This document shows, one piece after another, positions 1 through 64,000 of a stretch of DNA of 64,000 bases; within the stretch, counting starts at the first letter, position 1, and each line of letters starts with the position of its first letter. The translations under genes and the position numbers were made by a program. Location: the NCBI GenBank assembly GCA_965238075.1, contig OZ250173.1:416001-480000 (forward strand), in the 5' to 3' direction. The notes beneath the pieces were generated by a model. The model did no database searches and had not been told where the DNA came from. It saw only the letters and a program-made list of their open reading frames with translations. Source of the DNA: Candidatus Entotheonellaceae bacterium (GTDB lineage: Bacteria; Tectomicrobia; Entotheonellia; Entotheonellales; Entotheonellaceae).

Positions 1-789
1 CAATAACCGGATGCTATACAACCGCGCGCTGGAACGGCTCTTCGTGTGGCGCGACTGCGCCTCAAAACTAAGCCCGACAATGGTTGGCGCTTGGTGGTGC
101 TTACGCCAATAGTCGGGAAACTGCTCTCGGAAGCAATCCAACAGATTAACCCGATCGGTGAACACGCCGCCCTCGCCGCCGCTGCGCAGCGCGATGTATT
201 TCACGTGTGGGTATACGCACATGATCCGGACGTCCACCGGGCCCTCTCGCGGCGGGATGCAGGTGTAAGTATCGCCGACGGTCTCCGTCTCGCCCCAGAA
301 GAAAGCCAGCATACGCGGCAGATCGGGACGGCCGGTGGTGGGCAACTTGTCCCCGAAAAGAACCTGAACGACGATGGCACGGTCGTTGAGCTTATATAGG
401 TCCATGGCGGCGGCGCTGGGAAACGCCTCAATGCCCCAGACCAATTCCAACACGGGGAATTCCTGCGGGTCCAGATTGACTTCACTGCCCCAAATGAAGA
501 ACGACTCGTCAGTCGCGACGCGCAGGAACCGATTCTGAGGCGGCCCCGCAAAGTCCAGGGGTTTGCCTTTTCCGATCAACACAACCGGCCACACCTGCTC
601 CCAGCCGTTTTTTCGCAGCCATCTATTCGCCGAAACGGTCGGCGCCTCCGTCCCGTTGGAGGCGCGGACATCTGCCTCTGGCATATCGGAAAAGCGCACG
701 GTATATGCCTTCGGGGCTGTCCACGCCACGGTGCTCACCAAATAGAGGACGCTCAGCACCAACATCGCTCGCTGCCAGATTCCTCGCAC
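1..789 (-). CDS. DUF3047-like secreted protein (3' end runs off window)
   Basis: Not in ORF track because it has no stop in the window. Manual translation from GTG 789 (or ATG 765) is open to base 1: signal-like MRGIWQRAMLVLSVLYLVSTVAWTA, then ...LELVWGIE...DRAIVVQVLFG...RMLAFFWGE...VKYIALRSG...NLLDCFREQF...IVGLSFEAQSRHTKSRSSA, which fits the DUF3047 pattern. Co-oriented directly after mpl. Confidence 0.65.
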   Translation of the reverse strand, partial: MRGIWQRAMLVLSVLYLVSTVAWTAPKAYTVRFSDMPEADVRASNGTEAPTVSANRWLRKNGWEQVWPVVLIGKGKPLDFAGPPQNRFLRVATDESFFIWGSEVNLDPQEFPVLELVWGIEAFPSAAAMDLYKLNDRAIVVQVLFGDKLPTTGRPDLPRMLAFFWGETETVGDTYTCIPPREGPVDVRIMCVYPHVKYIALRSGGEGGVFTDRVNLLDCFREQFPDYWRKHHQAPTIVGLSFEAQSRHTKSRSSARLYSIRLL

Positions 790-811
790 GCCAAGCTTCC
801 TCGTAAGGGGG

Positions 812-2236
812 TTACGCCTCAGCTTTTTGCCGCAACGCCGTGAGAAACCGCTCATGGATGTTATCAAAACCACCGTTGGACATGACGACCACCAAGTCCC
901 CATCCTGTGCCTCGCCCGACACCTGCGCAATGATGGCCGCGGTGTCCGGATGGAACCACGCCGCCACCCCGCGCGCCCTCAACGCCTCTATCAACTGCTG
1001 TTCCGACAGCCGCTGGTCGGCCGCAAGCTCCTCTTTGCGGAACACCTCGGCGATGATCACGCAGTCAGCGCGGCTCAGCGCATCGACGTAAGCCTCCTGA
1101 AACACCTTGCGTCGAGTCGTCGCGGTGCGCGGCTCGAAAACGGCCCACACACGGGCCCCGGGGTACGCCTGCCGCAGACCCTCCAGGGTCACGCCGACGG
1201 CCGTCGGGTGATGCGCGAAATCGTCGATAACCGTAACGCCGCCGACCTCGCCGCGCACCTCACACCGCCGCTTGAGGCTGGCAAAGCTCGCCAGCCCCGA
1301 GGCAATGTGTTCTTTCGGGACCCCTAGCCGGTGCGCGACGGCAATCGCCGCCAGGGCGTTACACACGTTGTGGCGGCCGAACAGCGTCGTCACGAAACGC
1401 CCGAACCCTTTGCCGCCGTGGAGAACCTCCATCACCGTGCCGCCCTCCCCGGCGCCCCACTCAGCCGCCTGCCAGTCGGCGCCCGCTTGCAGACCGTACG
1501 TCTGCACGCTGCCCGCAATCGCCTCCTCGGCGCATAAGGAGCGCACGCCGGGGTCGTCGGCGCACGCAATCAGGCAGCCCTCAGCGGGCAACAGACGTAC
1601 GAACCGCGCGAAAGCCGACCGCACGTGCGCCAAGTCCCGGTAGATGTCGGCGTGGTCGAACTCCAAGGCCGTCAATACCGCCGTGCGCGGACGGTAATGC
1701 AGGAACTTGGGGCCCTTGTCGAAATAGGCGCTGTCGTATTCGTCGCCTTCCACGACGACGTGCTCCCCTCCTCCCAGGCGAATGGGGGTGGGAAAATTGC
1801 GCATCACGGCACCGACGAAAAAGCCGGGTTCGCAGCCGGCATGATCCAGCAGCCAGGCGATCAATGCCGTCGTGGTGCTCTTGCCGTGCGTGCCAGCGAC
1901 CACCACGGCATGCCGCTCGCCGATGAGAAAATGGGCCAACGCTTGCGGAAACGACATCACGGGAACGCCGGCCTTTGCCGCCGCTTCGGCCTCGGGATTA
2001 CCCCGCGACACGGCGTTACCCACGACAACCAGATCGGGGTGCGGTTGCAGGTGGGCGGCCTTGAATCCCTCGTACAACGGGATACCCCAGTCGTGCAGCT
2101 GCGTGGACATCGGCGGGTAGATGTGCTGATCGGAACCAGTGACCCGGTGACCGAGGCTCTTCAGGAGAACGGCTAGGCTACCCATGCCCGTGCCGCAGAT
2201 GGCGATAAGGTGGATGTGCTGCGGGCGTAGAGTCAC
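812..2236 (-). CDS. mpl: UDP-N-acetylmuramate:L-Ala-gamma-D-Glu-meso-DAP ligase (murein peptide ligase)
   Basis: IHLIAICGTGMGSLA, YPPMSTQL, AGTHGKSTT, EGDEYDSAYFDKGPKFLHY, DDFAHHP, MSNGGFDNIH are Mpl hallmarks. Confidence 0.93.
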   Translation of the reverse strand: MTLRPQHIHLIAICGTGMGSLAVLLKSLGHRVTGSDQHIYPPMSTQLHDWGIPLYEGFKAAHLQPHPDLVVVGNAVSRGNPEAEAAAKAGVPVMSFPQALAHFLIGERHAVVVAGTHGKSTTTALIAWLLDHAGCEPGFFVGAVMRNFPTPIRLGGGEHVVVEGDEYDSAYFDKGPKFLHYRPRTAVLTALEFDHADIYRDLAHVRSAFARFVRLLPAEGCLIACADDPGVRSLCAEEAIAGSVQTYGLQAGADWQAAEWGAGEGGTVMEVLHGGKGFGRFVTTLFGRHNVCNALAAIAVAHRLGVPKEHIASGLASFASLKRRCEVRGEVGGVTVIDDFAHHPTAVGVTLEGLRQAYPGARVWAVFEPRTATTRRKVFQEAYVDALSRADCVIIAEVFRKEELAADQRLSEQQLIEALRARGVAAWFHPDTAAIIAQVSGEAQDGDLVVVMSNGGFDNIHERFLTALRQKAEA

Positions 2237-3327
2237 GCGGCGGCAACTCCCAAGGCGTGCATGGCGAGGTCGTGCACCCGCGGGCGCAGCCGGGCGATAC
2301 TGTCGGCCCGACGCGATGGATGCACACGATTGGTGCAGAGAACGACGCTGACCTGCCGCTCAAGGTCGATCCAAAGGCTACACCCCGTGAACCCCAAATG
2401 TCCAACGGCATTGGCGCTGAAAAACGATCCGGCGCTGGATCGTCCGGGCGTCGGCGTGTCCCATCCCAGCGCCCGCGTGGTGCCCGGCGGAGCGGCCTGC
2501 CGCTGCCAACTCTGACGCAGCAGCGCGGCCGGCAGCCAGTCGCGCCGGCCGGCCGCGGCCTCCAGCATGGCGTGGGCAAATTCCCACACCCCGGCGGCGG
2601 TGGCGAACAGGCCGGCGTGCGCGGCAACACCGCCCATGGCCCAGGCATTGGCGTCGTGCACCTCACCCGACAACACCCGCCCGCGCCAGTCACAACGCTC
2701 CGTTGCAGCGAAATCCGACGGATCACCGCCGGCCTCCGCTGTGTCCAGGGGTCGGTACGTAACCCGGTTCAGACCTAAAGTCCGGGCCACCCGTTGCTCG
2801 AACAGGACGTCGAGCGGCTGCTCATAGCGCGTTTCCAGAATATCGCCGAGCACGATGAACCCCAAATCGCTGTAGACCGATGCCTGCCCCGGTCGGTAGA
2901 CCAGCGGTTCCTGCAATATCAACGCCGCCGCCCGGCGCCGACGCTCCCGCCCCGTGCCGTCAGCTCCTAACCTGGCATACAGGCGCGACCAGTCGGCAAA
3001 CCCGCCGCTGTGCGAAAGTAGTTGCCGCACGGTAACCGCGCCCGCATCGCCCGGCGCGGCGGGGTAGAAACGCCGCAGCGGATCGTCCAACTTCAGGACG
3101 CCGTCCCGATGCGCCCCCAGCACCAGTGGCGTGGTGGCCATCACCTTGGTCAGCGAGGCAAGATCGAACAGCGTTTCGCGCCGCATGGTACGCCGCTCCG
3201 GCACCCACGCCGCGGCGCCATACGCCTCGTGCCACACCACCTCGCCCCGATGCGCCACGCAGACAACGGCTCCGGGCACGTCGCCGCAGGCCACGGACTG
3301 CCGGAGGTAGGAATCAAGTTGCTGCAT
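2233..3327 (-). CDS. serine hydrolase, beta-lactamase class C/AmpC-like family
   Basis: FDLASLTK (SxxK), YSDLGF, GEVHDANA, HAGLF, GHLGFTG motifs; start taken at MQQLDS (alternative 3363). Confidence 0.88.
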   Translation of the reverse strand: MQQLDSYLRQSVACGDVPGAVVCVAHRGEVVWHEAYGAAAWVPERRTMRRETLFDLASLTKVMATTPLVLGAHRDGVLKLDDPLRRFYPAAPGDAGAVTVRQLLSHSGGFADWSRLYARLGADGTGRERRRRAAALILQEPLVYRPGQASVYSDLGFIVLGDILETRYEQPLDVLFEQRVARTLGLNRVTYRPLDTAEAGGDPSDFAATERCDWRGRVLSGEVHDANAWAMGGVAAHAGLFATAAGVWEFAHAMLEAAAGRRDWLPAALLRQSWQRQAAPPGTTRALGWDTPTPGRSSAGSFFSANAVGHLGFTGCSLWIDLERQVSVVLCTNRVHPSRRADSIARLRPRVHDLAMHALGVAAA

Positions 3328-3329
3328 GT

Positions 3330-4277
3330 TCAACAATCCCGCATTGTTACCGGCGATTCGCACAGCACCAGCCGCCCGCCGCGAATCGCCGCCCCGACGC
3401 CGAACGGCAAGGTCAGCGGCTGGGAGCAGTGGCCCGATGGAAAGCCATACAGAATCGGGATGTCCAGATCGCCCAGCACGTCGACGATGACGTCCTTGGC
3501 GTCGTAGGGCAGATGAGCGTCGGCCTCAACCCGTTCGATGCGCCCAAACACGAGACCGCGAACGCCCCGCAACAGGCCGGACAGTTTCAGCGTCGTCAGC
3601 AAACGGTCAATGGCGTATAGGCGCTCGCCCTTATCCTCCAGGAACAAAATAGCGTCCCGCGTGCATGGCTGGAACGGCGTGCCGATGGCGCAGGCGAACA
3701 CCGACAGACAACCGCCCCGCAAGCGCCCCTCGGCGTCGCCCGCGCGCAGCACCGCAAGGCCGTCCTGACAGGCATCCGGCGGTTGCATGGCCTCCATGTC
3801 CCCCGTCAGCACGCCCATCAATTGCCGCCGCGCTGCGATGCCCAGATCGCGGCGCAGATCGCCGCACACCACAGGGCCGTGCAGGGTTGCAAGTCCGCAG
3901 CGGGCATCGAGGTAGCACAGCAGGCTGGTGAGGTCACTGTAGCCCATGAATAGCTTGGGATTGGTGCGGATGGTGTTAGCGTCCAGGAGAGGCAGCAGCC
4001 GTTGCGAGCCGTAACCGCCGCGGCAACAGAAGATGGCCTTGATGCCCGGGTCGGCGAACAGGGTCTGCAACTCTGCGGCGCGCTCCGCGTCGTGCCCGGC
4101 GAGGTAGCGGTAGCGCTCGAACACGCGCGGCTCGTAGCGCACCCGGAAGCCCATGTCGTGCAGCACCTCGATGCCCTCGTGCAGCGCCTCCTCCCGAAAC
4201 GGGCTGGCTGGCGCCGCCAGGCCGATGCAGTCGCCTTCCCGCAGGGCGGCAGGCCGTACAACGGGCATGGCCCCCAT
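3330..4277 (-). CDS. ldcA: LD-carboxypeptidase (peptidase S66)
   Basis: APAS, RGGYGS, GYSD nucleophile, LFLED, SGH catalytic His; AGGAGG RBS. Confidence 0.9.
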   Translation of the reverse strand: MGAMPVVRPAALREGDCIGLAAPASPFREEALHEGIEVLHDMGFRVRYEPRVFERYRYLAGHDAERAAELQTLFADPGIKAIFCCRGGYGSQRLLPLLDANTIRTNPKLFMGYSDLTSLLCYLDARCGLATLHGPVVCGDLRRDLGIAARRQLMGVLTGDMEAMQPPDACQDGLAVLRAGDAEGRLRGGCLSVFACAIGTPFQPCTRDAILFLEDKGERLYAIDRLLTTLKLSGLLRGVRGLVFGRIERVEADAHLPYDAKDVIVDVLGDLDIPILYGFPSGHCSQPLTLPFGVGAAIRGGRLVLCESPVTMRDC

Positions 4278-4760
4278 CTAGCCTCCTCCTTTGACGCCAA
4301 GGTAGCCGGCCATCATGTCGAGCGCGTAATCGGCAATCTGTTCCTGAATAGCGTGCCGGTCGCCGTCGAACCGCGCCTCGGCAGCCAGCATGCCGGTCGG
4401 GGTGTGGAGGGCGAAATACGTCATCCCCAGCGGCTTAGGAGAGCGCCCGCGAATCGGGCCGGCGAGGCCCGTCTCAGCCAAGACAAGGTCGGCCTGGCTG
4501 AGGCGTTGCAACCCCACAGCCATGGCGCGGACCGACTCAATACTGACCACGCCGTATGCCTGCGTCACATCCGGGTCGATACCGAGTGCCTGGGCCTTCG
4601 CTGCCTGACTGTAGGCCACGATACCGCGGTCGAAATACGCCGAACTGCCTGGCAGGCGCACAAAACGCACCGAAATCAGACCGCCGGTGGTAGTCTCGGC
4701 AAGGGCCAGACGCCAGCCGCGTTCAATCAGACGGGCGGCGATGGTTGCTTCAATTGGCAT
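4278..4760 (-). CDS. CinA C-terminal / nicotinamide-mononucleotide deamidase (PncC-like)
   Basis: LALAETTTGG, PGSSAYF, AYSQAAK, YGVVS, ETGLAGP, FDGDRHAI. Confidence 0.85.
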   Translation of the reverse strand: MPIEATIAARLIERGWRLALAETTTGGLISVRFVRLPGSSAYFDRGIVAYSQAAKAQALGIDPDVTQAYGVVSIESVRAMAVGLQRLSQADLVLAETGLAGPIRGRSPKPLGMTYFALHTPTGMLAAEARFDGDRHAIQEQIADYALDMMAGYLGVKGGG

Positions 4761-4976
4761 GGGGGATTTCCTCGGCAGGCCGAAGACAGGCAACAAAAAG
4801 TGGACCCATTATAGCGGATACCGTCAAGGGGTCAGGGTGGCGGTTTCCGGTCCGGGCAGGGGTTGTGTACAATGGAGCCCGCTAAACCAATTGGCGGACA
4901 CAGGGCATAGGATTTGAATTTGTCCTACGGGTGCTGCGCCGCAAAAAGCGGGCGACCCAGACGAAAGGACATCGCA

Positions 4977-5810
4977 ATGCGAGGATTGGGCCGCTCCGCG
5001 GACGGCCGCCGCAGCCGGCGGCGAGCTTTGGTAACCGGCGCCTCGTCGGGGCTGGGCGCGGCATTCGCCGAGGCGCTGGCGCGGCGCGGCTTTGACTTAG
5101 TGATCGTTGCCCGGCGGCGCGAGCGGCTGCAAACCCTGGCCGAGGAGCTGCGCGATCGCTACGAGGTAGCCGTGCAGGTGCTGGTTGCTGATCTCACCCA
5201 GGCCGCGGACCTCCAGGCCGTCGAGAGCCACACGGCCAGTGACGCCGCCCTGACGATCCTGGTGAACAACGCCGGCTTCGGCACCACCGGGCGCTTCGCG
5301 GCGCTGGATCCGGACCGTGACGAAGCCGAGGTCCGCCTGAACGTCGTAGCGCTCTCCCGCCTCACCCGCGCCGCGCTGCCCGGCATGATCGCCCGCGGTC
5401 TGGGCGGCATCATCAACGTGTCGTCCGTGTCGGGGCTGCTGCCCGGCCCCTACCACGCCACCTACGGCGCCTCCAAGGCGTTCGTCAACAGTTTCACGGA
5501 GGCTCTGCACGAGGAACTGCGCGGCACCGGCGTGCGCGTGCAGGCCCTGTGCCCCGGTTTCACGCGCACCGAGTTCCAGGAACGCGCCGGCGTCGCTTCG
5601 CAGAACGTTCCGGCTTTCGCCTGGATGACTCCCGAATATGTCGTCGAAGCGTCGCTGACCGGCCTGCGCCGCGGCACGCTGGTGTGCGTACCCGGTCCAA
5701 TTTACCAAGTGCTGACGGCACTCATCACGGTATTGCCGCGTTCCTTGGTGCGCCGCTTGTACGGCATCACGTCGCGCCGGGCATTGAACCAAATGAGCGA
5801 ACGGATTTGA
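4977..5810 (+). CDS. short-chain dehydrogenase/reductase
   Basis: TGASSGLG, NNAGFG, YGASK; AAAGGA RBS before ATG 4977. Confidence 0.9.
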   Translation: MRGLGRSADGRRSRRRALVTGASSGLGAAFAEALARRGFDLVIVARRRERLQTLAEELRDRYEVAVQVLVADLTQAADLQAVESHTASDAALTILVNNAGFGTTGRFAALDPDRDEAEVRLNVVALSRLTRAALPGMIARGLGGIINVSSVSGLLPGPYHATYGASKAFVNSFTEALHEELRGTGVRVQALCPGFTRTEFQERAGVASQNVPAFAWMTPEYVVEASLTGLRRGTLVCVPGPIYQVLTALITVLPRSLVRRLYGITSRRALNQMSERI

Positions 5811-5843
5811 ACCCCCGCCCCTGCGGGCATGAAGGAAGAACCC

Positions 5844-6254
5844 ATGGATATCGCAAAGGCGCAGCAATTCCTGCGCGCCAACGAATGCGCGGTTCTGGCA
5901 ACCACCCGCCGCAACGGCCAGATCCAGATGTCGCCGGTCACCGTCGGCCTCGACGCCGAAGGGCGGACGATCATCAGTAGCCGCGAGACCGCCTACAAGG
6001 TCCGCAATCTCCGCCGCCATCCGCAGGCATCCCTGTGCGTGTTTGTGGACGAATTTACCGGCCCGTGGGTGCAGGTCAACGGCACCGCCGAAATCATCTC
6101 CCTGCCGGAAGCCATGGACCTGCTGGTGGATTACTATCGCCAGATCGCAGGCGAGCACCCCGACTGGGATGACTACCGCCGCGCCATGCAGCGCGACCAG
6201 CGGGTGCTCATCCGCATCACCATTGAAAGCGCCGGACCCGACCACAAGGGATAA
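5844..6254 (+). CDS. PPOX-class F420-dependent oxidoreductase
   Basis: VLATTRRNG.IQMSPV, AYKVRNLRRHP.ASLCV, EHPDWDDYRRAM. Confidence 0.85.
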   Translation: MDIAKAQQFLRANECAVLATTRRNGQIQMSPVTVGLDAEGRTIISSRETAYKVRNLRRHPQASLCVFVDEFTGPWVQVNGTAEIISLPEAMDLLVDYYRQIAGEHPDWDDYRRAMQRDQRVLIRITIESAGPDHKG

Positions 6255-6289
6255 CACGGCGGCCAACCAAAACCCCCACGGAGTTTCTC

Positions 6290-8062
6290 ATGGGTCTGGA
6301 ATCCGCCATCACGCTGGCCGTGATCGGGGTCCTGCTGGGTCTTCTGATCTTCACACGGCTGTCGCCCCACCTCATTCTGTTGGGCGGCCTGACACTCCTT
6401 TTCACCCTTGGTATCGTCACCGAGAAAGACGTGCTGGCGGGATTCGCCAATCCCGGCATGGTCACCGTCGCGGTGCTGTTCGCGGTGGTCACCGGCCTGC
6501 GCGAGACCGCCGCCATGCACTGGCTGGCGGAGCCGCTGCTCGGGCGGCCGCACTCGCTCGGCGCCGCGCAGGCCCGCATCATGGGGCCAGTGGCAGTGCT
6601 GAGCGCCTTTATGAACAACACCCCCCTGGTAGCCGCCATGCTCCCCGTTTTGAACGATTGGGCGCGCAAGCACGGCATTTCCATTTCCAAGCTGCTCATC
6701 CCGCTCTCCTTCGCCTCCATCCTCGGCGGCGCCTGCACGCTCATCGGCACGAGCACGATCCTCGTAGTCAACGGCCTGGTTCTGTCCGAGCTCGGCGCCG
6801 ACAAGGGTCTCAGCATGTTCGGCATCACCGCCGTCACCCTGCCCTGCGCCGTGGTGGGCCTGGCGTTCCTGTTGCTGTGCAGCAGTCGCCTGCTCCCGGA
6901 TCGTCGGCCAGTCCTCAGCCCACAAGACGACGTGCGACAGTACACGGTGGAGATGGTGGTGTCGGATGGCAGTCACTTGGCGGGCAAGTCGATCGAGGAA
7001 GCTGGCCTGCGCCATCTGCCGGGGCTCTATCTGATGGAAATCGAGCGCATGAGGGAGGTGCTGCCGGCGGTATCGTCCAACGTGGTGCTGCGCGAGCAGG
7101 ACCGGCTGGTGTTCGTGGGGATTGTCGAATCGGTGGTTGACTTGCAGAAAATTCGCGGCCTCGAACCCGCCACCAATCAGGTCTACAAGATCGACGAACC
7201 GCGTCCGAATCGCCGCCTCGTCGAGGCCGTCGTATCCGACACCTGCCCCATCATCGGCCAAACGATTCGCCGCGGGCAGTTCCGCAGCCGCTATCACGCC
7301 GCCGTCATTGCCGTGGCGCGCAACGGGCAACGTCTCCCCGGCAAGGTCGGGGATATTGTTCTGCAGGCGGGCGACACGCTGTTGCTGGAAGCCCGCGCCT
7401 CGTTCACCGACCAGCAGCGCAACAGCCGCGATTTTTACCTGGTCTCGCAGATCGAAGACTCGGCGCCGCCGCGCCACGAAAAAGCGCCCCTGGCATTGCT
7501 GCTGCTCGGGGTCATGATTCTGGCGGTCACATTGACGCCTATGAGCATGCTTAACGCCGCCTTGATCGTCACCGGGCTGATGATCGCTACCGGCTGTTGT
7601 ACCGCGGCGGCGGCCCTGCGCAGCGTCGATTGGCAGATGCTGCTCGTCATCGCAGCGTCACTCGGCATCGGACGCGCCATGGAAACGAGCGGCGCGGCCA
7701 CCTGGATTACCACCGGGCTGCTGTCGATGGCGGGCAGCGAGCCGCGCCTGCTGTTGGCGGTGATTTGCGGCGTAACCATGTTGTTCACCAACATTATCAA
7801 CGCTAAAGCCGCAGCGGTGTTGATGTTCCCCATTGCCGTGCACGCCGCCGGCACGCTGGGGATCGACCCCATGCCTTTCGCCATTGCCATCATGATCGGC
7901 TCGGCGGCGAGCTTCGTCACTCCCATCGGTTATCAGACCAACCTGATGGTCTTCGGACCGGGCGGGTATCGCTTCAGCGATTACGTCAAACTGGGATTGC
8001 CGCTCAGCATCCTGGTGTGGGGCACGGCGGTGCTACTCATTCCGATGTTCTGGGAATTTTAG
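6290..8062 (+). CDS. SLC13/CitMHS-type permease with TrkA-C domains
   Basis: Multiple TM segments, SAFMNNTP, TLIGTSTIL, two TrkA-C repeats, TPIGYQTNLMV.GPGGYRFSDY. Confidence 0.88.
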   Translation: MGLESAITLAVIGVLLGLLIFTRLSPHLILLGGLTLLFTLGIVTEKDVLAGFANPGMVTVAVLFAVVTGLRETAAMHWLAEPLLGRPHSLGAAQARIMGPVAVLSAFMNNTPLVAAMLPVLNDWARKHGISISKLLIPLSFASILGGACTLIGTSTILVVNGLVLSELGADKGLSMFGITAVTLPCAVVGLAFLLLCSSRLLPDRRPVLSPQDDVRQYTVEMVVSDGSHLAGKSIEEAGLRHLPGLYLMEIERMREVLPAVSSNVVLREQDRLVFVGIVESVVDLQKIRGLEPATNQVYKIDEPRPNRRLVEAVVSDTCPIIGQTIRRGQFRSRYHAAVIAVARNGQRLPGKVGDIVLQAGDTLLLEARASFTDQQRNSRDFYLVSQIEDSAPPRHEKAPLALLLLGVMILAVTLTPMSMLNAALIVTGLMIATGCCTAAAALRSVDWQMLLVIAASLGIGRAMETSGAATWITTGLLSMAGSEPRLLLAVICGVTMLFTNIINAKAAAVLMFPIAVHAAGTLGIDPMPFAIAIMIGSAASFVTPIGYQTNLMVFGPGGYRFSDYVKLGLPLSILVWGTAVLLIPMFWEF

Positions 8063-8073
8063 GCGGGAAAAAT

Positions 8074-8098
8074 CGGGCGGGTTGGGGAAACCCGCCCG
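8074..8098. terminator. hairpin between convergent genes
   Basis: CGGGCGGGTT-GGGGA-AACCCGCCCG, 10-bp stem. Confidence 0.55.
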
Positions 8099-8105
8099 CG
8101 CAGCG

Positions 8106-9329
8106 TTACGCCAAGGGCGCCGGTACCGCCCGCTCCGCCGCGGGTTCCGGCCACCAGTGATCCTCGTACTCGCTCCACATGCTCTTCATGTGGGGCATCA
8201 CTTCCTTGGCGAACAGTTCCGTGTTGTAGCGCGTCAATTCCGGCGGCATGCTGCCGAAATGGCACAGGACCATCAGGTGGCCGACGCGCATGTCGCGCAT
8301 GGCTTCCGAGAGCTGCTGCCGCACAGTCTCCGGACTGCCGCCGATCACGTAGCCCTGCTCCACGAAATCCTTCCAGGTGAGATTGTCGCGCGCCTGCGTG
8401 GCCGCGGCGCCAAACTGCGGCTTGAAACCGCGCCGCAGCGTCTCCACGGTGCGATAGCCCGGCGCGTCGGCAAAACCTTCATAGATGTGCAGGCAGCGGT
8501 TGTAGAAATAATCGGCGTGCTCCGCGTACAGCTTCTCGGCCTGCGCGTCGGTATCGGCGACCGCCACAAGCTGCAGGAACCCGACCCGGTACGGATTGGG
8601 ATCCACACCGCGTTGGTCCACCACCTCCCAGAAGCCGTCCAACACGTTCTTGCCGCGTTTGTAGCCGAAATAGCTCAGGTAACAATAACAGTAATCGTGT
8701 TCCAGGCACCAATCCCACGTTTCAATGCTGCCGCCGCCGGGAATCCAGATCGGCGGATGCGGTTTCTGCAGCGGGCGCGGCCAGATGTTGACGTAGCGCA
8801 ACTGGGTGTGCTTGCCGTTGAACGGGAAGGGCTCGGGGCGCGTCCACGCCTGGATAATCAGATCGTGCGCTTCGCGGTATTTGTCGCGCAGAGAGGCGGG
8901 CGCCTGGCCGTACGCAAAATTGGTATCCATCGAGCTGCCGACAGGGAAACCAGCCACCAGCCGCCCGCCGCTCATGACATCGAGCATGGCGAACTCTTCC
9001 GCCACCCGTACCGGCGGGTTGTACAACGCGATGGAGTTGCCCAGCACTACCAAGGCCGCCTTGGAGGTGCGTCGCGTCAGCGCCGCGGCCATCAGGTTCG
9101 GCGACGGCATCAGGCCGTAAGCGTTGGCATGGTGCTCGTTCACGCACAAGCCGTCGAAGCCGGACTGCTCGGCGAATTCCAACTCATCCAGATAATCGTT
9201 ATAAACGGTGTGTCCCTTTTCCGGATCATACAATTCACTGGGCACGTCGACCCACACGCTGCGGTATTTCTGCTTAAAATCGTCCGGCAGATACGGGTAG
9301 GGCATGAGGTGGAACCAATTCACTTTCAT
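8106..9329 (-). CDS. LLM-class (luciferase-like) flavin-dependent oxidoreductase
   Basis: MKVNWFHLMPY start with AGGAGG RBS; NEHH, PSPNL, RVAEEFAMLDVMSGGRL, WPRPLQKPHPPIW. Confidence 0.9.
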   Translation of the reverse strand: MKVNWFHLMPYPYLPDDFKQKYRSVWVDVPSELYDPEKGHTVYNDYLDELEFAEQSGFDGLCVNEHHANAYGLMPSPNLMAAALTRRTSKAALVVLGNSIALYNPPVRVAEEFAMLDVMSGGRLVAGFPVGSSMDTNFAYGQAPASLRDKYREAHDLIIQAWTRPEPFPFNGKHTQLRYVNIWPRPLQKPHPPIWIPGGGSIETWDWCLEHDYCYCYLSYFGYKRGKNVLDGFWEVVDQRGVDPNPYRVGFLQLVAVADTDAQAEKLYAEHADYFYNRCLHIYEGFADAPGYRTVETLRRGFKPQFGAAATQARDNLTWKDFVEQGYVIGGSPETVRQQLSEAMRDMRVGHLMVLCHFGSMPPELTRYNTELFAKEVMPHMKSMWSEYEDHWWPEPAAERAVPAPLA

Positions 9330-9464
9330 TACGAGCGCCTCCTGTCTGGAAAGCTTGCCATCGTCTTCTCGGGACCGCCCCGTAAGAGCGGCATCATACG
9401 CCACCGCTTGCAAAGCTGTCAAAACACCCATACCGCGCTTCACCCGGGTGCATGGCTCGCCAAA

Positions 9465-9493
9465 TTGACACGAACCGGCGACTTGTGTAAGGT
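9465..9493 (+). promoter_or_regulatory. sigma70-type promoter for tRNA-Gly
   Basis: TTGACA-17 nt-TAAGGT with TG extension. Confidence 0.5.
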
Positions 9494-9516
9494 CACGGCG
9501 CCATACGCCATACCGA

Positions 9517-9588
<72 letters not shown>

Positions 9589-9617
9589 TCTTTCCTTTTG
9601 CCGTTCCCTGCTTTCCG

Positions 9618-10070
9618 TTGAGGCCGCGCGTGTTTTATCGCTGGTTCCTGTGCCTGACCATTCCCCTCTTCTTGCTGACCGCCTGCATTCCCGAACCGCT
9701 CGACTTGGCTCTCCAGGGCAAATTGCCCGAGGGAGAGAACAACACGGTCATTACCACCTATTGCCAGACGTGCCATATTCACCGCACCTTCGAAGCGGCA
9801 AACCACGCCCCGCGCATGCAAGCCCTCTATGACCGCGAGCCGTACACGGCGGCCACGCAGTGCCGCGCCTGCCATCTGGTGGGCGAAAACACCTGGGGCA
9901 TGAAATCCCGCAAGACTCTCTTCCCCGCCGACGTGGCCGGCAATCGCTTCGCCGCTTCCGAACGAGGTCTTCCCAAACGGGGCCTCATCAGAAAGATCTC
10001 GGATTTCTTGACTCCGTCTTCCAAACGCGGGGATGCGCTGGAAGCCGAGCCGCAGGGTGCGAACGAATAA
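9618..10070 (+). CDS. putative diheme c-type cytochrome lipoprotein
   Basis: C-terminal part of the spurious 8082-10070 ORF. TTG start gives MRPRVFYRWFLCLTIPLFLLTA-C (lipobox LTAC); two CxxCH motifs, CQTCH and CRACH. Confidence 0.7.
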   Translation: MRPRVFYRWFLCLTIPLFLLTACIPEPLDLALQGKLPEGENNTVITTYCQTCHIHRTFEAANHAPRMQALYDREPYTAATQCRACHLVGENTWGMKSRKTLFPADVAGNRFAASERGLPKRGLIRKISDFLTPSSKRGDALEAEPQGANE

Positions 10071-10091
10071 CAGCGGCGAGGGAAGCTTATC

Positions 10092-11831
10092 GTGCTGACG
10101 CAATGGCAGGTTGCCACCCCCGATCCCGCCACCCAAGTCCGACTGGCCGCCGAACTCTCCCTATCTCCCCTGCTCTGCCAGGTTCTGATCAATCGCGGCA
10201 TCACGGATGCCACGTCAGCCCGGACGTTTCTGACGCCATCGCTGCACGACCTGCATGACCCCTACCAAATCCTCGGCATGGACGCGGCGGTCCGGCGCAT
10301 TACGGCCGCGGTGCAGCAAGGCGAGCCGATGACGGTGTACGGCGATTACGACGTCGACGGGGTCACCGCCGCGGCACTGCTGATGACATTCTTCGAGGAA
10401 CTGGGGCTACGGGTGGCGTCCTACATCCCGGAACGCGAAGGCGAAGGCTATGGGCTCAACGCCGAGGCCATGCACCAACTGGCGCGGCAAGGCACGCGGC
10501 TACTGATCACAGTCGATTGCGGCAGCACAGCGGTGTCAGAAGTGGCCCTGGCGCGCGAGCTGGGCATCGACACCATCATCACGGACCATCATCAGCCGCC
10601 CGAAACACTGCCGGCGGCGCTGGCGGTTCTGAACCCGCACCAGCCGGGGTGCGGCTACCCGAACAAGCACCTGTGCGGCGTCGGCCTGGCGTTCAAGCTG
10701 CTGACCGCACTGCGCGCTTCCATGCGGCAGATTGGGGTGCTGCGCGAACGGCTGCCGAACCTCAAACGGCATCTCGACCTGGTGGCCCTGGGGACCATCG
10801 CGGACGTCACCCCAATTCGCGGGGAGAATCGCGTCATTGTGCATTACGGCCTGCAGGAATTGACGCACACACTCAAGCCGGGTCTGCAGGCGCTGCGTCA
10901 AGTGAGCGGCCGCCAGGGCAAAGCGGCGAACGTCGGCGAGGTTGGTTTTCAGTTGGCGCCGCGGCTGAATGCGAGCGGGCGCCTGGGATCGGCGGCGCAA
11001 AGCCTGGAACTGCTCATGGCCCGTGACCGCGAAGAGGCTCAGCGCCTGGCGGGTCTGCTCGACGCGGTAAACCAACAGCGTCGCACGCTGCAGCGGGACG
11101 TCGAGCAAATGGTACACGAACGCATCGGACAGCATTACGGCGGCACACCGCCGGCGGCCATTGTGCTAGGCGATGCCGATTGGCACCTTGGGGTGGTAGG
11201 CATCGTCGCTGCCCGAATCGCCGAAACCTATCACCGCCCAACGTTTCTGTTGCAGATTAACGGCGACACCGCCCGGGGTTCGGGACGGAGCATTCCGGCG
11301 TTCGACTTGTACAACGGTCTTCAGCACTGCGCCGAATGGCTGCGGCAGTTCGGCGGGCATCGCTACGCCGCGGGTCTGACCATGGCCGCCGAGCACTTGC
11401 CGGCCCTGCAGGAAGCCTTCATTCGCTATGCCGACGACCGCCTCGGACCGGACGATATGCAGCCTGTGGTACGTCTGGACGCGGTTGTATTGCTAGCAGA
11501 TATCACCGAGAAACTGGTCAACGAACTGACGGCTCTGGCGCCACACGGGTCAGGTAATCCGGCGCCGGTGTTTGCGGCCTATGGGGTGCGGTGCGCCTCA
11601 CCTATCCGGCGTCTCGGTCAGGAAGGGCAACACGCGCGCTTTCGGGTTGAGCAGGATGACGTCAGCCGGGAGGCCATCGCCTTTCAGCAGGGCGACCACG
11701 TGGCGGAAGTAGCAGCCGACGGTGGCGAGTTCGATATCGCCTTCACCCCGGTTATCAATACCTGGCGCGACCGCCGCACCCTGGAGTTGCAGTTACGCGA
11801 CTTGCGGCCCCACCTCCCGCAGCCCCATTGA
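10092..11831 (+). CDS. recJ: single-stranded-DNA-specific exonuclease RecJ
   Basis: YGDYDVDG, ITVDCG, TDHH, LGTIADV, APRLNASGR, GSGRS, FGGH. Confidence 0.96.
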   Translation: MLTQWQVATPDPATQVRLAAELSLSPLLCQVLINRGITDATSARTFLTPSLHDLHDPYQILGMDAAVRRITAAVQQGEPMTVYGDYDVDGVTAAALLMTFFEELGLRVASYIPEREGEGYGLNAEAMHQLARQGTRLLITVDCGSTAVSEVALARELGIDTIITDHHQPPETLPAALAVLNPHQPGCGYPNKHLCGVGLAFKLLTALRASMRQIGVLRERLPNLKRHLDLVALGTIADVTPIRGENRVIVHYGLQELTHTLKPGLQALRQVSGRQGKAANVGEVGFQLAPRLNASGRLGSAAQSLELLMARDREEAQRLAGLLDAVNQQRRTLQRDVEQMVHERIGQHYGGTPPAAIVLGDADWHLGVVGIVAARIAETYHRPTFLLQINGDTARGSGRSIPAFDLYNGLQHCAEWLRQFGGHRYAAGLTMAAEHLPALQEAFIRYADDRLGPDDMQPVVRLDAVVLLADITEKLVNELTALAPHGSGNPAPVFAAYGVRCASPIRRLGQEGQHARFRVEQDDVSREAIAFQQGDHVAEVAADGGEFDIAFTPVINTWRDRRTLELQLRDLRPHLPQPH

Positions 11832-11912
11832 CACTCCCACAGCGATACTCTACTACTTAGGCAGCGGGAAGGAATTCAGCGAGTAGCCACACCATGAAAA
11901 GGCCACATCGGC

Positions 11913-13616
11913 GTGTATCTGCCCTTTTTCAACCTGCGCGAGCCACCGTTCAATCTGACGCCGGACCCTCGCTTTCTCTTCCTCAGCTCACAGCATGAAG
12001 AAGCGCTCAGCCACCTGCTATACGGCATTCACGAGCGCAAGGGCTTCATCGAGATAACCGGCGAGGTCGGCACGGGCAAAACCGTGCTGTGCCGGGCACT
12101 CCTGGAGCAACTCGACGGCTCGATCTCGACGGCCCTGATCTTCAATTCCTACCTGACCCAGACGGAACTCCTGGGGGCCATCAGCCGCGATTTCGGGTTG
12201 GCGCTGGAGGGAGCCGCCGGTGCTGGCCTCATTGATCGGCTGAACACCTACCTGTTGTCGGAGTTCAGCGCCGGGCGCAACGCGGTGGTGGTGATCGACG
12301 AGGCACAGAACCTGGAGCCGACAGTGCTGGAGCAATTGCGCATGCTGTCCAATCTGGAGACGGCGCGCGGCAAGCTGCTGCAAATTGTCCTGGTGGGACA
12401 GCCGGAGCTGCGCGACAAGCTTTCCCTGCCGGGCATGCGGCAACTGGACCAGCGGATTGCGGTGCGGTTCCACATCAACGAACTCAGCCGCGCGGAAATG
12501 GCCAAGTACATCACGCACCGCCTGCAGGTGGCCGGAGCGGGCAACAGTATCACCTTCACCCGGCGCGCCCTAACCCTGATTTACCAGTACAGCGGCGGGC
12601 TGCCGCGGCGCATCAACCTGTTGTGCGACCGAGCGCTGATGACGGCCTTTGTGCACGAAACGCGGTGCATCAACGGCTCGCTCGTTCGCCAAAGCGTACG
12701 GGACCTGAACGACGGCTGGCAAGCGGTCGGCGCCAGGACGCCGGGCACGCGGCTGTTGGGGCGGTTGGCGCTCGCGAGCCTGACGGGATGCGCCCTGCTG
12801 GGGCTGGTCACAAGTGTCTGGATGCTGCCGGGCGGACGCGCCGGATTCACCTCGCCGGCCGCGAAGCCGGTGTCAGCGCGCCGGGAGACACCCTCCCCGC
12901 CACCGGTGCCCCAAGTTGTTGACGACGCTCCGCCTTCGTTCCCCACCGATGCGCCAGAGACCGAACCGCCATCGCAAGCCCTGTCCGTCCCGGAACCCGA
13001 ATCACCGAAACCGCACGACAATGTGGCATTGTCGCAGGCCCTGTGGCGCTTGAGGAGGAACGCCGAGGCGCTGCTACCGACCTTGCAGGACCCGGCGGCG
13101 GCGGACTGGGAAAGCCTGCTGGGCACCGTTGCGGGCGAATTGGACGTGATGCCGTTTCAGCCCCGCTTGGCGCAGTTGCCGCACATTTCGCGGCCGTGTT
13201 TCATCGAAGTGCTGCCGCACGTATCGGCGCCGCACGCCGTGCTATGGGTGCTGGCACGTGGGGTGCCGGACGGTGTGCTGATCTACGATGAGTCAGGGGA
13301 ATTAACGCCAATATCTCTGTCCGAATTGCGGCGGATGTGGTACGGCGCACTGTACCTGACGGCAGAGGCGAACACCTATGAAGGCCTGACACTGCGACCG
13401 GGCATGCAGGGCGATCAGGTGCGGGCTTTACAGCTAGCGTTGAAGCAGGGCGGTTATTTTCCCGACGAGCCCTCTGGATTGTTCGATACGCAGACGCAGC
13501 AGGCCGTCAAGCGATTTCAGCGCGACAATTGGCTGCCCGCCGATGGCAACGCCGGGCGGCGGACGCTGATTACTCTGATGCATTTCGGCGGTCATGCCTT
13601 AGAACCCACCACGTAA
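11913..13616 (+). CDS. exeA: ExeA/GspA AAA ATPase with C-terminal peptidoglycan-binding domain
   Basis: PFNLTPDPRFL, TGEVGTGKT, IDEAQNL, LVGQPEL, TM segment, C-terminal AVKRFQRDNWLPADG PG-binding repeat; TTGACA-17-TACTAC promoter at 11828-11856. Confidence 0.9.
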   Translation: MYLPFFNLREPPFNLTPDPRFLFLSSQHEEALSHLLYGIHERKGFIEITGEVGTGKTVLCRALLEQLDGSISTALIFNSYLTQTELLGAISRDFGLALEGAAGAGLIDRLNTYLLSEFSAGRNAVVVIDEAQNLEPTVLEQLRMLSNLETARGKLLQIVLVGQPELRDKLSLPGMRQLDQRIAVRFHINELSRAEMAKYITHRLQVAGAGNSITFTRRALTLIYQYSGGLPRRINLLCDRALMTAFVHETRCINGSLVRQSVRDLNDGWQAVGARTPGTRLLGRLALASLTGCALLGLVTSVWMLPGGRAGFTSPAAKPVSARRETPSPPPVPQVVDDAPPSFPTDAPETEPPSQALSVPEPESPKPHDNVALSQALWRLRRNAEALLPTLQDPAAADWESLLGTVAGELDVMPFQPRLAQLPHISRPCFIEVLPHVSAPHAVLWVLARGVPDGVLIYDESGELTPISLSELRRMWYGALYLTAEANTYEGLTLRPGMQGDQVRALQLALKQGGYFPDEPSGLFDTQTQQAVKRFQRDNWLPADGNAGRRTLITLMHFGGHALEPTT

Positions 13617-13631
13617 CGACGAGCGCGGTTT

Positions 13632-14438
13632 ATGAGCATCATCAACCAAGCCTTGAAAAAGGCGCAGCGCGAGCAGCACCTGGCGAAGGGCGGCACCGCC
13701 TGGGTGCCTTCCGCAGCGGCGGAGGCCGAGGCACCCCGCCGGCGCGGCAAAGCGTTGTGGGTCGTCACGGCAGCCGTGTTTGCCTTGAGCCTCGGTGCCG
13801 CGCTGCACGCTTGGCTTGTCAGCCCAACGGCACAGATCGGAACCGTTTTCAAGTCCACCCCATCCGTCGCCGATCCGATTTCACAACCGGAGCCGGGAAA
13901 GCCAGCGAAGGAAGCAGGGATGAGTTTCAAGCCCGCGCGCCAGATCGTCAATCCCCTTCCCACGATGCAACCGGGCCTGCCAAGGACTGCCAGCGTCGCC
14001 CCGACCCGCCCCGTCCCAATCGCTCTTGCACGGCGTCCCAGCCCACCGGTCACCGCCGCCGACTACACCGCCCGCGGCAATGCCCTCTACCGCCAAGGCA
14101 AGTACCAACGCGCCGTCGACATGTATCAAGCCGCCCTGGCGCTCGACCCGCTCGACGTCAAAGCCCGCAACAATCTCGGAAGCACCTACATGCAACTCAC
14201 CCTGGACGACCGCGCCACCGCGGCCTTCCAGGAAGTGTTGCGGCTGGACGATGCCTACAGCCTGGCCCACTACAACCTGGCTTGCGTGCACGCGCGCGCC
14301 GGCAACTTGGAAAGCGCCGTGGCCTACCTGCAGCAGGCCGTGGCTATCGAACCCGAGGCCCGTGACTGGGCGAGGACGGACGGCGATTTCGCCTCGCTGC
14401 GCAACGCGCCGGAATTCCGTCAGCTTCTGGAGCCGTGA
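13632..14438 (+). CDS. GspB-like membrane-anchored protein with TPR repeats
   Basis: MSIINQALKKAQRE N-terminus typical of ExeB/GspB, TM helix, Pro-rich linker, TPRs (NNLG, HYNLACVHAR). Confidence 0.7.
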   Translation: MSIINQALKKAQREQHLAKGGTAWVPSAAAEAEAPRRRGKALWVVTAAVFALSLGAALHAWLVSPTAQIGTVFKSTPSVADPISQPEPGKPAKEAGMSFKPARQIVNPLPTMQPGLPRTASVAPTRPVPIALARRPSPPVTAADYTARGNALYRQGKYQRAVDMYQAALALDPLDVKARNNLGSTYMQLTLDDRATAAFQEVLRLDDAYSLAHYNLACVHARAGNLESAVAYLQQAVAIEPEARDWARTDGDFASLRNAPEFRQLLEP

Positions 14439-15361
14439 CGATGCTGAAGCGTTACTTCTGGCTCGCTTATCTGCTTCTCGTCACCTGCGCGGCGGTGATG
14501 ACCGCAGACATCGCCAAAGGGTACGTCACGATGTGGCTCAGCGCGCCATCGGCGCGACCACCGGCGCGGATTTCGGGTACCACAGCGCCTGCGGTCCAAC
14601 GAATGGCGCTGGCCGACTACGCTATCATCTCGGAGCGCAACCTGTTCAACGCCAACCCGCCATCGAGCGATCCGGCGCCGGCGGCCGAGGTGAAGCCAGT
14701 CGAGGAAGTGGTGCAACCGACGCAACGCCGCCTGCGGCTAATCGGCATCGTGACGGGAGACTTACCGCCGCAGCAGTACGCCATTATCGAGGACCTGGAA
14801 CGCAGCGGCACGCAGGACATCTATCAAGTCGGCGACGTGGTGCAGCAGGCGGCGATCATCGACATTCGTCCTGACTGCGTGTTGCTGGATACGCGTCGGC
14901 AGCACGAGAAGCTGTGTTTTGATTACGATGAGCACACCGGCGATACAAACGGCAGACCTGCGCCGCCGCACGGCCCGGATGCGCGCGGAGATTCGGCCGC
15001 TGCTGTGGACGAGCCAGGGGATGACGACGTTGTACGGGTGGATCAAGGCACTTGGCGCGTCAATCGGGATTTGATCATGGAACAATTTGCCGACCTCGGC
15101 ACGCTCTCGCGTCAGGTGCGCGTGACCCCACACTCGATCCAGGGCAAGCCGAGCGGCTTTCGCCTGAGCCGCTTGCGGCCGGGCCTGCTGCAGCGGATCG
15201 GCCTGATCAACGGCGACGTGTTGCAGCGGGTCAACGGGCTGGACATCAACTCACCGGAAGAAGCCTTGAAGGCGTATCAGGTGATTCAGAGCGAGCCCAC
15301 CGTGCGGCTGGAAATCCTGCGACGTAACAGCCCCACCACCCTCACGTACGAAATTCGATAG
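14435..15361 (+). CDS. gspC: type II secretion protein GspC (PDZ type)
   Basis: N-terminal TM, ERNLF, LRLIG..YAIIED HR domain, C-terminal PDZ (IGLINGDVLQRVNG). Confidence 0.88.
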   Translation: MTMLKRYFWLAYLLLVTCAAVMTADIAKGYVTMWLSAPSARPPARISGTTAPAVQRMALADYAIISERNLFNANPPSSDPAPAAEVKPVEEVVQPTQRRLRLIGIVTGDLPPQQYAIIEDLERSGTQDIYQVGDVVQQAAIIDIRPDCVLLDTRRQHEKLCFDYDEHTGDTNGRPAPPHGPDARGDSAAAVDEPGDDDVVRVDQGTWRVNRDLIMEQFADLGTLSRQVRVTPHSIQGKPSGFRLSRLRPGLLQRIGLINGDVLQRVNGLDINSPEEALKAYQVIQSEPTVRLEILRRNSPTTLTYEIR

Positions 15362-15394
15362 CCGATTGCGATTTGACCTGAAGACGAGGATTCC

Positions 15395-17491
15395 ATGCGT
15401 TCGTACAAGCTCGGCGTGCTTGGATTGTTATTGACCGGCGCGGTGCTGGCAGGGCTCGATGCGGGCCATGCGGCGCGGCTGGACGACGAAGAAGTCCCCG
15501 CCGGGGCCGAGGCACAAAACAGCGATAGTAGGATCCAGTTGAACTTCCGCGGTGTGGATATTCTGAACGTCATCCGGTTGATGAGCGAGCTGACAGGCAA
15601 GAATTTTCTGGTGGACGACAACGTACGCGGGAAAGTCACGCTCATTGCCCCCGAGCCGGTGAGCCTCGACGAGGCCTACCAGGTTTTTCTGTCGATCCTG
15701 GATATTCAGGGCTTCACCGTCGTACCGCAGGGGCCTATCATCAAGATCATTCCATCCGCCGACATCAAGGACAATCCGATACCCACCGCCACGGATGAAG
15801 AAGGAGCCATCTCGCCGGTCAGTACCGACGCTTTTGTGACGCAGCTCATTCCCCTTAAATTCGCGGACGTGAACCAGATTCGCGGCCTGCTGTCGCCACT
15901 GGTGTCAAAGGAGAGCAGCCTACTGTCATACATGCCGACGAACACGCTGATTCTCACCGAGGCGGCCTCCAACATTGCGCGGTTGAAGAAGATCATCGCC
16001 GCCCTCGACATAGAGGCGCCGACGAAAATTTTCCGGGTGACCCCGCTGCGGCACGCCGATGCAGGAAAGCTGGCGAGCTCGCTGCAGACGGCGCTGCAGG
16101 GTCTGGCGGAGACCAACACCGCTGCCGAGGGGCAGCAGCCGTCCGATCAGGGAGAGCGACGGCGACGGCGACGGCAGCGGAGCGACCAATCGCCGCAGAA
16201 CCCCGGCGATGGGCCGACCATCATCGCAGACGCGCGGACGAACAGCCTGGTGCTGATCGCCACACCTGCCAACATGGAGGTGGCCGATGACATCATCGCC
16301 AAGTTGGACATCCCGACACCCGCCGGGCGCGGCAAAATTCACGTCTATTACCTGTCCCACGCCAGTGCCGAGGAACTGGCACTGGTGCTGACGGCGCAGG
16401 CGCCCGAAATTGCCCGGATGCAGGAGGCGCAGGCGGACAGAGAACCCCGACGATCGGAGCGGCCCGGACGCCCCACTACCGGCACGACGCCCACGGACAT
16501 CACGATTACCGCGGATAAGCCGACCAATTCCCTTGTCATCACCGCTGATCCGGAGACGTATGCGGTTATCGAGGAGATTATTCAGAAGCTCGATATTCGC
16601 CGTGCCCAGGTGCTGATCGAAGGCTTGATTGCAGAAGTCACACTGGATACGGCCAGCCAGCTCGGAGTGGAGTGGCGTGTCATCGATGAACCCAATGGCT
16701 TTCAGGTATTCGCCAGCTCAACCGGATCGAGTGGTCCCGGCGGTACCGGCGTGCTCAACACCCTTACGTCCAATCCTCTGGCCGCGGGCACCGCAGGCTT
16801 TCTGATCGGCGCGCTACGTAATACGATAGAAATCGGTAACAACCAGGTTTTCAATATTCCGGCCCTCTTACGGGCGTTTCAAGGTAATACCAATGTCAAC
16901 GTCCTTGCTACGCCGAACTTGCTGACAACCGATAATGAAGAGGCCGAAATCATTGTGGGTGAGGAACGGCCCTTTTTAACCTCGAGCCAAGCCACGCCAT
17001 CCGGAGGGGTTGTTTCAACGACCCGTGGCTTCGAATTCCGTGATACGGGCATTACGCTGCGTATAACACCGCAAATCAGTCAGGGTCGTACGGTCCGTAC
17101 GGAGTTGTTCCTGGAGATTACCCGTTTTGTTTCAGAGGCCGAAGTCGGGGCTGTGAGGACGACCAAACGTTCAACAAAGACAACGGTCATCGTGGACGAC
17201 GGGCAGACGATCGTGCTCGGTGGGCTCATTCAGGAAGCGAGCAACGAAGCTGAAACCCGAGTACCTTTTCTGAGCAATCTGCCGCTGCTCGGCGGGCTTT
17301 TCAAGCAGACGAACAAGCAGAATGTGAAGACCAATTTATTGATCTTCCTGACCCCGCATATCATTGCCACACGCGAGGATATCGACCGGGTGACGACACA
17401 CAAACGAGGGCAGTCCGATAAGTCCGAGGTCATCGAGCAAAAACTGCTTGAAGGGCAACCGAAAGACAACCTCGAATGGCTGCTCGACTGA
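15395..17491 (+). CDS. gspD: type II secretion secretin GspD
   Basis: N0 (LNFRGVDI..TGKNFLVDDNVRGKVT), N1-N3, QVLIEGLIAEV, LATPNLLTTDNEEAEI, VPFLSNLPLLGGLF. Confidence 0.95.
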   Translation: MRSYKLGVLGLLLTGAVLAGLDAGHAARLDDEEVPAGAEAQNSDSRIQLNFRGVDILNVIRLMSELTGKNFLVDDNVRGKVTLIAPEPVSLDEAYQVFLSILDIQGFTVVPQGPIIKIIPSADIKDNPIPTATDEEGAISPVSTDAFVTQLIPLKFADVNQIRGLLSPLVSKESSLLSYMPTNTLILTEAASNIARLKKIIAALDIEAPTKIFRVTPLRHADAGKLASSLQTALQGLAETNTAAEGQQPSDQGERRRRRRQRSDQSPQNPGDGPTIIADARTNSLVLIATPANMEVADDIIAKLDIPTPAGRGKIHVYYLSHASAEELALVLTAQAPEIARMQEAQADREPRRSERPGRPTTGTTPTDITITADKPTNSLVITADPETYAVIEEIIQKLDIRRAQVLIEGLIAEVTLDTASQLGVEWRVIDEPNGFQVFASSTGSSGPGGTGVLNTLTSNPLAAGTAGFLIGALRNTIEIGNNQVFNIPALLRAFQGNTNVNVLATPNLLTTDNEEAEIIVGEERPFLTSSQATPSGGVVSTTRGFEFRDTGITLRITPQISQGRTVRTELFLEITRFVSEAEVGAVRTTKRSTKTTVIVDDGQTIVLGGLIQEASNEAETRVPFLSNLPLLGGLFKQTNKQNVKTNLLIFLTPHIIATREDIDRVTTHKRGQSDKSEVIEQKLLEGQPKDNLEWLLD

Positions 17492-17517
17492 GGGCCGCAC
17501 TGGAGAGATCGCCCGTC

Positions 17518-19224
17518 ATGCCGCGAACATCCTTGGCCGATATCCTGATCGACACCGGCGACCTGACGCCCGACCAGTTGACGCGCGCCGAGGCGTTGAG
17601 CGCGCAGCGACAATTGCCGCTGTCCGAAGTGCTGCTGCGGCAACACATGGTCAGCGACGATGCGCTATTGCGGGCGCAGGGCCGGCAGCTCGGCCTGACC
17701 TACTGGAAAGAGTTGCCCGATAGCGAATTCGACGTGTCGCTAATGCATCGCGTGCCGCTGGTGTTCGCACGGCAGCACAAGCTGGTACCGCTCCGCATGC
17801 AGGACGGCGTCGCGCTGGTGGCCATCAGCCGAGCGCTGGATCTGCAGCCGCTCGACGACGTCAGCCTGCTCCTCAAGGCGCCAGTGGAGGCGGTGTTGAG
17901 CAGCGAGCGCGAAATTGTCAGCGCCCTGAACCGCATCTACGACACCGGCTCACAGACGGCTGCCAAGGTCATCCAGAATCTGGACGACGAGACCCTGGGC
18001 CGGTTGGCGCACGACCTGGAAGGGCCGCAGGACATCCTCGATCACGAGGCCGAGGCGCCCATCATCCAGCTCGTCAACCTGATTTTGTCGCAGGCGGTGC
18101 GCGACCGCGCCAGCGACATCCATATCGAGCCGTTTGAGCGGACACTCAAGGTGCGGTACCGCATCGACGGCGTGCTGCACGAGGTGCTGTCGCCGCCCAA
18201 GGCGCTGCAACCCCGCATCACCTCGCGCCTCAAGGTCATGGCCGATCTCAACATCGCCGAGACACGGCTGCCGCAGGACGGCAGGATCGCCATCCGGGTG
18301 CGTAACCGCGAGATCGACATTCGCGTCTCGGTGGTGCCGACGGCATTCGGCGAGCGCCTGGTGCTGCGGCTGTTAGACAAATCGGGGGCTCTGTTTGAGC
18401 TCGAGGAGATTGGCTTTTCGGCGGACTTACTACCCGCCTACAGCCGGCTGATTCATCGTTCACACGGCATCATTCTGGTGACCGGCCCCACCGGCAGCGG
18501 CAAGAGCACGACGCTCTACGCCACCTTGCAACGCATCAATTCGTCACAACTCAACATCATTACCGTCGAAGATCCGATCGAGTATCAGATCAACGGCGTG
18601 GGCCAGATTCACGTCAATCCCAAGATCGACCTGACGTTCGCCAACGGCCTGCGCTCCATTCTGCGGCAGGACCCGGACGTCATCATGGTGGGCGAAATCC
18701 GCGACCGCGAGACCGCGGAAATCGCCATCCAGGCGTCACTCACCGGGCACCTGGTGCTGAGCACGCTGCATACCAACGACGCCGCCAGCGCGGTGACGCG
18801 GCTGCTGGACATGGGCATCGAACCGTTTCTCATTTCCTCCTCCGTGCTGGCCATGATGGCGCAACGCTTGGTGCGCGTGCTGTGCCCGCAATGCCGCGAG
18901 CCCGGAAGGCCGGAGCGCGAAACGCTGCGCGAGCTCGGTCTGGAGTCCGACGACGCCGGTGTCACGCGCGGGGAATGGTTTGTCAGCCGCGGCTGCGAAG
19001 GCTGCCGCGGCACCGGCTACCGGGGGCGCACCGGCATTTACGAGTTGCTGTCGGTCGATGACTCCATCCGCCGTCTGGTTATGGAGCGGGCCAACGCCAG
19101 CATGCTGCGCAGCGCTGCCATCGAACGCGGCATGCGCCCGTTGCTGCAGGACGGCGCACGCAAGGTGCTGGCGGGCAGAACGACGGCGGAGGAAGTTCTG
19201 CGGGTGACGCAGGAGAACGATTGA
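17518..19224 (+). CDS. gspE: type II secretion ATPase GspE
   Basis: ASDIHIEP, GPTGSGKST, VEDPIEY, LRQDPDVIMVGEIRD, STLHTND, CxxC...CxxC. Confidence 0.95.
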   Translation: MPRTSLADILIDTGDLTPDQLTRAEALSAQRQLPLSEVLLRQHMVSDDALLRAQGRQLGLTYWKELPDSEFDVSLMHRVPLVFARQHKLVPLRMQDGVALVAISRALDLQPLDDVSLLLKAPVEAVLSSEREIVSALNRIYDTGSQTAAKVIQNLDDETLGRLAHDLEGPQDILDHEAEAPIIQLVNLILSQAVRDRASDIHIEPFERTLKVRYRIDGVLHEVLSPPKALQPRITSRLKVMADLNIAETRLPQDGRIAIRVRNREIDIRVSVVPTAFGERLVLRLLDKSGALFELEEIGFSADLLPAYSRLIHRSHGIILVTGPTGSGKSTTLYATLQRINSSQLNIITVEDPIEYQINGVGQIHVNPKIDLTFANGLRSILRQDPDVIMVGEIRDRETAEIAIQASLTGHLVLSTLHTNDAASAVTRLLDMGIEPFLISSSVLAMMAQRLVRVLCPQCREPGRPERETLRELGLESDDAGVTRGEWFVSRGCEGCRGTGYRGRTGIYELLSVDDSIRRLVMERANASMLRSAAIERGMRPLLQDGARKVLAGRTTAEEVLRVTQEND

Positions 19225-19270
19225 TCTCCGGCTGAGACCGGGCAGCCAAAATAGCAGAAGGTAAACGGGC

Positions 19271-20497
19271 ATGCCGGTATACACATACAGTGCGCTGAAC
19301 GAACGCGGCAAAGTGACCAAGGGCGTCATCAATGCCGACAGCCCCCGAGCGGCGCGCGGCAAGTTGCGGCAGTCGGGTCTTTTCGCCACCGACATTCTGG
19401 AGACCGCCGAGGCTGAGGCCCACGGCGGCGGGCGCAACCTGTCGGGCCTCTCACTGCTGCGACGGGTGCGGCCGCAGGATCTGACGGTGATGACGCGCCA
19501 GTTTGCCACCTTGATGGCGGCCAACCTGACCGTGGTCGAGGCGTTGACGGCGCTGATCGAGCAGACGGATAGCCGGCCGTTGCAGAAAACGCTCATCCAG
19601 GTACGCGAGAGCATCAACGAGGGCAACAGTCTGGCAGCTGCACTGCGGCAGCACCCGAGAGTTTTTTCGAGTCTGTTTGTCAACATGGCGCGCGCCGGCG
19701 AAACCAGCGGTACCCTGTCGGTGGTTATGCTGTGGCTGGCGGATTTGACCGAGCGGCAACTCGACACCCGCAATCAGATCACCGCCAAGATGTACTATCC
19801 CCTCTTCATGCTGGTCATCGGCGGCTTGGTGCTATTGGCGCTACTTACCTACGTCGTGCCCACCGTGACCATGATTTTCGGTCACATGAGCGCGACACTG
19901 CCCCTGCCGACTCGCATCCTCATCGCAGTCAGCGACTTTCTCAAAGCGTACTGGTGGATCATCGCTCTGGCGGCGTTCGGCATGATTCTGGCCGTGCAAC
20001 GGTACCGGCGCACGGCGCGCGGCGCGCGGCGGTTCGATCTCTGGAAGATACGCGCCCCGCTCGTCGGCAAGCTGGCTCTGCGCATGGCCATGTCGCGCTT
20101 CACGCGCACCTTGGGCATGCTGCTGCACAGCGACATCCCGCTGCTCGATTCTTTGGAGATCGCTCGTGCCGTGGTCGACAACACGGTGCTTTCGGACGCC
20201 ATCCGGCGCGCCCAGGAGGAAATCCGGGAGGGCGCCACGATCGCCGCGCCGCTACAGGCCAGCGGGTATTTCCCGCCGCTGGTGTCGCACATGGTTTCGG
20301 TCGGCGAGAAGACGGGGCGGCTCGAGGAGATGCTGTTACGGGTCGCCGACAATTACGACAACGAGGTGCGTTCGAGCGTCGAGGGGCTGACCTCGCTGGT
20401 GGAACCGGTCATCATCGTGCTCATGGCGGTTGTGGTGTTCGGCATCATGCTAGCGGTTTTGCTACCTATTTTCGAACTCAATACGACGATCCGCTGA
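19271..20497 (+). CDS. gspF: type II secretion inner-membrane protein GspF
   Basis: GKVTKGVINADS, AGETSG, YVVP..LPLPTRIL, VGEKTGRLEEML, LVEP. Confidence 0.93.
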   Translation: MPVYTYSALNERGKVTKGVINADSPRAARGKLRQSGLFATDILETAEAEAHGGGRNLSGLSLLRRVRPQDLTVMTRQFATLMAANLTVVEALTALIEQTDSRPLQKTLIQVRESINEGNSLAAALRQHPRVFSSLFVNMARAGETSGTLSVVMLWLADLTERQLDTRNQITAKMYYPLFMLVIGGLVLLALLTYVVPTVTMIFGHMSATLPLPTRILIAVSDFLKAYWWIIALAAFGMILAVQRYRRTARGARRFDLWKIRAPLVGKLALRMAMSRFTRTLGMLLHSDIPLLDSLEIARAVVDNTVLSDAIRRAQEEIREGATIAAPLQASGYFPPLVSHMVSVGEKTGRLEEMLLRVADNYDNEVRSSVEGLTSLVEPVIIVLMAVVVFGIMLAVLLPIFELNTTIR

Positions 20498-20529
20498 GGC
20501 GCGCGGCGGCTTGGTGAAGGCACACGCTC

Positions 20530-22029
20530 ATGCCACAACAGGTGCTCGGCATTGCGCTTGAGGAAAATCACATTTCGGCGGTACGGCTGACGGGATACAG
20601 CAGGGCGTACGACGTTACGCTGGCGTTGCGCCAGCCCTTGCCGGCGCACGACGACCCGGAGGAGCAGAGCAGGCTGCAGCGCGAGACGGTGCAGCAACTG
20701 GTGGAGACGCACGGCCTGCGGGGCGACACGGTGCTGGCGTCGCTGCCGGCGCACCACGCCATCCTGCGCAACCTGGCGCTGCCGTTCCGCGACCTGCGAC
20801 GTATTCGCCAGATGATTACCTTCGCGCTGGACGAGCACATGCCCTTCGAGCCGGAAGACGTGGTGGTGGATTTTCGCCCGCTGCCGGTGCAGCAAGTCCC
20901 GCAACAGACGCAGGTGCTAGTGGCGGGCATGCCCAAACAGGAGATTGCGGGGTGCTTGGCCTTGCTCAACAGCGCTGGTCTGGCGCCTAATGTGCTCGAC
21001 CTCGACGTGTTCAGCCTGGCCAATGCCGCCGTGCTGGGCGGCAGCGGTATGCCGGGCAAGACGGCCCTCATGTACGTACACCCGGAGAGAACGCTGCTGA
21101 CCCTGCTGCAAGACGGTGTGCCGATTTTTGCACGCAGCCTGGCTCAGGGCATGCCGGCTGACAACGGCGACGTACCGGACGCGCAAAGACTGGGCAAGCA
21201 GTTGCAGCATACGCTTTACGCCTGCGAGCATACCGTGCAATTGACTTACGAGCCGGACCTGCTGCTGCTGTTCGGCGCAGACCGCGAGCAACTGGGAGGG
21301 TTGGCGGCCGCCCTTCACGAGGCCACCGGCACGCGGACGCAGGTGTGGCGGCTTGAGGCGCCGGGCTACAAACCGGCCAATGGCGGCGGCACGTCGCCCG
21401 ACGCGGCCTGTCAGGCAATCGCGCTCGGCGTGGCATTGCGGGGCCTGCATCGCCAGGCTCGGGGGCTGAATCTGCGTCGGGGAGCGTTTGCGCCGCACAG
21501 CAACCTGCGCGAACTGCGCGGCAAGCTCATTGCCCTGGGTGTTCTGGCGTTCGCCGTTGGCGGTCTGGGATTGGGCAACCTGTATTTGCAGAACCACTAC
21601 AAGGCCCGGCGCCTGGCGCAGTTGCAGGGCGGCATCGCCGAGGTTTTCAGCAATGTGCTGCCGGGCACACGCATGGTGCAGCCGGTGGCGCAGGTGCGTG
21701 AGAAAATGCGCGATCTCGACAGGCGCCTGCGAGCTTTCGGCGGCCTGACGGGGGCGCAGCTTCCCGGGCTTCAGATCCTGCGCGAGCTAAGCGCCCGCGT
21801 GCCGGCATCGCTGGGGGTCGAGGTCGACAACCTGAACATCAACGGCGCCATGATCGAGCTGAGCGCCAGCACGGCGTCCTACGCCAACGTGGTCAAGCTG
21901 CAAAGCGCCTTTGCCGCCTCGGCCCTCCTGAGCGACGTAACGATCGACAACACCCGGCAAGGGGCAAACAATACGGTGCAATTCAAGCTCAGCCTGCGTG
22001 CGGCGAGCGGCCTGGAAGGAACGCCATGA
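20530..22029 (+). CDS. gspL: type II secretion protein GspL (PilM/PilN-like)
   Basis: Actin-like cytoplasmic domain (LRNLALPF..HMPFEPEDVVVDF), LNLRRGAF, TM, periplasmic PilN-like domain. Confidence 0.8.
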   Translation: MPQQVLGIALEENHISAVRLTGYSRAYDVTLALRQPLPAHDDPEEQSRLQRETVQQLVETHGLRGDTVLASLPAHHAILRNLALPFRDLRRIRQMITFALDEHMPFEPEDVVVDFRPLPVQQVPQQTQVLVAGMPKQEIAGCLALLNSAGLAPNVLDLDVFSLANAAVLGGSGMPGKTALMYVHPERTLLTLLQDGVPIFARSLAQGMPADNGDVPDAQRLGKQLQHTLYACEHTVQLTYEPDLLLLFGADREQLGGLAAALHEATGTRTQVWRLEAPGYKPANGGGTSPDAACQAIALGVALRGLHRQARGLNLRRGAFAPHSNLRELRGKLIALGVLAFAVGGLGLGNLYLQNHYKARRLAQLQGGIAEVFSNVLPGTRMVQPVAQVREKMRDLDRRLRAFGGLTGAQLPGLQILRELSARVPASLGVEVDNLNINGAMIELSASTASYANVVKLQSAFAASALLSDVTIDNTRQGANNTVQFKLSLRAASGLEGTP

Positions 22030-22571
22030 ACTACTTTCACATGCTGCAGCGGCGCGAACAGATTTTCGTGATCGGCGCGGGTATTCTGGTTCTGGTGGTA
22101 GTGCTGTTCACCTTCGTCATTGATCCCATCCTGGCGCGCGCCACCAACTTGGACCGCCGGCTCGCTGCCGCCAGCCGCCAGTTCGGGGAGTTGCAGACTC
22201 TGCGCGACGATTACCAGCACCAGAAGCAGGTTATTGGCCGAATCGACGCACAGTTGAGGCGACAGAAGAAGAACGTGGCGATTTTTTCGCACCTGGAGCA
22301 AGTGGCCGAACAGATCGGCATCCAGGATAAAATTCAATCCATAAACACCGTTGCCAGCCCGCCGAACAGCGTCTACAAGGAAGACTCGGTAGAGATCAGA
22401 ATGGAGGGCGTCACCCTGGAGCACCTCATCCAATACCTCCACCGGGTGGAAAGGTCACAGCAGGTTTTGAGGGTCAAACGCCTGCAGGTCAACCCCATCC
22501 GTGATAACCGGCAACTGCTTTCGGTACGGTTCCGCGTCTCGGTGTTCAGCGTGATGGAGTCCGCCGGTTAG
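22026..22571 (+). CDS. gspM: type II secretion protein GspM
   Basis: LQRREQ..TM..P, coiled coil, ferredoxin-like C-terminus (EGVTLEHLIQYL..VE); ATGA overlap with gspL. Confidence 0.8.
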   Translation: MNYFHMLQRREQIFVIGAGILVLVVVLFTFVIDPILARATNLDRRLAAASRQFGELQTLRDDYQHQKQVIGRIDAQLRRQKKNVAIFSHLEQVAEQIGIQDKIQSINTVASPPNSVYKEDSVEIRMEGVTLEHLIQYLHRVERSQQVLRVKRLQVNPIRDNRQLLSVRFRVSVFSVMESAG

Positions 22572-22585
22572 GTCATTTGGCGGCG

Positions 22586-22615
22586 TTGAATTTCGCGGAT
22601 TACTCCCGGTATAAT
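22586..22615 (+). promoter_or_regulatory. sigma70-type promoter for the DUF1800 operon
   Basis: TTGAAT-18 nt-TATAAT. Confidence 0.5.
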
Positions 22616-22712
22616 GCGCCGTTGGTTAATCGGCTTTAATTAACGAGTTGCAGCCCTCTCAACCACCCCAGTTCCGATTCATCGTCGGACTCTGAACGGA
22701 GGAAGGTCGCAG

Positions 22713-24116
22713 ATGAAATCTGTTCGTTCATTGGTAGCCCACCTGATGCGGCGTGCCGGATTCGGCGCTACGCCGGCCGAACTCGATATCCTCACGAGAG
22801 ACAAGACCTACGAAGAAATCGTTGACGATCTCATTCATCCCGAGCGCGTTCCCGCCATGGACACTTCCCTCGTGGACCGCTACTACGGCGGCGAGCTGGT
22901 TGCCATCCACGTTGGCAAGTGGCTGTACCGCATGGTCAACACGCAGCGGCCCTTGGAGGAGAAGATGGCGCTTTTCCTGCACCACATCTTTCCCGTTGCC
23001 TGGGGCAAGAGCGAGCACGGGCCCTCCATCTACCGGCAGATTGACATGTTCCGCAGTGTCGCCATGACGGACATGCGAACCATCCTGCTGGAACTGTCGC
23101 GCGACCCCGCCATGATTTTCTGGCTCGACAACAACGAAAACCACAAGAACGAAATCAACGAGAACTACGGCAGGGAACTGCTGGAACTGTTCTCCATGGG
23201 CGTTGGCAACTACACCGAGGACGACATCAAAAACGCCTCGCGCGCCTTCACCGGCTGGACCTTCCGGCAGCCACTGTCGCTGTACCCGGTCGGCCACTAC
23301 CCCGCTGAGTTCGAATTCATCCCCGAAGACCACGACGACGGCCCGAAGACGTTCCTTGGCGAGACCGGGAATTTCAACGGCGACGACATCATCGACATCA
23401 TCGTCAAACAGCCTGCCGCGGCACGATTCATATGCCGCCACCTCTACAATTTCTTCGTCGAAGACGAGGTGCAGGTACCGTCCTGGGCAACGGTGCCGGC
23501 CAAGAACGAGGCGGCCCTTGAGCATCTGTCGGGCATTTTCTTGGACACCCAGGGCGACATGCGCGCCATCCTCGGGGCGCTGTTCAACGCGGACTATTTC
23601 AAGCAGGCCATCGACTTGCGTAAGGTGAAAAGCCCGACCGAGCTGGTGGCGGGTGTGCTGAAACAGACGGGCGAATTCCAGACGCCGACACCCGGCCTGC
23701 ACGAGTTTGGGGTCACGACGCTGAACGGCTCGCTGTACGAGGGCACCATGGCCATCATGGGCCAACGGCTACTCAATCCGCCGACCGTCGAGGGCTGGCA
23801 TACGGGGCACGAGTGGATCGATTCCGGCACCCTGAGCGAAAGAGTCGGCTTCGTTGAACGGCAGTTCGCCGACGGCTCCAAGCCGGGCGTCCAGGACATC
23901 GTGGCCCGCGCCGGCAGCCTGGACGGCGAACCCGGCCGGGTGGTGGAACGCTGCCTCGATCTGCTGGGCGGCGTCAAGGTCAGCGATAAGACCTTCGCGG
24001 CGTTGACGGCCTACACCGAGGAGCTCCAGGGCATGGAAGACAGCGGGCAGGATCGTGCCGGCGTCCACAATCTACTGCAAATGGCAGCCTCTACCGTTGA
24101 CTATCAGTTCGCCTGA
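22713..24116 (+). CDS. DUF1800 family protein
   Basis: HLMRRAGFG, LEEKMALF, PAMIFWLDN, NENYGRELLELFSMG, RAFTGW, PPTVEGW. Confidence 0.9.
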   Translation: MKSVRSLVAHLMRRAGFGATPAELDILTRDKTYEEIVDDLIHPERVPAMDTSLVDRYYGGELVAIHVGKWLYRMVNTQRPLEEKMALFLHHIFPVAWGKSEHGPSIYRQIDMFRSVAMTDMRTILLELSRDPAMIFWLDNNENHKNEINENYGRELLELFSMGVGNYTEDDIKNASRAFTGWTFRQPLSLYPVGHYPAEFEFIPEDHDDGPKTFLGETGNFNGDDIIDIIVKQPAAARFICRHLYNFFVEDEVQVPSWATVPAKNEAALEHLSGIFLDTQGDMRAILGALFNADYFKQAIDLRKVKSPTELVAGVLKQTGEFQTPTPGLHEFGVTTLNGSLYEGTMAIMGQRLLNPPTVEGWHTGHEWIDSGTLSERVGFVERQFADGSKPGVQDIVARAGSLDGEPGRVVERCLDLLGGVKVSDKTFAALTAYTEELQGMEDSGQDRAGVHNLLQMAASTVDYQFA

Positions 24117-24133
24117 TGAAGAAAGGGAAAGAT

Positions 24134-25273
24134 ATGAGTGCGAATAAAGCCGAGAACACGTTGGTCATCGTACAATTGACCGGCGGCAACGACTTCATGA
24201 ACACCCTGGTGCCGTATACCAACGAGCACTACTACGACGCTCGCAAGAAGATCGTCATTCAGCCGGATCAGGTGCTGCCGATCAACGACACACTGGGAAT
24301 CAACACCCATGCGGCGCCGCTGAAACGGCTCTATGACGAAGGCAAGATGGCGATCATTCAGGGGATCGGCTACCCGAACTCGAACCGCTCGCACTTTCGC
24401 GGCATGGATATCTGGCACACCTGCGAGCCCGACAGAGTGGGTAACGAAGGCTGGGTCGGACTGGCCGTGCGGGAATTGGATCCGCAGGCTGACAATGTGT
24501 TGACCGGCGTCAACGTCGGCATGGGCCTGCCGCGCGCCATGGCCGTCACTGGCGTGCCGGTCACCTCGGTCGGCGACCTGGAAAGCTACGGCGTCATGAA
24601 CCGGCTGGAAAAGGAAGCGCTGCGCGGCAAGGCCCTCGCGGCATTTGAGAACATATACGGCCAAGCCATCGGCACCGGCCCGGTGTCGGAATACATCGGC
24701 AAGACGGGCATCGACATTCTCAAGGGCGCCGACCTGCTGGCCGACGTGGCCGGCAAGTATAAATCCACGGTCGAGTATGCCGACAACGTCATCGCCAAGA
24801 ATCTCCGCGACGCGGCCCGCATCCATCTGGCGGGCCTCGGCACCCGCATCTTCTACACGGCGCACGGCGGCTACGATACGCACGCCAACGAGATGCCGAG
24901 CCACCCCAAGCTGCTGCAAGATCTCTCCGGCGCCATCTCGGATTTCTTCGATGACCTGGAAGAGCATGACGCCGCGGACGACGTCACCATGCTGGTGTTC
25001 ACGGAATTCGGCCGCCGCATGCGCGACAACGGCAGCGGCACCGATCACGGCTCCGGCGGCGGCGCCTTCCTGTTCGGCAATCAAGTGCAGGGCGGTCTGT
25101 ACGCGGAATACCCGTCGCTCGATCCCGCCGACTGGGAACACCGTGAGGACCTGAAGCACACGATCGATTTCCGCGGCATTTATGGGACGGTGCTTGAACA
25201 ATGGATGGGTGTCGAGGCCAAGCCGATCGTCAAGGGCACGTTCGAGCAACTGACGCCTTTCAAAGCTTGCTAG
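24134..25273 (+). CDS. DUF1501 family protein
   Basis: LVIVQLTGGND, GYPNSNRSHF, GGYDTH, TEFGRR, GTDHG, DFRGIY. Confidence 0.9.
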   Translation: MSANKAENTLVIVQLTGGNDFMNTLVPYTNEHYYDARKKIVIQPDQVLPINDTLGINTHAAPLKRLYDEGKMAIIQGIGYPNSNRSHFRGMDIWHTCEPDRVGNEGWVGLAVRELDPQADNVLTGVNVGMGLPRAMAVTGVPVTSVGDLESYGVMNRLEKEALRGKALAAFENIYGQAIGTGPVSEYIGKTGIDILKGADLLADVAGKYKSTVEYADNVIAKNLRDAARIHLAGLGTRIFYTAHGGYDTHANEMPSHPKLLQDLSGAISDFFDDLEEHDAADDVTMLVFTEFGRRMRDNGSGTDHGSGGGAFLFGNQVQGGLYAEYPSLDPADWEHREDLKHTIDFRGIYGTVLEQWMGVEAKPIVKGTFEQLTPFKAC

Positions 25274-25304
25274 CCCAAGCCGGCGGCAGCAGGGAGAGCG
25301 ACTT

Positions 25305-26330
25305 ATGACACGCCCACATGGATTACTGAGAGCAGGATATCCGTATCTGAAGACCCTCGGCATGCGCCGCATCACCAACTTCCCGACGGATATCGCCTTC
25401 GGGGATGACACGGCCTACATTTTGTGCCGCTCGGAGGGTGTGACGCTGATTCGTGTCTGGCCCATGGAGGACATGGAACAGCAAACCGATGACCTGAAGC
25501 AGATCGGCGGCTACGGGTCCGACGACGGGCAGTTCATCTGGCCGGTTCAGGTCATCACCAACGGCCATGGCGACCTCTACGTCAGCGATGAAGCAACCCA
25601 CCGCATCACACGGTTCAGCCAGGATGGCGAATTCTCGGGAAAATGGGGCACCGAGGGCACCAGCAGGGGCGAGTTGGACGGGCCGACCGGCATCGCCTTC
25701 GACGGCGACAGCAACATGGTCGTGGTCGATTCCCGCAACCACCGCGTGCAAAGGTTCACCGCCGATGGCAAGTACCTGGACGGCTTCGGCTCACACGGTT
25801 CAGAGCCGGGGCAGTTCAACCTGCCGTGGGGCGTGCACGTGGACGAGCTGGGCGACATCTACGTGGCCGATTGGGGCAACAACCGCTACCAGGTGTTTTC
25901 CGGCAGTGGTGAGTTCAAGCAAACCGTCGGCAGGCCGGGTAGCGATGAGGGCGAATTCGACCGGCCGACGGGTATCGCGGTGGACGCCCACGGCGACATT
26001 TACGTGGCCGACTGGGGCAACAACCGCGTACAGATGTTCAACGCCGAGGGGCATTACGTGTGGAGCTTCCACGGCAACGCCTCGCTGTCCCGAGTCGCTC
26101 GCAGCTACATGCTGACCAACGCGGTCTCCAACCGTCTGCGAGAAGTCGGTAAGCTGGAGCAGGAGCAGTTTCTGAGGCACCCGCGCTCGGTGCGCATCGA
26201 CGACGAGTTCCGGCTGTTCATCGCCGATTATGAATCGTACCGCATCCAGATCTACCAGAAAGACGCTATTTCCTTGGACGACACGCAGTTTGCCGCTCCG
26301 CTCCGCAATCCCACCCTTGAAGTCACGTAG
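25305..26330 (+). CDS. NHL-repeat beta-propeller protein
   Basis: Repeated G.F..P.GIAVD..GDIYVADWGNNR units. Confidence 0.85.
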   Translation: MTRPHGLLRAGYPYLKTLGMRRITNFPTDIAFGDDTAYILCRSEGVTLIRVWPMEDMEQQTDDLKQIGGYGSDDGQFIWPVQVITNGHGDLYVSDEATHRITRFSQDGEFSGKWGTEGTSRGELDGPTGIAFDGDSNMVVVDSRNHRVQRFTADGKYLDGFGSHGSEPGQFNLPWGVHVDELGDIYVADWGNNRYQVFSGSGEFKQTVGRPGSDEGEFDRPTGIAVDAHGDIYVADWGNNRVQMFNAEGHYVWSFHGNASLSRVARSYMLTNAVSNRLREVGKLEQEQFLRHPRSVRIDDEFRLFIADYESYRIQIYQKDAISLDDTQFAAPLRNPTLEVT

Positions 26331-26338
26331 GGCCGCGC

Positions 26339-26995
26339 ATGACGGGCACCGTGATGATCATCGGTGCGAGTCGCGGCATCGGGCTGGAGTTGGCGGGCCA
26401 ATATGCCGCCGACGGCTGGCGCGTCCACGCCACGACTCGCACCCCGGACCGCCCCGGCGCCTTGGGCCAACTGGTCGGCGACGTGGTGCTGCACGAGCTT
26501 GACGTGCGGCGGCCCGACCAGACCGCCGTCCTGGCCGCTGCCGTTGCATGCGAAGGCATCGATCTTCTGATCCATAACGCCGGCGTCATGGACCGGGGTC
26601 TGAGCTCCGAGGAGGTCATGGCGATCAACGCCGAGGCGCCGATTCGCGTAGCCCTAGCCCTGCTGGATGTAGTACGGCGCAGCCGTGAGAAGAAAATTGT
26701 TTTGATGACAAGCCAACTTGGAGCGCGTTATGGCAGCAAGCGCCGCCTCGGCACGTATGGCGAATCCAAGGCGGCGCTGAACGACCGGTTCCGCGAACTG
26801 GCGCCGACGTGGGGGGCTGAGGGCTTGATCGCCATCGTCATGCATCCCGGCTGGGTCCGCACCGACATGGGCGGGCGCGGTGCAACGCTTTCCGTGGAGG
26901 AAAGCGTTACCGCTATGCGGCGGGTCATTGCCTCCCTGACGGCAGCCGAGCACGGGTGCTTCTTGACTTGGGACGGGCGGGAACACGCTTGGTAA
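26339..26995 (+). CDS. SDR oxidoreductase (CsgA/C-factor-like)
   Basis: GASRGIG, HNAGV, YGESKAALN, HPGWVRTDMGG. Confidence 0.88.
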   Translation: MTGTVMIIGASRGIGLELAGQYAADGWRVHATTRTPDRPGALGQLVGDVVLHELDVRRPDQTAVLAAAVACEGIDLLIHNAGVMDRGLSSEEVMAINAEAPIRVALALLDVVRRSREKKIVLMTSQLGARYGSKRRLGTYGESKAALNDRFRELAPTWGAEGLIAIVMHPGWVRTDMGGRGATLSVEESVTAMRRVIASLTAAEHGCFLTWDGREHAW

Positions 26996-27010
26996 TCACA
27001 TCACCTTAAC

Positions 27011-27111
27011 CGTCACTCCGGCGCAAGCCGGAGTCCGGGTGTCTCTTTCGGACGATGTCGTGGGATTCCAGAGCCTGCCCCGGACTTGATCCGGGGTCGA
27101 GCCGAAATGAC
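27011..27111. repeat. CGTC-type REP doublet with nested palindrome
   Basis: CGTCACTCCGGC-GCAA-GCCGGAGTCC; inverted partner GGATTCC...TCGAGCCGAAATGAC interrupted by CCTGCCCCGGA-CTTGA-TCCGGGG; lies between convergent genes. Confidence 0.7.
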
Positions 27112-27133
27112 CGGTTTGTGTGTAGTGGCGGGT

Positions 27134-28303
27134 TCAAAGTTTTGAGGTGTCAACGGGCAGGCCCATCAAGTGCCGTCCGACCAGTTCGTAAAGACCGCGG
27201 CGGGCCTGGGTGTGCTGGCTGATTACGTGGATGTCCTGAAAGGCGCGCTGGATGAAGTGGGCGCCGTAGATAGCGGTCGTCCCGGCGGCATTGTAAATCG
27301 TGTCGATCACCTGCACGGCTAAGCGGATGGCGTGCGTCGTAGCGATGCGCAGGGCAGCCCGCTGGTCCATGCTCATTGCCCCCGTGGTATTCACCTCGTC
27401 CCAAGCGGTTCGCACCGTTTCGGTCAGCAGGCCGTGCCCGGCCCGCAGGTTGGCATCGGCGTGACCGACATCCGCCTGCACCATCGGCTGGTCGCGCAGC
27501 AGCCCCTCGACGGCGCGCGGCGTTTTTGTTCCCGCCAATTCGATGAACACGGAAAGGCAGGCACGCGCCAAGCCCAGCGCCACCGCAGCATCGCCCGAGG
27601 CGAACATCAGGGTGCGCGGGATTTGGTATAGGGGGCCGTTTTCGAGAATCGGGGCGGTGGCGGCGAGGACGCTCAACTCCTTGGGAACAAAGACATCCCG
27701 CACGGCGAAATGGTGCGTTCCGGTGCCGCGCAGGCCGCGTACGTCCCACGTATCGAGCAATTCCACGTCGTCAACCGGCACGAACAGGTAGCGCGTTTCC
27801 GGCTGGCCGTTTTCGAGTTGCCGGGGCTGTCCGTCTTCAACGATGAGGGCGTGCGGCGCCACCCAGGAGGCGTGCTTGCAACCGGTGCTGAAGCCCTGGT
27901 TGCCGGTCACGCGGTACCCTCCCGGTACCACGACAGCCTGTGCCGTCGGCGCCGGCGTGTTGGAAACGACGCTGCGCGGCGTGTCGATCCAGATCGAGCG
28001 CGCCACCTCACGGGGCATGCGGGCCGAAAAGGTCGCAAAGATGCCACCCTGGTTGACAACCCAGCCGGTGCTGGCGTCGGCCTTGCCAAGTTCTTCGATG
28101 ACCCGGATGTAGGTAGGCAGATCGAGCTCAGCGCATCCCAAGGCGCGCGGCAGGGCCATGTGGAACAGCCCGGCGTCCGCCAGCGCCTCGAAGAGCGGCC
28201 GCGGCAACTCCCGGTTGGCGTCGATCTCGTCGGCGCAGGCGCGAATTTTAGGGGCCATTTCGCAGGCGGTGTCGAGCAACGAGCAAGCCTCTGTCTGCAG
28301 CAT
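27134..28303 (-). CDS. acyl-CoA dehydrogenase-fold flavin-dependent hydroxylase (HsaA-like)
   Basis: DASTGW, GYRVTG..GFSTGCKHASW, DTWDVRGLRGTGT, IQRAFQDIH. Confidence 0.85.
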   Translation of the reverse strand: MLQTEACSLLDTACEMAPKIRACADEIDANRELPRPLFEALADAGLFHMALPRALGCAELDLPTYIRVIEELGKADASTGWVVNQGGIFATFSARMPREVARSIWIDTPRSVVSNTPAPTAQAVVVPGGYRVTGNQGFSTGCKHASWVAPHALIVEDGQPRQLENGQPETRYLFVPVDDVELLDTWDVRGLRGTGTHHFAVRDVFVPKELSVLAATAPILENGPLYQIPRTLMFASGDAAVALGLARACLSVFIELAGTKTPRAVEGLLRDQPMVQADVGHADANLRAGHGLLTETVRTAWDEVNTTGAMSMDQRAALRIATTHAIRLAVQVIDTIYNAAGTTAIYGAHFIQRAFQDIHVISQHTQARRGLYELVGRHLMGLPVDTSKL

Positions 28304-28462
28304 CAGAGTTGGCTTTCCATAATGGCGGCAAGCAATGGTTTCGCTCCCGGTCAACGGAGCGGATAAGAGATGGCCGCAGCCCTTTTCAGCGGCTGCGTAT
28401 CATAGCACATTCACGATTCCACAAGAGTCCTGGGCCGTGGCGCCCAACTACAGGAGACCACC

Positions 28463-29548
28463 ATGAACATTACCGACGTGCAAGCCCACGTATTGGCCAT
28501 TCCCATGGCGCCCGGCAAACAGAAAATGCCGTGGACGTGGGGAAATTTCAACCAAGTGATTATTTCCGTGCATACCGATGCGGGCTTGACGGGATACGGC
28601 GAGGCGTTCGGGTACGGCGTGCCGCAGGCCACCGCCTCGGTGGTGAGCGAGATTCTCAAACCCATGCTCGTCGGCGCCGACGCCACCCAGATCACCGCGC
28701 TGCAGGACCGCATGTTCCGCCACACCCACCTGTTCGGACGTTACGGTGTCACCAATTTTGCCATCAGCGGGGTGGACATCGCACTGTGGGACCTGGCCGG
28801 GAAGAGCGCCGGCTTGCCGTTGTACCGCCTGTTCGGCGGCGCCGAGGCCGCCGACGTGCCGGCCTATGCCAGCCTGGTTCGCTATGGGGCGCCGGAGCAC
28901 GTATCCGAGGCGGTAGCGGAGGCGCGGGATGAAGGCTATGACGCCATCAAATTGCACCAGGTGGACGTGGAAAGCGTGCACGTGGCGCGCGAGGCGGCGG
29001 GCGAGGACATTCTGCTGATGCTGGACGTCAATTGCGCCTGGACGCCGGACGAGGCGCTGGATATCGCCATGCAATGCATTCCCTACAATCTCTATTGGCT
29101 GGAAGAACCCATCTGGCCGCCGGAGGATTTCGAGGCGCTGGCGCATCTCGGGCAGGCCAGCGAGACGCCGATTGCCACCGGCGAGAACGCCTGCACGGTG
29201 TACCAGTTTCAACACATGATGGAAACCGGCTGCGCATCCTTTGTTCAACCGAGCGTCACAAAGGTGGGCGGCGTCAGCGAGTGGCGCAAGGTGGCGGCGT
29301 TGGCAGAGGCCCGCAATATCCAGGTGGCGTCGCATTCGCCGTACTTCGGTCCCGGCCTGCTTGCCACCGCGCACCTGGTGGCGGCCACGCCGCACGCGCC
29401 GTGGCTGGAGGTGCTTTACGCGCCGCAGGAAGCCAGCGTGTTCACCGAGGAGCCGCAGGTCGTGGACGGCATGTTTGCCGTGCCCCAAGGGCCGGGGCTG
29501 GGGCTGGAGATCGATCTGGACGTGTTGTCGCGTTACCGCGTGGCGTGA
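28463..29548 (+). CDS. mandelate racemase/muconate lactonizing enzyme family protein
   Basis: TDAGLTGYGE, SGVDIALWDLAGK, KLH, LMLDVN, WLEEP, ATGEN, GPGLG. Confidence 0.9.
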   Translation: MNITDVQAHVLAIPMAPGKQKMPWTWGNFNQVIISVHTDAGLTGYGEAFGYGVPQATASVVSEILKPMLVGADATQITALQDRMFRHTHLFGRYGVTNFAISGVDIALWDLAGKSAGLPLYRLFGGAEAADVPAYASLVRYGAPEHVSEAVAEARDEGYDAIKLHQVDVESVHVAREAAGEDILLMLDVNCAWTPDEALDIAMQCIPYNLYWLEEPIWPPEDFEALAHLGQASETPIATGENACTVYQFQHMMETGCASFVQPSVTKVGGVSEWRKVAALAEARNIQVASHSPYFGPGLLATAHLVAATPHAPWLEVLYAPQEASVFTEEPQVVDGMFAVPQGPGLGLEIDLDVLSRYRVA

Positions 29549-29778
29549 TGATGATTGAAATCCGTTAGCCGGCGAGTGGCAGCCTCACCCGTGCACGGCT
29601 GCCTCGTCGGGAGCGCCGAAGCGTAGATCCATAGCGACCCGCACGACGATGAACTATGCAGACGAACCAATTGCTGGTGATGGTCGTGTCGGGGCTGAGC
29701 TCGGCACCCAACACTTCAACTCCGAGGGAGACGCCGCCGCTACGGACGTTAGAGCGCCACTAACAGCCGTGGCAGGCA

Positions 29779-29806
29779 ACTTCGGATAAGGCCAGTTATG
29801 TTAACT
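29779..29806 (+). other. XerC/XerD dif-like recombination site 1
   Basis: ACTTCGGATAA-GGCCAG-TTATGTTAACT: 11-6-11 layout; right arm 10/11 identical to the canonical XerD arm TTATGTTAAAT. Confidence 0.85.
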
Positions 29807-29875
29807 GGATAGGTTTGGCTACGCCCTCTTTGGCTGTCGGCCCGCGTATCATCTCTTTCACTTGGAGTTGAGGTT

Positions 29876-30610
29876 ATGTTGACTACCAGCAATATAATTC
29901 AGCGAACATTTCACATACGATGGAAAAACTCGACAGGTACGGGTTTTACCGTCGATCATGGCTCTAAGCAGTATCTGGTTACGGCCTATCATGTCGTAGA
30001 TGGGATTAAATCAGGTGATGTCATTAAGATTTTTTATAAAAATGCCTGGGGCGACCTCGTCGTCGATGTCGTAGGAGTCGGTAAGGGCGAAGTGGATGTG
30101 GCCGTTCTTGCATGTTCCGTTCAGCTCTCTCCTTCACTTCCGCTGGTTCCATCGGCAGCGAACCTCTTTTACGGTCAGCCTGTCCAATTTCTGGGATACC
30201 CCTTTGGTTGGGACAGCGGAGGCAAGCGAACATCTGGGAATCGGGGAATCCCATTACCTTTTGTAAAGGCTGGGATCATTAGTGCGCTGGACTTCGACGG
30301 GGATGTAAAACGGATTTTCTTGGATGCGCACGGCAATAAGGGGTTTAGTGGTGGCCCGGTGGTGTTTGAGCCGCATGCGAAACCCAATGCCGAGTTACAT
30401 GTGGCCGGTATCGTCTCATGCTTCCCAATATCGAAAAACTGGCGAAACTGGCTGCCGGTTGTGGACCACACAGGCACCCCGATAACTGATCCTCAAGGAA
30501 ATCCGCTTGGATATGTTCAAGATAACCCTGGAATCGTGGTTGCATTCAACATCAAACACGCCGTAGATATGATTGACGCCAATCCAATCGGTTTTCAGTT
30601 GCCTACATAA
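29876..30610 (+). CDS. trypsin-like serine protease domain protein (cassette 1 cargo)
   Basis: GTGF, LVTAYH (His), DVAVL (Asp), FLGYP, GFSGGPV (Ser); AT-richer codon usage than flanks; GAGG RBS. Confidence 0.8.
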   Translation: MLTTSNIIQRTFHIRWKNSTGTGFTVDHGSKQYLVTAYHVVDGIKSGDVIKIFYKNAWGDLVVDVVGVGKGEVDVAVLACSVQLSPSLPLVPSAANLFYGQPVQFLGYPFGWDSGGKRTSGNRGIPLPFVKAGIISALDFDGDVKRIFLDAHGNKGFSGGPVVFEPHAKPNAELHVAGIVSCFPISKNWRNWLPVVDHTGTPITDPQGNPLGYVQDNPGIVVAFNIKHAVDMIDANPIGFQLPT

Positions 30611-30679
30611 ATGGTCGCCTATATCGTGTGCTACAGGCGGCAAGGCTTAAGTGGCTCTTCTGCATCCTCCACTCAACTT

Positions 30680-33184
30680 GTAGAGTCGGCAACTGGCGCG
30701 GTAGCGGTAGGCGGATGGGGGTAGCTGTTCCCGGCGGCTTTCGCTATGCCGGTGCCTCACTCCATGCCATAACCCCGTTTCCAGTCGCCGCTCATCGAAC
30801 CGGACGTGCAGATCTCCCGCATCCGGCTCTCGGACGAGATCATGCCTTCGCCCACGGAAGGCTTGCCGCTCGCGATCTAAGGCGCGTGAGACCGTACTCC
30901 TGCCACAGTCGCTTGTCCGGGAAGCGTTTGCACTACGGCCCGGTGACACATAGTTCCCTGGCCGCACCTTGTGCTTACGACAGAGCCACCGGCGCAGCCG
31001 CCGTTTGGCATGCCGATCAATCGCCTTGTAAGCTGGGCCGATCTGCCCCAGGATGAAGTAGTTCGCCCATCCGGTCAGAAGCCGGTTCAGGCGCTCCACC
31101 ACAACCTCTGGCGACAGCAGCTCGTTACACGGCATCGTCAACTTGCTCACACGACGGCAGATGCTCCGGACGCTCGCCGCACTCGGGCGGGTGCCAATGT
31201 AGGCACGGCCCGTATCCCGACGGTAGTTGCGTCCAATCCGGTAGCCGAGGAACTCAATCGCCTCCTCCGGCACCCGGCAGCAACGGGTCTTCTCAACATT
31301 GATCGCCAACTTCAGACACTTCATCAGAACTTCGACCGCCGCCAGTATCTCTGCCGCCGGCGCTTTGCCGAGCACCACGAAGTCATCCGCATAGTTGACG
31401 ATCTCTGCCTTGAAGCGCCGGGCATAGCCCAGCACCTTCCAGCCCACGATGAAACGACGCATGTAGATGTTGCTGAGAAGCGGCGAGATCGGTGCCCCTT
31501 GCGGGGTCCCTCTCCGCTCGCACCGCGCCCGATTTGTGCGGCGGCGGCTACCGATGACCGTCGTCCTCCACAACCGCCATCTCCAGCCACGCCTTGATCC
31601 AACCCAACAGTCGCCCGTCACTCACGCGGCGGGCGATGGACCGCATCAACTCCGTGCGGCGCGGCGCGGAATCTGGCCGAAGTAGTCCGACAGGTCGGCA
31701 TCCACCACCTCCCGGTGGCCTGCGTTCAGCAGCCGGTGCACACGCCTGACTGCATCGTGCGCGTTCCGGCCCGACCGGTAGGCATACTGCTCCGGTTGCA
31801 AATCGGTGCCCCTTCGGGGTCCCTCTCCGCTCGACCGCGCCCGATTTGTGCGGCGGCGGCTACCGTGACCGTCGTCCTCCACAACCGCCATCTCCAGCCA
31901 CGCCTTGATCCAACCCAACAGTCGCCCGTCACTCACGCGGCGGGCGATGGACCGCATCACCTCCGCGTCCTGGCGAAGTAGTCCGACAGGTCGGCATCCA
32001 CCACCTCCCGGTGGCCTGCGTTCAGCAGCCGGTGCACACGGACTGCATCGTGCGCGTTCCGGCCCGACCGGTAGGCATACTGCTCCGGTTGCTTCGGCCT
32101 CGAAGATCGGCGACAACACCAACATCGTCTGCGACCCCGGTCCCGCAGACGGGATGCCCAACGGCCGGAATTTACCTTCGCGATGAGAACCTGCCGCGCT
32201 CTCGGTCGGTAGGTCCCCGCCTTCAGGTCTCGCGCCAGTACTCCCAGCCATCGATCCACCCCGAACGCCTCGATGTCCGCCACCGTCTCGCCGTCAACAC
32301 CAGCAGCGCCGCCGTTGCGACGGACTACCTGCCAGGCGACCGCAAGCACGTCTTCGCGCCACACCTTGTCGCTCAGAGAGTAAAACCGCAGGCTCGGAGC
32401 TTCCTTCGCTTTCGCATGTAGCGCCGTCTGGAATCGCTGAACTTTCGCTGAGGCTGTTAGGTTCTCACCAGTCCCCACAACCGCCATCTCACCTTCCTCG
32501 CCCGTCACTCACGCGGCGGGCATACTCCGCGTGCGGAATCTGGCCGCTGCCGGTCTCGAACATCGCCGCCGTCTGCGCCACCCCGGTCCCCAGACACGGG
32601 ATGCCCAACGGCCCCTTCCCGTCTCGCCGTCAACACCAGCAGCGCCGCCGTTGCGACGGACTACCTGCCAGGCGACCGCAAGCACGTCTTCGCGCCACAC
32701 CTTGTCGCTCAGAGAGTAAAACCGCAGGCTCGGAGCTTCCTTCCGGCATTACCCGACTTCACCGGTACTACGAGCCTCTCCGCCACCCTGCCGGCCCGAC
32801 TCGGCCCTCACGGGCTGTCGGTTGGCGCGTGCCACGCCACCAGCCAGGGCTTCCCGTGTTGTGTCCATTCCCCTGTTCCATGCGTGCTGCCGGCCAATAC
32901 CCCGGCGGAACCCGTCGGTGCTTGCGTCGCTCGCTTCCCGACGGGTAGCAGCCTTCCCCGTTATCAGGGCGGGTCGGCTTCCGCATTATGGCTTTCGAGG
33001 CCTGCTCGGCGTTCACTCACGTTACGGCCCGCATGGTCGCTAAGCCGCCCTGGGCGGCCCGTTCCACCGGAGTGCTTCAGACGATATCGTTACCTCCATC
33101 ATCCGCTCCGACTGCTACCGGCTGGAGCGACAGTTGCCGGACGGGATTCGCACCCGCTGAAGAATGGCGCCTTTCACGGCGCAC
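30680..33184 (-). mobile_element. group II intron (IIB-like, AGC triad) inserted in dif-like site 2
   Basis: 5' end GTGCGCCGTGAAAGGCG at 33184; domain V GAGCCGGATGCGGGAGATCTGCACGTCCGGTTC at 30829-30797; 3' end ...CCGACTCTAC at 30680; internal RT/maturase. Confidence 0.9.
30840..32468 (-). pseudogene. ltrA: intron-encoded reverse transcriptase/maturase, frameshifted and internally duplicated
   Basis: Fragments across frames: [76 protein letters not shown], ending SLPWAKA*; no endonuclease domain seen. Confidence 0.85.
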
Positions 33185-33208
33185 CCGATAAGCCCTTATA
33201 TGTCGCCT
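33185..33208 (+). other. dif-like site 2, right portion (left 4 nt ACTT at 30676-30679)
   Basis: Joining the intron flanks gives ACTTCCGATAA-GCCCTT-ATATGTCGCCT. Confidence 0.7.
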
Positions 33209-33244
33209 TCGGATGCGTTCCGGAGGCGTGGCTGGCAATTTCCG

Positions 33245-33568
33245 TTATTCACCCGCAGCCCTTTTTAACGCTTTCCAAATACGCCTTCCGACCGTCCAGA
33301 CAAACCACACAAGGAAGACACCGACTCCGAGCCCCCCGACGATGACCAGAACGTCAAGCAGATCATTCCGAAAGGCGGCTTGCCATCCAGCCTTGCGTAT
33401 CAGTTCTTCCACTGCCGCGTCGAGCTCTTACTCGGTCATGGGTTGTCTTTGTCCCCATTTCCATATCGTCCAGCCAGCCCACCCGAGAAAGCCAACGCCA
33501 CCGAGCGTCAAGAAGATGAACAGGTCGGAAAATGAAAAGGGCAAATTCCCCCTTGACCCTCGTTTCAT
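33245..33568 (-). pseudogene. small membrane protein interrupted by an in-frame TAA (33428-33430)
   Basis: GGAGAGG RBS; MKRGSRGNLPFSFSDLFIFLTLGGVGFLGWAGWTIWKWGQRQPMTE*ELDAAVEELIRKAGWQAAFRNDLLDVLVIVGGLGVGVFLVWFVWTVGRRIWKALKRAAGE*. Confidence 0.5.
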
Positions 33569-33649
33569 GATCTGTTCCTCTCCCCTTGCCTTACAGGGTG
33601 CCGTATGTCGCCCGTGCCTACTCTGTCACGTTTAGGAGACTTTGGAGAG

Positions 33650-34054
33650 ATGATTGAAGACCCGAACCTTACACGTCAGATACTTGAGTACTTTGCCCAA
33701 GAGGATGTGACGTTCCCCGCCAACAAAATGGTGGAGGACGACCTCACAGAAGCATTCCCCAATGATGAACTCTCTCGCCTCGAATACCATGTGATGTGTG
33801 CCAAAGAAAACGGGCTTCTCATAGTAGACATCCGGGAAAACCCAATGATGGACGGTACGGTGTTCGTCTTCGGTTTCATCTCAGGGCTTACAGCCAAAGG
33901 CAGCGAATATGTCCGCGGGTCTCGTAGCAAGTACTGGGCCGAGGCATGGAAACAGATCAAGAGCAAAGGAATGGAGGTTACAACGAAGCTCTTGATCGAA
34001 GTAATGTTTAAGCTGATGTCGTCATCCCTGTCAGCCGCGCCCAACTTCGCATAA
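33650..34054 (+). CDS. DUF2513-like winged-helix protein (cassette 2 cargo)
   Basis: MIEDPNLTRQILEY..LEYHV....ENGLL..ISGLTAKGSEYV....W..AW..IK pattern; GGAGAG RBS; stop codon lies inside the XerC arm of site 3. Confidence 0.65.
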   Translation: MIEDPNLTRQILEYFAQEDVTFPANKMVEDDLTEAFPNDELSRLEYHVMCAKENGLLIVDIRENPMMDGTVFVFGFISGLTAKGSEYVRGSRSKYWAEAWKQIKSKGMEVTTKLLIEVMFKLMSSSLSAAPNFA

Positions 34055-34072
34055 GGCCCCAATATGTAAACT
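34044..34072 (+). other. XerC/XerD dif-like site 3
   Basis: ACTTCGCATAA-GGCCCCA-ATATGTAAACT (7-nt centre); right arm 10/11 identical to the B. subtilis-type TTATGTAAACT. Confidence 0.7.
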
Positions 34073-34300
34073 TTGCCATTGGCTGAAACCCGCATAAACA
34101 TTGGCCGAACCGCAAACGGCCCGGGATCGAGCTTATGCGCCCCACCGGAAGGAAGCATTCCCGGGAATTAAGGCAGGCATGGTGGGACGCGGAATTGGAT
34201 TTAGGAGCGTTTTGGCGGCCTGGGTGGGACACCGACACACAGTCCACAGCATTGCTCCGATACGCCTCGACAAAGAAAACCCTGCGCCGGATCAATCGGT

Positions 34301-35176
34301 TCAGATCGACGGGTAAAACTCGGGGCGAATGTACACAACACCTTTGCCCCAGTCGTAGGTCTTGACACCAACAGGCGGTTGGCTGCCAGGGCCGCAGAAG
34401 GTTTCGAGTTCGCGCTCGGTAACCAGCGGCCAGCGGTCGATAAGCTCGGCGGGGGTGGGGTCGGGACGCGGCGCGGCGGTCGAGCCGGGCACGGCATGCT
34501 CCATGGCTTTGATGTAATCCTCGAAGTCACACCAGCCGGGGACGGTGTGCTCACCGCCGGGACCGCGAAACAGCAGGGTCGGGAAGGCGTAGCGGTCGAG
34601 GCCGTCAGTCTGCTTCAGGTTGCCGATACCGGGCCAGTCGCCTTCAAGGTGCCGGACGTAATCGTTGGGACGGCGGGTTTCCTCACAATCCCGGCGATAG
34701 GCGTCGCGGGCTTCCTGGCCGGCGAGGTCGCGGGCGAAACGCTCGCGGTCAAGCCCTGGGGTGTCGCGGACGGCGTCGATGACGCGCTCGGGAGTGTCAG
34801 GCGGGCAGCCGAAGACAAACACCGCTTCCCGCATGCGGCGCAGGGCGTCACGCGCGATGGCTTCTCCCTGCAGGCGGGCGGCGCAAAATCCGATGCCGGC
34901 AGCCTCGCTGCCGCCGGGCGTCCAGCTGAGCGATACCGGGTATGGGCTGCCGGTATGACCAGCCACCACGGACCAGTATTCCGACAACCGAGGCGCACGG
35001 CCGACCGGATCCCAATTCGGCTTCTTGGTCAAATCGGCCACCAGGCCGCCCATCACCAGCCGCCAGTCGCAGCGGTCCTCGTAGCGCCAGCGCAGCAGCC
35101 GCAGTTTCGGTTCCGATCCCCAGGCCCACGAACACATCACGTCGGTGTACTCAACGACCTCCAAGCGCTGCCCCAT
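34301..35176 (-). CDS. DsbA/YjbH-like thioredoxin-fold protein
   Basis: YTDVMCSWAWGSEP, VMGGL, LRRMREA, FPTL cis-Pro loop; AGGAG RBS. Confidence 0.75.
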   Translation of the reverse strand: MGQRLEVVEYTDVMCSWAWGSEPKLRLLRWRYEDRCDWRLVMGGLVADLTKKPNWDPVGRAPRLSEYWSVVAGHTGSPYPVSLSWTPGGSEAAGIGFCAARLQGEAIARDALRRMREAVFVFGCPPDTPERVIDAVRDTPGLDRERFARDLAGQEARDAYRRDCEETRRPNDYVRHLEGDWPGIGNLKQTDGLDRYAFPTLLFRGPGGEHTVPGWCDFEDYIKAMEHAVPGSTAAPRPDPTPAELIDRWPLVTERELETFCGPGSQPPVGVKTYDWGKGVVYIRPEFYPSI

Positions 35177-35468
35177 TTCGGCTCTCCTCGCATCCATCGT
35201 CATCGCCGGTCCCGGTCTCCGAGCGGAGACTGTTTCATCGTGTGGCTCGCAGTGTAACGACGGTTTTGGCGCATGTCTATTTCTCGACCGACGCGCAAGT
35301 GCCCCGTTTTGGATTGACCCCTCTCCCCAGCCCCTTCCTCGCGGATGGGGGAGAAGACCGCAACGCGGGCAGTTTTACAAGCAGTCGCGTTGTATGCTAT
35401 GAACCCTGCGAACGGTTCCTGTTGTGGTTTATATCCTTCCCAATCCTGATGCGACTTTAGGAGATGCC

Positions 35469-36044
35469 ATGCCCCGTGTTACCCCAGTCCAACCCGAAGC
35501 CATGTCAGATGAACAGCGGGCGCTCTACGAGGCGATTTTGGGCGGCAAGCGCGGCCCCGGCATGCGCGGCGAGGACGGCGCCCTGATCGGACCGTTCAAC
35601 GCCATGCTGCTCAACCCGCACGTCGGCGACCGCGTGCAGCGGTTGGGCGAAGCGCTGCGGTTCGACATTTCGCTGTCGCGCAACGTCATTGAAGTGGCCA
35701 CGCTAGTGGTCGGCAGCCACTGGCGGGCGCAATTCGAGTGGTGGGCGCACGAGCGGCTGGCCAAACAGGCTGGCGTGTCGGAAGCGGTCATCGCGGCGAT
35801 CAAGCGCGGCGACTGCCCCGATTTCAGCAACGATGACGAAGCCGCAGCCTATGACGCGGCCAGCGAGCTGTACCGGACACAGCGGCTGACGGATGCGACG
35901 TACGCCAATGCCGTACAGCGCTTCGGCGAGGCAGGGGTGTTCGAGTTGATCGCCCTGGTGGGCTACTACAGCCTGATCTCCCTGCTTCTGAACGGCTTTG
36001 ACGTCCCCTTGCCGGCGGGCCAGACGACGCCGTTTAACGACTGA
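35469..36044 (+). CDS. carboxymuconolactone decarboxylase/AhpD-like protein
   Basis: GPFNAMLLNP, EVATLVV..HW.AQFEWWAHE, ELIALVGYY. Confidence 0.85.
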   Translation: MPRVTPVQPEAMSDEQRALYEAILGGKRGPGMRGEDGALIGPFNAMLLNPHVGDRVQRLGEALRFDISLSRNVIEVATLVVGSHWRAQFEWWAHERLAKQAGVSEAVIAAIKRGDCPDFSNDDEAAAYDAASELYRTQRLTDATYANAVQRFGEAGVFELIALVGYYSLISLLLNGFDVPLPAGQTTPFND

Positions 36045-36070
36045 GCATCGGGCCGCAAGGCCAGGGAGGA

Positions 36071-37210
36071 ATGCGTATGGTGCTGGGCATTTCGGAGCAG
36101 TCCAAGAGCAGCGAAATCCACCTGATGCGGGCAACCCTGCATTACGACAACGGACGGCAGCGCGGCACCCCGGCCCTGGACAACGCCAGCCTGTGGATTC
36201 GCCGCGGGGAGACGGTGAGCGTGGTCGGTCCGACGGGTTGCGGCAAGTCGTCGCTGCTGCGTGTGGTCGCCGGACTCGAAAGGCCGGAAAACGGGGAGTT
36301 GACCTTTGACGGTGAAGACGTCAGCGCTTTCTCTCCTTCCCAGCGCTCCATCGGCCTGGTGTTTCAGACTTACGCCCTCTATCCGCATTTCAAGGTGCAC
36401 GGCAACATCGCCTTCTACTTCCGCCTGCGCCGCTGGAAGCCAGACGCCATCGACGTCAGGGTAATGGAGACGTCACGCATCATGGGAATCGGCTTTGAGA
36501 AACTCTTGGGCCGCATGCCGCGCAGTTTGTCCGGCGGCGAGAAGCAGCGCGTCGCTCTGGCGCGTTGCCTGAGTCACAGCCCCCGGGTACTACTGCTGGA
36601 CGAGCCGTTCTCGAACCTGGATGCGGCGTTGCGCCTGCAAACCCGCAGCGAGGTCAAGAAGCTGATCGACCAATTTGGCCTGACCACCATTTTCGTCACG
36701 CACGATCAGGGCGAGGCCGTGTCCATGGGCCACCGGCTGGCGGTCATGCGGCAGGGACGCATCGAGCAAGTAGGCACCTATCACGAGCTGTATCACGAAC
36801 CCGCCAACATGTTCGTTGCCGGCTTTCTGGGCAGTCCGCCCATGAGTTTCTTTCCCGCCCAGCGCTGGGGCGAGACTCTGACCTGTGACGTTGGCGGCAC
36901 CCTTCTTTCCGTGCCGCTCGCTTCCGGCCATCTCCACCGGCTGCCGGACGGCGCCCGCGTCTCCCTTGGCTGGCGCCCCGAACACCTGCGCCCTGCCGAC
37001 GCCGACGCATCCCCTGCCCTCCCCTGCATCGTCGACGCGGTGGACATCTCGCTCTCCGACGCTACCCAGCTTCTCCACCTGGTGCACGGCAACCGCACGT
37101 TCTGCGCCAAGACCGACCTGCAGAAACCGGTGCGCAAGGGCGAGACCCTGGGGCTGCACTTCGCGCCGCAGCACGCCTATTTCTTCGATCAGAACGAGAA
37201 CCGGCTGTAG
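36071..37210 (+). CDS. MalK-type ABC transporter ATP-binding protein
   Basis: GPTGCGKS, VFQTYALYPH, LSGGEKQR, LLDEP, VTHDQ, FLGSPPM, TOBE domain. Confidence 0.9.
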   Translation: MRMVLGISEQSKSSEIHLMRATLHYDNGRQRGTPALDNASLWIRRGETVSVVGPTGCGKSSLLRVVAGLERPENGELTFDGEDVSAFSPSQRSIGLVFQTYALYPHFKVHGNIAFYFRLRRWKPDAIDVRVMETSRIMGIGFEKLLGRMPRSLSGGEKQRVALARCLSHSPRVLLLDEPFSNLDAALRLQTRSEVKKLIDQFGLTTIFVTHDQGEAVSMGHRLAVMRQGRIEQVGTYHELYHEPANMFVAGFLGSPPMSFFPAQRWGETLTCDVGGTLLSVPLASGHLHRLPDGARVSLGWRPEHLRPADADASPALPCIVDAVDISLSDATQLLHLVHGNRTFCAKTDLQKPVRKGETLGLHFAPQHAYFFDQNENRL

Positions 37211-37217
37211 GGACGAG

Positions 37218-37667
37218 CTAACTGGAGAAGGCGGTCGGTACCTGAATGGCGCCGTTGAAGAAGAGCTGGAAGGTCTGGCCGTAGCGGGCGAACAGGTCGC
37301 GGTTGAGGAAGTCGGGGGCGTCGATGTAGATGGGATCGTCGGGCAGGGCCAGATAGTTCAGGGTGTGTTGCAAATCCGGGCCTTTGTTCTCCTGGATGTT
37401 GCGGATCATCTCCTCCCAGGTGCCGAGCGTGGCCCGCATGGTAAAGTCAATCTCCGGCTGGGCGTCAGGCTCGCATGCCTCCACCGACTTGCAGCCATAC
37501 TCCTCAAATGCGAAAACGAGCAGTTGCGCCGTCTGGTCAGGCTCAGTGGGTTGGATTTCGACGGCCCAACGGACATCCGCGTATCCCAAACGTCTGTACG
37601 GCACGTCGTTTTCGTTCATCAGCCGTGCCAATTCCTGAAACCACTCGAGCGATGGGAACGTGAACAT
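37218..37667 (-). CDS. hypothetical protein, SCP2-like fold possible
   Basis: GGAGG RBS; FPSLEWFQEL..MN, IDFTMRATLGTWEEMIRNI; directly downstream of the ferritin-like gene. Confidence 0.65.
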   Translation of the reverse strand: MFTFPSLEWFQELARLMNENDVPYRRLGYADVRWAVEIQPTEPDQTAQLLVFAFEEYGCKSVEACEPDAQPEIDFTMRATLGTWEEMIRNIQENKGPDLQHTLNYLALPDDPIYIDAPDFLNRDLFARYGQTFQLFFNGAIQVPTAFSS

Positions 37668-37735
37668 CCTGCCTCCAAAAGACGCGAGGCAGGGGTCGAA
37701 ACCCCTGCCTCTTGACCTGCCGTTTGAAATCCTGA

Positions 37736-38803
37736 CTACAGTAGCGTGATGTCCTGGGCTTCCTTGAGGAGACAACGATCCTGCCGGTCGATGCCGATGG
37801 AATGGCAGCGTTGCAGATACTCCTGGACCATCTTCTTGCGGATGAAGGCGAATTTCTCCTTGCCCTTGTCCATGTGCTCGACACCGCCGCCGAGGAGGAT
37901 CAGGAGGGGCTCGACCTGCTCGGGGGTGGCGCCCAACTCCATGGTCCGCTGTTCGGCAACGTCCAGCGCCTCCTGAATTTCCTCGATGCGATCCGGGTCT
38001 TCCTGGATGAGGTAGCGCAACTGCAGGCAGCCGAAGGCAAGGTGGCGGGATTCGTCCTGAGCGCAGAGGCGGAAGATCGTCTTTTCCACCTCGTTTTGCG
38101 CAATGAGCTCACCGAGTCGGAAAAGGGTGAGGACGCGGCCCTCGCCGAAGAGATTCATACGGGCCAGCATTTGCGGGAAGGAACGCAAGTCATGGATGTA
38201 CTTGAGACCCTCTTCGACTTCCGGCGGGCATTTGCTCAAGCCGCCGCCATTGGCCAGGGCGCGTTTGCGGAACACCTCGAGATGACGCGCCTCGTCCATG
38301 ATCTGGGTGGCCATGAACAGCTTGGTTTCGTGGTACGCGTTGTTGACCTTGCTCAGCCACCAACCGGGTACGTCGCCGGCAACGAACTCCACCTCGGTGA
38401 GGAAGGTGCAGAGCTGCGACATGGCGTGTTCCATGTCCTTGGGGAGCGGCTCGAGGGTGTGCCACGGGATGTCGCGGGTGGAACTCCACTGTCGCGCCAC
38501 CGCCTCCTCATAGAGGCCGCCCATGTTCTGCGCCCAGGCTTCGGCGTCGGTGTTGAGCTCGTAGCCCATGTCCGGCAGTTCCGCGGGATCGAAATCGGCG
38601 CCGCGAGGGGCAAAGCTGAGAGAATCGCTGGCATTCTTGGGAATGACGCCGTATGAGCCGACATTGATGTCGTCAAGGGTCAGCCCGCGCTTGCCGGGTG
38701 TCGCTCTGACGCCCCATTCCGAGTTGACCTCCATCCATCCCAGGTCGTACTCGCCATTTTGCAACTTCTCTCGGTAAGCCTGAGAGCGCTCGCTGTACGC
38801 CAT
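37736..38803 (-). CDS. ferritin-like diiron-carboxylate protein
   Basis: LCTFLTEVE, DEARH, GEG and DESRH give two ExxH motifs plus helix Glu ligands. Confidence 0.8.
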   Translation of the reverse strand: MAYSERSQAYREKLQNGEYDLGWMEVNSEWGVRATPGKRGLTLDDINVGSYGVIPKNASDSLSFAPRGADFDPAELPDMGYELNTDAEAWAQNMGGLYEEAVARQWSSTRDIPWHTLEPLPKDMEHAMSQLCTFLTEVEFVAGDVPGWWLSKVNNAYHETKLFMATQIMDEARHLEVFRKRALANGGGLSKCPPEVEEGLKYIHDLRSFPQMLARMNLFGEGRVLTLFRLGELIAQNEVEKTIFRLCAQDESRHLAFGCLQLRYLIQEDPDRIEEIQEALDVAEQRTMELGATPEQVEPLLILLGGGVEHMDKGKEKFAFIRKKMVQEYLQRCHSIGIDRQDRCLLKEAQDITLL

Positions 38804-38942
38804 ATCCACCTCCCATTAAGCAGTCTGAGCATTTGACCGTTCGACGGGAAACATCCTATTCCCGCCCTCTTCGCAGGATTTTAAAAAATGGCCACGGCTT
38901 GGTATCAGAGAACCGTGCGAAAAGCAAACTGTTTTTTTCACA

Positions 38943-39947
38943 TCACGCTTCATTTGCCACCGGCCCCTCGACGGCCGATGCCACGGTCCAGGGCCGCGTC
39001 TGTTGGAACTCCGTGCTTCGTAACGAGCAGGGCGCCATTCGGCAGGACACACAATCCTTTGGCTGGCACGGGTCGAGATGGATGATGACGTCGCCCTGCT
39101 CGGGCTGCGAATCATGAATGACCTGCTCGACCTCTTCAATGATCTCGTGGCAGTGTTGCAGGTTCCAATAGCGCGGCAGGGTAAGGTGAAAATCGACGTG
39201 GAGGCGGGCGCCGGAACGCCAGGCGCGCAAGCAGTGTACGTCAATCCAGGGAATCTGGCGGCGCCTCTGCAGGGTCTCAACGATGTGCTCAAGGAGCGAC
39301 GGGTCAGCCTCATCCATCAAACGGGCCACGGCTTCGCGCAAAAGCCGGATTCCCATAATCAGGATGGAGACCGCAACGCCCAAGGCAACGACGGCATCCA
39401 GGATGTACCAGCCGGTAAGCCACACCAGCAGCATGCCCACGAGGATACCGGCACTGGTGTACGAATCTGACAGCAGGTGCTTGCCGTCGGCGATCAGGGC
39501 GAGGGACTGGATGCGGCGTCCGACGTTCTGTAGATACCAGCCGGTCAGGGCATTGACCACGCCGGCGGCCGCAATCAAGGCGATGCCCTCCGACAATTGG
39601 CTGAGGGGCTGTGGTGCCAGCAGGCGCGGCACCGCGTGCCAGAAGATGGCCACCGCGGCGACGACAATGAGCATGCCTTCCAGACCTGCCGAGAAGAATT
39701 CCACCCGGCCATGCCCGTAGGGGTGCGACGAATCCGGGGGGCGGGCACTGAGCATGATGCTGAACAACAGAAAGCCGCTGGCAAAAACGTTCACGATCGA
39801 TTCCAGCGCATCGGACAGCACGGCAGTGGAATCGGTCAGCCAGTAGGCCACAAACTTGACTGCCATGAGTACCACACCCACGCACAGGGCAAGTACCGCA
39901 ATGCGCCGGCTTCGGATTGATTCTGGTAGCTGGTTTGCGTCTTGCAT
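38943..39947 (-). CDS. cation diffusion facilitator transporter
   Basis: SDALES, PPDSSHPYGHGRVE, ADGKHLLSD, C-terminal IHLDPC Cys-rich tail. Confidence 0.9.
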   Translation of the reverse strand: MQDANQLPESIRSRRIAVLALCVGVVLMAVKFVAYWLTDSTAVLSDALESIVNVFASGFLLFSIMLSARPPDSSHPYGHGRVEFFSAGLEGMLIVVAAVAIFWHAVPRLLAPQPLSQLSEGIALIAAAGVVNALTGWYLQNVGRRIQSLALIADGKHLLSDSYTSAGILVGMLLVWLTGWYILDAVVALGVAVSILIMGIRLLREAVARLMDEADPSLLEHIVETLQRRRQIPWIDVHCLRAWRSGARLHVDFHLTLPRYWNLQHCHEIIEEVEQVIHDSQPEQGDVIIHLDPCQPKDCVSCRMAPCSLRSTEFQQTRPWTVASAVEGPVANEA

Positions 39948-40593
39948 GGCAGATCCTCATGATGAAAATAAAGCGACAGATTGTAACACGTCACCGTCGG
40001 GTTGGGGCGGATCGAGCGGCGGGGGCGGAGAAAATGACTTGACCCTTGAGAGAATGCGCCTTGACACGCTTTTTGGCTACGTAGTACATTCTGCCTTCAT
40101 TCTTAAGCCTTCCTGAACAAACAGCATCAAGCTGGCGAGGTACCATGGATACCATGAGCAGTAACAGAGATACAGTTGGGCGCAGTGCTTCGGTGGCGCT
40201 TGCCTCCGGTGCGCAGTTGCGCCGGGTATCGCTGGAGCTCATGGCATCCGACATCCTTCTTTCCTCCCTTCCTTTGCAAAAGCACAATCGCTTTCCGGCT
40301 CACTGAACACCGGAAGCAACCATTCCTGATTTTTATGCGTTCCGTGCATCTGTTTCCGGCTCGACTTTCAATTTCAAGTTGTCTCCCTGCCCCGTATTTG
40401 GCGCGAGACGGGTTGGAACCCGCAACAAACAGGCCATATTGCCGTCGCTTGTGAAAACAACCAGAGGGGTAATCGCTGATGCAGAAAAGCGACGTTTCCG
40501 ATGCCACGTTGCGAGTTGGGAGGCAATCGCCGGGACGGGCATTCAAATGGTTCTGAATAAGCCAGCTACTACTAAATCTGGAGGAAGATCGTC

Positions 40594-42393
40594 ATGGCCA
40601 ACGTGAAGAGCATCAGCAAGCAGAAGCCAAGCTCAATGCCATACAACAAATACGAACCCTATCCGTACGCACCCCCTCTAGCTAATCGGACTTGGCCGGA
40701 CCGCATCATCACCGAGGCGCCTCTCTGGTGCTCGGTCGATCTTCGCGACGGCAATCAGGCGTTGATTGACCCGATGGACGCGCCTCGCAAGAAGCAGATG
40801 TTTGAGGTACTGGTGGAGATGGGGTTCAAAGAAATTGAGATTGGCTTTCCATCCGCCTCAGCCCCGGATTTCGATTTCTGCCGCCTGTTGATCGAGGAGG
40901 ATCTGATTCCAGACGATGTCTGGGTCCAGGTACTCACCCAATCTCGTTCCGAACTCATCTCGCGCAGTTTTGAAGCCCTGAGCGGTTGTGAACGGGCAAT
41001 TATGCATCTGTACAATCCAACGTCGACCCTCCAACGGCGCGTGGTGTACGGTCTTGACCGGGCCGGCATTATCGACCTCGCTGTCACAGGCACCCGCCAG
41101 TGCCGGCTGTTGCGCGAGGCCATGAGCAACACACACGTCCGTTTTGAGTATTCGCCGGAGTCTTTTACCGGCACAGAGATCGACTTCGCAATTGAAATCT
41201 GCGAACGCGTGTCGGAGGAGTGGGGCGCAACGCCTGAAGAGCCGCTCATTCTCAATCTGCCGGCCACGGTGGAGATGTCCACGGCTAATCTGTATGGCGA
41301 CCTCATTGAGTATTTCCATCGCAACATTCGGAATCGCGACGCCATCATTTTGTCGCTGCATCCACACAACGACCGGGGTTGTGGTGTCGCGGCGGCCGAA
41401 TTTGGCCTGATGGCCGGGGCGGACCGCGTCGAAGGGACGCTTTTTGGCAATGGTGAGCGTACGGGTAACGTTGACATCATCACGCTGGCCATGAATCTGT
41501 TTTCCCAAGGCGTCGATCCGGAGCTGGAGATAGACCATATTGATCACTTGCGTCGTGTTGCGGAGTACTGTAACCAGTTGCCCGTTCACCCACGCCATCC
41601 CTACGGAGGGGACTTGGTTTACACCGCGTTTTCGGGCAGCCATCAGGACGCCATCAAGAAGGGCTTCGAGGCTCTCGAAAAAGACTACACACTGTGGCAG
41701 GTTCCCTATCTGCCAATTGACCCCGCTCACGTAGGAAGGACCTACCAGGACGTGATCCGGGTCAACAGCCAATCGGGCAAGGGTGGTGTGGCCTACGTAT
41801 TGAAGAACAGTTATGGCCTTAATCTGCCGCGACGATTACAAGTGGAATTCAGTCAGATCATTCAGTCGATCACCGATGAAGGTGGCGAGATTCTGCCGGA
41901 AAGGATCAAAGCGACATTTGACGAGACCTATCTGCATACCGAGAGTCCTTTGACGTATCTGGGACATCGCAGCAATTTTGACTCGTCGAACTCGTCGGAT
42001 AGCGAGGTCACCGCACGGGTGCGGCTGAACGGTTCCGAGATCGAAGTCTCAGGGTCAGGGAACGGACCTTTGTCGGCGTTCAAAAATGCCCTTGAGACTC
42101 AATGCGGGATTAACGTCCATCTGGTCGACTATCAGGAACATGCGGTTGGCGCCGGCGCCGGTGCGAGGGCGGCAGCCTACGTTGAGATCGAGACCCCGGA
42201 CCAACGGGTTCGCTGGGGTGCCGGGATCGATTCCAATATCGTGACGGCGAGTTTCCAAGCCCTGATTTCAGCGATCAATCGTGCCGCAGATACGCACTCG
42301 CTTAAGCCCGGCGCTATGCATAATCGAGTACAGGCCGACGCCTCGCCGTTCGGAGAAACGCATGACCGAAAAACCTTCGCCCGCCATTGCTGA
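40594..42393 (+). CDS. leuA: 2-isopropylmalate synthase (actinobacterial/yeast type)
   Basis: RTWPDR, WCSVDLRDGNQAL, EYSPESF, NLPATVEM, HPHNDRG, AFSGSHQDAIKKG, IRVNSQSGKGG, regulatory domain GNGP. Confidence 0.95.
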   Translation: MANVKSISKQKPSSMPYNKYEPYPYAPPLANRTWPDRIITEAPLWCSVDLRDGNQALIDPMDAPRKKQMFEVLVEMGFKEIEIGFPSASAPDFDFCRLLIEEDLIPDDVWVQVLTQSRSELISRSFEALSGCERAIMHLYNPTSTLQRRVVYGLDRAGIIDLAVTGTRQCRLLREAMSNTHVRFEYSPESFTGTEIDFAIEICERVSEEWGATPEEPLILNLPATVEMSTANLYGDLIEYFHRNIRNRDAIILSLHPHNDRGCGVAAAEFGLMAGADRVEGTLFGNGERTGNVDIITLAMNLFSQGVDPELEIDHIDHLRRVAEYCNQLPVHPRHPYGGDLVYTAFSGSHQDAIKKGFEALEKDYTLWQVPYLPIDPAHVGRTYQDVIRVNSQSGKGGVAYVLKNSYGLNLPRRLQVEFSQIIQSITDEGGEILPERIKATFDETYLHTESPLTYLGHRSNFDSSNSSDSEVTARVRLNGSEIEVSGSGNGPLSAFKNALETQCGINVHLVDYQEHAVGAGAGARAAAYVEIETPDQRVRWGAGIDSNIVTASFQALISAINRAADTHSLKPGAMHNRVQADASPFGETHDRKTFARHC

Positions 42394-43042
42394 GCGGCTT
42401 TCGCAGGAGGAAGTAGCGGCGTTTTTCCGCCTTCACCTGCAGATCCACGGCCCGAATTGGCGGGGACTCGGTTGGCAGAGTCAGCGCAGCCAGCAGCGGC
42501 GCTTCGCTGTCCTGTCTGAGGTCGGCCCGTTAGCGAACGCCCACGTGCTGGACATCGGCTGCGGCGTGGGCGATCTCTACAAGTACCTGCTGCGGCGACG
42601 CATTCCGGTGAATTACACGGGCTTCGATATTTTGCCTGAGATGGTCGCCCATGCTCGCACGCGCTACCCGGAAGCGCAGTTTGAGGTGCGGGACGCGCTG
42701 CAAGGACTAGGTTCCCAGCAGTTTGATTACGTCCTGTGTTCCGGGGCGTTCAACGTCAATTTCGGGCGCAATCTGGAAGCGGCGCAGGAAGTCCTCAACG
42801 AGTTGCTGCGTTGCAGCACCCGCGGCGTGGCGATCAATTTCCTCAGCACGCGGGCACGCGAACGAGATGCCATCCTGTTTAACTACGATCCTGAAGTGTT
42901 GTTTACATACTGCCAAACCCTCACCCCGCATGTGAAGTTGCTGGAGGGGTATTTGCCGAATGATTTCACGCTGTATCTTTATCCTGAGCGCAGTGACAAA
43001 ATCCAGCGTGCTGAACCTGTCCTGGAAAGGAGCCCATCGTGA
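42362..43042 (+). CDS. class I SAM-dependent methyltransferase
   Basis: GWQS..SQQRRF, VLDIGCGVG, YTGFDI, FDYVLCSGAFN; GGAG RBS. Confidence 0.85.
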   Translation: MTEKPSPAIAERLSQEEVAAFFRLHLQIHGPNWRGLGWQSQRSQQRRFAVLSEVGPLANAHVLDIGCGVGDLYKYLLRRRIPVNYTGFDILPEMVAHARTRYPEAQFEVRDALQGLGSQQFDYVLCSGAFNVNFGRNLEAAQEVLNELLRCSTRGVAINFLSTRARERDAILFNYDPEVLFTYCQTLTPHVKLLEGYLPNDFTLYLYPERSDKIQRAEPVLERSPS

Positions 43043-43656
43043 TTTATGAAGTCCGTACGTACGACCTGAAACCGGGGTCGGTCGCCCAGTGGGAGGGCCA
43101 TTTCGAGGCGGCCTTACCCAACCGCGTGAAGTATTCGGAGTTGGCGGCGCTGTGGCACACGGATATCGGGCCGTTGAATGAGGTGATCCACGTGTGGCCG
43201 TATGAGAACCTGGAGCAGCGGACGGAGGTCCGCGCCAAGGCTGCGCAGGAGCCGGGCTGGCCGCCCAAGGGTGGCGAACTGCTGTTGTCGATGGAATCCC
43301 AGATCTGGACGCCGGCGCCTTTTTCACCGGCCCTTGGCGGCAACCGGAAACTGGGCAATGTCTACGAGATGCGTATCTACGAATACCAGCCGGGGTCGAT
43401 GCCCAAGGTGCTGGCGGCGTGGGAAAAGTCACTGCCCAAGCGTGTTGAACTGTCGCCGATTGCCGGCTGCATGTACACCGACATTGGTGGCCTCAATTTG
43501 TGGATGCACATTTGGCCATACGCCGACCTTAGCGAGCGCGACCGCATCCGGGCGGCCTCGATGCAATTGGCCGATTGGCCGCCGCAGACGCGCGAGTGGC
43601 TAGTCAACATGCAGAACAAGATTGTCGTGCCGGCGGCGTGTTCGCCCATGGCATGA
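43039..43656 (+). CDS. NIPSNAP family protein (two domains)
   Basis: IYEVRTYDLKPG..HVWPYENLEQR repeated as VYEMRIYEYQPG..HIWPYADLSER. Confidence 0.9.
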   Translation: MIYEVRTYDLKPGSVAQWEGHFEAALPNRVKYSELAALWHTDIGPLNEVIHVWPYENLEQRTEVRAKAAQEPGWPPKGGELLLSMESQIWTPAPFSPALGGNRKLGNVYEMRIYEYQPGSMPKVLAAWEKSLPKRVELSPIAGCMYTDIGGLNLWMHIWPYADLSERDRIRAASMQLADWPPQTREWLVNMQNKIVVPAACSPMA

Positions 43657-43707
43657 GGTTGCCTGCGGGACCGACTCAGGTTGAAATCCGTCGGTCCCCA
43701 TGCGTCC

Positions 43708-43736
43708 TTGACAAGCTGGGTGTATCCGAATAGATT
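43708..43736 (+). promoter_or_regulatory. sigma70-type promoter
   Basis: TTGACA-17 nt-TAGATT upstream of the FmdB-like gene. Confidence 0.55.
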
Positions 43737-43832
43737 ACAGCCTGGATAGTGGTAATGCCTTACAATTCAAACGGATCAGTGTCACACGCCATGTCTTGTT
43801 CGGGAGTTTGAGGAGAGGGAGGGAATCTTTCA

Positions 43833-44186
43833 ATGCCGATTTACGAGTATCGTTGCCAAGATTGCAATCACGAATTCGAACGGATGCAGAAATTTTCAGA
43901 CCCCCCGATTGGGGCCTGCCCGACCTGCTCCGGCTCGGTGCAGAAGCTCATCTCGCGGTCTGCATTTCATCTCAAGGGTAGTGGCTGGTACGTGACCGAC
44001 TATGGGCGTAACGGTGGCGAGAAAAGCGAATCGTCAGAGTCAGAAAAGAGCACGACAGAGAGCACAACAAGCGACAAGAGTACGTCCGAAAAGAGTGACG
44101 GCAAGGCCGCGACAGCAAGTGCGCCATCGGGAAGCAGCAGCGAATCCGCCAAGAAAAAATCGTCAGGAACAACTGCTGCAGCGTAG
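43833..44186 (+). CDS. FmdB-family zinc-ribbon protein
   Basis: MPIYEYRCQDC..CPTC..FHLKGSGWYVTDY, S/K-rich tail. Confidence 0.9.
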   Translation: MPIYEYRCQDCNHEFERMQKFSDPPIGACPTCSGSVQKLISRSAFHLKGSGWYVTDYGRNGGEKSESSESEKSTTESTTSDKSTSEKSDGKAATASAPSGSSSESAKKKSSGTTAAA

Positions 44187-44212
44187 CGTTTCGCAACAAC
44201 CCATCCCGCCTT

Positions 44213-44488
44213 TTACAAACGCTGCCCGGCGCCTCGTGAACGGATGCTGACGCTGAAGAGGGGCTTTTCACGCGACGCGAAAATGTTTTTGAATTGTTGC
44301 TTCGAGAAACCCTCCTCGCTTCCAGGACGCCGCCGATAATGCAGTTCCAATTGGCGTCCATTCTTACCTAAGCCGCGAACAACAATCTTCTCCTCCACGA
44401 TCCGAATCTGAAAGGTGCCGTATTGCACCTCCTCGCCGCGGGCCAAATGGCGGAACATGTTTTGCGTCAACGCCGTGTATTTCTTCAT
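44213..44488 (-). CDS. hypothetical basic protein (91 aa)
   Basis: Strong GAGGAGG RBS, protein-like composition, downstream of trkA. Confidence 0.55.
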   Translation of the reverse strand: MKKYTALTQNMFRHLARGEEVQYGTFQIRIVEEKIVVRGLGKNGRQLELHYRRRPGSEEGFSKQQFKNIFASREKPLFSVSIRSRGAGQRL

Positions 44489-44561
44489 CTTGACCTCCTC
44501 GAATATCTTGAACGCCGGGGGCAGAAATACGAGAGCCCCGTGGATGGACCAGCGTCGTCAA

Positions 44562-45917
44562 TTAAGCGCCGAATAGCTTGGCTGCCTGCGGCACAGCGGC
44601 GGGCAGGGCAAACACGATGACCCGGTCGTTCTCCTGGATCACGGTGTCACCGCGCGGAATGACGATTTCGTCGCCATGGGCCACCGCCCCAACCAAAACG
44701 CCGGAGGGCATCCTGACCTTGTATAGAGGCTTGCCAACGATCTTGGCACGCCGGGCAGCGACCAACTCTAGCGTTTCGGCCTCCGTGTTGATGGACGTGA
44801 ACACCGACAGCACCTGCCCGCGGCGCAAATGGCGAAGAATCGCCCCCGCCGTGATCAGGCGCGGCGAGATCGCCGCGTCGATACCCAAAGCGGCAACCAG
44901 CGGCACGAGATCCGGCCGTTTGATGAGGGTGACGACGCCCCGCGCACCATTGGTTTTGGCCAACAAGGCCGCGATGAGATTGGTGCCTTCATCGTTCGTC
45001 ACCGCAATCACCGCATCCATGTCCGTGACGCCTTCCTCCCGCAACAATTTCAGGTCCGTCGCGTTGCCATGCAGCACCAAGGTATTCGGCAATCGGCTGG
45101 CCAGCATCTGACACCGTGCGGGGTCCTGCTCCAACAACCGTACGTCATAGTCCGTCTCATCCTGCTCCAGCATATGCGCCACGTTGTAACCCACTCGCCC
45201 GCCGCCGATGATGAACACCTTGCGGGCCGGGTGTGACACGATGCCCAACAAATGCAGGTTGTCCCGGAGGAGGTCGCTCTGGCCGATAACGAGCAAATGA
45301 TCATCGGCCTCAATCATCGTGTTGCCGGTCGGGATTAACGTTTCTCGTCCGCGTTGTATCGCCGCAATGAGAAAGGGCGCTGGCCCATCGCCGATACCGG
45401 GGATGTCCCGGAGCCGATGGCGGACGATCGGTGCCAATTTCTGCACCCGGAAAACCAAGAGCTTCACGCGGCCTTCGAGAAAGTCGGCAGCTTCCTCCGC
45501 GCCCGGCGCCTTGATCAGTCGACAGACTTCCTCCGCCACGGCCTGACTCGGATTGATCAGGAGATCAATGCCGATGTGCTTGCCGGCTTGCATGAGCGCC
45601 GTCTCGCGAAAATCCGGCTCGTTGATGCGCGCAATGCAGCTGGGCACCCCGGATTGACGGGCCAGAAGGCACGCAACCAGATTGACCTCGTCCGAGCTGG
45701 TGACGGCGATCAACATGTCCGTGCGGTCGATCTCAGCGTCCTCCAGCACCTGCGGGCTTGCCGCGTGACCCCGGAAGGCCAGGACGTCCAACTCCTCTTT
45801 CACCCGTTCGATAAGCTCGGGCGAGTGATCAATGACAACCACATCGTGCTGCTCGCGGATCAGACGGCTGGCAACGTGGTAGCCGACCTCCCCCGCTCCA
45901 AGGACGATGATGCGCAC
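44562..45917 (-). CDS. trkA: Trk system potassium uptake regulator TrkA
   Basis: Two RCK-N domains (GAGEVG, GGGRVG), AVTSSDEVN, two RCK-C domains. Confidence 0.92.
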   Translation of the reverse strand: MRIIVLGAGEVGYHVASRLIREQHDVVVIDHSPELIERVKEELDVLAFRGHAASPQVLEDAEIDRTDMLIAVTSSDEVNLVACLLARQSGVPSCIARINEPDFRETALMQAGKHIGIDLLINPSQAVAEEVCRLIKAPGAEEAADFLEGRVKLLVFRVQKLAPIVRHRLRDIPGIGDGPAPFLIAAIQRGRETLIPTGNTMIEADDHLLVIGQSDLLRDNLHLLGIVSHPARKVFIIGGGRVGYNVAHMLEQDETDYDVRLLEQDPARCQMLASRLPNTLVLHGNATDLKLLREEGVTDMDAVIAVTNDEGTNLIAALLAKTNGARGVVTLIKRPDLVPLVAALGIDAAISPRLITAGAILRHLRRGQVLSVFTSINTEAETLELVAARRAKIVGKPLYKVRMPSGVLVGAVAHGDEIVIPRGDTVIQENDRVIVFALPAAVPQAAKLFGA

Positions 45918-46280
45918 AATGATGTCCCTTCTGTGTTATTGACTGGCTGGCCGAAGCCCAAGGTTTTGCTGATTGATGCAGCGCGGACGGCGCCAAGTTT
46001 AGTGTCTGCTAACTCTCGCACGGCAGGGATGGGAAGGAGTTGTAACAACACCCTCGGTCAGGTGTCAAGGGCATAAAATGCTCGTCGTCTCTTCAGGGTT
46101 GACACGACGCGCGGAAGGTCGATAATCGGCCCAACGTAGCCTGAGCGGCATACCAGAATTCACGGGGATGAGCAGTCCGGCTCATCGTTTCCTGAACATC
46201 AATTGCCTGCGTAGAATTCGCCGATCCCCAGCCGATGGTGGCAAGGTCCGGGGGCTTGGCTGGCGCTGGGAGTGCACACG

Positions 46281-47270
46281 ATGAAGGTGATGCAGATTGG
46301 CTTGGGCTCCATAGGTAAGGCGGTTACCCGGCTGCTGCTCACGAAGCCCGGCTGGCAAATTGCCGCAGCTTTTGACATTGACCCAGCCAAGCAAGGACGA
46401 GATCTCGGCGAAGTTGTCGAGATCGATCAACGGCTTCGTATTCCGGTGCGCGGAGATTTTCTGGATTTTCAACAGTACAACGACGTTGACGTCGCCTTGC
46501 TGACCACCGTCTCCACCCTTCCCGAAATTCTGCCTACCCTGCACGCCCTGATGGAGCGAGGTATCAATATTGTCGCCTCTGCTGAAGAATTGTTCTATCC
46601 GCACTACCGCTACCCCGATGAAGCCCGCCGGCTCGATGAAATGGCCAAAAAACACGGTGTTTCCATCCTGGGCACGGGTGTGACGCCGGGCTTCGTCATG
46701 GACACGCTGGTGCTGATGCTCACGGGAATGTGCCAGCAGATCAACCGCTTGGCGGTTACACGAGTGGTCAATGCGTCGGGAAGCCGCCCCTCGCTGCAAC
46801 AGAAAATCGGCATCGGGCTGACGAAGGACAGTTTTGCCGAACAGGAGGCGCAGCACCGTGTGGGCGTGGTCGGCCTGGTCGATTCGCTGGCCTTCCTGGC
46901 GCACGTCCTCCAATGGCCAATGGACGATTTCAAAGAACGGCTCGTGCCCGTCATCACCGACAGACCCCTGCGCGTAGGACGCCAACAGCTAAAACCGCAA
47001 CAGGTTTGCGGGGTGCGCTACGTCGTCAAGGGCATCAGCCACGGCAAGGAGGTCATTTCCTTTGACCTGCGAACCTACCTCGAGGCCGACAACGCCCGCA
47101 ACACGATCTATATTGAAGGGACGCCGTCGCTGGAAATGACGATCAAGAGCAACGACATGGGAGACTCCGCGACGGCAGGCCTCCTCGTTAATATGAGCCC
47201 CGACGTGCACCAGGCGCAGCCCGGATTGCTCACCGCCCTTGACCTACCCCTGCCGCATTTTCAGCGCTAA
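46281..47270 (+). CDS. NAD(P)-dependent amine/diaminopentanoate dehydrogenase (DapB-like) family
   Basis: GLGSIG, NIVASAEEL.YP, LGTGVTPGFVMD, LQQKIGIG, GDSATA, PGLLT; TTGACA-16-GATAAT promoter at 46099-46126. Confidence 0.78.
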   Translation: MKVMQIGLGSIGKAVTRLLLTKPGWQIAAAFDIDPAKQGRDLGEVVEIDQRLRIPVRGDFLDFQQYNDVDVALLTTVSTLPEILPTLHALMERGINIVASAEELFYPHYRYPDEARRLDEMAKKHGVSILGTGVTPGFVMDTLVLMLTGMCQQINRLAVTRVVNASGSRPSLQQKIGIGLTKDSFAEQEAQHRVGVVGLVDSLAFLAHVLQWPMDDFKERLVPVITDRPLRVGRQQLKPQQVCGVRYVVKGISHGKEVISFDLRTYLEADNARNTIYIEGTPSLEMTIKSNDMGDSATAGLLVNMSPDVHQAQPGLLTALDLPLPHFQR

Positions 47271-47336
47271 GGATTCGCCACGGCTATTCCCCAGACTAAC
47301 GCACCTACCGACCCTGCGAACGGGCAGACGGGCGGG

Positions 47337-48437
47337 GTGCTGCCGCTGCAAAAGCTACGCGACGCCTTCGAGGCGGGCTGGATTACGGCCCCGACTCCGG
47401 GCATCGAGGCCGAGCAATTGCAGCCGGCCAGCCTGGATCTGCGGCTAGGGCGGGTCGCGTACCGCATCCGAAGCAGCTTTCTGCCCGGACGGGAGACCGT
47501 GGCCGAGAAGCTCGCCTACCTGACGATGTACGAATTACCCCTCACACCGGCGGCAATCCTGGAACGCGGCCACGTCTATCTCATCCCCTTGCTCGAAGAG
47601 CTGGCGCTGCCGAACCATGTGCACGCCAAAGCCAATCCGAAGAGCTCCACCGGGCGGCTGGACGTGTTCACCCGTGTTATCACCGACGCCAACCAGCGCT
47701 TTGACGACATACGCCCCGGCTATCGCGGCCGGCTCTATCTGGAGATCTTTCCGCGCTCGTTTACGATCAAGGTCTGTCACGGCTTGTCACTGAATCAACT
47801 GCGGTTGTTCAGCGGCACCGGGGCTCTGGACAACAACGGCCTGTCCCGCCTGTATCAGGCGGAACCTCTGCTGTACAGCGACGATGATCGGCCGCTGCCG
47901 CTGAGCGACGTGAATGTGGACGGCGGGCTGTTCATGGGGGTGGAAACGGCGCGTCGCGACGGCGACATCATCGGCTATAAGGCGCGGAAAAACAGCGACA
48001 TCATCGACTTGGCTCAGGTCGGCTTCTACGAGCCATCGGATTTCTGGGAACCAATCCGCTGCGTGTCGCAACGCCCGCTGATCCTGGAACCGGAGGAATT
48101 CTACATCCTGGCCTCCAAAGAAAAGGTGCGGGTGCCGCCCAATTATGCGGCCGAATTGATGGCGTACGACGCCGGCTCAGGGGAACTGCGAACCCATTAT
48201 GCCGGTTTCTTCGACCCTGGCTTCGGCTATGGCAGCGACGCGCACCGAGGCGCCAAGGCCGTTCTGGAAGTGCGGCCGCACGACGTGCCGTTTCTCATCG
48301 AGGACGGACAACTCTTCTGCAAGCTCTGCCTGGAGCGCACCACCGAAACGCCGGAAATTACGTATGGCGAGAGGCTGGCGTCACACTACCAAGGCCAAGC
48401 CCTGAAGCTCAGCAAACAGTTTCGCCCTTGGCTCTGA
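47337..48437 (+). CDS. dcd: dCTP deaminase (long alphaproteobacterial type)
   Basis: QPASLDLRLG, SFLPG, ANPKSSTGRLDVFTR, GELRTHYAGFFDPGFG, YQGQALKLSKQF; true start may be upstream (see findings). Confidence 0.9.
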   Translation: MLPLQKLRDAFEAGWITAPTPGIEAEQLQPASLDLRLGRVAYRIRSSFLPGRETVAEKLAYLTMYELPLTPAAILERGHVYLIPLLEELALPNHVHAKANPKSSTGRLDVFTRVITDANQRFDDIRPGYRGRLYLEIFPRSFTIKVCHGLSLNQLRLFSGTGALDNNGLSRLYQAEPLLYSDDDRPLPLSDVNVDGGLFMGVETARRDGDIIGYKARKNSDIIDLAQVGFYEPSDFWEPIRCVSQRPLILEPEEFYILASKEKVRVPPNYAAELMAYDAGSGELRTHYAGFFDPGFGYGSDAHRGAKAVLEVRPHDVPFLIEDGQLFCKLCLERTTETPEITYGERLASHYQGQALKLSKQFRPWL

Positions 48438-48477
48438 GGCGGCATCGGGATGGAATCGGCAGGCAGCGGCGCGCGTT

Positions 48478-48506
48478 TTGACATCATTTGGTGCGCTGAG
48501 TAGAAT
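48478..48506 (+). promoter_or_regulatory. sigma70-type promoter for moaD-moaE
   Basis: TTGACA-17 nt-TAGAAT. Confidence 0.65.
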
Positions 48507-48524
48507 CGCGTCGAGGAAAAATAC

Positions 48525-48800
48525 ATGCATGTCACGGTGATATTGTTCGCCCAGTTACGGGAAAAAGCCGGCACCGGCATCCTGGCTCTCGACCTGCCCC
48601 ATGGGGCGGATTTGAAGCAGGCGGCTGAGGCCATACGGCATCAACAACCCGCCCTGGAGCCTTATCTGGACAACCTGCGCTTTTCTCTCCATATGGACTT
48701 CGTTGAAGCAGATACGACCCTGCACGAGGGCGACGAAGTCGTTCTCATCCCGCCTGTGAGTGGAGGATACGGATGTTCCGCGTCACGACAGAACCCTTAG
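48525..48800 (+). CDS. moaD: molybdopterin synthase sulfur carrier MoaD with 10-aa extension after GG
   Basis: VILFAQLREKAG, LHEGDEVVLIPPVSGG. Confidence 0.85.
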   Translation: MHVTVILFAQLREKAGTGILALDLPHGADLKQAAEAIRHQQPALEPYLDNLRFSLHMDFVEADTTLHEGDEVVLIPPVSGGYGCSASRQNP

Positions 48801-49183
48801 ACGTGCAACAAGTCCACAACCTCGTCAAAAGTCCTGCCGACGGCGCGGTCGTCACCTTTGACGGCATTGTGCGCAACAATTTTGGCGGACGGGAGGTGCG
48901 TTATCTGGAGTACGAAGCCTACGCGGCCATGGCGGAGAAAAAAATGGCCGAAATCGCCGCGGAGGTGCAGAACAAATTCGCGGTAGGCAACATTGCCATG
49001 GTGCATCGTATCGGGCGGCTGGAAATCGGCGAAAGCAGTATCCTGATCGCCATTGCGGCGCCCCACCGTCAGCCCGCCTTCGAGGCGTGCGCGCATGCCA
49101 TGGATCGTGTCAAGGAAGAAGTGCCGGTGTGGAAAAAAGAGTTCTTCGCCGACGGCGAGTCCCATTGGGTGCAACCAAACTGA
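48773..49183 (+). CDS. moaE: molybdopterin synthase catalytic subunit
   Basis: GAVVTFDGIVR, LEYEAY, HRIGRL, APHR, VPVWKKE. Confidence 0.93.
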   Translation: MFRVTTEPLDVQQVHNLVKSPADGAVVTFDGIVRNNFGGREVRYLEYEAYAAMAEKKMAEIAAEVQNKFAVGNIAMVHRIGRLEIGESSILIAIAAPHRQPAFEACAHAMDRVKEEVPVWKKEFFADGESHWVQPN

Positions 49184-49189
49184 AGCGGT

Positions 49190-49462
49190 TCAGTCGGTGC
49201 TCTCCGGCGGCACACCGTTTTCCGCCAAGATTTGCCGCCGAGCTCTGATGCGTTGATAGGCGAACAGGGCACCCATCCCACCGATGAAGAGTGCCGGCAG
49301 AAAGACTATCTCCAGAACTTGCAAAGACTTTTCCCATCGCAGTGCGTGGAACGCGATATACAAAGACGGAGCGAGCGTCAGAAAGCACACACCCGCGATC
49401 AGAATGGCAACCACCAACACGTCCCGACGGGGCGGCGAAGGCATAGAAGACATAAGCGGCAT
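49190..49462 (-). CDS. small two-TM membrane protein
   Basis: Two hydrophobic helices; AAGGA RBS. Confidence 0.5.
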   Translation of the reverse strand: MPLMSSMPSPPRRDVLVVAILIAGVCFLTLAPSLYIAFHALRWEKSLQVLEIVFLPALFIGGMGALFAYQRIRARRQILAENGVPPESTD

Positions 49463-49561
49463 CCAGGGTTATCCTTGAGCTTGCAACGTTACATGTCCAT
49501 TGATCACACCGATGTTATCACACGCGTCTGGTACTGCCCAGTCGCTTGAGGGCCACAGACT

Positions 49562-50899
49562 ATGCTAGCAGAGCAGCACTATCGTCATGCCCTCCTCGCC
49601 CAGCCCTTTTGGGCTCGTCTCTCCCCCGCCGAAGTCAAACAGCGCGTTCAGGATATACTGGCAATTCCCGACACCGCCACAGCGGTTCAGGCCTTGCCAC
49701 CCGTCGAGTACGCGGTGCTGTTGAAGGAAGCACCGGAATCGCGCGCTGCGTTGCTTTCAGTGGCTCACCCGGAGCAGAATCGCATGGTGTTTGATCTCGA
49801 CTGCTGGAACAAGCAAAACCTGCGCGGCACCCGAGTGTTGGAATGGCTTGATGATTTGCGCGAAAGTGGTCTGGAATCGTTTCTGGACACGTTAACGGTC
49901 CTGGACAATGAGTTGTTGTTCGCCGCTTTCAGCCAGCACGTTCAGGTGCACGCCACCTTGCCGATCGAAGAGGAAGAGGATCCCAGACCTTACCACGAAA
50001 TCCTGTCAAACGAACTGTATCGCCTGGAGTTCATTGATCCCGACAGCCCGTGGAACGAACGCATCCAACGGCTACTGGCTTTTCTACGCCAAGCCGACCT
50101 CGATACCTATCACAGCCTTATGCAGGGCGTCATGTGGGGTCTCCAAGATGAGTTGGAGGAATGGGCCTATCGCTGGAAAAGCGGCCGGCTTCAGGACGAG
50201 GGCTTTCCGGAATATTACGAGGCGTTGGAAGCATATCGCATCGTCGACAACGTCCCTCACCTTGCGCCGGCGCATGTTGAGGCACCGGGGCTGCCGGCAA
50301 ACGCCGAAGAGTCGGGAATCGTCCCCAGTTATGCCTGGAGCATGACGCCAACCGGCTCCTTGCTGGCCCGAGCCCTGACGGGGCAATTCTCCATCAACAC
50401 GCTGGACCGTTTGTTCTGGGAAATGGTGGGCCTATGCAATCGCGAACTTGTCATTGATCAGGTTGATTTCGCCGATGCAGCGGCCGTCAAGGCCAGTTTG
50501 CGGCGCGTCCATGCTTACGTGAATCTTGGACTTGACTACCTGTGCGGCCTCCATTCGCAGGCCCCAGATTCCTTGCTGGGTGAGCATCCGCTGCACGACA
50601 TCTGTCAGACCGGGATTACCCTCATCGTTGGCTTGCGGCAGCGCGCCAATCGCATACAGACCCACCTGAGCCGGACGCCGGGCATGCGCAGAGCCTTACC
50701 GGGCTTGGCCCAGCAAGTGTTGGCCGGCCTGTTGCGGCCCCACGCCCAGTTCCTTTCAGAGCTTGCGTCGCCAGCCGGCTCAGGCTACCGCGACTTTCTG
50801 AACCTGCAGGACGTGGCACTCGTTGACGGGTTGCTGCGAGAACTGGAAAACGACCTGTCCTATCGCACGTCTGACACCACAACACCCGGACAGCCCTGA
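49562..50899 (+). CDS. DUF6178-like protein
   Basis: FDLDCW, ELEEWAYRWKSGRLQDEGFPEYYEAL, AYVNLGL. Confidence 0.65.
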   Translation: MLAEQHYRHALLAQPFWARLSPAEVKQRVQDILAIPDTATAVQALPPVEYAVLLKEAPESRAALLSVAHPEQNRMVFDLDCWNKQNLRGTRVLEWLDDLRESGLESFLDTLTVLDNELLFAAFSQHVQVHATLPIEEEEDPRPYHEILSNELYRLEFIDPDSPWNERIQRLLAFLRQADLDTYHSLMQGVMWGLQDELEEWAYRWKSGRLQDEGFPEYYEALEAYRIVDNVPHLAPAHVEAPGLPANAEESGIVPSYAWSMTPTGSLLARALTGQFSINTLDRLFWEMVGLCNRELVIDQVDFADAAAVKASLRRVHAYVNLGLDYLCGLHSQAPDSLLGEHPLHDICQTGITLIVGLRQRANRIQTHLSRTPGMRRALPGLAQQVLAGLLRPHAQFLSELASPAGSGYRDFLNLQDVALVDGLLRELENDLSYRTSDTTTPGQP

Positions 50900-51088
50900 A
50901 GCGTGATGGCTTGACGGCCCCGAAATCCCTCACGTATCATGCGCCGCCCTTGGATTTCTGGAAATCCGCTAAACACGCTGCCGGCAGGGCCGCCAACGCC
51001 TGCCATGCGGTCTTATACAACAAGCAACCATCATGACATCCAAAGGTCATCGGCAACGATACTGCCACGTGCACGGAGGGAATCGTTT

Positions 51089-52486
51089 ATGGACCGAGTA
51101 GACACGCTGGGCAAGCTCAAAGAAACAGGCTACAAACCGCTGGGCGTAAAAGCGGAGATGCGTAAGAATCTCGTTCGGAAAATGCTGGACCGCGAGCCGC
51201 TTTTCCCCGGCATCCATGGATTCGAAGATACCGTTATTCCCCAGGTGCAAAATGCCCTCCTGGCCGGCCAGGATATGATCTTTCTCGGCGAACGCGGCCA
51301 AGCGAAGACCCGCCTCATCCGCAGTCTCACCTCCTTGCTCGACCCCTGGGTACCGTGCGTGGAAGGCAGCGAAATCAGCGATGACCCGCTGAACCCCATT
51401 TCCAAATATGCCGTCGAGTTGCTTGCCAAGGAAGGCGACAATACGCCGATCGCCTGGTTGGCCCGCGAGGACCGCTACAGCGAAAAGCTCGCCACGCCGG
51501 ACGTCACGGCGCCCGAGCTGATCGGTGAAGTGGATCCAATCAAGGTGGCAGAGGGACGCTATCTCTCCGACGAACTGGTAATTCACTACGGCCTCGTTCC
51601 GCGCACGAACCGGGGCATCTTCTGCATCAACGAGCTGCCGGACCTGTCGGAGAAATTGCAGGTTGGCTTGTTCAACATCATGCAGGAGCGTGACGTGCAG
51701 ATTCGCGGCTTTCGGGCGCGCCTGCCGCTGAACATCTGTGTTGTCGCTAGTGCCAACCCCGAGGATTACACCAACCGCGGTCGCATCATCACGCCGCTGA
51801 AAGACCGCTATGGCGCCGAAATCCGCACACATTACCCCAAAAATATTTCCATCGAGATCGACATCATGGAGGCAGAGCGCTCACCCTTACTGGACAGCGA
51901 CAGTTTAGAGGTGACGGTGCCGCGTTTTATGAAGGAAATCGTGGCTGAGATAACCAACCTGGCGCGTCAACACGCCGACATCAATCAGCGCTCGGGCGTG
52001 AGTGTGCGCATGTCCATCGCCAACTATGAAAGCCTGGTCAGCAACGCCTTGCGCCGTTCGCTCCTGCTGCGGGAGGACGAAGCCGTGCCCCGCATCAGCG
52101 ATCTGCCGGCTATACTGCCCTCTTCCAATGGCAAAATTGAGTTGGAAACCATCGAGGAAGGCAAGGAGGGTGACGTGGTCGCCGAATTGACCCGCCAGGC
52201 CGTGCGCAAAGTGTTCAATCACAATTTCGACCTCTCGGATCTGGCCGACGTTCTCGAATATTTCGGCCTTGGGCAGAGCCTGGAAGTATCCGACACGATG
52301 CCCACCGGTGCCTACAAGCAAAAAACCAAGGAAGTGGACGGACTGACGAAGCTCATGCAACGCCTCGGCTGTGCCAAGAGCCCGGCTTTGATAGCCTCAG
52401 GGCTTGAATTCATCCTGGAAGGTCTTCATCTCAACAAGAAACTGAATAAGAAAGTCGTCGAGGGCGAAATTTCATATTGGGGCTGA
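51089..52486 (+). CDS. magnesium chelatase ChlI-like AAA+ ATPase
   Basis: GERGQAKTR, EKLATPD, RTNRGIFCINELPDL, SANPEDYTNRGRIITPLKDR; GGAGG RBS before ATG 51089. Confidence 0.85.
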   Translation: MDRVDTLGKLKETGYKPLGVKAEMRKNLVRKMLDREPLFPGIHGFEDTVIPQVQNALLAGQDMIFLGERGQAKTRLIRSLTSLLDPWVPCVEGSEISDDPLNPISKYAVELLAKEGDNTPIAWLAREDRYSEKLATPDVTAPELIGEVDPIKVAEGRYLSDELVIHYGLVPRTNRGIFCINELPDLSEKLQVGLFNIMQERDVQIRGFRARLPLNICVVASANPEDYTNRGRIITPLKDRYGAEIRTHYPKNISIEIDIMEAERSPLLDSDSLEVTVPRFMKEIVAEITNLARQHADINQRSGVSVRMSIANYESLVSNALRRSLLLREDEAVPRISDLPAILPSSNGKIELETIEEGKEGDVVAELTRQAVRKVFNHNFDLSDLADVLEYFGLGQSLEVSDTMPTGAYKQKTKEVDGLTKLMQRLGCAKSPALIASGLEFILEGLHLNKKLNKKVVEGEISYWG

Positions 52487-52581
52487 GGTTCGGACCACCC
52501 CGCCGTTCGAAGTGTGTCCCAAGAGTCCCCTGTAGGACACTTCCCATATCGCCAAGCGACAAATGGCACGCGGATCGCAGC

Positions 52582-52818
52582 ATGGACGTGGTGCAAGTGT
52601 TAGTGCAAGTACGGCGTCGTGACATCGCCCTTCTATGCAACATTGTGGGGTCTTACGAGGGTCTGGGTATCATACGCACCCTCGATGCTGCCCAAGGTAT
52701 CGTCGAGTTGATGATTGCGCCGGCGTTTTACGACACCGCCTTGGCCCTGCTCCATGACTTGGCGCAGAACGAAATGCCGTTGCACCTTGTCGGACGGCCT
52801 GACCTGGACTTCGGTTGA
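52582..52818 (+). CDS. DUF4911-like protein
   Basis: VRRRDIALL.NIVGSYEGLGIIRTLDAAQGIVEL pattern. Confidence 0.65.
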   Translation: MDVVQVLVQVRRRDIALLCNIVGSYEGLGIIRTLDAAQGIVELMIAPAFYDTALALLHDLAQNEMPLHLVGRPDLDFG

Positions 52819-52902
52819 CTTCCCCGGTAGCGGTTGTTATAAGGAAATCCCGGTTTATTCCCGCACTTCAGAATCTCCATCTCACTCGTTCACGAGGCGC
52901 CC

Positions 52903-53883
52903 ATGCAGGAACTGCTGCTTGATATTCGCGGCTTGCGGACCCAGTTTTTCACCGACGACGGCCTTGCCCGGGCCGTCGATGGGGTCAGCTACTCGCTGGA
53001 AAAAGGCGAGACTGTAGGCGTCGTTGGAGAGTCCGGATGTGGGAAAAGCGTGACGGCCCTGTCGATTCTACGCCTCATCCCCGACCCGCCCGGCAAAATC
53101 GTCGATGGTGAAATCATTTTTGAAGGCACGGATCTGTTGCACCTCTCCCCAGCGGACATGCGGCGCATTCGCGGCAACGATATTTCCATGATCTTCCAGG
53201 AACCGATGACCTCCCTGAATCCGGTGTTCACCATCGGTAACCAAATCACCGAAGCCGTTCGGCTGCACCAAGGCTTGAACAAGAGGGATGCCTTGGCCAA
53301 AGCTGTTGAAGCGCTGAAGTTGGTGGGTATTCCGGTGCCGGAACGGCGCGTGCACGAGTACCCGCATCAACTGAGTGGCGGCATGCGACAACGCGCCATG
53401 ATTGCCATGGCCCTGAGTTGCAACCCGAAAGTCCTGATCGCCGACGAGCCAACAACGGCGCTAGACGTCACCATCGAGGCCCAAATTCTCGATTTGATGC
53501 GCACCCTCCAGGACGAATTGGGGACGGCCATCCTCATGATCACCCACGATTTGGGTGTCATTGCCGATATAGCCCGCAAGGTCGTTGTCATGTACGCCGG
53601 CAAGGTTGTGGAACAGGCGCCGGTGGAACGAATCTTTGCCTCACCCAATCATCCCTATACGCAAGGGCTGCTGCGGTCCCTTCCCCGCGTGGACAAAGAT
53701 GCCAGCGGTGCTAAGCAACGCTTGCAAGAAATCCCCGGCATCGTCCCCAGCCTGTTGAACCTGCCTGCGGGCTGCAAATTCGCTTCGCGCTGCCCGAGCG
53801 TGATGCCACAGTGCCACGAACAGGAACCCCCACTGGAGCCGGTGGCTCCCAATCACTATTCGGCGTGTTGGCTTAACCACTAG
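52903..53883 (+). CDS. oppD: oligopeptide/dipeptide ABC ATP-binding protein (OppD/DppD)
   Basis: [32 protein letters not shown]-terminal CKFASRC..C..C. Confidence 0.9.
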
Positions 53884-53926
53884 GCGCGTCCAGAGGGTGC
53901 CGGCGACCCCTGAGGAGAACCAAGGC

Positions 53927-54904
53927 ATGGCGGCGGAAACGTTGCTTGAGGTCAACAATCTCAAAAAGTATTTTCCGATCAAGGGTGGGGTGTTTTCCCG
54001 GACAATAGGCTATGTCTACGCGGTCGACGACGTTTCCTTCACGGTGGACAAGGGCGAGACGCTGGGATTGGTGGGCGAAAGCGGCTGCGGAAAATCGACC
54101 ACCGGGCGTAGCATTCTGCGCCTGATCGAGCCGACGGACGGCAAGATTTACTTCGAGGGCCAGGACGTAACCGCGCTGGATAAAAACGCCATGCGCAGCC
54201 TGCGGCGGGAAATGCAGATCATCTTTCAGGACCCGTATGCCTCGCTCAACCCGCGTATGACCGTGGGCAGCATTGTTGGCGAGCCGTTGGAGATTCACAA
54301 GATCGCCAGAGGCAGCGAAAAAACCGAACGCGTGGCTTCCTTGCTGCATAAGGTGGGTTTGCGCGCCGAAGATATGCGGAAATACCCTCACGAATTCAGT
54401 GGCGGGCAGCGGCAGCGCATCGGCATCGCCAGGGCGATTGCCTTGAATCCCAAGCTCATCGTCTGCGACGAGCCGGTGTCAGCATTGGACGTATCGATTC
54501 AGGCCCAGGTGATCAACCTCCTGGAAGACCTGCAGGAAGAGTTCGGGCTGTCTTATCTCTTCATTGCCCACAACCTGAACGTAGTTGAGCACATCAGCGA
54601 CCGGGTGGCGGTGATGTACCTGGGTCAGATCGTCGAATTGGCCTCCGATACCGACCTCTACAACGATCCCCAGCACCCCTACACCGAAGCCCTGCTCTCA
54701 GCTGTCCCCATTCCCGATCCTACCGTCACGAAAAAACGCATCATTCTTGAAGGCGATGTACCCAGCCCCATCGATCCACCCAGCGGTTGCCATTTTCACA
54801 CCCGGTGCATGTATAAAGAGAAGATTTGTGAAGAAGAGGCCCCCGAGTTCAAGCATATCGGCGGCGGCCATTGGGTGGCTTGCCACTTCCGTCCTAAAGC
54901 ATGA
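53927..54904 (+). CDS. oppF: oligopeptide/dipeptide ABC ATP-binding protein (OppF/DppF)
   Basis: [51 protein letters not shown]. Confidence 0.9.
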
Positions 54905-54979
54905 TCTGATACTGTCGCCGGCTTAATGGCGGACGGCGTCCGAGGTTTCTACTTCGCATTGTCAGACGAGGGTTCCAGG

Positions 54980-55008
54980 TTGACACAGGTACGGCCATTG
55001 TCTATAGT
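54980..55008 (+). promoter_or_regulatory. sigma70-type promoter for tRNA-Val/Asp
   Basis: TTGACA-17 nt-TATAGT. Confidence 0.7.
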
Positions 55009-55066
55009 ACCGCTTCTTGTTGTTTCCCATCAGGAGGGTTTGGCGCAGCGGCTTCATACTCCGGAA

Positions 55067-55139
55067 GGGCGGGTAGCTCAGTTGGGAGAGCATCGGCCTT
55101 ACAAGCCGGAGGTCACAGGTTCAAGCCCTGTTCCGCCCA
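55067..55139 (+). tRNA. tRNA-Val (TAC); CCA not encoded
   Basis: GGGCGGG/TCCGCCC acceptor, TAGCTCAGTTGGGAGAGC D-arm, CGGC-CT TAC AA-GCCG, GGTTCAAGCC. Confidence 0.95.
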
Positions 55140-55149
55140 TCCGATCTTC

Positions 55150-55223
<74 letters not shown>

Positions 55224-55230
55224 TTGATTC

Positions 55231-55263
55231 TTAAAGGGATTGCACAATGTGCAATCCCTTTAA
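55231..55263. terminator. bidirectional hairpin terminator
   Basis: Perfect 16-bp inverted repeat TTAAAGGGATTGCACA-A-TGTGCAATCCCTTTAA between the tRNAs and the convergent CDS stop. Confidence 0.75.
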
Positions 55264-58085
55264 TTTTGCCCGGATACCAGTTCCGGCTCCCCGCACAGCG
55301 ACAGCATCCGTTCCCGTGCGGCAGCGCGAAGCGCAGCGGCAGCGGCCCAGTCAGTTCCCGACGGCGGGATCGGCTCGCCAATCAGAACCCGCAAGGGACC
55401 GCGGCGCGGAAACCATTGGTCGGATCGAAGAACGGACCGGGTGCCCCGAATGCCCACGGGCACGACCGGCACCCCGGCCTGCGCTGCGACCACAAAGGCC
55501 CCCATGCGGAAAGACTGCAGACCCGGCATGCGGGTCAAGGTGCCCTCGGGAAAAAAGACAACGGATCGACCCTCCCGCGCCACTTGCAACAAACGATCGG
55601 TATCTTCGACGCCGCGCTGGGCATCGAAACGCTCCACAAACTCAGCGCCGAGACGCTTAAGCAGCACCCGCGCAAAGAATTGGTCGGCCAGTTCGCGCTT
55701 GACCACGTAGCACGCCTCACCCGGAATGATCGACATCAGAATAAATCCGTCCAGATAGCTGGCGTGATTGGCGACGATCACGAAAGGACCCGTCCCGTCG
55801 AGATGGTCAATGCCCTCTACCCGCAGTGGGAGGCCCAGGAGCCGCCGCATGATGCGGGAAGCGGCTCGCGCCAAGCCATGGCGCCAGGACAGATTGGGCG
55901 TAATGACCAGCAGTTTCCAAACAACGAGCAGGCACAAACCGGCGAGGGTCCAAAAGTATCCGACATACAGAATGTCCCCCGCGCCCCGGGCGAAGCGGCG
56001 TAGCTGAGATAACAGGCCACCCATTGCAAGGCGCGCCAACTGCCACCACACGGTGCGCGGCCGCCTGCCCAGCAAGCCCTTCTCGTAGCGCTCCCGACTG
56101 GCGCCGCGGCGCAGTTTGCCGCTGGAGGTCTTTAGGACGCTGCCGGGCGGGGCCAACACAACGTCATCTGGAGGCGTGCCCAGCAAGTCGGTGACGATGC
56201 CATTGATCCGGCCATGCAATTCCTCGAGCTTGGTGGGTGCCGTTTCCCGCGTTTCCGAAAGTATGACAAGCCTTTCGGTGCCGGTAGCGGGGTCCGGGCT
56301 GCCGAAGACGGCGCTGCACCCACGACGCAGGCCCGGCACCCCGTTCAGGGCTTCCTCCACCTCCTGAGGATAGATGTTGCGCCCGGCACGAATGATCATG
56401 TCCTTGGCGCGGCCCGTTAGATAGACAGTCCCTTGGGCAATGTATGCCATGTCGCCGGAATCCAGCCAGTCTCCGTTAAACAGGCTCTTGGTCGCTTCGG
56501 GGTTGCGGTAATAGCCCTGTGTGGTCGAGGGTCCGCGAAATTCGAGCCGGCCTTCCCGGCGCTCGCCCGCCTCGTAGCCCATGGCGTCGACAATGCGAAT
56601 CTGATAGCCCGGCAACGGCTGGCCGCTGGCAACGACGTGCAGCGCGGCGGGGTCGTCGGCTTCCACCGGCACGGCTTGCCCGTTGCGCATGAGCGCCTCG
56701 CGGTTGATGTGATCCACTTGCGGGATGCTGTCCGTCGGCGAGAAGGCGAGACCAAGGGAGACCTCGGCCAGACCGTACACCGGCTTCATGGCCTGCGGTC
56801 GGAAGCCGTAAGCCGAAAAGCGCTCGCTGAAACGAGTCATGGTGTGAGCGCTGACCGGTTCCGCGCCGTTAAAGGCGTAGCGCCAGGAACTCAGGTCCAG
56901 ACCCTCGAGGTCGGCTTCGGCGATCCGGCCGACGCATAGCTCGTACGCGAAATTGGGCCCCGCCGAAATGGTGCCGCGGTGCCTGTGGATGGCCCACAGC
57001 CAACGCGCCGGGCGTGCCAGAAACGTCAAAGGCGACATCAGGACCAGCCGGCAGGCGAAGTACAGGCTGCCAAGCCATGCACCGATCAGGCCCATGTCGT
57101 GGTAAAGCGGCAACCAGCTCACAAATACATCCGTCGATTGGATGCCCACCACCTGCCCCATGACCCGGATATTGGCCAGCAAATTGTCGTGCGTGAGAAT
57201 CACACCCTTGGGGTTGCCGGTGCTGCCGGAGGTGTATTGGAGGAAGGCGATGTCATGCGGTCGGGCAGGGTAACGGTTCAGACCTTCGCCGCTCTGCGAC
57301 AAAGCCTCGACCGTGGGCACGCTGTGCAGGCTGCCGATTTGCGCGCGTAGCAACCTTGCCAGTGATTGCGCTTCCGGAACCGTAATCAGGGCGACGATGC
57401 CGGCATTGGCGAGAATGCGAATCTGGCGGCGCAGGTGATCTTCGATTTGCGCCAGGCGAGCGGGCGGGTAGATGGGCACCGGAATGCCGCCGGCGAGCAG
57501 AATGCCGAAAAATGCCGCGAAGAATTCCCTGCCCGTCGGCAGCATCAACGCCACGGTTTGTTGCGGCTGCAGGCCGCGTGCTTGCAGACCGGCAGCAACC
57601 GCCTCGGCCGCGCGCTGCAAGTCGCCATAGGTGATTGATTCGGCTTGGTCTGCGTCGCCGATCAACGTGATGTGCGGCCGTTCGGGATGATGCCTGGCGT
57701 GCCATGCCAGAGCGTCGATCAGCGTGCCGGCCGCGCCTGGCGCTTCCCCGATGGCTTGCGGCTCGAGGCCGGACATCGCTGGCGCGTCCTCTGACCGGGC
57801 AGCGGGGCTGGCCCTGCGCAGAGCGTGCAACAGATCGCGCGGGCCTTCGGCATTGGCAACATCCTGTTCCGGCAGATGTACGCCGAACGCCTGCTCCAAG
57901 CGGTGCAGCAGTTCCATGCGTTCCAGGCTGTCGAGGCCGAGGTCGCGGTCCAGAAGGCTGTCGAGCGTAACCGAGGCAGGATTGGAACGGTGCGGGTGTA
58001 ATTCGGACAAGAGTTGCCGGACGACGCCAAGCAGCACCTCGACGGGTTGCTCCGCAACCGGCAATTCCGGCGCGCCGCTGGACAT
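55260..58085 (-). CDS. ACP + fatty acyl-AMP ligase + PlsC acyltransferase fusion
   Basis: LGLDSLERMEL (Ppant Ser), LQYTSGSTGNPKG, WLPLYHDMGLIG, YGLAE, KTSSGK, NHASYLD, FPEGT; start MSSGAPEL overlaps the folD stop (TAATG). Confidence 0.88.
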   Translation of the reverse strand: MSSGAPELPVAEQPVEVLLGVVRQLLSELHPHRSNPASVTLDSLLDRDLGLDSLERMELLHRLEQAFGVHLPEQDVANAEGPRDLLHALRRASPAARSEDAPAMSGLEPQAIGEAPGAAGTLIDALAWHARHHPERPHITLIGDADQAESITYGDLQRAAEAVAAGLQARGLQPQQTVALMLPTGREFFAAFFGILLAGGIPVPIYPPARLAQIEDHLRRQIRILANAGIVALITVPEAQSLARLLRAQIGSLHSVPTVEALSQSGEGLNRYPARPHDIAFLQYTSGSTGNPKGVILTHDNLLANIRVMGQVVGIQSTDVFVSWLPLYHDMGLIGAWLGSLYFACRLVLMSPLTFLARPARWLWAIHRHRGTISAGPNFAYELCVGRIAEADLEGLDLSSWRYAFNGAEPVSAHTMTRFSERFSAYGFRPQAMKPVYGLAEVSLGLAFSPTDSIPQVDHINREALMRNGQAVPVEADDPAALHVVASGQPLPGYQIRIVDAMGYEAGERREGRLEFRGPSTTQGYYRNPEATKSLFNGDWLDSGDMAYIAQGTVYLTGRAKDMIIRAGRNIYPQEVEEALNGVPGLRRGCSAVFGSPDPATGTERLVILSETRETAPTKLEELHGRINGIVTDLLGTPPDDVVLAPPGSVLKTSSGKLRRGASRERYEKGLLGRRPRTVWWQLARLAMGGLLSQLRRFARGAGDILYVGYFWTLAGLCLLVVWKLLVITPNLSWRHGLARAASRIMRRLLGLPLRVEGIDHLDGTGPFVIVANHASYLDGFILMSIIPGEACYVVKRELADQFFARVLLKRLGAEFVERFDAQRGVEDTDRLLQVAREGRSVVFFPEGTLTRMPGLQSFRMGAFVVAAQAGVPVVPVGIRGTRSVLRSDQWFPRRGPLRVLIGEPIPPSGTDWAAAAALRAAARERMLSLCGEPELVSGQN

Positions 58086-58942
58086 TACGTCGCCCCAACG
58101 AACAGAGCGGCCTCTGCCGCGGTGAGGGTTTGGGCCATCAATGTGGCGATGGTCATCGGACCGACGCCGCCGGGTACAGGGGTGTAGGCAGCGCACCGGT
58201 CGATCACGCCGGCCAATTCGATATCCCCGATTCCGCCTTGGTGGTAGCCGGCATCAACGACAACGGCGCTCTCCGCGATCCAATCGCCCTTGATGAATTG
58301 CGGCTTGCCGACCGCTCCAACCACGAGGTCCGCCTGCCGCACGATGTCGGGCAGGTGCGTTGTGCGCGAGTGGCAGATGGTCACCGTCGCATGGGCATTC
58401 AACAGCATCATGGCCATCGGTTTTCCCAGGATGGGGCTGCGCCCCACCACAACCGCCCGCTTGCCCTCGATCCGGATGCCGTGGTGTTCCAGCAGCCGTA
58501 TGATGCCGGCCGGCGTGGCGGAGCCGTATGCCCGCTCCCCCATTGCCATGCGGCCAAAACCGTGGCAGGTCACGCCGTCGACGTCCTTGTCCGGTCGAAT
58601 GGCGTCGAAGCAGCGCCGCTCGTCGACCTGCGGCGGCACCGGGTGTTGAAGCAGGATGCCGTGGACGTCCGTGTCGTCATTCAGACGACCGATCGCGTCC
58701 AGGAGTTCCTCGGTGCTGGTCTCCTGCGGCAACTCGACGCGCCGCGATTGCATACCAATTCGCCGGCAGGCGTTGCGCTTCATGCGAACGTATACGGCCG
58801 AAGCGGGGTCGTCCCCGACCAGGACGGTAGCGAGCGTGGGCGCCTTGCCGTCGGTCTGCACGAGCAGACCTCGAACCCGCTCGGCCAACCGGGCTTCCAT
58901 CTCTCTCGCAAGCTTCTTGCCATCGAGAATAATACCGGACAT
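58085..58942 (-). CDS. folD: methylenetetrahydrofolate dehydrogenase/cyclohydrolase
   Basis: [48 protein letters not shown]. Confidence 0.96.
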
Positions 58943-59042
58943 CCTGTTGCCTTTGCGTCACCCGTTCGATAGCGCCTCTTCCGTACGCCTCACAGTCCCA
59001 CCGCCCCTGCTGGCAAGAGGGGAGTTATACCCTTCGCCGGGG

Positions 59043-59669
59043 TTAAGACGCAGTGGGCGGGGGGCCATCGTAACTCTCCCAAAGGTACCACGTGGCGATG
59101 GTACGGTAGGGCCCCCACCTGCGGGCGTGTCGGTGCATGGTGGACATGGCGGGCATCCTCTTGTAACCATAGACTCGCTGAATCGCCTTGCGGATGCCGA
59201 GGTCGCCCACAGGAAACACATCCAGGCGGCCCAGGGAAAAGATGAGAAACATTTCCGCCGTCCACACGCCGATGCCCCTGACCTGCGTCAGTTGCCGCGT
59301 CACTTCGTCATCGCTCAACGTGGAGAGCGCCGCGAGTTGCAGGCTGCCGTCGCTGGTCTTGCTCGCCAAATCCTTGAGCGAAGCCTGTTTTTGACGCGAC
59401 AACCCCAGACTGCGCAGGGTTTCATCCGGGGCGGCAAGAATGCCTTCCGGCGTTAGAACGCCGGAGTCGAACAGCGATTCCAGTCGCTCCGTGATGGTAC
59501 TGGCCGCTCGACCGCTCAATTGCTGGGAAATAATCGCCCGGCACAGCGTGACAAACGGGTTGGTGTCGCCTGGTTCCAGGGTGCACGGGCCACAACGCAC
59601 CATCAAGTCTCCCAACACCGGATCGGCGGTACGCAGATGGGCGATGGCGGTTTCGTAGGAAACACTCAT
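59043..59669 (-). CDS. DNA-3-methyladenine glycosylase (AlkA/HhH-GPD)
   Basis: IISQQLSGRAA, GLSRQK, GIGVWTAEMFLIF, PVGDLGIR, WGPYRT. Confidence 0.9.
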   Translation of the reverse strand: MSVSYETAIAHLRTADPVLGDLMVRCGPCTLEPGDTNPFVTLCRAIISQQLSGRAASTITERLESLFDSGVLTPEGILAAPDETLRSLGLSRQKQASLKDLASKTSDGSLQLAALSTLSDDEVTRQLTQVRGIGVWTAEMFLIFSLGRLDVFPVGDLGIRKAIQRVYGYKRMPAMSTMHRHARRWGPYRTIATWYLWESYDGPPPTAS

Positions 59670-59859
59670 GTCACAGTCTCGCGGGTTGTTTCAGGGTTCG
59701 GGGCAACGCTATAATACCCTCTCCCTGCGTACGCCATGTCATTGCGTGGGTGTCGTCACGGGAGCACGAACGGTGGGCTAGACTCTTCCGGTACGTAGCG
59801 GAAGGGAACCATTCCGGGGCCTTGAAGTTGCAATCCACAACATGATGAGGAGGGGAGAC

Positions 59860-60462
59860 GTGTTTGTCAAACGGTGTGCTTCGTTCGCCTTAACCGTTCT
59901 TTTGACAATGGGTTTTGCGGGCAGTGTTTGGAGTGCGGATACGTACGTGGTGGATGGCGCCCATGCCTACGTCGGCTTTACCATCAGCCATTTGCTCATC
60001 AACCGGGTCAGGGGCACGTTCAACGACTTCACCGGTACGATCGTTTACGATGCGGACGACATCACGAAGTCCTCGATGAGCGGCACCATCAACGCCGCCA
60101 GCATCGATACGGCGCATCAAAAACGCGACAAGGATTTACGGAGCGACAGCTTCTTCGACGTGGATAAGTACCCGCAAATTACGTTCGCGACCACTCGCGT
60201 GGAAGCGGGCAGTGATTCCCCGATCCTGCACGGTGTCGTGACCATGCACGGCGTTTCCAAAGAGGTGACGATCCCGTTTCGCATTACCGGCATCGTCGAG
60301 TTTGCCGGGAAAATACGCCTAGGGTTCGAGGCGCGGCTAGAGCTGAATCGGCAGGATTATGGTCTTTCCTACTCCAGGCTGATGGATACCGGCGGGTTGG
60401 TCGTCGGCAACGACGTGTCGATTGAACTAACGGGGGAAGCGATCAAGACGACCGAGAATTGA
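59860..60462 (+). CDS. YceI-family periplasmic lipid/polyisoprenoid-binding protein
   Basis: Signal peptide, SIDT..KRDKDLRSDSFFDVDKYPQITF, TMHGVSKEV, LNRQDYG. Confidence 0.9.
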   Translation: MFVKRCASFALTVLLTMGFAGSVWSADTYVVDGAHAYVGFTISHLLINRVRGTFNDFTGTIVYDADDITKSSMSGTINAASIDTAHQKRDKDLRSDSFFDVDKYPQITFATTRVEAGSDSPILHGVVTMHGVSKEVTIPFRITGIVEFAGKIRLGFEARLELNRQDYGLSYSRLMDTGGLVVGNDVSIELTGEAIKTTEN

Positions 60463-60524
60463 AAGCCCCAATCCGTGCACCGCATAGCCGAGGTGACAAC
60501 AGATGGTTGTCGCCTCGGCTTTTT

Positions 60525-60956
60525 TCATCCCCGCCGCCCCACCATGTAGGCATCGACGATTGCGTACACCCACCACAAGGGCGCAATGATCGTGGCCAGA
60601 GATGATTGCAGAACCGCAATGGCCGCAACCCAGACAGCGGCCCCGCAAAGCAAGACAAGGCCCTTCACAAATTGTCCGTTGTAAAACTGTCCCAGTCCGC
60701 ATATGAGCGACAGCACCGCGGCCAGCCATGGTCGCAAGACGCCGTGGTGCGCCACATAGGTCTGGGGGGCAACCTGGGTCACGTGGGTTGGCGCCCACTC
60801 AGCATCCATGAACGCCGTCGGGGGCGGCGCGGCGCCGAGGGCGGAAGACAGCGCCTGCACCACGCCGATGGGCAACGCCTCCCCGCAATGCGGACAGGCG
60901 TCCGCCATGTCTGCCACATGCTCGTGACAATGTGGGCAGTGAACATAAATGGCCAC
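60525..60956 (-). CDS. zinc-ribbon membrane protein
   Basis: CPHC..CPHC; LAAVLSLICGLGQFYNGQFVKG; AIVDAY. Confidence 0.7.
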   Translation of the reverse strand: MAIYVHCPHCHEHVADMADACPHCGEALPIGVVQALSSALGAAPPPTAFMDAEWAPTHVTQVAPQTYVAHHGVLRPWLAAVLSLICGLGQFYNGQFVKGLVLLCGAAVWVAAIAVLQSSLATIIAPLWWVYAIVDAYMVGRRG

Positions 60957-61027
60957 GCCGGGATCTCCCGTCGTCTGACGTAGGTCTTCCCTGCCCCGTC
61001 CGCGCGGACACGGCGTCGGGAAGGTTT

Positions 61028-61378
61028 TCAGTGATTTTTCAGGATGGTGTAGGCCTGTCGAATGGCTAACGTCTTGCGGTGCGCGAGCTGCTGAAACTCG
61101 TCACCCAAATGGCTGACACGGTCCGGATGATATTTGAGCAACTGGGCTTTGTAAGCCACATGAATCTCATCCGACGACGCGCCGGGCTCCAGTTCCAGCA
61201 CTTCCCACGGATCCAGCGGTTTGGCCCTGCTCGTCTCGGCAGCTTCGTCGCGGTCGCCGGTGGCTTGCGAATACGCGCCGGTGAGAGACGATGCCATGTG
61301 GGCGCGCAAACGCCGCACCAGCCAGTAAGTGCCCATGAACATGAGGCTGTAGAGGCCAAAGCGTATCAGCCAAGGCAT
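61028..61378 (-). CDS. membrane-anchored J-domain protein
   Basis: N-terminal TM; DPWEVL..AYK....YHPDRV..LG.EFQ. Confidence 0.85.
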   Translation of the reverse strand: MPWLIRFGLYSLMFMGTYWLVRRLRAHMASSLTGAYSQATGDRDEAAETSRAKPLDPWEVLELEPGASSDEIHVAYKAQLLKYHPDRVSHLGDEFQQLAHRKTLAIRQAYTILKNH

Positions 61379-61418
61379 ACCACTGCCCCCTCACCCGCTT
61401 GACGGAATCGTCGGCGGC

Positions 61419-62588
61419 TCAAACCACCACCCCCTCGCCCTGCAAATCGGCAATTTCAGTCTCGCTGTAGCCCAGCTCCATCAACACGTCATAGGTGTGC
61501 TCGCCCTGCTCCGGCGTCGGTGTGCGCACGCCGCCGGGCGTACGCGTCAGGGTGACCGGCGTTCCCAGAACCTCGATCCCGCCCAGCTTGGGGTGCGACA
61601 CGTTTTGGGCGATTTGCAGGTGCTGCACCTGAGGATCGGCGAAGGTCTGGTCGATCGTGTACACCGGCCCACAGGGGACGCCAGCGGCGTTGATCCGCTC
61701 CACCCACGCGGCAACGGTGCGATCCTTCAGACAGTCGGCGATGATGTCGTTGAGTTCATCCCGGTTCCGTTGCCGTTGCTGCGGGGAGTTGAAGCGTTCG
61801 TCGGTGTAGAGATCGTTACGATCGATCGCCTTGCAGAAACGCTCATATAGCCCCTGGCCTGCGGGGGCAATGTTCAGATAGCCATCCTTGGCCCGAAACG
61901 TATTGGTAGGCACACCAGTTGGGTGGTTGTTGCCGGCCTGCGGCGGGACTTCCTTGCCAATGAGCCAGCGGGTAGCCTGGAAGTCGAGCATTTGCACCAT
62001 CGCCTCCAGCAGCGAGGTGTGAATCCATTGTCCCTCACCGGACTGCTCGCGCTCGTACAGAGCCGTGAGCACGCCCATGGCCAGAAACATGCCGGCGGTG
62101 AGGTCGGCCACGGGAATGCCAACCCGCACCGGCCCGTTGCCCGGCAGGCCCGTCACGCTCATCAAGCCGCCCAGCCCTTGGGCGATCTGGTCGACGCCCG
62201 GACGGTTGGCGTAGGGCCCGGTCTGGCCGAAGCCGGAGATGCTCGCGTAGATCAGCCGGGGATTGAGCGGACGGAAGGTTTCGTAGTCGATCCCCAAGCG
62301 GTGCTTGACGCCCGGACGGTAGTTCTCCACCAACACGTCGGCGTCCCGCACCATGCGCTTGAGAATGTTGACGCCGCTGGCGTGTTTGAGGTTCAGCGTG
62401 AGGCTTCGTTTGTTACGGTGCAGGTTCTGGAAGTCGAAATGGTGCCGCCCCAATCCGGCGTGCTCGGCGGGATTCTCGACCTTCACCACTTGGGCGCCCA
62501 TGTCGGCGAGGTGCCGCACGCACGTTGGACCGGCACGCGCCCGGGTGAGATCGATAACTTTGATTTTGGACAGGGGAGGCAGATTCAT
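61419..62588 (-). CDS. CaiB/BaiF family III CoA transferase
   Basis: LTRARAGP, ADMGAQVVKVE, NKRSLTLNLK, ENYRPG, SGFGQTGP, VADLTAG. Confidence 0.92.
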   Translation of the reverse strand: MNLPPLSKIKVIDLTRARAGPTCVRHLADMGAQVVKVENPAEHAGLGRHHFDFQNLHRNKRSLTLNLKHASGVNILKRMVRDADVLVENYRPGVKHRLGIDYETFRPLNPRLIYASISGFGQTGPYANRPGVDQIAQGLGGLMSVTGLPGNGPVRVGIPVADLTAGMFLAMGVLTALYEREQSGEGQWIHTSLLEAMVQMLDFQATRWLIGKEVPPQAGNNHPTGVPTNTFRAKDGYLNIAPAGQGLYERFCKAIDRNDLYTDERFNSPQQRQRNRDELNDIIADCLKDRTVAAWVERINAAGVPCGPVYTIDQTFADPQVQHLQIAQNVSHPKLGGIEVLGTPVTLTRTPGGVRTPTPEQGEHTYDVLMELGYSETEIADLQGEGVVV

Positions 62589-62684
62589 ACGCGCGACTCC
62601 TTGGTTACGATTGCATGGTGGGGAATATGGGAGACGACGGCCGAACTCGCGTATCGTAAGACCCGTCCTTCAAAAGTGTCAAGC

Positions 62685-63131
62685 TCAGCGCCCGGTGCTC
62701 CCAAAACCGCCCGCCCCCCGACGGGTGGATTCGATCTCTTCGGGGCTAACACGATGCAGGGTGACCCGCGGCACAGGCAGAATCAGAAGCTGCGCCAAGC
62801 GTTCGCCAGCCTCCACGTACAGGGTTTGCCGCCGTCGATTCTCGACCAGCAGCTGCACCGAACCACGGTAATCGGCGTCAATGACGCCGGGATGAACCGA
62901 CAACCCGCGCTGAAAAACCGAGCTGCGTCCGAAAATCTGGCCGTACCAGCCGTGCGGAATTTGCAGGATGATCTCCAAGTCGATCCGGCACGCCACACCA
63001 GGCGGGAGCGCGTGATCTCCGGGGATCGCCAGATCGAAGCCGGCGGCGGCGGCATACCCCTTCCGCGGCATCAAGGCGCGCGGCGTCAAACACGCCACGC
63101 CAAGCTCAACGAGTGTATCCTGTGTCGCCAT
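62685..63131 (-). CDS. dut: dUTP diphosphatase
   Basis: All five motifs: AAGFDL, GRSS, GVIDADYRG, ERLAQL, RGAGGFGSTG. Confidence 0.92.
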   Translation of the reverse strand: MATQDTLVELGVACLTPRALMPRKGYAAAAGFDLAIPGDHALPPGVACRIDLEIILQIPHGWYGQIFGRSSVFQRGLSVHPGVIDADYRGSVQLLVENRRRQTLYVEAGERLAQLLILPVPRVTLHRVSPEEIESTRRGAGGFGSTGR

Positions 63132-63274
63132 GATCGTCCTCTGCCATTCGGTTTGCAGCGGCGACCGCTGGTCTGAAATGCCAAGCATTGCCCCGGCAGT
63201 CAATTCCTGGTACAAGACCTGATGCAACGTCAGGTTATCCTCGCCCTATCACGGAATTCGTCCAGGAGACAGTT

Positions 63275-63829
63275 GTGTACCCTCAGACGGTTATCCTGCA
63301 AAACGACATGGAAATCGAACTGTGGCCGATGACCCCGGACGACGCCCCGGCCCTCCTGGAGTTTTACCGCTCTCTGTCCCCGGAAGATCTGCTGTACCTG
63401 AGAGAGGACGTCACTTCCGCGGTATCCATGCAGCGCTGGATTGAGGGTATCGAAAGCGAACAGAACTGGCACCTGCTGGCAGGGTATGAAGGGCGGATTA
63501 TCGCCGACGGCGAGCTTGAGCGGCAGTTTTACGGCTGGTCACAGCATATCGGTGAATTACGCATCGTCGTTGACCGGATATTTCGCCACAGCGGTCTCAG
63601 CCGTCTCATCACCAACGAGATTCTGGCGCAGGCCGTCGATGAAGGGCTGTATAAGGTCATGGTGCAAATGACCGTTGATCAGCGTTCCGCAACCGGCATG
63701 TTCGAGAAGGTCGGCTTTCGCCACGAGGCCATTCTCAAGGATCACGCCCAGGACCAGCACGGTGAACTACGCGATCTGGTCATCATGTCCTACTTCACGG
63801 GCGATTTCCTGACCCAAACCTCGGAATGA
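63275..63829 (+). CDS. GNAT N-acetyltransferase
   Basis: LLEFYRSL..EDLLYLREDV, HIGELRIVV..FRHSGL, FEKVGFRHEAILKDH; AGGAG RBS before GTG 63275. Confidence 0.82.
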   Translation: MYPQTVILQNDMEIELWPMTPDDAPALLEFYRSLSPEDLLYLREDVTSAVSMQRWIEGIESEQNWHLLAGYEGRIIADGELERQFYGWSQHIGELRIVVDRIFRHSGLSRLITNEILAQAVDEGLYKVMVQMTVDQRSATGMFEKVGFRHEAILKDHAQDQHGELRDLVIMSYFTGDFLTQTSE

Positions 63830-63860
63830 CCCTCCCCCGCTGCCAACCGCTCGATGCCCA

Positions 63861-64000
63861 TCAGGTCGTGTACAGCGCATTAATCCGCACATATTCTTCG
63901 GTCAGATCGCAACCCCACGCGGTAGCTTGGCCGTTGCTCAGCCCCAGGTCCACGACGATGCGCACCTCCGGCGCTTGCAGGTAGGTTTCCAACGCCCCCA
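63861..64000 (-). CDS. argJ: ArgJ C-terminus (partial)
   Basis: Manual translation ...[32 protein letters not shown] matches the ArgJ C-terminal signature. Confidence 0.85.

Follow-up and report, generated by a model that had tools for sequence, protein, structure and literature searches.

Three dif-like sequences in direct repeat, enclosing two short gene modules between a mandelate-racemase gene and a DsbA-like gene, raise the question of which recombinase assembled this locus and whether it is an isolated case. The locus was analysed within a window of 64,000 nt (genome positions 416001-480000) of a metagenome-assembled genome (G000; estimated completeness 93%), which was compared with five relatives of the same genus (G001 to G005). 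The answer developed below is that this Entotheonella-like Tectomicrobia genus probably possesses an integron-like cassette system driven by the host Xer recombinases. In window coordinates, the locus comprises the following features:

28463..29548, plus strand: enolase/mandelate-racemase superfamily gene, left host flank (Pfam MR_MLE_C 216.7 bits, MR_MLE_N 74.6 bits)
29779-29806, plus strand: site 1, first of the array; XerC-type arm ACTTCGGATAA, centre GGCCAG, XerD-type arm TTATGTTAACT
29807-30675, plus strand: cassette 1 (869 bp), between site 1 and site 2
29876-30610, plus strand: Trypsin_2 serine peptidase gene of cassette 1 (244 aa; Pfam Trypsin_2 52.8 bits)
30676-30679, plus strand: ACTT, left-hand part of site 2, which the group II intron separates from the remainder
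30680-33184, minus strand: decayed group II intron, inserted within the XerC-type arm of site 2
33185-33208, plus strand: right-hand part of site 2, with CCGATAA, centre GCCCTT, and arm ATATGTCGCCT
33209-34043, plus strand: cassette 2 (835 bp, GC 0.53), between site 2 and site 3
33245-33412 and 33428-33568, minus strand: two small membrane-peptide ORFs of cassette 2
33605-34054, plus strand: DUF2513-like gene of cassette 2 (weak match, 26.6 bits, under the cut-off of 29.6)
34044-34072, plus strand: site 3, terminal; ACTTCGCATAA, 7-nt centre GGCCCCA, dif-type arm ATATGTAAACT
34073..34240, plus strand: conserved ~170-nt extension joined to the terminal site (covariance model, 137.3 bits for this copy)
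34301..35203, minus strand: DsbA/thioredoxin-like host gene (Pfam Thioredoxin_5 43.2 bits), reading toward the extension and the array

The three sites named in the initial annotation were confirmed, and all of them share the same orientation on the plus strand. Both dif arms are present, the centres are GC-rich and of 6-7 nt, and the sites have the architecture of Xer sites, in which a centre of 6-8 bp separates two ~11-bp arms that are imperfect inverted copies of each other. A strict pattern matched site 1 once, as compared to 0 expected from 100 shuffles, and sites 1, 2, and 3 together with ~22 others fit ACTTCNNATAA-N6/7-WTATGTNNNCT. The window contains only these three sites, and ~24 more are found elsewhere in the genome. 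As had been noted, the DUF2513-like ORF terminates with the TAA of the XerC-type arm of site 3.

Site 2 is split because a group II intron inserted into it, and its two pieces, at either end of this decayed element, had been correctly joined into a reconstituted site. The intron matches Rfam families RF02003 (93.7 bits; gathering threshold, 49) and RF00029 (44.6 bits; gathering threshold, 40), has the domain structure of a group II intron and an RT/maturase ORF, although the latter is fragmented (RVT_1 and GIIM on ORF 30647-31621), and carries 100%-identical duplications in its interior. Its 3' junction on the minus strand reads ...GACTCTAC/aagttgag, the slash marking the boundary. An identical insertion point was seen in other dif-like sites, and this intron family, as judged by sequence, homes into the XerC arm of dif-like sites. 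Contigs from 3 short-read runs break at 29762/29791, around site 1; among the contig joints listed, which lie inside the intron, there was no recombination product, circle, or excision joint.

A first issue is whether site 1 could be the chromosomal dif, as had been considered. A site with the sequence ACTTCTGATAA GTTATA TTATGTAAACT is located at genome position 3,139,041, ~659 kb from the window sites; it is identical and present in single copy in all six genus genomes and is therefore the chromosomal dif. It is 20 kb from xerD in G000, and each relative has a XerD-sized Phage_integrase-family gene ~20 kb from dif, the G000 gene scoring as XerD. When the terminus was placed at dif, the most skewed octamer was the KOPS-like GGGCAGGG (219 of 311 on the leading strand, z 7.2), whose cumulative skew switches at 3,127,015, whereas no skewed octamer stood out with the terminus placed at 0.2 or 0.446 Mb. 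The invariant single-copy dif at ~3.139 Mb and the KOPS-like skew switch near it thus rule out site 1, and likewise sites 2 and 3, as the chromosomal dif. The same two observations contradict an interpretation of the window array as a stack of IMEX elements at dif, with site 1 or site 3 as the functional dif. Direct dif-like repeats and elements devoid of a recombinase gene are indeed what such stacks contain, and the locus is ~0.25 Mb from a GC-skew inflection near 0.2 Mb. However, apart from the presence elsewhere of a genus-invariant dif with an AT-rich centre, close to xerD and at the KOPS-like switch, the content of the window locus varies among relatives or is missing and similar arrays occur at ~12 other loci, which renders this interpretation extremely improbable.

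Arm comparison nevertheless confirmed that the sites reproduce the two arms of the dif of this genus. Terminal sites differ from dif mostly in the centre, and internal sites also in the outer bases of the XerD arm. XerD (TIGR02225, 370 bits; cut-off, 329.6) and XerC (TIGR02224, 337.2 bits; cut-off, 335.15) are the sole intact tyrosine recombinases of G000, the other Phage_integrase-family matches being fragments; in agreement with the initial annotation, no match to this family was found in the window. An alternative would be that a dedicated recombinase other than XerC and XerD acts on the sites, encoded either by a plasmid, a phage, or an unassembled replicon or corresponding to a FimB-like 198-aa enzyme of the relatives. 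This enzyme, or a close copy of it, is present in several copies in G003, in one copy in G001, and as a broken gene in G000, the three genomes richest in sites, and its class was not seen in G005, G002, and G004, although this correlation covers only 6 related genomes. In addition, the completeness of 93% leaves room for a recombinase on an unbinned replicon. On the other hand, the 198-aa enzyme adjoins a Tn3-family transposase, in the manner of a transposon resolvase, in the one resolved context (G003 contig C10), its neighboring ORFs in G001 match no Pfam family, and a second extra recombinase adjoins an IS91-type Y2 transposase. Furthermore, G005 and G002 have platforms (see below) and arrays in the absence of this enzyme, and both site arms copy the host dif as it is read by XerC and XerD. 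A dedicated recombinase is consequently considered unlikely, and the host XerC/XerD pair remains the favored candidate.

The initial annotation described a single locus, but the window array is one of about 13 chromosomal loci with direct-repeat arrays, the others being dispersed around the chromosome. The strict pattern ACTTCNNATAA-N6/7-WTATGT produced 15 matches in G000, of which one is dif and 14 are extra sites, and the reversed-pattern control produced 0. G003, G001, G005, G002, and G004 have 25, 14, 4, 4, and 0 extra strict sites, respectively, and 11 genomes of other genera of the phylum have 0-3 strict matches each. On the basis of these scans, the family of dif mimics is genus-specific, and its expansion is lineage-specific. 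The arrays consist of 0-3 short cassettes located upstream of a platform and separated by dif-mimic sites, and all sites share one orientation within each array examined. The separating sites have a GC-rich centre of 6-7 nt, and their XerD-type arm is as a rule weaker. About 24 extra sites maintain the two arms at a spacing of 6-7 nt, whereas centres and flanks are wholly different. Some centres, namely GGGCGG, GGCCAG, CCCTGCG, GCGCTT, and GGCCATT, recur across loci and genomes. Several sites are degenerate.

The platform is a site with dif arms that is fused on its XerD side to the ~170-nt extension, a conserved segment that was absent from the initial annotation and that marks the anchor of the array. 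Its motifs are CCCACC(G) ... (C)GGTGGG ... GGTGGGG. An nhmmer search identified 10 strong and 3 weak copies in G000, each preceded by a dif-like site or what remains of one, and covariance-model matches of at least 60 bits numbered 16, 13, 6, 4, and 0 in G003, G001, G005, G002, and G004, respectively. The extension matches no Rfam family, and a simple promoter/terminator scan of window positions 29500-34500 listed no site within it. The platform closely follows the 3' end of a host gene whose transcription runs toward it: all seven Pfam-supported genes that adjoin an extension read toward it, and the genes next to the platforms of G000 are of diverse housekeeping types. Platform A3289 seems to have been acquired through recombination inside a paralogous gene. 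Of 10 right-hand sites examined, 7 have an RBS-like motif and the start codon of an ORF of at least 64 codons 16-61 nt from the arm.

With respect to cargo, cassettes are mostly low in GC, as proposed: 7 of 10 have values of 0.42-0.53 and two of 0.57, and the tenth is window cassette 1, whose ORF has a GC content of 0.49. The segments at A2654 and A1938 have a host-like GC of 0.65 and 0.62, where flanks range from 0.56 to 0.68. The description of the two window modules as AT-richer than their flanks (GC 0.63-0.64) and as carrying a trypsin-like and a DUF2513-like gene was accurate, except that the DUF2513 score is below the cut-off. Membrane-peptide coding is present in cassette 2, but what had been called one broken gene may be two tandem small ORFs. 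The peptidase of cassette 1 matches the PADLOC families LmuA (33.5 bits) and RT-Protease_XI (29.5 bits). The cargo families are FRG+TPR, DUF6988, DUF5677, DUF2971, Trypsin_2, and DUF2513-like, and 6 of 10 cassette proteins tested match PADLOC families, mostly candidate families of phage defence. The cassettes are mostly single-gene and appear to be foreign and mostly defence-like.

Differences between species exist in cassette content, as had been predicted, at the window locus and at others, with breaks at the sites. The mandelate-racemase flank is conserved in the 5 genus relatives (89-96% identity). In G005, the left arm is retained and 1.7 kb of other DNA with a HicB-like gene follows it, homology stopping at window position 29791, within site 1; in G001, ~15 kb precede a site-3-like site, and homology picks up again at site 3. 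G004 lacks the whole region, including the DsbA/thioredoxin-like gene. The A3301 locus has 3 cassettes in G000, other sets of sites in G005, G001, G003, and G002, and none in G004; its terminal centre differs between the orthologous platforms of G000 and G005. G001 has a different array on the same platform at A2076 and also a different array at A2474, where G004 has a 3.1-kb empty site. Neither window cassette has a DNA match among the 30 other genomes searched, and two other cassettes are found again in further arrays, where a site arm bounds the homology. One is the DUF3187 cassette of A2474 in G000, which shares 96% identity with a segment that G001 and G003 carry beside the flank of the A3301 locus; this homology begins exactly at the XerD-type arm, whereas its right end is not at a site. 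The other is the DUF2971-like cassette of A2076, which recurs in the middle of a 3-cassette array (G003 contig C53, 86-89% identity), where the copies have the same left centre, GGGCGG, and homology runs through the right XerC-type arm and no further. For the DUF6988 cassette gene, homologues with 77% identity exist in G001 and G005; no recognizable sites flank them. Among 68 distinct sites, the centre was the same in 5 of 18 pairs that share only the downstream context and in 0 of 5 that share only the upstream context, pairs that are few and non-independent.

Could the repeats instead be inactive, either relics or a repeat family spread with platforms or as intron homing sites, while the loci vary by homologous recombination and deletion at accessory-gene hotspots? 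The conserved arms would supply homology for ordinary recombination, and since all arms are alike, breaks at the sites are also expected from plain homologous recombination between arrays. Platform A3289 apparently arrived via a duplicated stretch of a paralogous gene, and the degenerate sites are likewise compatible with inactivity. According to the available part of the corresponding report, excision tests on xrs cassettes of Acinetobacter, among them a pair in direct repeat, were negative (PMC11705084), and flanking Xer sites alone are therefore no proof of an excisable cassette. However, inactivity does not readily account for ~24 sites that retain arms and spacing despite differing centres and flanks, for a limited set of centres that recurs across loci and genomes, for cassette units that recur in unrelated arrays with a boundary at the arm, or for centres that track the downstream side but never the upstream side alone; a single orientation in every multi-site array examined is equally unexpected of relics. 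This explanation is hence judged quite improbable.

According to the favored host-Xer model, the XerC/XerD pair would recombine the sites, so that cassettes are inserted, swapped, and moved. The crossover would occur mainly at the boundary between the XerC arm and the centre, where a CTX-like or cer-like pathway with XerC acting first would place it. The different centres of neighboring sites block a complete XerC plus XerD exchange between them and may in this way stop arrays from collapsing. Most cassette genes appear to be co-oriented with the flanking host gene and to start ~16-61 nt from a site arm and may therefore be expressed by platform-side read-through, like integron cassettes from Pc, although both main genes at the window locus, on the plus strand, run against the proposed direction. 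The extension may have a role in this process. The initial interpretation as an integron-like locus driven by host XerCD is partly supported, namely by the dif arms, the XerC/XerD complement, the mostly low GC of the cassettes, the recurrence of two of them, and the observed turnover; a stack of IMEX elements at dif is not.

Several known systems share features with these arrays. Acinetobacter dif modules or xrs cassettes include chromosomal 'dif module islands' (PMC12907356, PMC11705084, PMC6449649, PMC13141974), and most xrs cassettes have inverted flanking sites, with C/D and D/C alternating (PMC11705084). As far as the available parts of these reports describe them, they resemble the present arrays in that many extra copies of the host Xer site bound short accessory-gene modules, in multi-module linear arrays that encode no dedicated recombinase, in that centres differ between sites and decide compatibility, and in that site-specific mobile elements target the sites. 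Judged from the same parts, the arrays studied here differ by their direct orientation throughout, by being purely chromosomal, at ~13 loci in an unrelated phylum, by the dif-type site at the end of each array, to which a conserved ~170-nt extension is joined beside a host gene that reads inward, and by a defence-like cargo instead of antibiotic resistance. IS1202-group insertion sequences target Xer sites (PMC10132070, bioRxiv 10.1101/2022.12.17.520857). Like them, so far as the accessible portions of these sources show, the intron is a mobile element that has specialized on multi-copy Xer sites and inserts at a constant point with respect to their XerC arm, but it lies inside this arm, whereas the IS is located 5 bp away.

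IMEX elements use host XerC/XerD, leave direct dif-like repeats, can stack in tandem, and tolerate non-identical centres via an XerC-first pathway; they comprise phages, satellites, and islands several kb in length, and their integration site is the chromosomal dif. CTX-phi, TLC-phi, the gonococcal island, and similar elements exploit Xer (PMC6744903, PMC9226527). The present cassettes are similar in having no recombinase of their own and direct dif-like repeats on their flanks, but they measure 0.3-2 kb, are mostly single-gene, and occupy non-dif loci ~0.66 Mb or more from dif, and no Xer activation factor gene was identified. The plasmid sites cer and psi combine an Xer core with ~160-180 bp of accessory DNA on the XerC side that binds PepA with ArgR or ArcA. 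The platform likewise joins a core Xer site to a stretch of similar length, which could impose directionality or FtsK independence, but its extension is on the XerD side and has GGTGGG-type motifs.

Sedentary chromosomal integrons have a fixed platform and short cassettes in one orientation that turn over in content, are mostly single-gene, and in many cases lack a promoter, and class C group II introns specialize on integron attC. The arrays of this genus share the fixed platform, the short cassettes delimited in one orientation with content turning over among relatives, the mostly single-gene cargo, and a group II intron family specialized on the recombination site; many of the cassettes may also lack a promoter. 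They differ in that no Phage_integrase-family match, and thus no intI, is found within the window or adjacent to the platforms of G000, in that the sites are 28-29-bp double-strand dif mimics and not folded attC hairpins, and in that there are many small arrays and not one large one. The cassette arrays of this sponge-symbiont-type bacterium look like an integron run on housekeeping recombinases.

The array of the window is real and richer than first described: it is a set of Xer-site-bounded modules with an integron-like architecture. The three directly repeated dif-like sites claimed in the initial annotation were all found in the same plus-strand orientation in the genome under study (G000, a single 3.35-Mb contig in which the window occupies 416001-480000). 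Each site consists of a XerC-type left arm, a centre and a XerD-type right arm, and the following features were located, in window coordinates.

29779-29806, plus strand: site 1, ACTTCGGATAA GGCCAG TTATGTTAACT (sequence reading)
between sites 1 and 2: cassette 1, 869 bp, with a Trypsin_2 peptidase gene
30676-30679 and 33185-33208, plus strand: halves of the split site 2, ACTT and CCGATAA GCCCTT ATATGTCGCCT
30680-33184, minus strand: group II intron (Rfam RF02003, 93.7 bits; RF00029, 44.6 bits; above gathering score)
between sites 2 and 3: cassette 2, 835 bp, GC 0.53, with a weak DUF2513 match and two small membrane-peptide ORFs on the opposite strand
33245-33412 and 33428-33568, both minus strand: the two small ORFs, in tandem
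34044-34072, plus strand: site 3, of the terminal type, ACTTCGCATAA GGCCCCA ATATGTAAACT
from site 3 to about 34240: conserved extension, 137 bits with a covariance model

Since site 3 is of the terminal type and carries the extension, the array reads as first site, cassette, site, cassette, terminal site with extension. Site 1 is the single match of the strict site pattern in the window, where 100 shuffles gave an expectation of 0. The peptidase and DUF2513-like cargo of the two modules stood as proposed, and the stop codon of the DUF2513-like gene is indeed the TAA within the left arm of site 3, but the supposedly broken membrane-peptide gene looks like two paralogous ORFs. Each of these encodes a single hydrophobic helix that leads into a Trp/Arg-rich tail, and they are oriented along the proposed platform read-through.

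The reconstitution of site 2 was borne out by the minus-strand intron that parts its halves. A fragmented ORF of this intron encodes RT and maturase domains, and the intron junctions are ...TTATCGG^GTGCGCC... and ...GACTCTAC^AAGT... (^ marks the junction). Further family members were found near 727,800 of G000 and, in the relative G001, in the sequence records L080, L081, L085, L086 and partly L082. Six of the nine junction sets from these two genomes fall at the same point within the left arm, bottom-strand TTATC(A/G)G^AAGT, and the other three lie at another target. This group II intron family has the XerC-type arm of dif-like sites as its homing target. In the window the intron is decayed, with 100%-identical internal duplications of 125, 100, 67 and 52 nt at 31555-32743, and in the short-read contigs of three runs 438 nt are missing, 32120 being followed directly by 32559; the assembly may therefore be scrambled within this stretch.

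Site 1 had been considered as the chromosomal dif. A total of 17 genomes of the phylum were scanned with ACTTCNNATAA-N6/7-WTATGT, and the reversed pattern, used as a control, gave 0 matches in all 17. A GTTATA-centred site was found to be single-copy and identical in all six genomes of the genus (G000 and five relatives, G001 to G005), at position 3,139,041 (3,139,041-3,139,063) in G000. About 20 kb separate this site from the XerD gene of G000, and a XerD-sized gene of the Phage_integrase family is found at an equal distance in each relative. With the origin set at dnaA (1.86 Mb) and the terminus at this site, GGGCAGGG was the most strand-skewed octamer (219 of 311 copies on the leading strand, z 7.2), and its cumulative curve switches at 3,127,015; no comparably skewed octamer was obtained with the terminus set to 0.2 Mb or to the window locus. 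The KOPS consensus of E. coli is GGGNAGGG, which GGGCAGGG fits, and the octamer behaves as a KOPS-like polar motif in G000. Single-copy invariance, XerD proximity and the KOPS-like switch identify ACTTCTGATAA GTTATA TTATGTAAACT as the true dif, at a distance of about 659 kb from the window array. The invariant site at 3,139,041 and the skew switch at 3.127 Mb, not at the window, rule out site 1 as the chromosomal dif. GC skew alone is blurred: its cumulative maximum lies near 0-0.2 Mb and dnaA at 1.86 Mb, which places both dif and the window a few hundred kb off the antipode, and its inflection near 0.2 Mb is about 0.4 Mb from the true dif. Two genes with a Bac_DnaA domain were noted in G000, at 1,860,085 and 1,889,404, 29 kb apart (234.8 and 165.6 bits).

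The sites of the window retain both dif arms around GC-rich centres of 6 or 7 nt, and in internal sites, site 2 among them, the outer part of the XerD-type arm diverges (...GTCGCCT versus ...GTAAACT). Scanning the genome and its relatives revealed a genus-enriched family of such sites. Strict non-dif sites number 14 in G000, 25 in G003, 14 in G001, 4 in G005, 4 in G002 and 0 in G004, and genomes of other genera in the phylum have 0-3 strict matches each. Looser scans of G000 raised this to about 24 credible non-dif sites plus two degenerate ones. They are clustered, with one shared orientation per cluster, and the final site of each cluster has a dif-type right arm (ATATGTAAACTTT) and is joined to a conserved extension, about 170 nt long, with the motifs CCCACC(G), (C)GGTGGG and GGTGGGG. 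A terminal site with its extension, adjoining an inward-reading host gene, is here called a platform. An nhmmer profile recovered in G000 exactly the 10 known extension copies (E <=3e-24) and 3 weak or truncated ones, every copy being preceded by a dif-like site or a remnant thereof. A covariance model of site and extension detected, at 60 bits or more, 16 copies in G003, 13 in G001, 6 in G005, 4 in G002 and 0 in G004. The window array is no single special locus; it is one of about 13 platforms in G000, each with 0 to 3 cassettes. The site pattern was also run against the genomes of 185,579 species; the matches listed comprise the usual dif of many phyla, once per contig, and only one record among them, a Tectimicrobiota MAG, has several (5) matching contigs. 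In the Planococcus record L151, dif-type sites at 1468-1495 (plus strand) and 5260-5287 (minus strand) are inverted and 3.8 kb apart, which may be a dif-module-like arrangement in Bacillota; a second Planococcus genome has pattern matches on two contigs.

No gene common to the platform neighbourhoods was found, the neighbours being diverse, unrelated housekeeping genes. A gene for a membrane-anchored small coiled-coil protein (repeated ...NxRFDxV... motifs, no Pfam family) ends 40-100 nt past the extension at 4 of 12 platforms (L074:4171-4527, plus strand; L070:7322-7627, minus strand; and beside the G000 sites 3066949 and 3298156), and platform A3289 seems to have been inserted via a duplicated piece of this gene. 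The extension is similar in length to the accessory sequences that the Xer sites cer and psi carry, but it is situated on the XerD side. Across 37 copies from six genomes, it keeps the three motifs and a 7-pair stem with a covarying inner pair (GC 23, AU 5, CG 2). RNAalifold on 10 and on 37 copies found nothing beyond this stem with its one covarying pair, and a column-pair scan of the alignment found no convincing further pairing. Single-copy folds have variable hairpins, and the top strand (mean -64.9 versus -63.5 kcal/mol for the bottom strand) was the more stable in 21 of 37, so that neither a full consensus structure nor a strand preference emerged. The extension matched no Rfam family, and a simple promoter and terminator scan found no site within the window copy.

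All seven Pfam-supported genes that adjoin an extension are transcribed in its direction; one of them is the DsbA-like gene of the window. Most cassette genes are oriented as the platform-adjacent host gene; the peptidase and DUF2513-like genes of the window have the opposite orientation. Of 10 right-hand sites inspected, 7 have an RBS-like motif with a start codon from which an ORF of at least 64 codons begins within 16-61 nt of the arm, which leaves little room for a promoter. In orientation and in their starts, these cassette genes resemble those of integrons, and they may likewise be read from the platform.

Comparison among relatives revealed cassette turnover at shared loci. The G005 sequence matches the window locus at 96% identity as far as position 29791, within site 1; a different stretch of 1.7 kb with a HicB-like gene follows, and homology is regained from 34263, just past the extension. 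In G001, about 15 kb separates the left gene from a site-3-like site; in G004, the whole stretch between the left gene's end and about 35460 is missing, and no dif-like remnant was found at that junction. Window cassettes 1 and 2 had no DNA match among 30 other genomes searched. The A3301 locus, with conserved flanks, has three cassettes in G000, none in G004 and differing site sets and inserts in G005, G001, G003 and G002. The arrays at the A2076 and A2474 loci of G001 differ from those of G000, and G004 has at A2474 a clean 3.1-kb empty site with two convergent genes either side.

Several cassettes could be followed between loci. The DUF3187 segment of A2474 has a 96% identical copy beside the A3301-locus flank in G001 and G003, with homology starting exactly at the XerD-type right arm and ending away from any site. 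The DUF2971-like cassette of A2076 recurs, 86-89% identical, in the middle of a three-cassette array on contig C53 of G003; the copies share the left centre (GGGCGG) and the right arm, and homology ends where the next left arm ends, the centre and arm beyond being different. Within G003, one cassette end was found on two different platforms. These boundaries suggest that cassettes behave as units bounded by sites. No flanking sites were found for the homologues of the DUF6988 cassette in G001 and G005. XerC is known to cut at the boundary of left arm and centre. In a linkage test of 68 distinct sites, the centre was shared by none of the five pairs with upstream context alone in common and by 5 of the 18 pairs with downstream context alone in common. 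This linkage to the downstream side would place the usual exchange point at the left-arm/centre boundary, a lead rather than proof because the pairs are few and related.

The cassettes appear to be foreign, small and often defence-like. Seven of ten measured in G000 have a GC content of 0.42-0.53 and two of 0.57 (flanks 0.56-0.68); the A2654 (0.65) and A1938 (0.62) segments are host-like. Their proteins comprise FRG+TPR, DUF6988, DUF5677, DUF2971 (twice) and DUF3187 proteins, an Ada/AraC-methyltransferase fusion, a trypsin-like peptidase and a DUF2513-like protein. Six of ten tested matched PADLOC models (PDC-S15, PDC-S52, PDC-S31 twice, LmuA/RT-protease-like and one weaker PDC), which mark candidate families. 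An insertion sequence with a DDE_Tnp_1 transposase (L069:5396-6442, minus strand, corresponding to G000 2077395-2078441) splits the DUF2971-like cassette of A2076; further near-identical copies of this insertion sequence are present in G000, and dozens in G001 and G002.

As had been stated, no Phage_integrase-family (PF00589) gene is present within the 64-kb window. A PF00589 search of G000 and the five relatives for a dedicated integrase identified in G000 one XerD gene (370 bits, cut-off 329.6), one XerC gene (337.2 bits, cut-off 335.15) and otherwise fragments only. The extra recombinases with examined context adjoin a Tn3-family (one) or an IS91-type (one) transposase, and a dedicated integrase was rejected on this search. 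The main G000 fragment, at 376858-377450 on the minus strand, represents a 198-aa tyrosine recombinase resembling FimB/FimE whose gene is broken in G000; copies of it were located at L123:10335-10931, L124:2487-3080 and L125:3258-3854; a dif-like site (373773) lies about 3 kb from the broken gene. That this enzyme acts on the sites is a minor alternative: its presence loosely follows site number (G003, G001, G000), but G005 and G002 have arrays without it, and in its single resolved context, contig C10 of G003, it adjoins a Tn3-family transposase. Host XerC and XerD are the more probable engine of the cassette system, an assignment that we make with some reserve. Contigs from public read runs X4, X5 and X6 (two studies) cover both window cassettes with 0 other letters and break at 29762/29791, the centre of site 1, and in one run the cassette 2 contig stops at 34091, 19 nt past site 3. 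None of the joints listed for the public-run contigs removes a cassette, and the contigs of run X1 do not cover the cassettes and are uninformative on excision. Being contig-level data, these runs neither show nor exclude excision.

A bolder reading, attractive but rather doubtful, is that of a true integron analogue free of an integrase. The platform, a dif-mimic core with a ~170-nt accessory element letting host XerC/XerD act off the terminus, possibly without FtsK, would capture circular promoterless cassettes and string them after host genes at many loci; uncultivated sponge symbionts would thereby possess an exchangeable store of single-gene defence functions, distributed over the chromosome, with a co-evolved group II intron that homes into the sites.

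To our knowledge, Xer-site-bounded modules have so far been studied almost solely in Acinetobacter plasmids, and their movement as cassettes is disputed. Integrons need IntI and attC, neither of which is present here; IMEX elements integrate at dif, whereas the present arrays lie off dif. Direct-repeat chromosomal Xer cassette arrays outside Acinetobacter were not found described in the open full-text literature, a search that covered neither supplements nor subscription journals. In Acinetobacter, dif modules and chromosomal dif module islands are known (PMC12907356); the flanking sites of modules are mostly inverted and excision could not be demonstrated (PMC11705084). In contrast, the sites described here are direct repeats, in an unrelated, uncultivated phylum, and the architecture is cleaner, with a recognisable platform, many loci and natural cassette turnover visible across six genomes. 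This provides a second, independent system in which to ask whether an integron-like device for gene capture can be driven by housekeeping XerC/XerD. It could also reveal accessory DNA that enables these enzymes away from dif, and it brings to light a pool of small genes that are candidates for defence, along with a Xer-site-specialised intron. From the proposal of an integron-like, host-XerCD-driven cassette locus, the integron-like architecture and the turnover are thus retained, and site 1 as dif and the single locus are given up. The nearest described systems, the Acinetobacter dif modules, IMEX elements and integrons, share their logic with the present one.

Follow-up and report, generated by a model that had tools for sequence, protein, structure and literature searches.

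A decayed group II intron in a dif-like site of a Candidatus Entotheonellaceae genome, and related introns at further dif-like sites of the genus

A group II intron between two short cassettes

The DNA analysed here (the window) is a stretch of 64,000 nt from contig OZ250173.1 of a Candidatus Entotheonellaceae bacterium (assembly GCA_965238075.1, positions 416,001 to 480,000). Its genome is referred to below as G000, and five sister genomes of the same genus as G001-G005. The locus consists of three dif-like sites (A, B and C) that bound two short gene cassettes, with a group II intron lying within the middle site (Table 1).

Table 1. Features of the intron locus, with positions given in the window
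Feature	Position	Strand	Description
Site A, intact dif-like	29778-29806	plus	AACTTCGGATAA-GGCCAG-TTATGTTAACT
Cassette 1	29807-30674	plus	244-aa trypsin-like peptidase ORF at 29876-30610
Site B, left (outer) part	30675-30679	plus	AACTT
Group II intron, decayed copy	33184-30680	minus	2505 nt; 5' GUGCG ... CUCUAC 3'
Domain I part, Rfam group-II-D1D4-4 (RF02003)	33159-33017	minus	93.7 bits, gathering score 49
EBS1 loop CUGAUAA	32967-32961	minus	hairpin GCCGACCCG-CCCUGAUAA-CGGGGAAGGC; hairpin in Rfam alignment; IBS1 covariation
Domain IV with broken IEP gene	30847-32760	minus	repeats, Pfam, segment map against intact-length copy
D5/D6, RF00029	30831-30680	minus	44.6 bits, gathering score 40
Domain V	30797-30831	minus	RF00029 alignment; consensus fold, 9 copies
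Domain VI, enlarged (~110 nt)	30680-30796	minus	ends CGACUCUAC; consensus fold, conserved closing helix
Site B, right part	33185-33208	plus	inner XerC-type arm CCGATAA, spacer GCCCTT, XerD-type arm ATATGTCGCCT
Cassette 2	33209-34042	plus	140-aa ORF (33213-33635) and 149-aa ORF (33605-34054)
Site C, intact dif-like	34043-34072	plus	AACTTCGCATAA-GGCCCCA-ATATGTAAACTT

On the minus strand the 5' junction reads ...CTTATCGG/GTGCGCCGTG at 33185/33184 and the 3' junction ...GCCGACTCTAC/AAGTTGAG at 30680/30679 (slash, junction). The preliminary description of this DNA had placed the ends at GTGCG and CTCTAC. The Rfam matches fall within these bounds, that of D5/D6 reaching 30680 (Table 1), and both ends were fixed by comparison of more than 20 related copies, in which sequence similarity ends exactly at GTGCG (5') and GACTCTAC (3'). 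An alternative 3' end at 30715, given by a second search at 36.9 bits (under the family cut-off), was rejected because the copies stay similar as far as GACTCTAC. The element has the GUGYG and AY ends, the domain V and VI structures, the domains I-IV, the ORF for an intron-encoded protein (IEP) and the EBS1-IBS1 pairing of group II introns. Domain V and the long helix of domain VI are conserved in all nine copies used for the consensus fold, and the enlarged domain VI is kept in every intron copy compared.

Within domain IV, the reverse transcriptase (RT) and maturase remnants are split by frameshifts and by internal direct repeats, perfect or nearly so, that fall into seven families. A 324-aa remnant matches RVT_1 and GIIM in Pfam, and relatives match TIGR04416. 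An intact IEP of 463 aa, with RT and X domains and without En, is present in the relative L063. The GsI-IIC RT was found as the solved structure closest to the IEP (E = 7.3e-46), a match that names the nearest structure only; plasmid ltrA matches reach 58% identity at most. All RT copies of the family seen in the genus are frameshifted, and no domain V besides that of the window was found in G000. As assembled, the window intron is a dead copy with a scrambled RT.

On the intron strand, the right part of site B is the 5' exon, with UUAUCGG as IBS1, and the left part begins the 3' exon as AAGTT. As proposed earlier, removal of the intron rebuilds a dif-like site (ACTT/CCGATAA-GCCCTT-ATATGT); the joined ends, AACTT and CCGATAAGCCCTTATATGTCGCCT, equal a G000 site at 3299035(-) in 23 of 23 bases. 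Sites A and C are as previously described, the spacer of site C being 7 nt if its right arm begins at ATATGT. The peptidase ORF of cassette 1 matches Pfam Trypsin_2 (E = 9.3e-14), and the 149-aa ORF of cassette 2 gives a weak DUF2513 match under the Pfam cut-off. No match to cassette 1 was detected in any of the five sister genomes, and cassette 2 was not found there either, just its site ends being matched. Where the flanking genes recur in G005 and G001, they enclose different content, and no intron-free allele of site B was found in G001-G005.

EBS1-IBS1 pairing and the targets of related introns

In the Rfam alignment, the CUGAUAA motif falls in the loop of a hairpin. It pairs with UUAUCGG of site B at seven of seven positions, one of them a G-U pair, and by reading with six of seven positions at site A and five of seven at site C, in agreement with the full match and the weaker fit of the neighbouring sites put forward in the preliminary description. 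When the EBS1 loop was set against the last exon bases in 71 copies, 86.7% of the cells were paired, and all seven pairs showed compensatory changes in which both sides had changed. Counted over the whole structure, 73.5% of the cells pair, as against 46.1 +/- 1.3 after shuffling (0 of 500 shuffles reached the observed value), and sliding the partner lowers the figure to 33-42%. The proposed assignment of CUGAUAA to the EBS1 loop is upheld by the hairpin, by this covariation with IBS1 and, within the dif class, by a compensatory pair at one locus (L011), CGGAUAA with UUAUCCG. The pairing of alignment columns 221-226, a candidate EBS2, with exon positions -14 to -10 is weak, at 54.9% of the cells, and its register is ambiguous. 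The RNA of the family is near-invariant across phyla while its EBS1 loop changes freely, which makes these introns a natural retargeting series.

Introns 91-94% identical to that of the window, including ORF-less derivatives of about 877 nt, were identified in the sister genomes. The preliminary description had proposed testing the flanks of homologues for enrichment of the dif-like site. In the collected loci, 20 distinct flanks of the 5' junction were counted, and 10 of them are of this kind (nine by regular expression, plus the ACATAT variant of the window itself): an ACATAA-like arm is followed by 6-7 bases and then by TTATCNG. The cut in this class is always at ACTT/CNGATAA, and the matching 3' exons start AAGTT or AAGGT. 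At least six distinct 3' exons start AAGT or AAGG, namely four of 18, that of the window and a relic at G000 727820. The dif-like junctions differ in their spacers and in their outer flanks; the same target position was entered repeatedly by independent insertions. Intron-free alleles, which the preliminary description had suggested looking for, were found for one insertion of G001, in both G005 and G000. They read TTATCAG and AAGTTGAC uninterrupted, and their homology to the G001 3' exon (94% in G005 and 84% in G000) begins at its first base. Within G001 the copies are 91-100% alike, and two ORF-less copies are near-identical; this pair is the one indication that the lineage may be mobile at present.

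The earlier suggestion that the lineage specialises in Xer/dif-type sites holds for a sub-lineage of one genus and, even there, not exclusively: sister copies 91% identical in the same genomes also use two other repeated targets. It does not hold for the wider intron family, which is 77-85% identical, occurs in several phyla and occupies unrelated targets. That cross-phylum set comprises 80 loci, and at the 70 where the 5' junction could be read it is never dif-like; the dif targeting is therefore ascribed to retargeting of a sub-lineage. A metagenome scan with TTATCNGGTGCGCCGTG returned at least 118 stretches, and none of the 80 matches listed was of the dif class (TTATCNG+GTGCGCCGTG with an upstream XerD-type arm, 0 of 80 occurrences); most matches were 17-mers that occur by chance in genes, or belonged to other intron families. 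The scan therefore serves as a control only and is silent on spread.

Targeting of the IIC or attC type was rejected for the window intron because there is no stem-loop target and because its EBS1 is long (6-7 nt) and covaries with the exon. The 5' exons show merely ATAA(G)/(C)TTAT around a spacer of 6-7 nt, the insertion point lies inside the arm and not just after a stem-loop motif, and no hairpin is shared among the targets of the wider family. It is likely that the window intron is a decayed, En-less, homing-type group II intron with an IIB-like EBS1 of 6-7 nt, and that it belongs to an intron sub-lineage of one genus (Candidatus Entotheonella/Tectimicrobiota) retargeted to the dif-type sites of that genus.

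Dif-like sites, Xer proteins and the proposed mode of insertion

About 20 dif-like sites were found in G000, mostly in same-orientation clusters around short, strain-specific gene cassettes. The pattern CTTCNNATAAN{6,8}TATGT matches 17 times in this genome, as against 0 times when read backwards; the counts for G000-G005 are 17, 17, 12, 27, 1 and 9 (0-1 for the reversed pattern). Five of the six genomes carry 9-27 accessory sites each, and other genera of the family mostly give 0-2 matches. Like dif, the sites have two arms of about 11 bp, their inner parts inverted, around a spacer of 6-8 bp. One conserved terminus-region copy per chromosome, as expected of dif itself, was observed only for an invariant 22-mer, CTTCTGATAAGTTATATTATGT, which is present once and intact in each of the six genomes of the genus (all metagenome-assembled, completeness 91-93%) and is likely the true dif. 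Its position in G000 is 3.139 Mb, that of dnaA 1.860 Mb, which puts the 22-mer about 0.3-0.4 Mb off the dnaA antipode; the GC skew is weak and was detrended by hand. The 22-mer matches EBS1 perfectly, yet it is intron-free in all six genomes.

Both Xer recombinases are encoded in G000, XerD with 370 bits to TIGR02225 (cut-off 329.6) and XerC with 337.5 bits to TIGR02224 (cut-off 335.15), and both score far under the cut-offs of the integron-integrase models. Five tyrosine-recombinase matches were detected in G000 in all, none of them inside the site clusters. The sites have one orientation within each cluster, and the putative true dif lies outside every cluster. At one site the left flank is common to G001, G005 and G000 while the right partners differ, a comparative hint of exchange at accessory sites.

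Two of the alternatives concern the reality of the insertions. It is hardly credible that the window intron is an artefact, a multi-copy family of the metagenome misjoined between two unrelated cassettes, even though the ORF part carries the seven repeat families, intron words reach a depth in the thousands in the runs, and some contigs omit 291 and 438 nt inside the intron. In three runs (X2, X5 and X6), short-read contigs bridge the 5' junction without differences, starting 39-41 nt inside the intron 5' end and running on through cassette 2. Contigs of all four runs lead from site A across cassette 1 and extend 23-25 nt into the 3' end of the intron, below the bridging threshold of 31 letters, and the joined exon ends recur at another genomic site over 23 bases. 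Other contigs follow the reference where 291 and 438 nt are omitted, and with this disagreement inside the intron the scrambled ORF of the window may be either real or an assembly artefact. In X2 and X5, which come from the same sample, one contig per run joins 29776 to 30674 and enters the intron 3' end, omitting cassette 1 exactly between two CAACTT repeats; the shorter side of this join, 23 letters, is unreliable, and it may represent an allele lacking cassette 1 or a second insertion. A single ancestral insertion, with site and intron spread later by duplication or recombination and no repeated homing, is also highly unlikely. Flanks could be reshuffled by Xer exchange in the spacer or by recombination between intron copies, and the copies within G001 are closely alike; however, each distinct flank would need its own insertion, for ten dif-like 5' flanks and at least six AAG-type 3' flanks. 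Moreover, spacers vary among insertions, full-length and ORF-less forms differ, the compensatory EBS1 change of L011 fits its own site, empty orthologous sites exist, and 5'-truncated relics joined to AAGT fit aborted reverse transcription.

The remaining alternative concerns the nature of the target. The 28-30 bp repeats might belong to another repeat family that resembles dif (REP-like, or marking the boundaries used by an unknown recombination system) and not be Xer substrates, in which case the intron would home to a repeat and not to a recombination site. The accessory spacers are GC-rich, variable and 6-8 nt long, with an AT-rich centre in the putative true dif, conservation reaches a few bases past the 11-bp right arm (e.g., AACTTTGCC), and recombination at the repeats was nowhere directly observed. 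We regard this alternative as unlikely: both arms match the invariant single-copy site of all six genomes, which lies in the chromosome half opposite dnaA; most other genera give a single match, as a dif would; XerC and XerD are encoded and the arrays lack any other recombinase; and the left flank kept in three genomes with a differing right partner is what exchange at the site predicts.

Under homing to dif-type sites, the intron RNA would reverse-splice into the strand on which the order is XerD arm, spacer, XerC arm. The insertion point divides the XerC-type arm into 4 outer and 7 inner bases; EBS1 pairs with the latter in the form UUAUC(A/G)G, and priming would take place at the replication fork. 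The targets are the accessory sites, which flank short strain-specific cassettes as direct repeats. These cassettes lack a recombinase of their own and would therefore most likely rely on host XerC and XerD, a use of the accessory sites that is suggested by sequence comparison. Such sites would offer a landing pad in non-coding DNA that is conserved and repeated and is probably also horizontally mobile, and the true dif would stay empty because insertion there is presumably selected against. The preliminary description had proposed that insertion disables the site; loss of site function is plausible, since the outer AACTT that the intron displaces is kept by 18 of the 19 real sites.

It is possible, and we propose it tentatively, that these elements form an integrase-less, Xer-driven chromosomal cassette system, a functional analogue of integrons on dif-like sites that is parasitised by a dedicated intron lineage, the essential dif being kept free by selection or by XerCD/FtsK occupancy. 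If so, the split XerC arm would lock cassettes in place or let the intron ride between genomes. The intron would be set against a site whose master copy is required in chromosome segregation, and since a perfectly matching putative true dif is empty in six genomes, it can be tested directly whether insertions there are selected against or the site is protected. The locus also draws attention to cassettes that lack a recombinase and are bounded by dif-like sites, a pool little studied so far, in uncultured Entotheonella/Tectimicrobiota.

Comparison with known systems

No report of dif-homing group II introns was found in the literature searched. Among Xer-associated elements, pdif modules are defined by a plasmid location and inversely oriented flanking sites, and IMEX elements by integration at chromosomal dif. 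Neither inverted plasmid sites nor integration at dif was seen in G000: its sites, unlike those of pdif and IMEX elements, form clusters of direct repeats on the chromosome, apart from the putative true dif, and carry no resistance genes. The likeness lies in the modules themselves: Acinetobacter pdif and chromosomal dif modules and IMEX are described as bounded by XerC/XerD sites, recombinase-less and thought to be moved by host Xer proteins (PMC12907356; PMC7399989; bioRxiv 10.64898/2026.06.12.731946), and the window cassettes are likewise bounded by Xer-type sites and without their own recombinase.

With respect to the intron, homing-type En-minus introns of classes D, E and F are described as primed from the replication fork (PMC4424553), and the window lineage resembles them in an IEP with RT and X and without En, and in target choice by base pairing. 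Assuming that replication starts at dnaA, the window copy would sit on the lagging-strand template, which is one data point. Three specificities of bacterial group II introns are listed in a 2015 review, i.e., homing sites, terminators and attC (PMC4424553); the target in the window, a site of the chromosome-dimer-resolution type, falls outside that list. Integrons and CALINs of halophiles carry group IIB introns, reported there as few cases and mostly truncated (PMC7923331). These introns, which include some with bacterial class E IEPs, are like that of the window in being non-IIC introns in cassette arrays; the halophile arrays, as reported there, are however attC-based, without a dif or Xer site (PMC7923331).

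The closest parallel is given by the group IIC-attC introns, which insert into integron attC sites (PMC3001079; review PMC4424553). The targets of IIC introns are described as DNA motifs, either terminators or the inverted repeats of attC (PMC4424553). As in that system, an En-less lineage resides in the recombination sites that bound mobile cassettes, and a non-coding location, many targets and possible travel with the cassettes are shared (PMC3001079; PMC4424553). Unlike that system as reviewed (PMC4424553), the window intron lies in an Xer/dif-type site with an inverted repeat of just 4-5 bp, recognition is by a covarying EBS1-IBS1 pairing of 6-7 nt, and no integron integrase is present. 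If an intron lineage is aimed at Xer/dif sites, the recombination sites that bound mobile cassettes would have been colonised by introns in a second case, here through plain retargeting of EBS1.

The intron and its pairing with site B

Of the three dif-like sites in the window, sites A and C are intact, as the preliminary description stated, and B is split by the intron. Removal of the intron rebuilds a dif-like site, as proposed there, by joining AACTT to CCGATAA-GCCCTT-ATATGTCGCCT; the product is identical at 23/23 bases to an uninterrupted site elsewhere in the same genome, G000, a single 3.35-Mb contig with 62% G+C on which the window occupies G000:C1:416001-480000. Contigs assembled from the public sequencing runs X2 and X5 (one sample) and X6 (another study) take in 39-41 nt of the intron at its 5' end and continue across cassette 2, between sites B and C, with zero differences. 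On the other side, contigs of all four runs cover site A and cassette 1 and reach 23-25 nt into the 3' end of the intron, a length below the 31-letter bridging threshold.

Similarity among more than 20 related copies begins precisely at GTGCG and ends precisely at GACTCTAC, and the ends of the 2505-nt intron were settled on these limits. An alternative 3' end at window position 30715 (36.9 bits, under the family cut-off) was overruled by the same comparison. Folding a consensus of nine copies from several phyla gave a canonical D5 plus a conserved D6 that is long, at about 110 nt; the closing helix of D6 stops 7 nt short of the intron 3' end.

The window intron is a dead copy. Seven internal direct-repeat families (125, 100, 67, 52, 32, 32, and 25 nt; spacing 293-447 nt; identity mostly 99-100%) scramble its RT gene, leaving a 324-aa remnant that retains RVT_1 and GIIM matches; on a segment map against a 1994-nt relative, the segments overlap and their order is shuffled. 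No further D5 of the same type was found in the G000 genome. Short-read contigs over the ORF region partly agree with the reference and partly omit 291 and 438 nt, and the scrambling may be either a genuine rearrangement or an error of long-read assembly.

The previously proposed EBS1 proved to be the loop of a hairpin (GCCGACCCG...CGGGGAAGGC) that is also a stem-loop in the Rfam alignment. In an alignment of 71 copies that covers 16 nt of exon and the intron up to position 250, the stem hardly varies and the loop is the most variable part; the seven exon-loop pairs are formed in 86.7% of cells, with changes on both sides in each. When a weaker second helix is included, 73.5% of cells pair, against 46.1 +/- 1.3 in shuffles (0/500 reach the observed value), and sliding the partner by 1-3 columns gives 33-42%. 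Pairings include CGGAUAA with UUAUCCG inside the dif class (introns inserted in dif-like sites), as well as ACAGAAA with UUUCUGU, GUGAAAU with AUUUCGC, UGAAUUA with UAAUUCA, and CGUAUUAC with GUAAUACG. We show that the target strand is the one on which the XerD arm comes first, followed by the spacer and the XerC arm. Insertion splits the XerC-type arm into 4 outer and 7 inner bases, and base pairing of EBS1 to the inner part guides it.

Across the whole family, TA occupies exon positions -16/-15 in 24 of 68 distinct 5' exons (T in 35/68, A in 39/68), often as TAG or TAA; where a dif-class site has a 6-nt spacer, these positions coincide with the TAA of its XerD-type arm. This TA may reflect a distal contact of the intron-encoded protein (IEP) or a habit of landing right after stop codons.

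Positions of the intron, its targets, and related loci (window coordinates unless a genome is named; G000 and G001 are the window's genome and a sister genome; a slash between sequences marks a junction)
Feature	Position	Strand	Detail
Site A	29778-29806		intact
Cassette 1	29807-30674
Site B, AACTT	30675-30679
Intron 3' junction	30680/30679	minus	...GCCGACTCTAC/AAGTTGAG
D5/D6 model RF00029	30831-30680	minus	Rfam 44.6 bits, gathering score 40
Intron ORF region	30847-32760	minus
EBS1, CUGAUAA	32967-32961
group-II-D1D4-4	33159-33017	minus	Rfam 93.7 bits, gathering score 49
Intron 5' junction	33185/33184	minus	...CTTATCGG/GTGCGCCGTG
Site B, remainder	33185-33208
Cassette 2	33209-34042
Site C	34043-34072		intact
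Second-class target	G000:C1:368230-368301
Third-class target	G000:C1:368565-368640		empty
Lone dif-like site	G000 373774
L055, tyrosine recombinase gene	G000:C1:376888-377378		two Pfam matches
34-nt intron relic	G000 727820
L002, intron fragment	G000:C1:1443365-1443389
dnaA	G000 1.860 Mb
Empty site for L008 insertion	G000 2474169	minus
Putative true dif	G000 3.139 Mb
Uninterrupted site matching B	G000 3299035	minus
dif-like site clusters	G000 0.445, 1.32, 1.93, 2.08, 2.65, 3.29-3.30 Mb
L046, dif-class copy	G001:C1:3106661-3109967

Targets within the genus and in the wider family

Intron matches were present in 6 of the 61 genomes searched: G000 itself, the sister genomes G001 (10 matches) and G003 (6), both at 91-94% identity, G013 (2 matches, 78-81%), and G002 and G029, with short matches only. 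Those of G001 include a set of ORF-less derivatives (L047-L050, about 877 nt), a near-identical pair among them, and a 1994-nt copy in which the RT is frameshifted. Another is the 2907-nt L046, which carries in place of its own interior a different group II RT, intact at 440 aa (P0002; TIGR04416, 368.8 bits), and may represent a nested intron (twintron). In the genus-level data, L045 and L061 are the only full-length family copies, and they have an RT frameshift in common (180-aa and 352-aa ORFs); near-identical ORF-less copies are present in G001 despite it.

The dif-like flanks anticipated for close homologues were found at 10 of the 20 distinct 5' junctions of all genus-level loci (nine by regular expression plus the window's own ACATAT variant). 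They differ in spacer (e.g., CCGCCC, CGCGGGG, CCTCCC, TGAAGGC) and in outer flank. Dif-class 3' exons start with AAGTTG (four distinct, the window's own counted) or AAGGTT; a 3' exon starting AAGTCG follows the G000 relic, an intron end truncated on its 5' side, which is what aborted reverse transcription would leave. As a control, an XerD-type arm lay upstream in 0 of 80 metagenome occurrences of TTATCNG+GTGCGCCGTG among the matches listed.

Intron-free alleles were recovered as well. The 3' exon of the G001 insertion L008 (AAGTTGACGAGGGAACTCGTCAT...) lies directly behind an uninterrupted ...TTATCAG in G005 (94%) and G000 (84%), homology starting at the first base past the intron. On the opposite side of the site the DNA differs among the three genomes, which is what exchange at the site would give.

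The remaining junctions are two further repeated targets, CATTTCGC/CCTTTTCCGCAACCGACCCC and TTTTCTGT/TCCATTGCTACTCAAAGGCC, and a few singletons. The second target class (L045, L022, L023, and L039 in G001/G003, and one G000 locus) has a 20-nt 3' exon that is identical at no fewer than four loci; beyond it the sequences diverge, so that it resembles the terminus of some other repeated element. The third, with the variant TCCAATGATTGTCACGGGCC, comprises L017, L034, and L041-L043; its empty G000 copy is followed by two stacked intron 3' fragments, ending GACCCTAC and GACTCTAC, and this composite also occurs in G001 and G003. At L002, a 25-nt intron 5'-end fragment is preceded by ...TTTATTGTCGG, with no recognisable dif-like arm.

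A search for related loci returned at least 80 at 76-100% protein identity, in records titled as MAGs of Vicinamibacterales, Terriglobia, Gamma- and Alphaproteobacteria, Binatia, and others; the closest among the matches listed are titled Candidatus Entotheonella and Candidatus Tectimicrobiota. Intron RNA in this wider family is 80-85% identical end to end, and at one locus, L063, the IEP is intact (463 aa), has RT and maturase domains, and lacks an endonuclease domain. One listed locus (L081) has an AAGTTG 3' exon. Because no dif-like 5' junction occurs at the 70 of the 80 listed loci where this junction is readable, dif targeting is, among the genomes searched, the result of retargeting inside a single genus. 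The suggested specialisation on dif-type sites holds for a sub-lineage of this genus and not for the wider family.

The dif-like sites and host recombinases

The G000 genome carries about 20 sites of the form AACTTC-NG-ATAA(G), 6-7 bases, (T/A)TATGT-NAAC(T)T. With the outer left arm free, the pattern has 23 matches, compared with 2 for the backwards reading of the sequence; 19 of the 23 look real, and in 18 of these the outer arm is AACTT-like. The one exception, the split site of the window, reads GCGCAC at this position, the complement of the intron 5' end. Most sites are clustered, in uniform orientation within each cluster, and bound short stretches of one or two genes each: a gene for a trypsin-like peptidase and two paired small ORFs (one with a weak DUF2513 match below the Pfam cut-off) in the window, and DUF5677, DUF6988, and FRG-TPR proteins at 3.30 Mb. 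Neither window cassette has a match in the five sister genomes; in G005 and G001, the MR_MLE enolase-type gene and the DsbA-like gene that flank this locus enclose other DNA.

The strict pattern CTTCNNATAAN{6,8}TATGT has 17, 17, 12, 27, 1, and 9 matches in G000 to G005 (0-1 for the reversed pattern) and mostly 0-2 in other genera of the family and other phyla (six in G009). The 22-mer CTTCTGATAAGTTATATTATGT, present as a single intact copy in each of the six genomes and the sole strict match in G004, is taken here as the putative true dif; in G000 it lies 20 kb from xerD. The detrended skew minimum is near 1.9 Mb. Both XerD (TIGR02225, 370 bits) and XerC (TIGR02224, 337.5 bits) pass their equivalog cut-offs, and the genome has only five tyrosine-recombinase matches, none within the site clusters. 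A lone dif-like site and the split recombinase gene L055 are about 3 kb apart.

Proposed mechanism and comparison with known systems

Priming of En-less introns from the replication fork is described in PMC4424553, and an En-less intron of the window type would be primed in the same way; the window copy, a single data point, is on the lagging-strand template if forks start at dnaA. The accessory sites, dif-like copies besides the putative true dif, are probably used by host XerCD. Insertion would weaken a site because the conserved outer arm is displaced, and the intron would gain a conserved, repeated, non-coding, and possibly transferable target. The putative true dif reads UUAUCAG/AAGU, a perfect EBS1 match, and each of the six genomes keeps it intact, even G001 with its many intron copies; this fits selection against insertion there.

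Among the papers that full-text searches of open-access journals returned, none describes, by its title and the opening of its abstract, a group II intron homing to dif/Xer sites, and neither do the passages of PMC6053426 and PMC4612135. By target and by pairing, the window intron is not IIC. Group IIB introns have been reported in integrons and CALINs (PMC7923331). The nearest known case is the IIC-attC lineage, whose targets are the attC sites of integrons (PMC3001079). Going by titles and abstracts, Acinetobacter dif modules and IMEX elements are similar to the cassette clusters, which differ from them in site orientation, location, and host.
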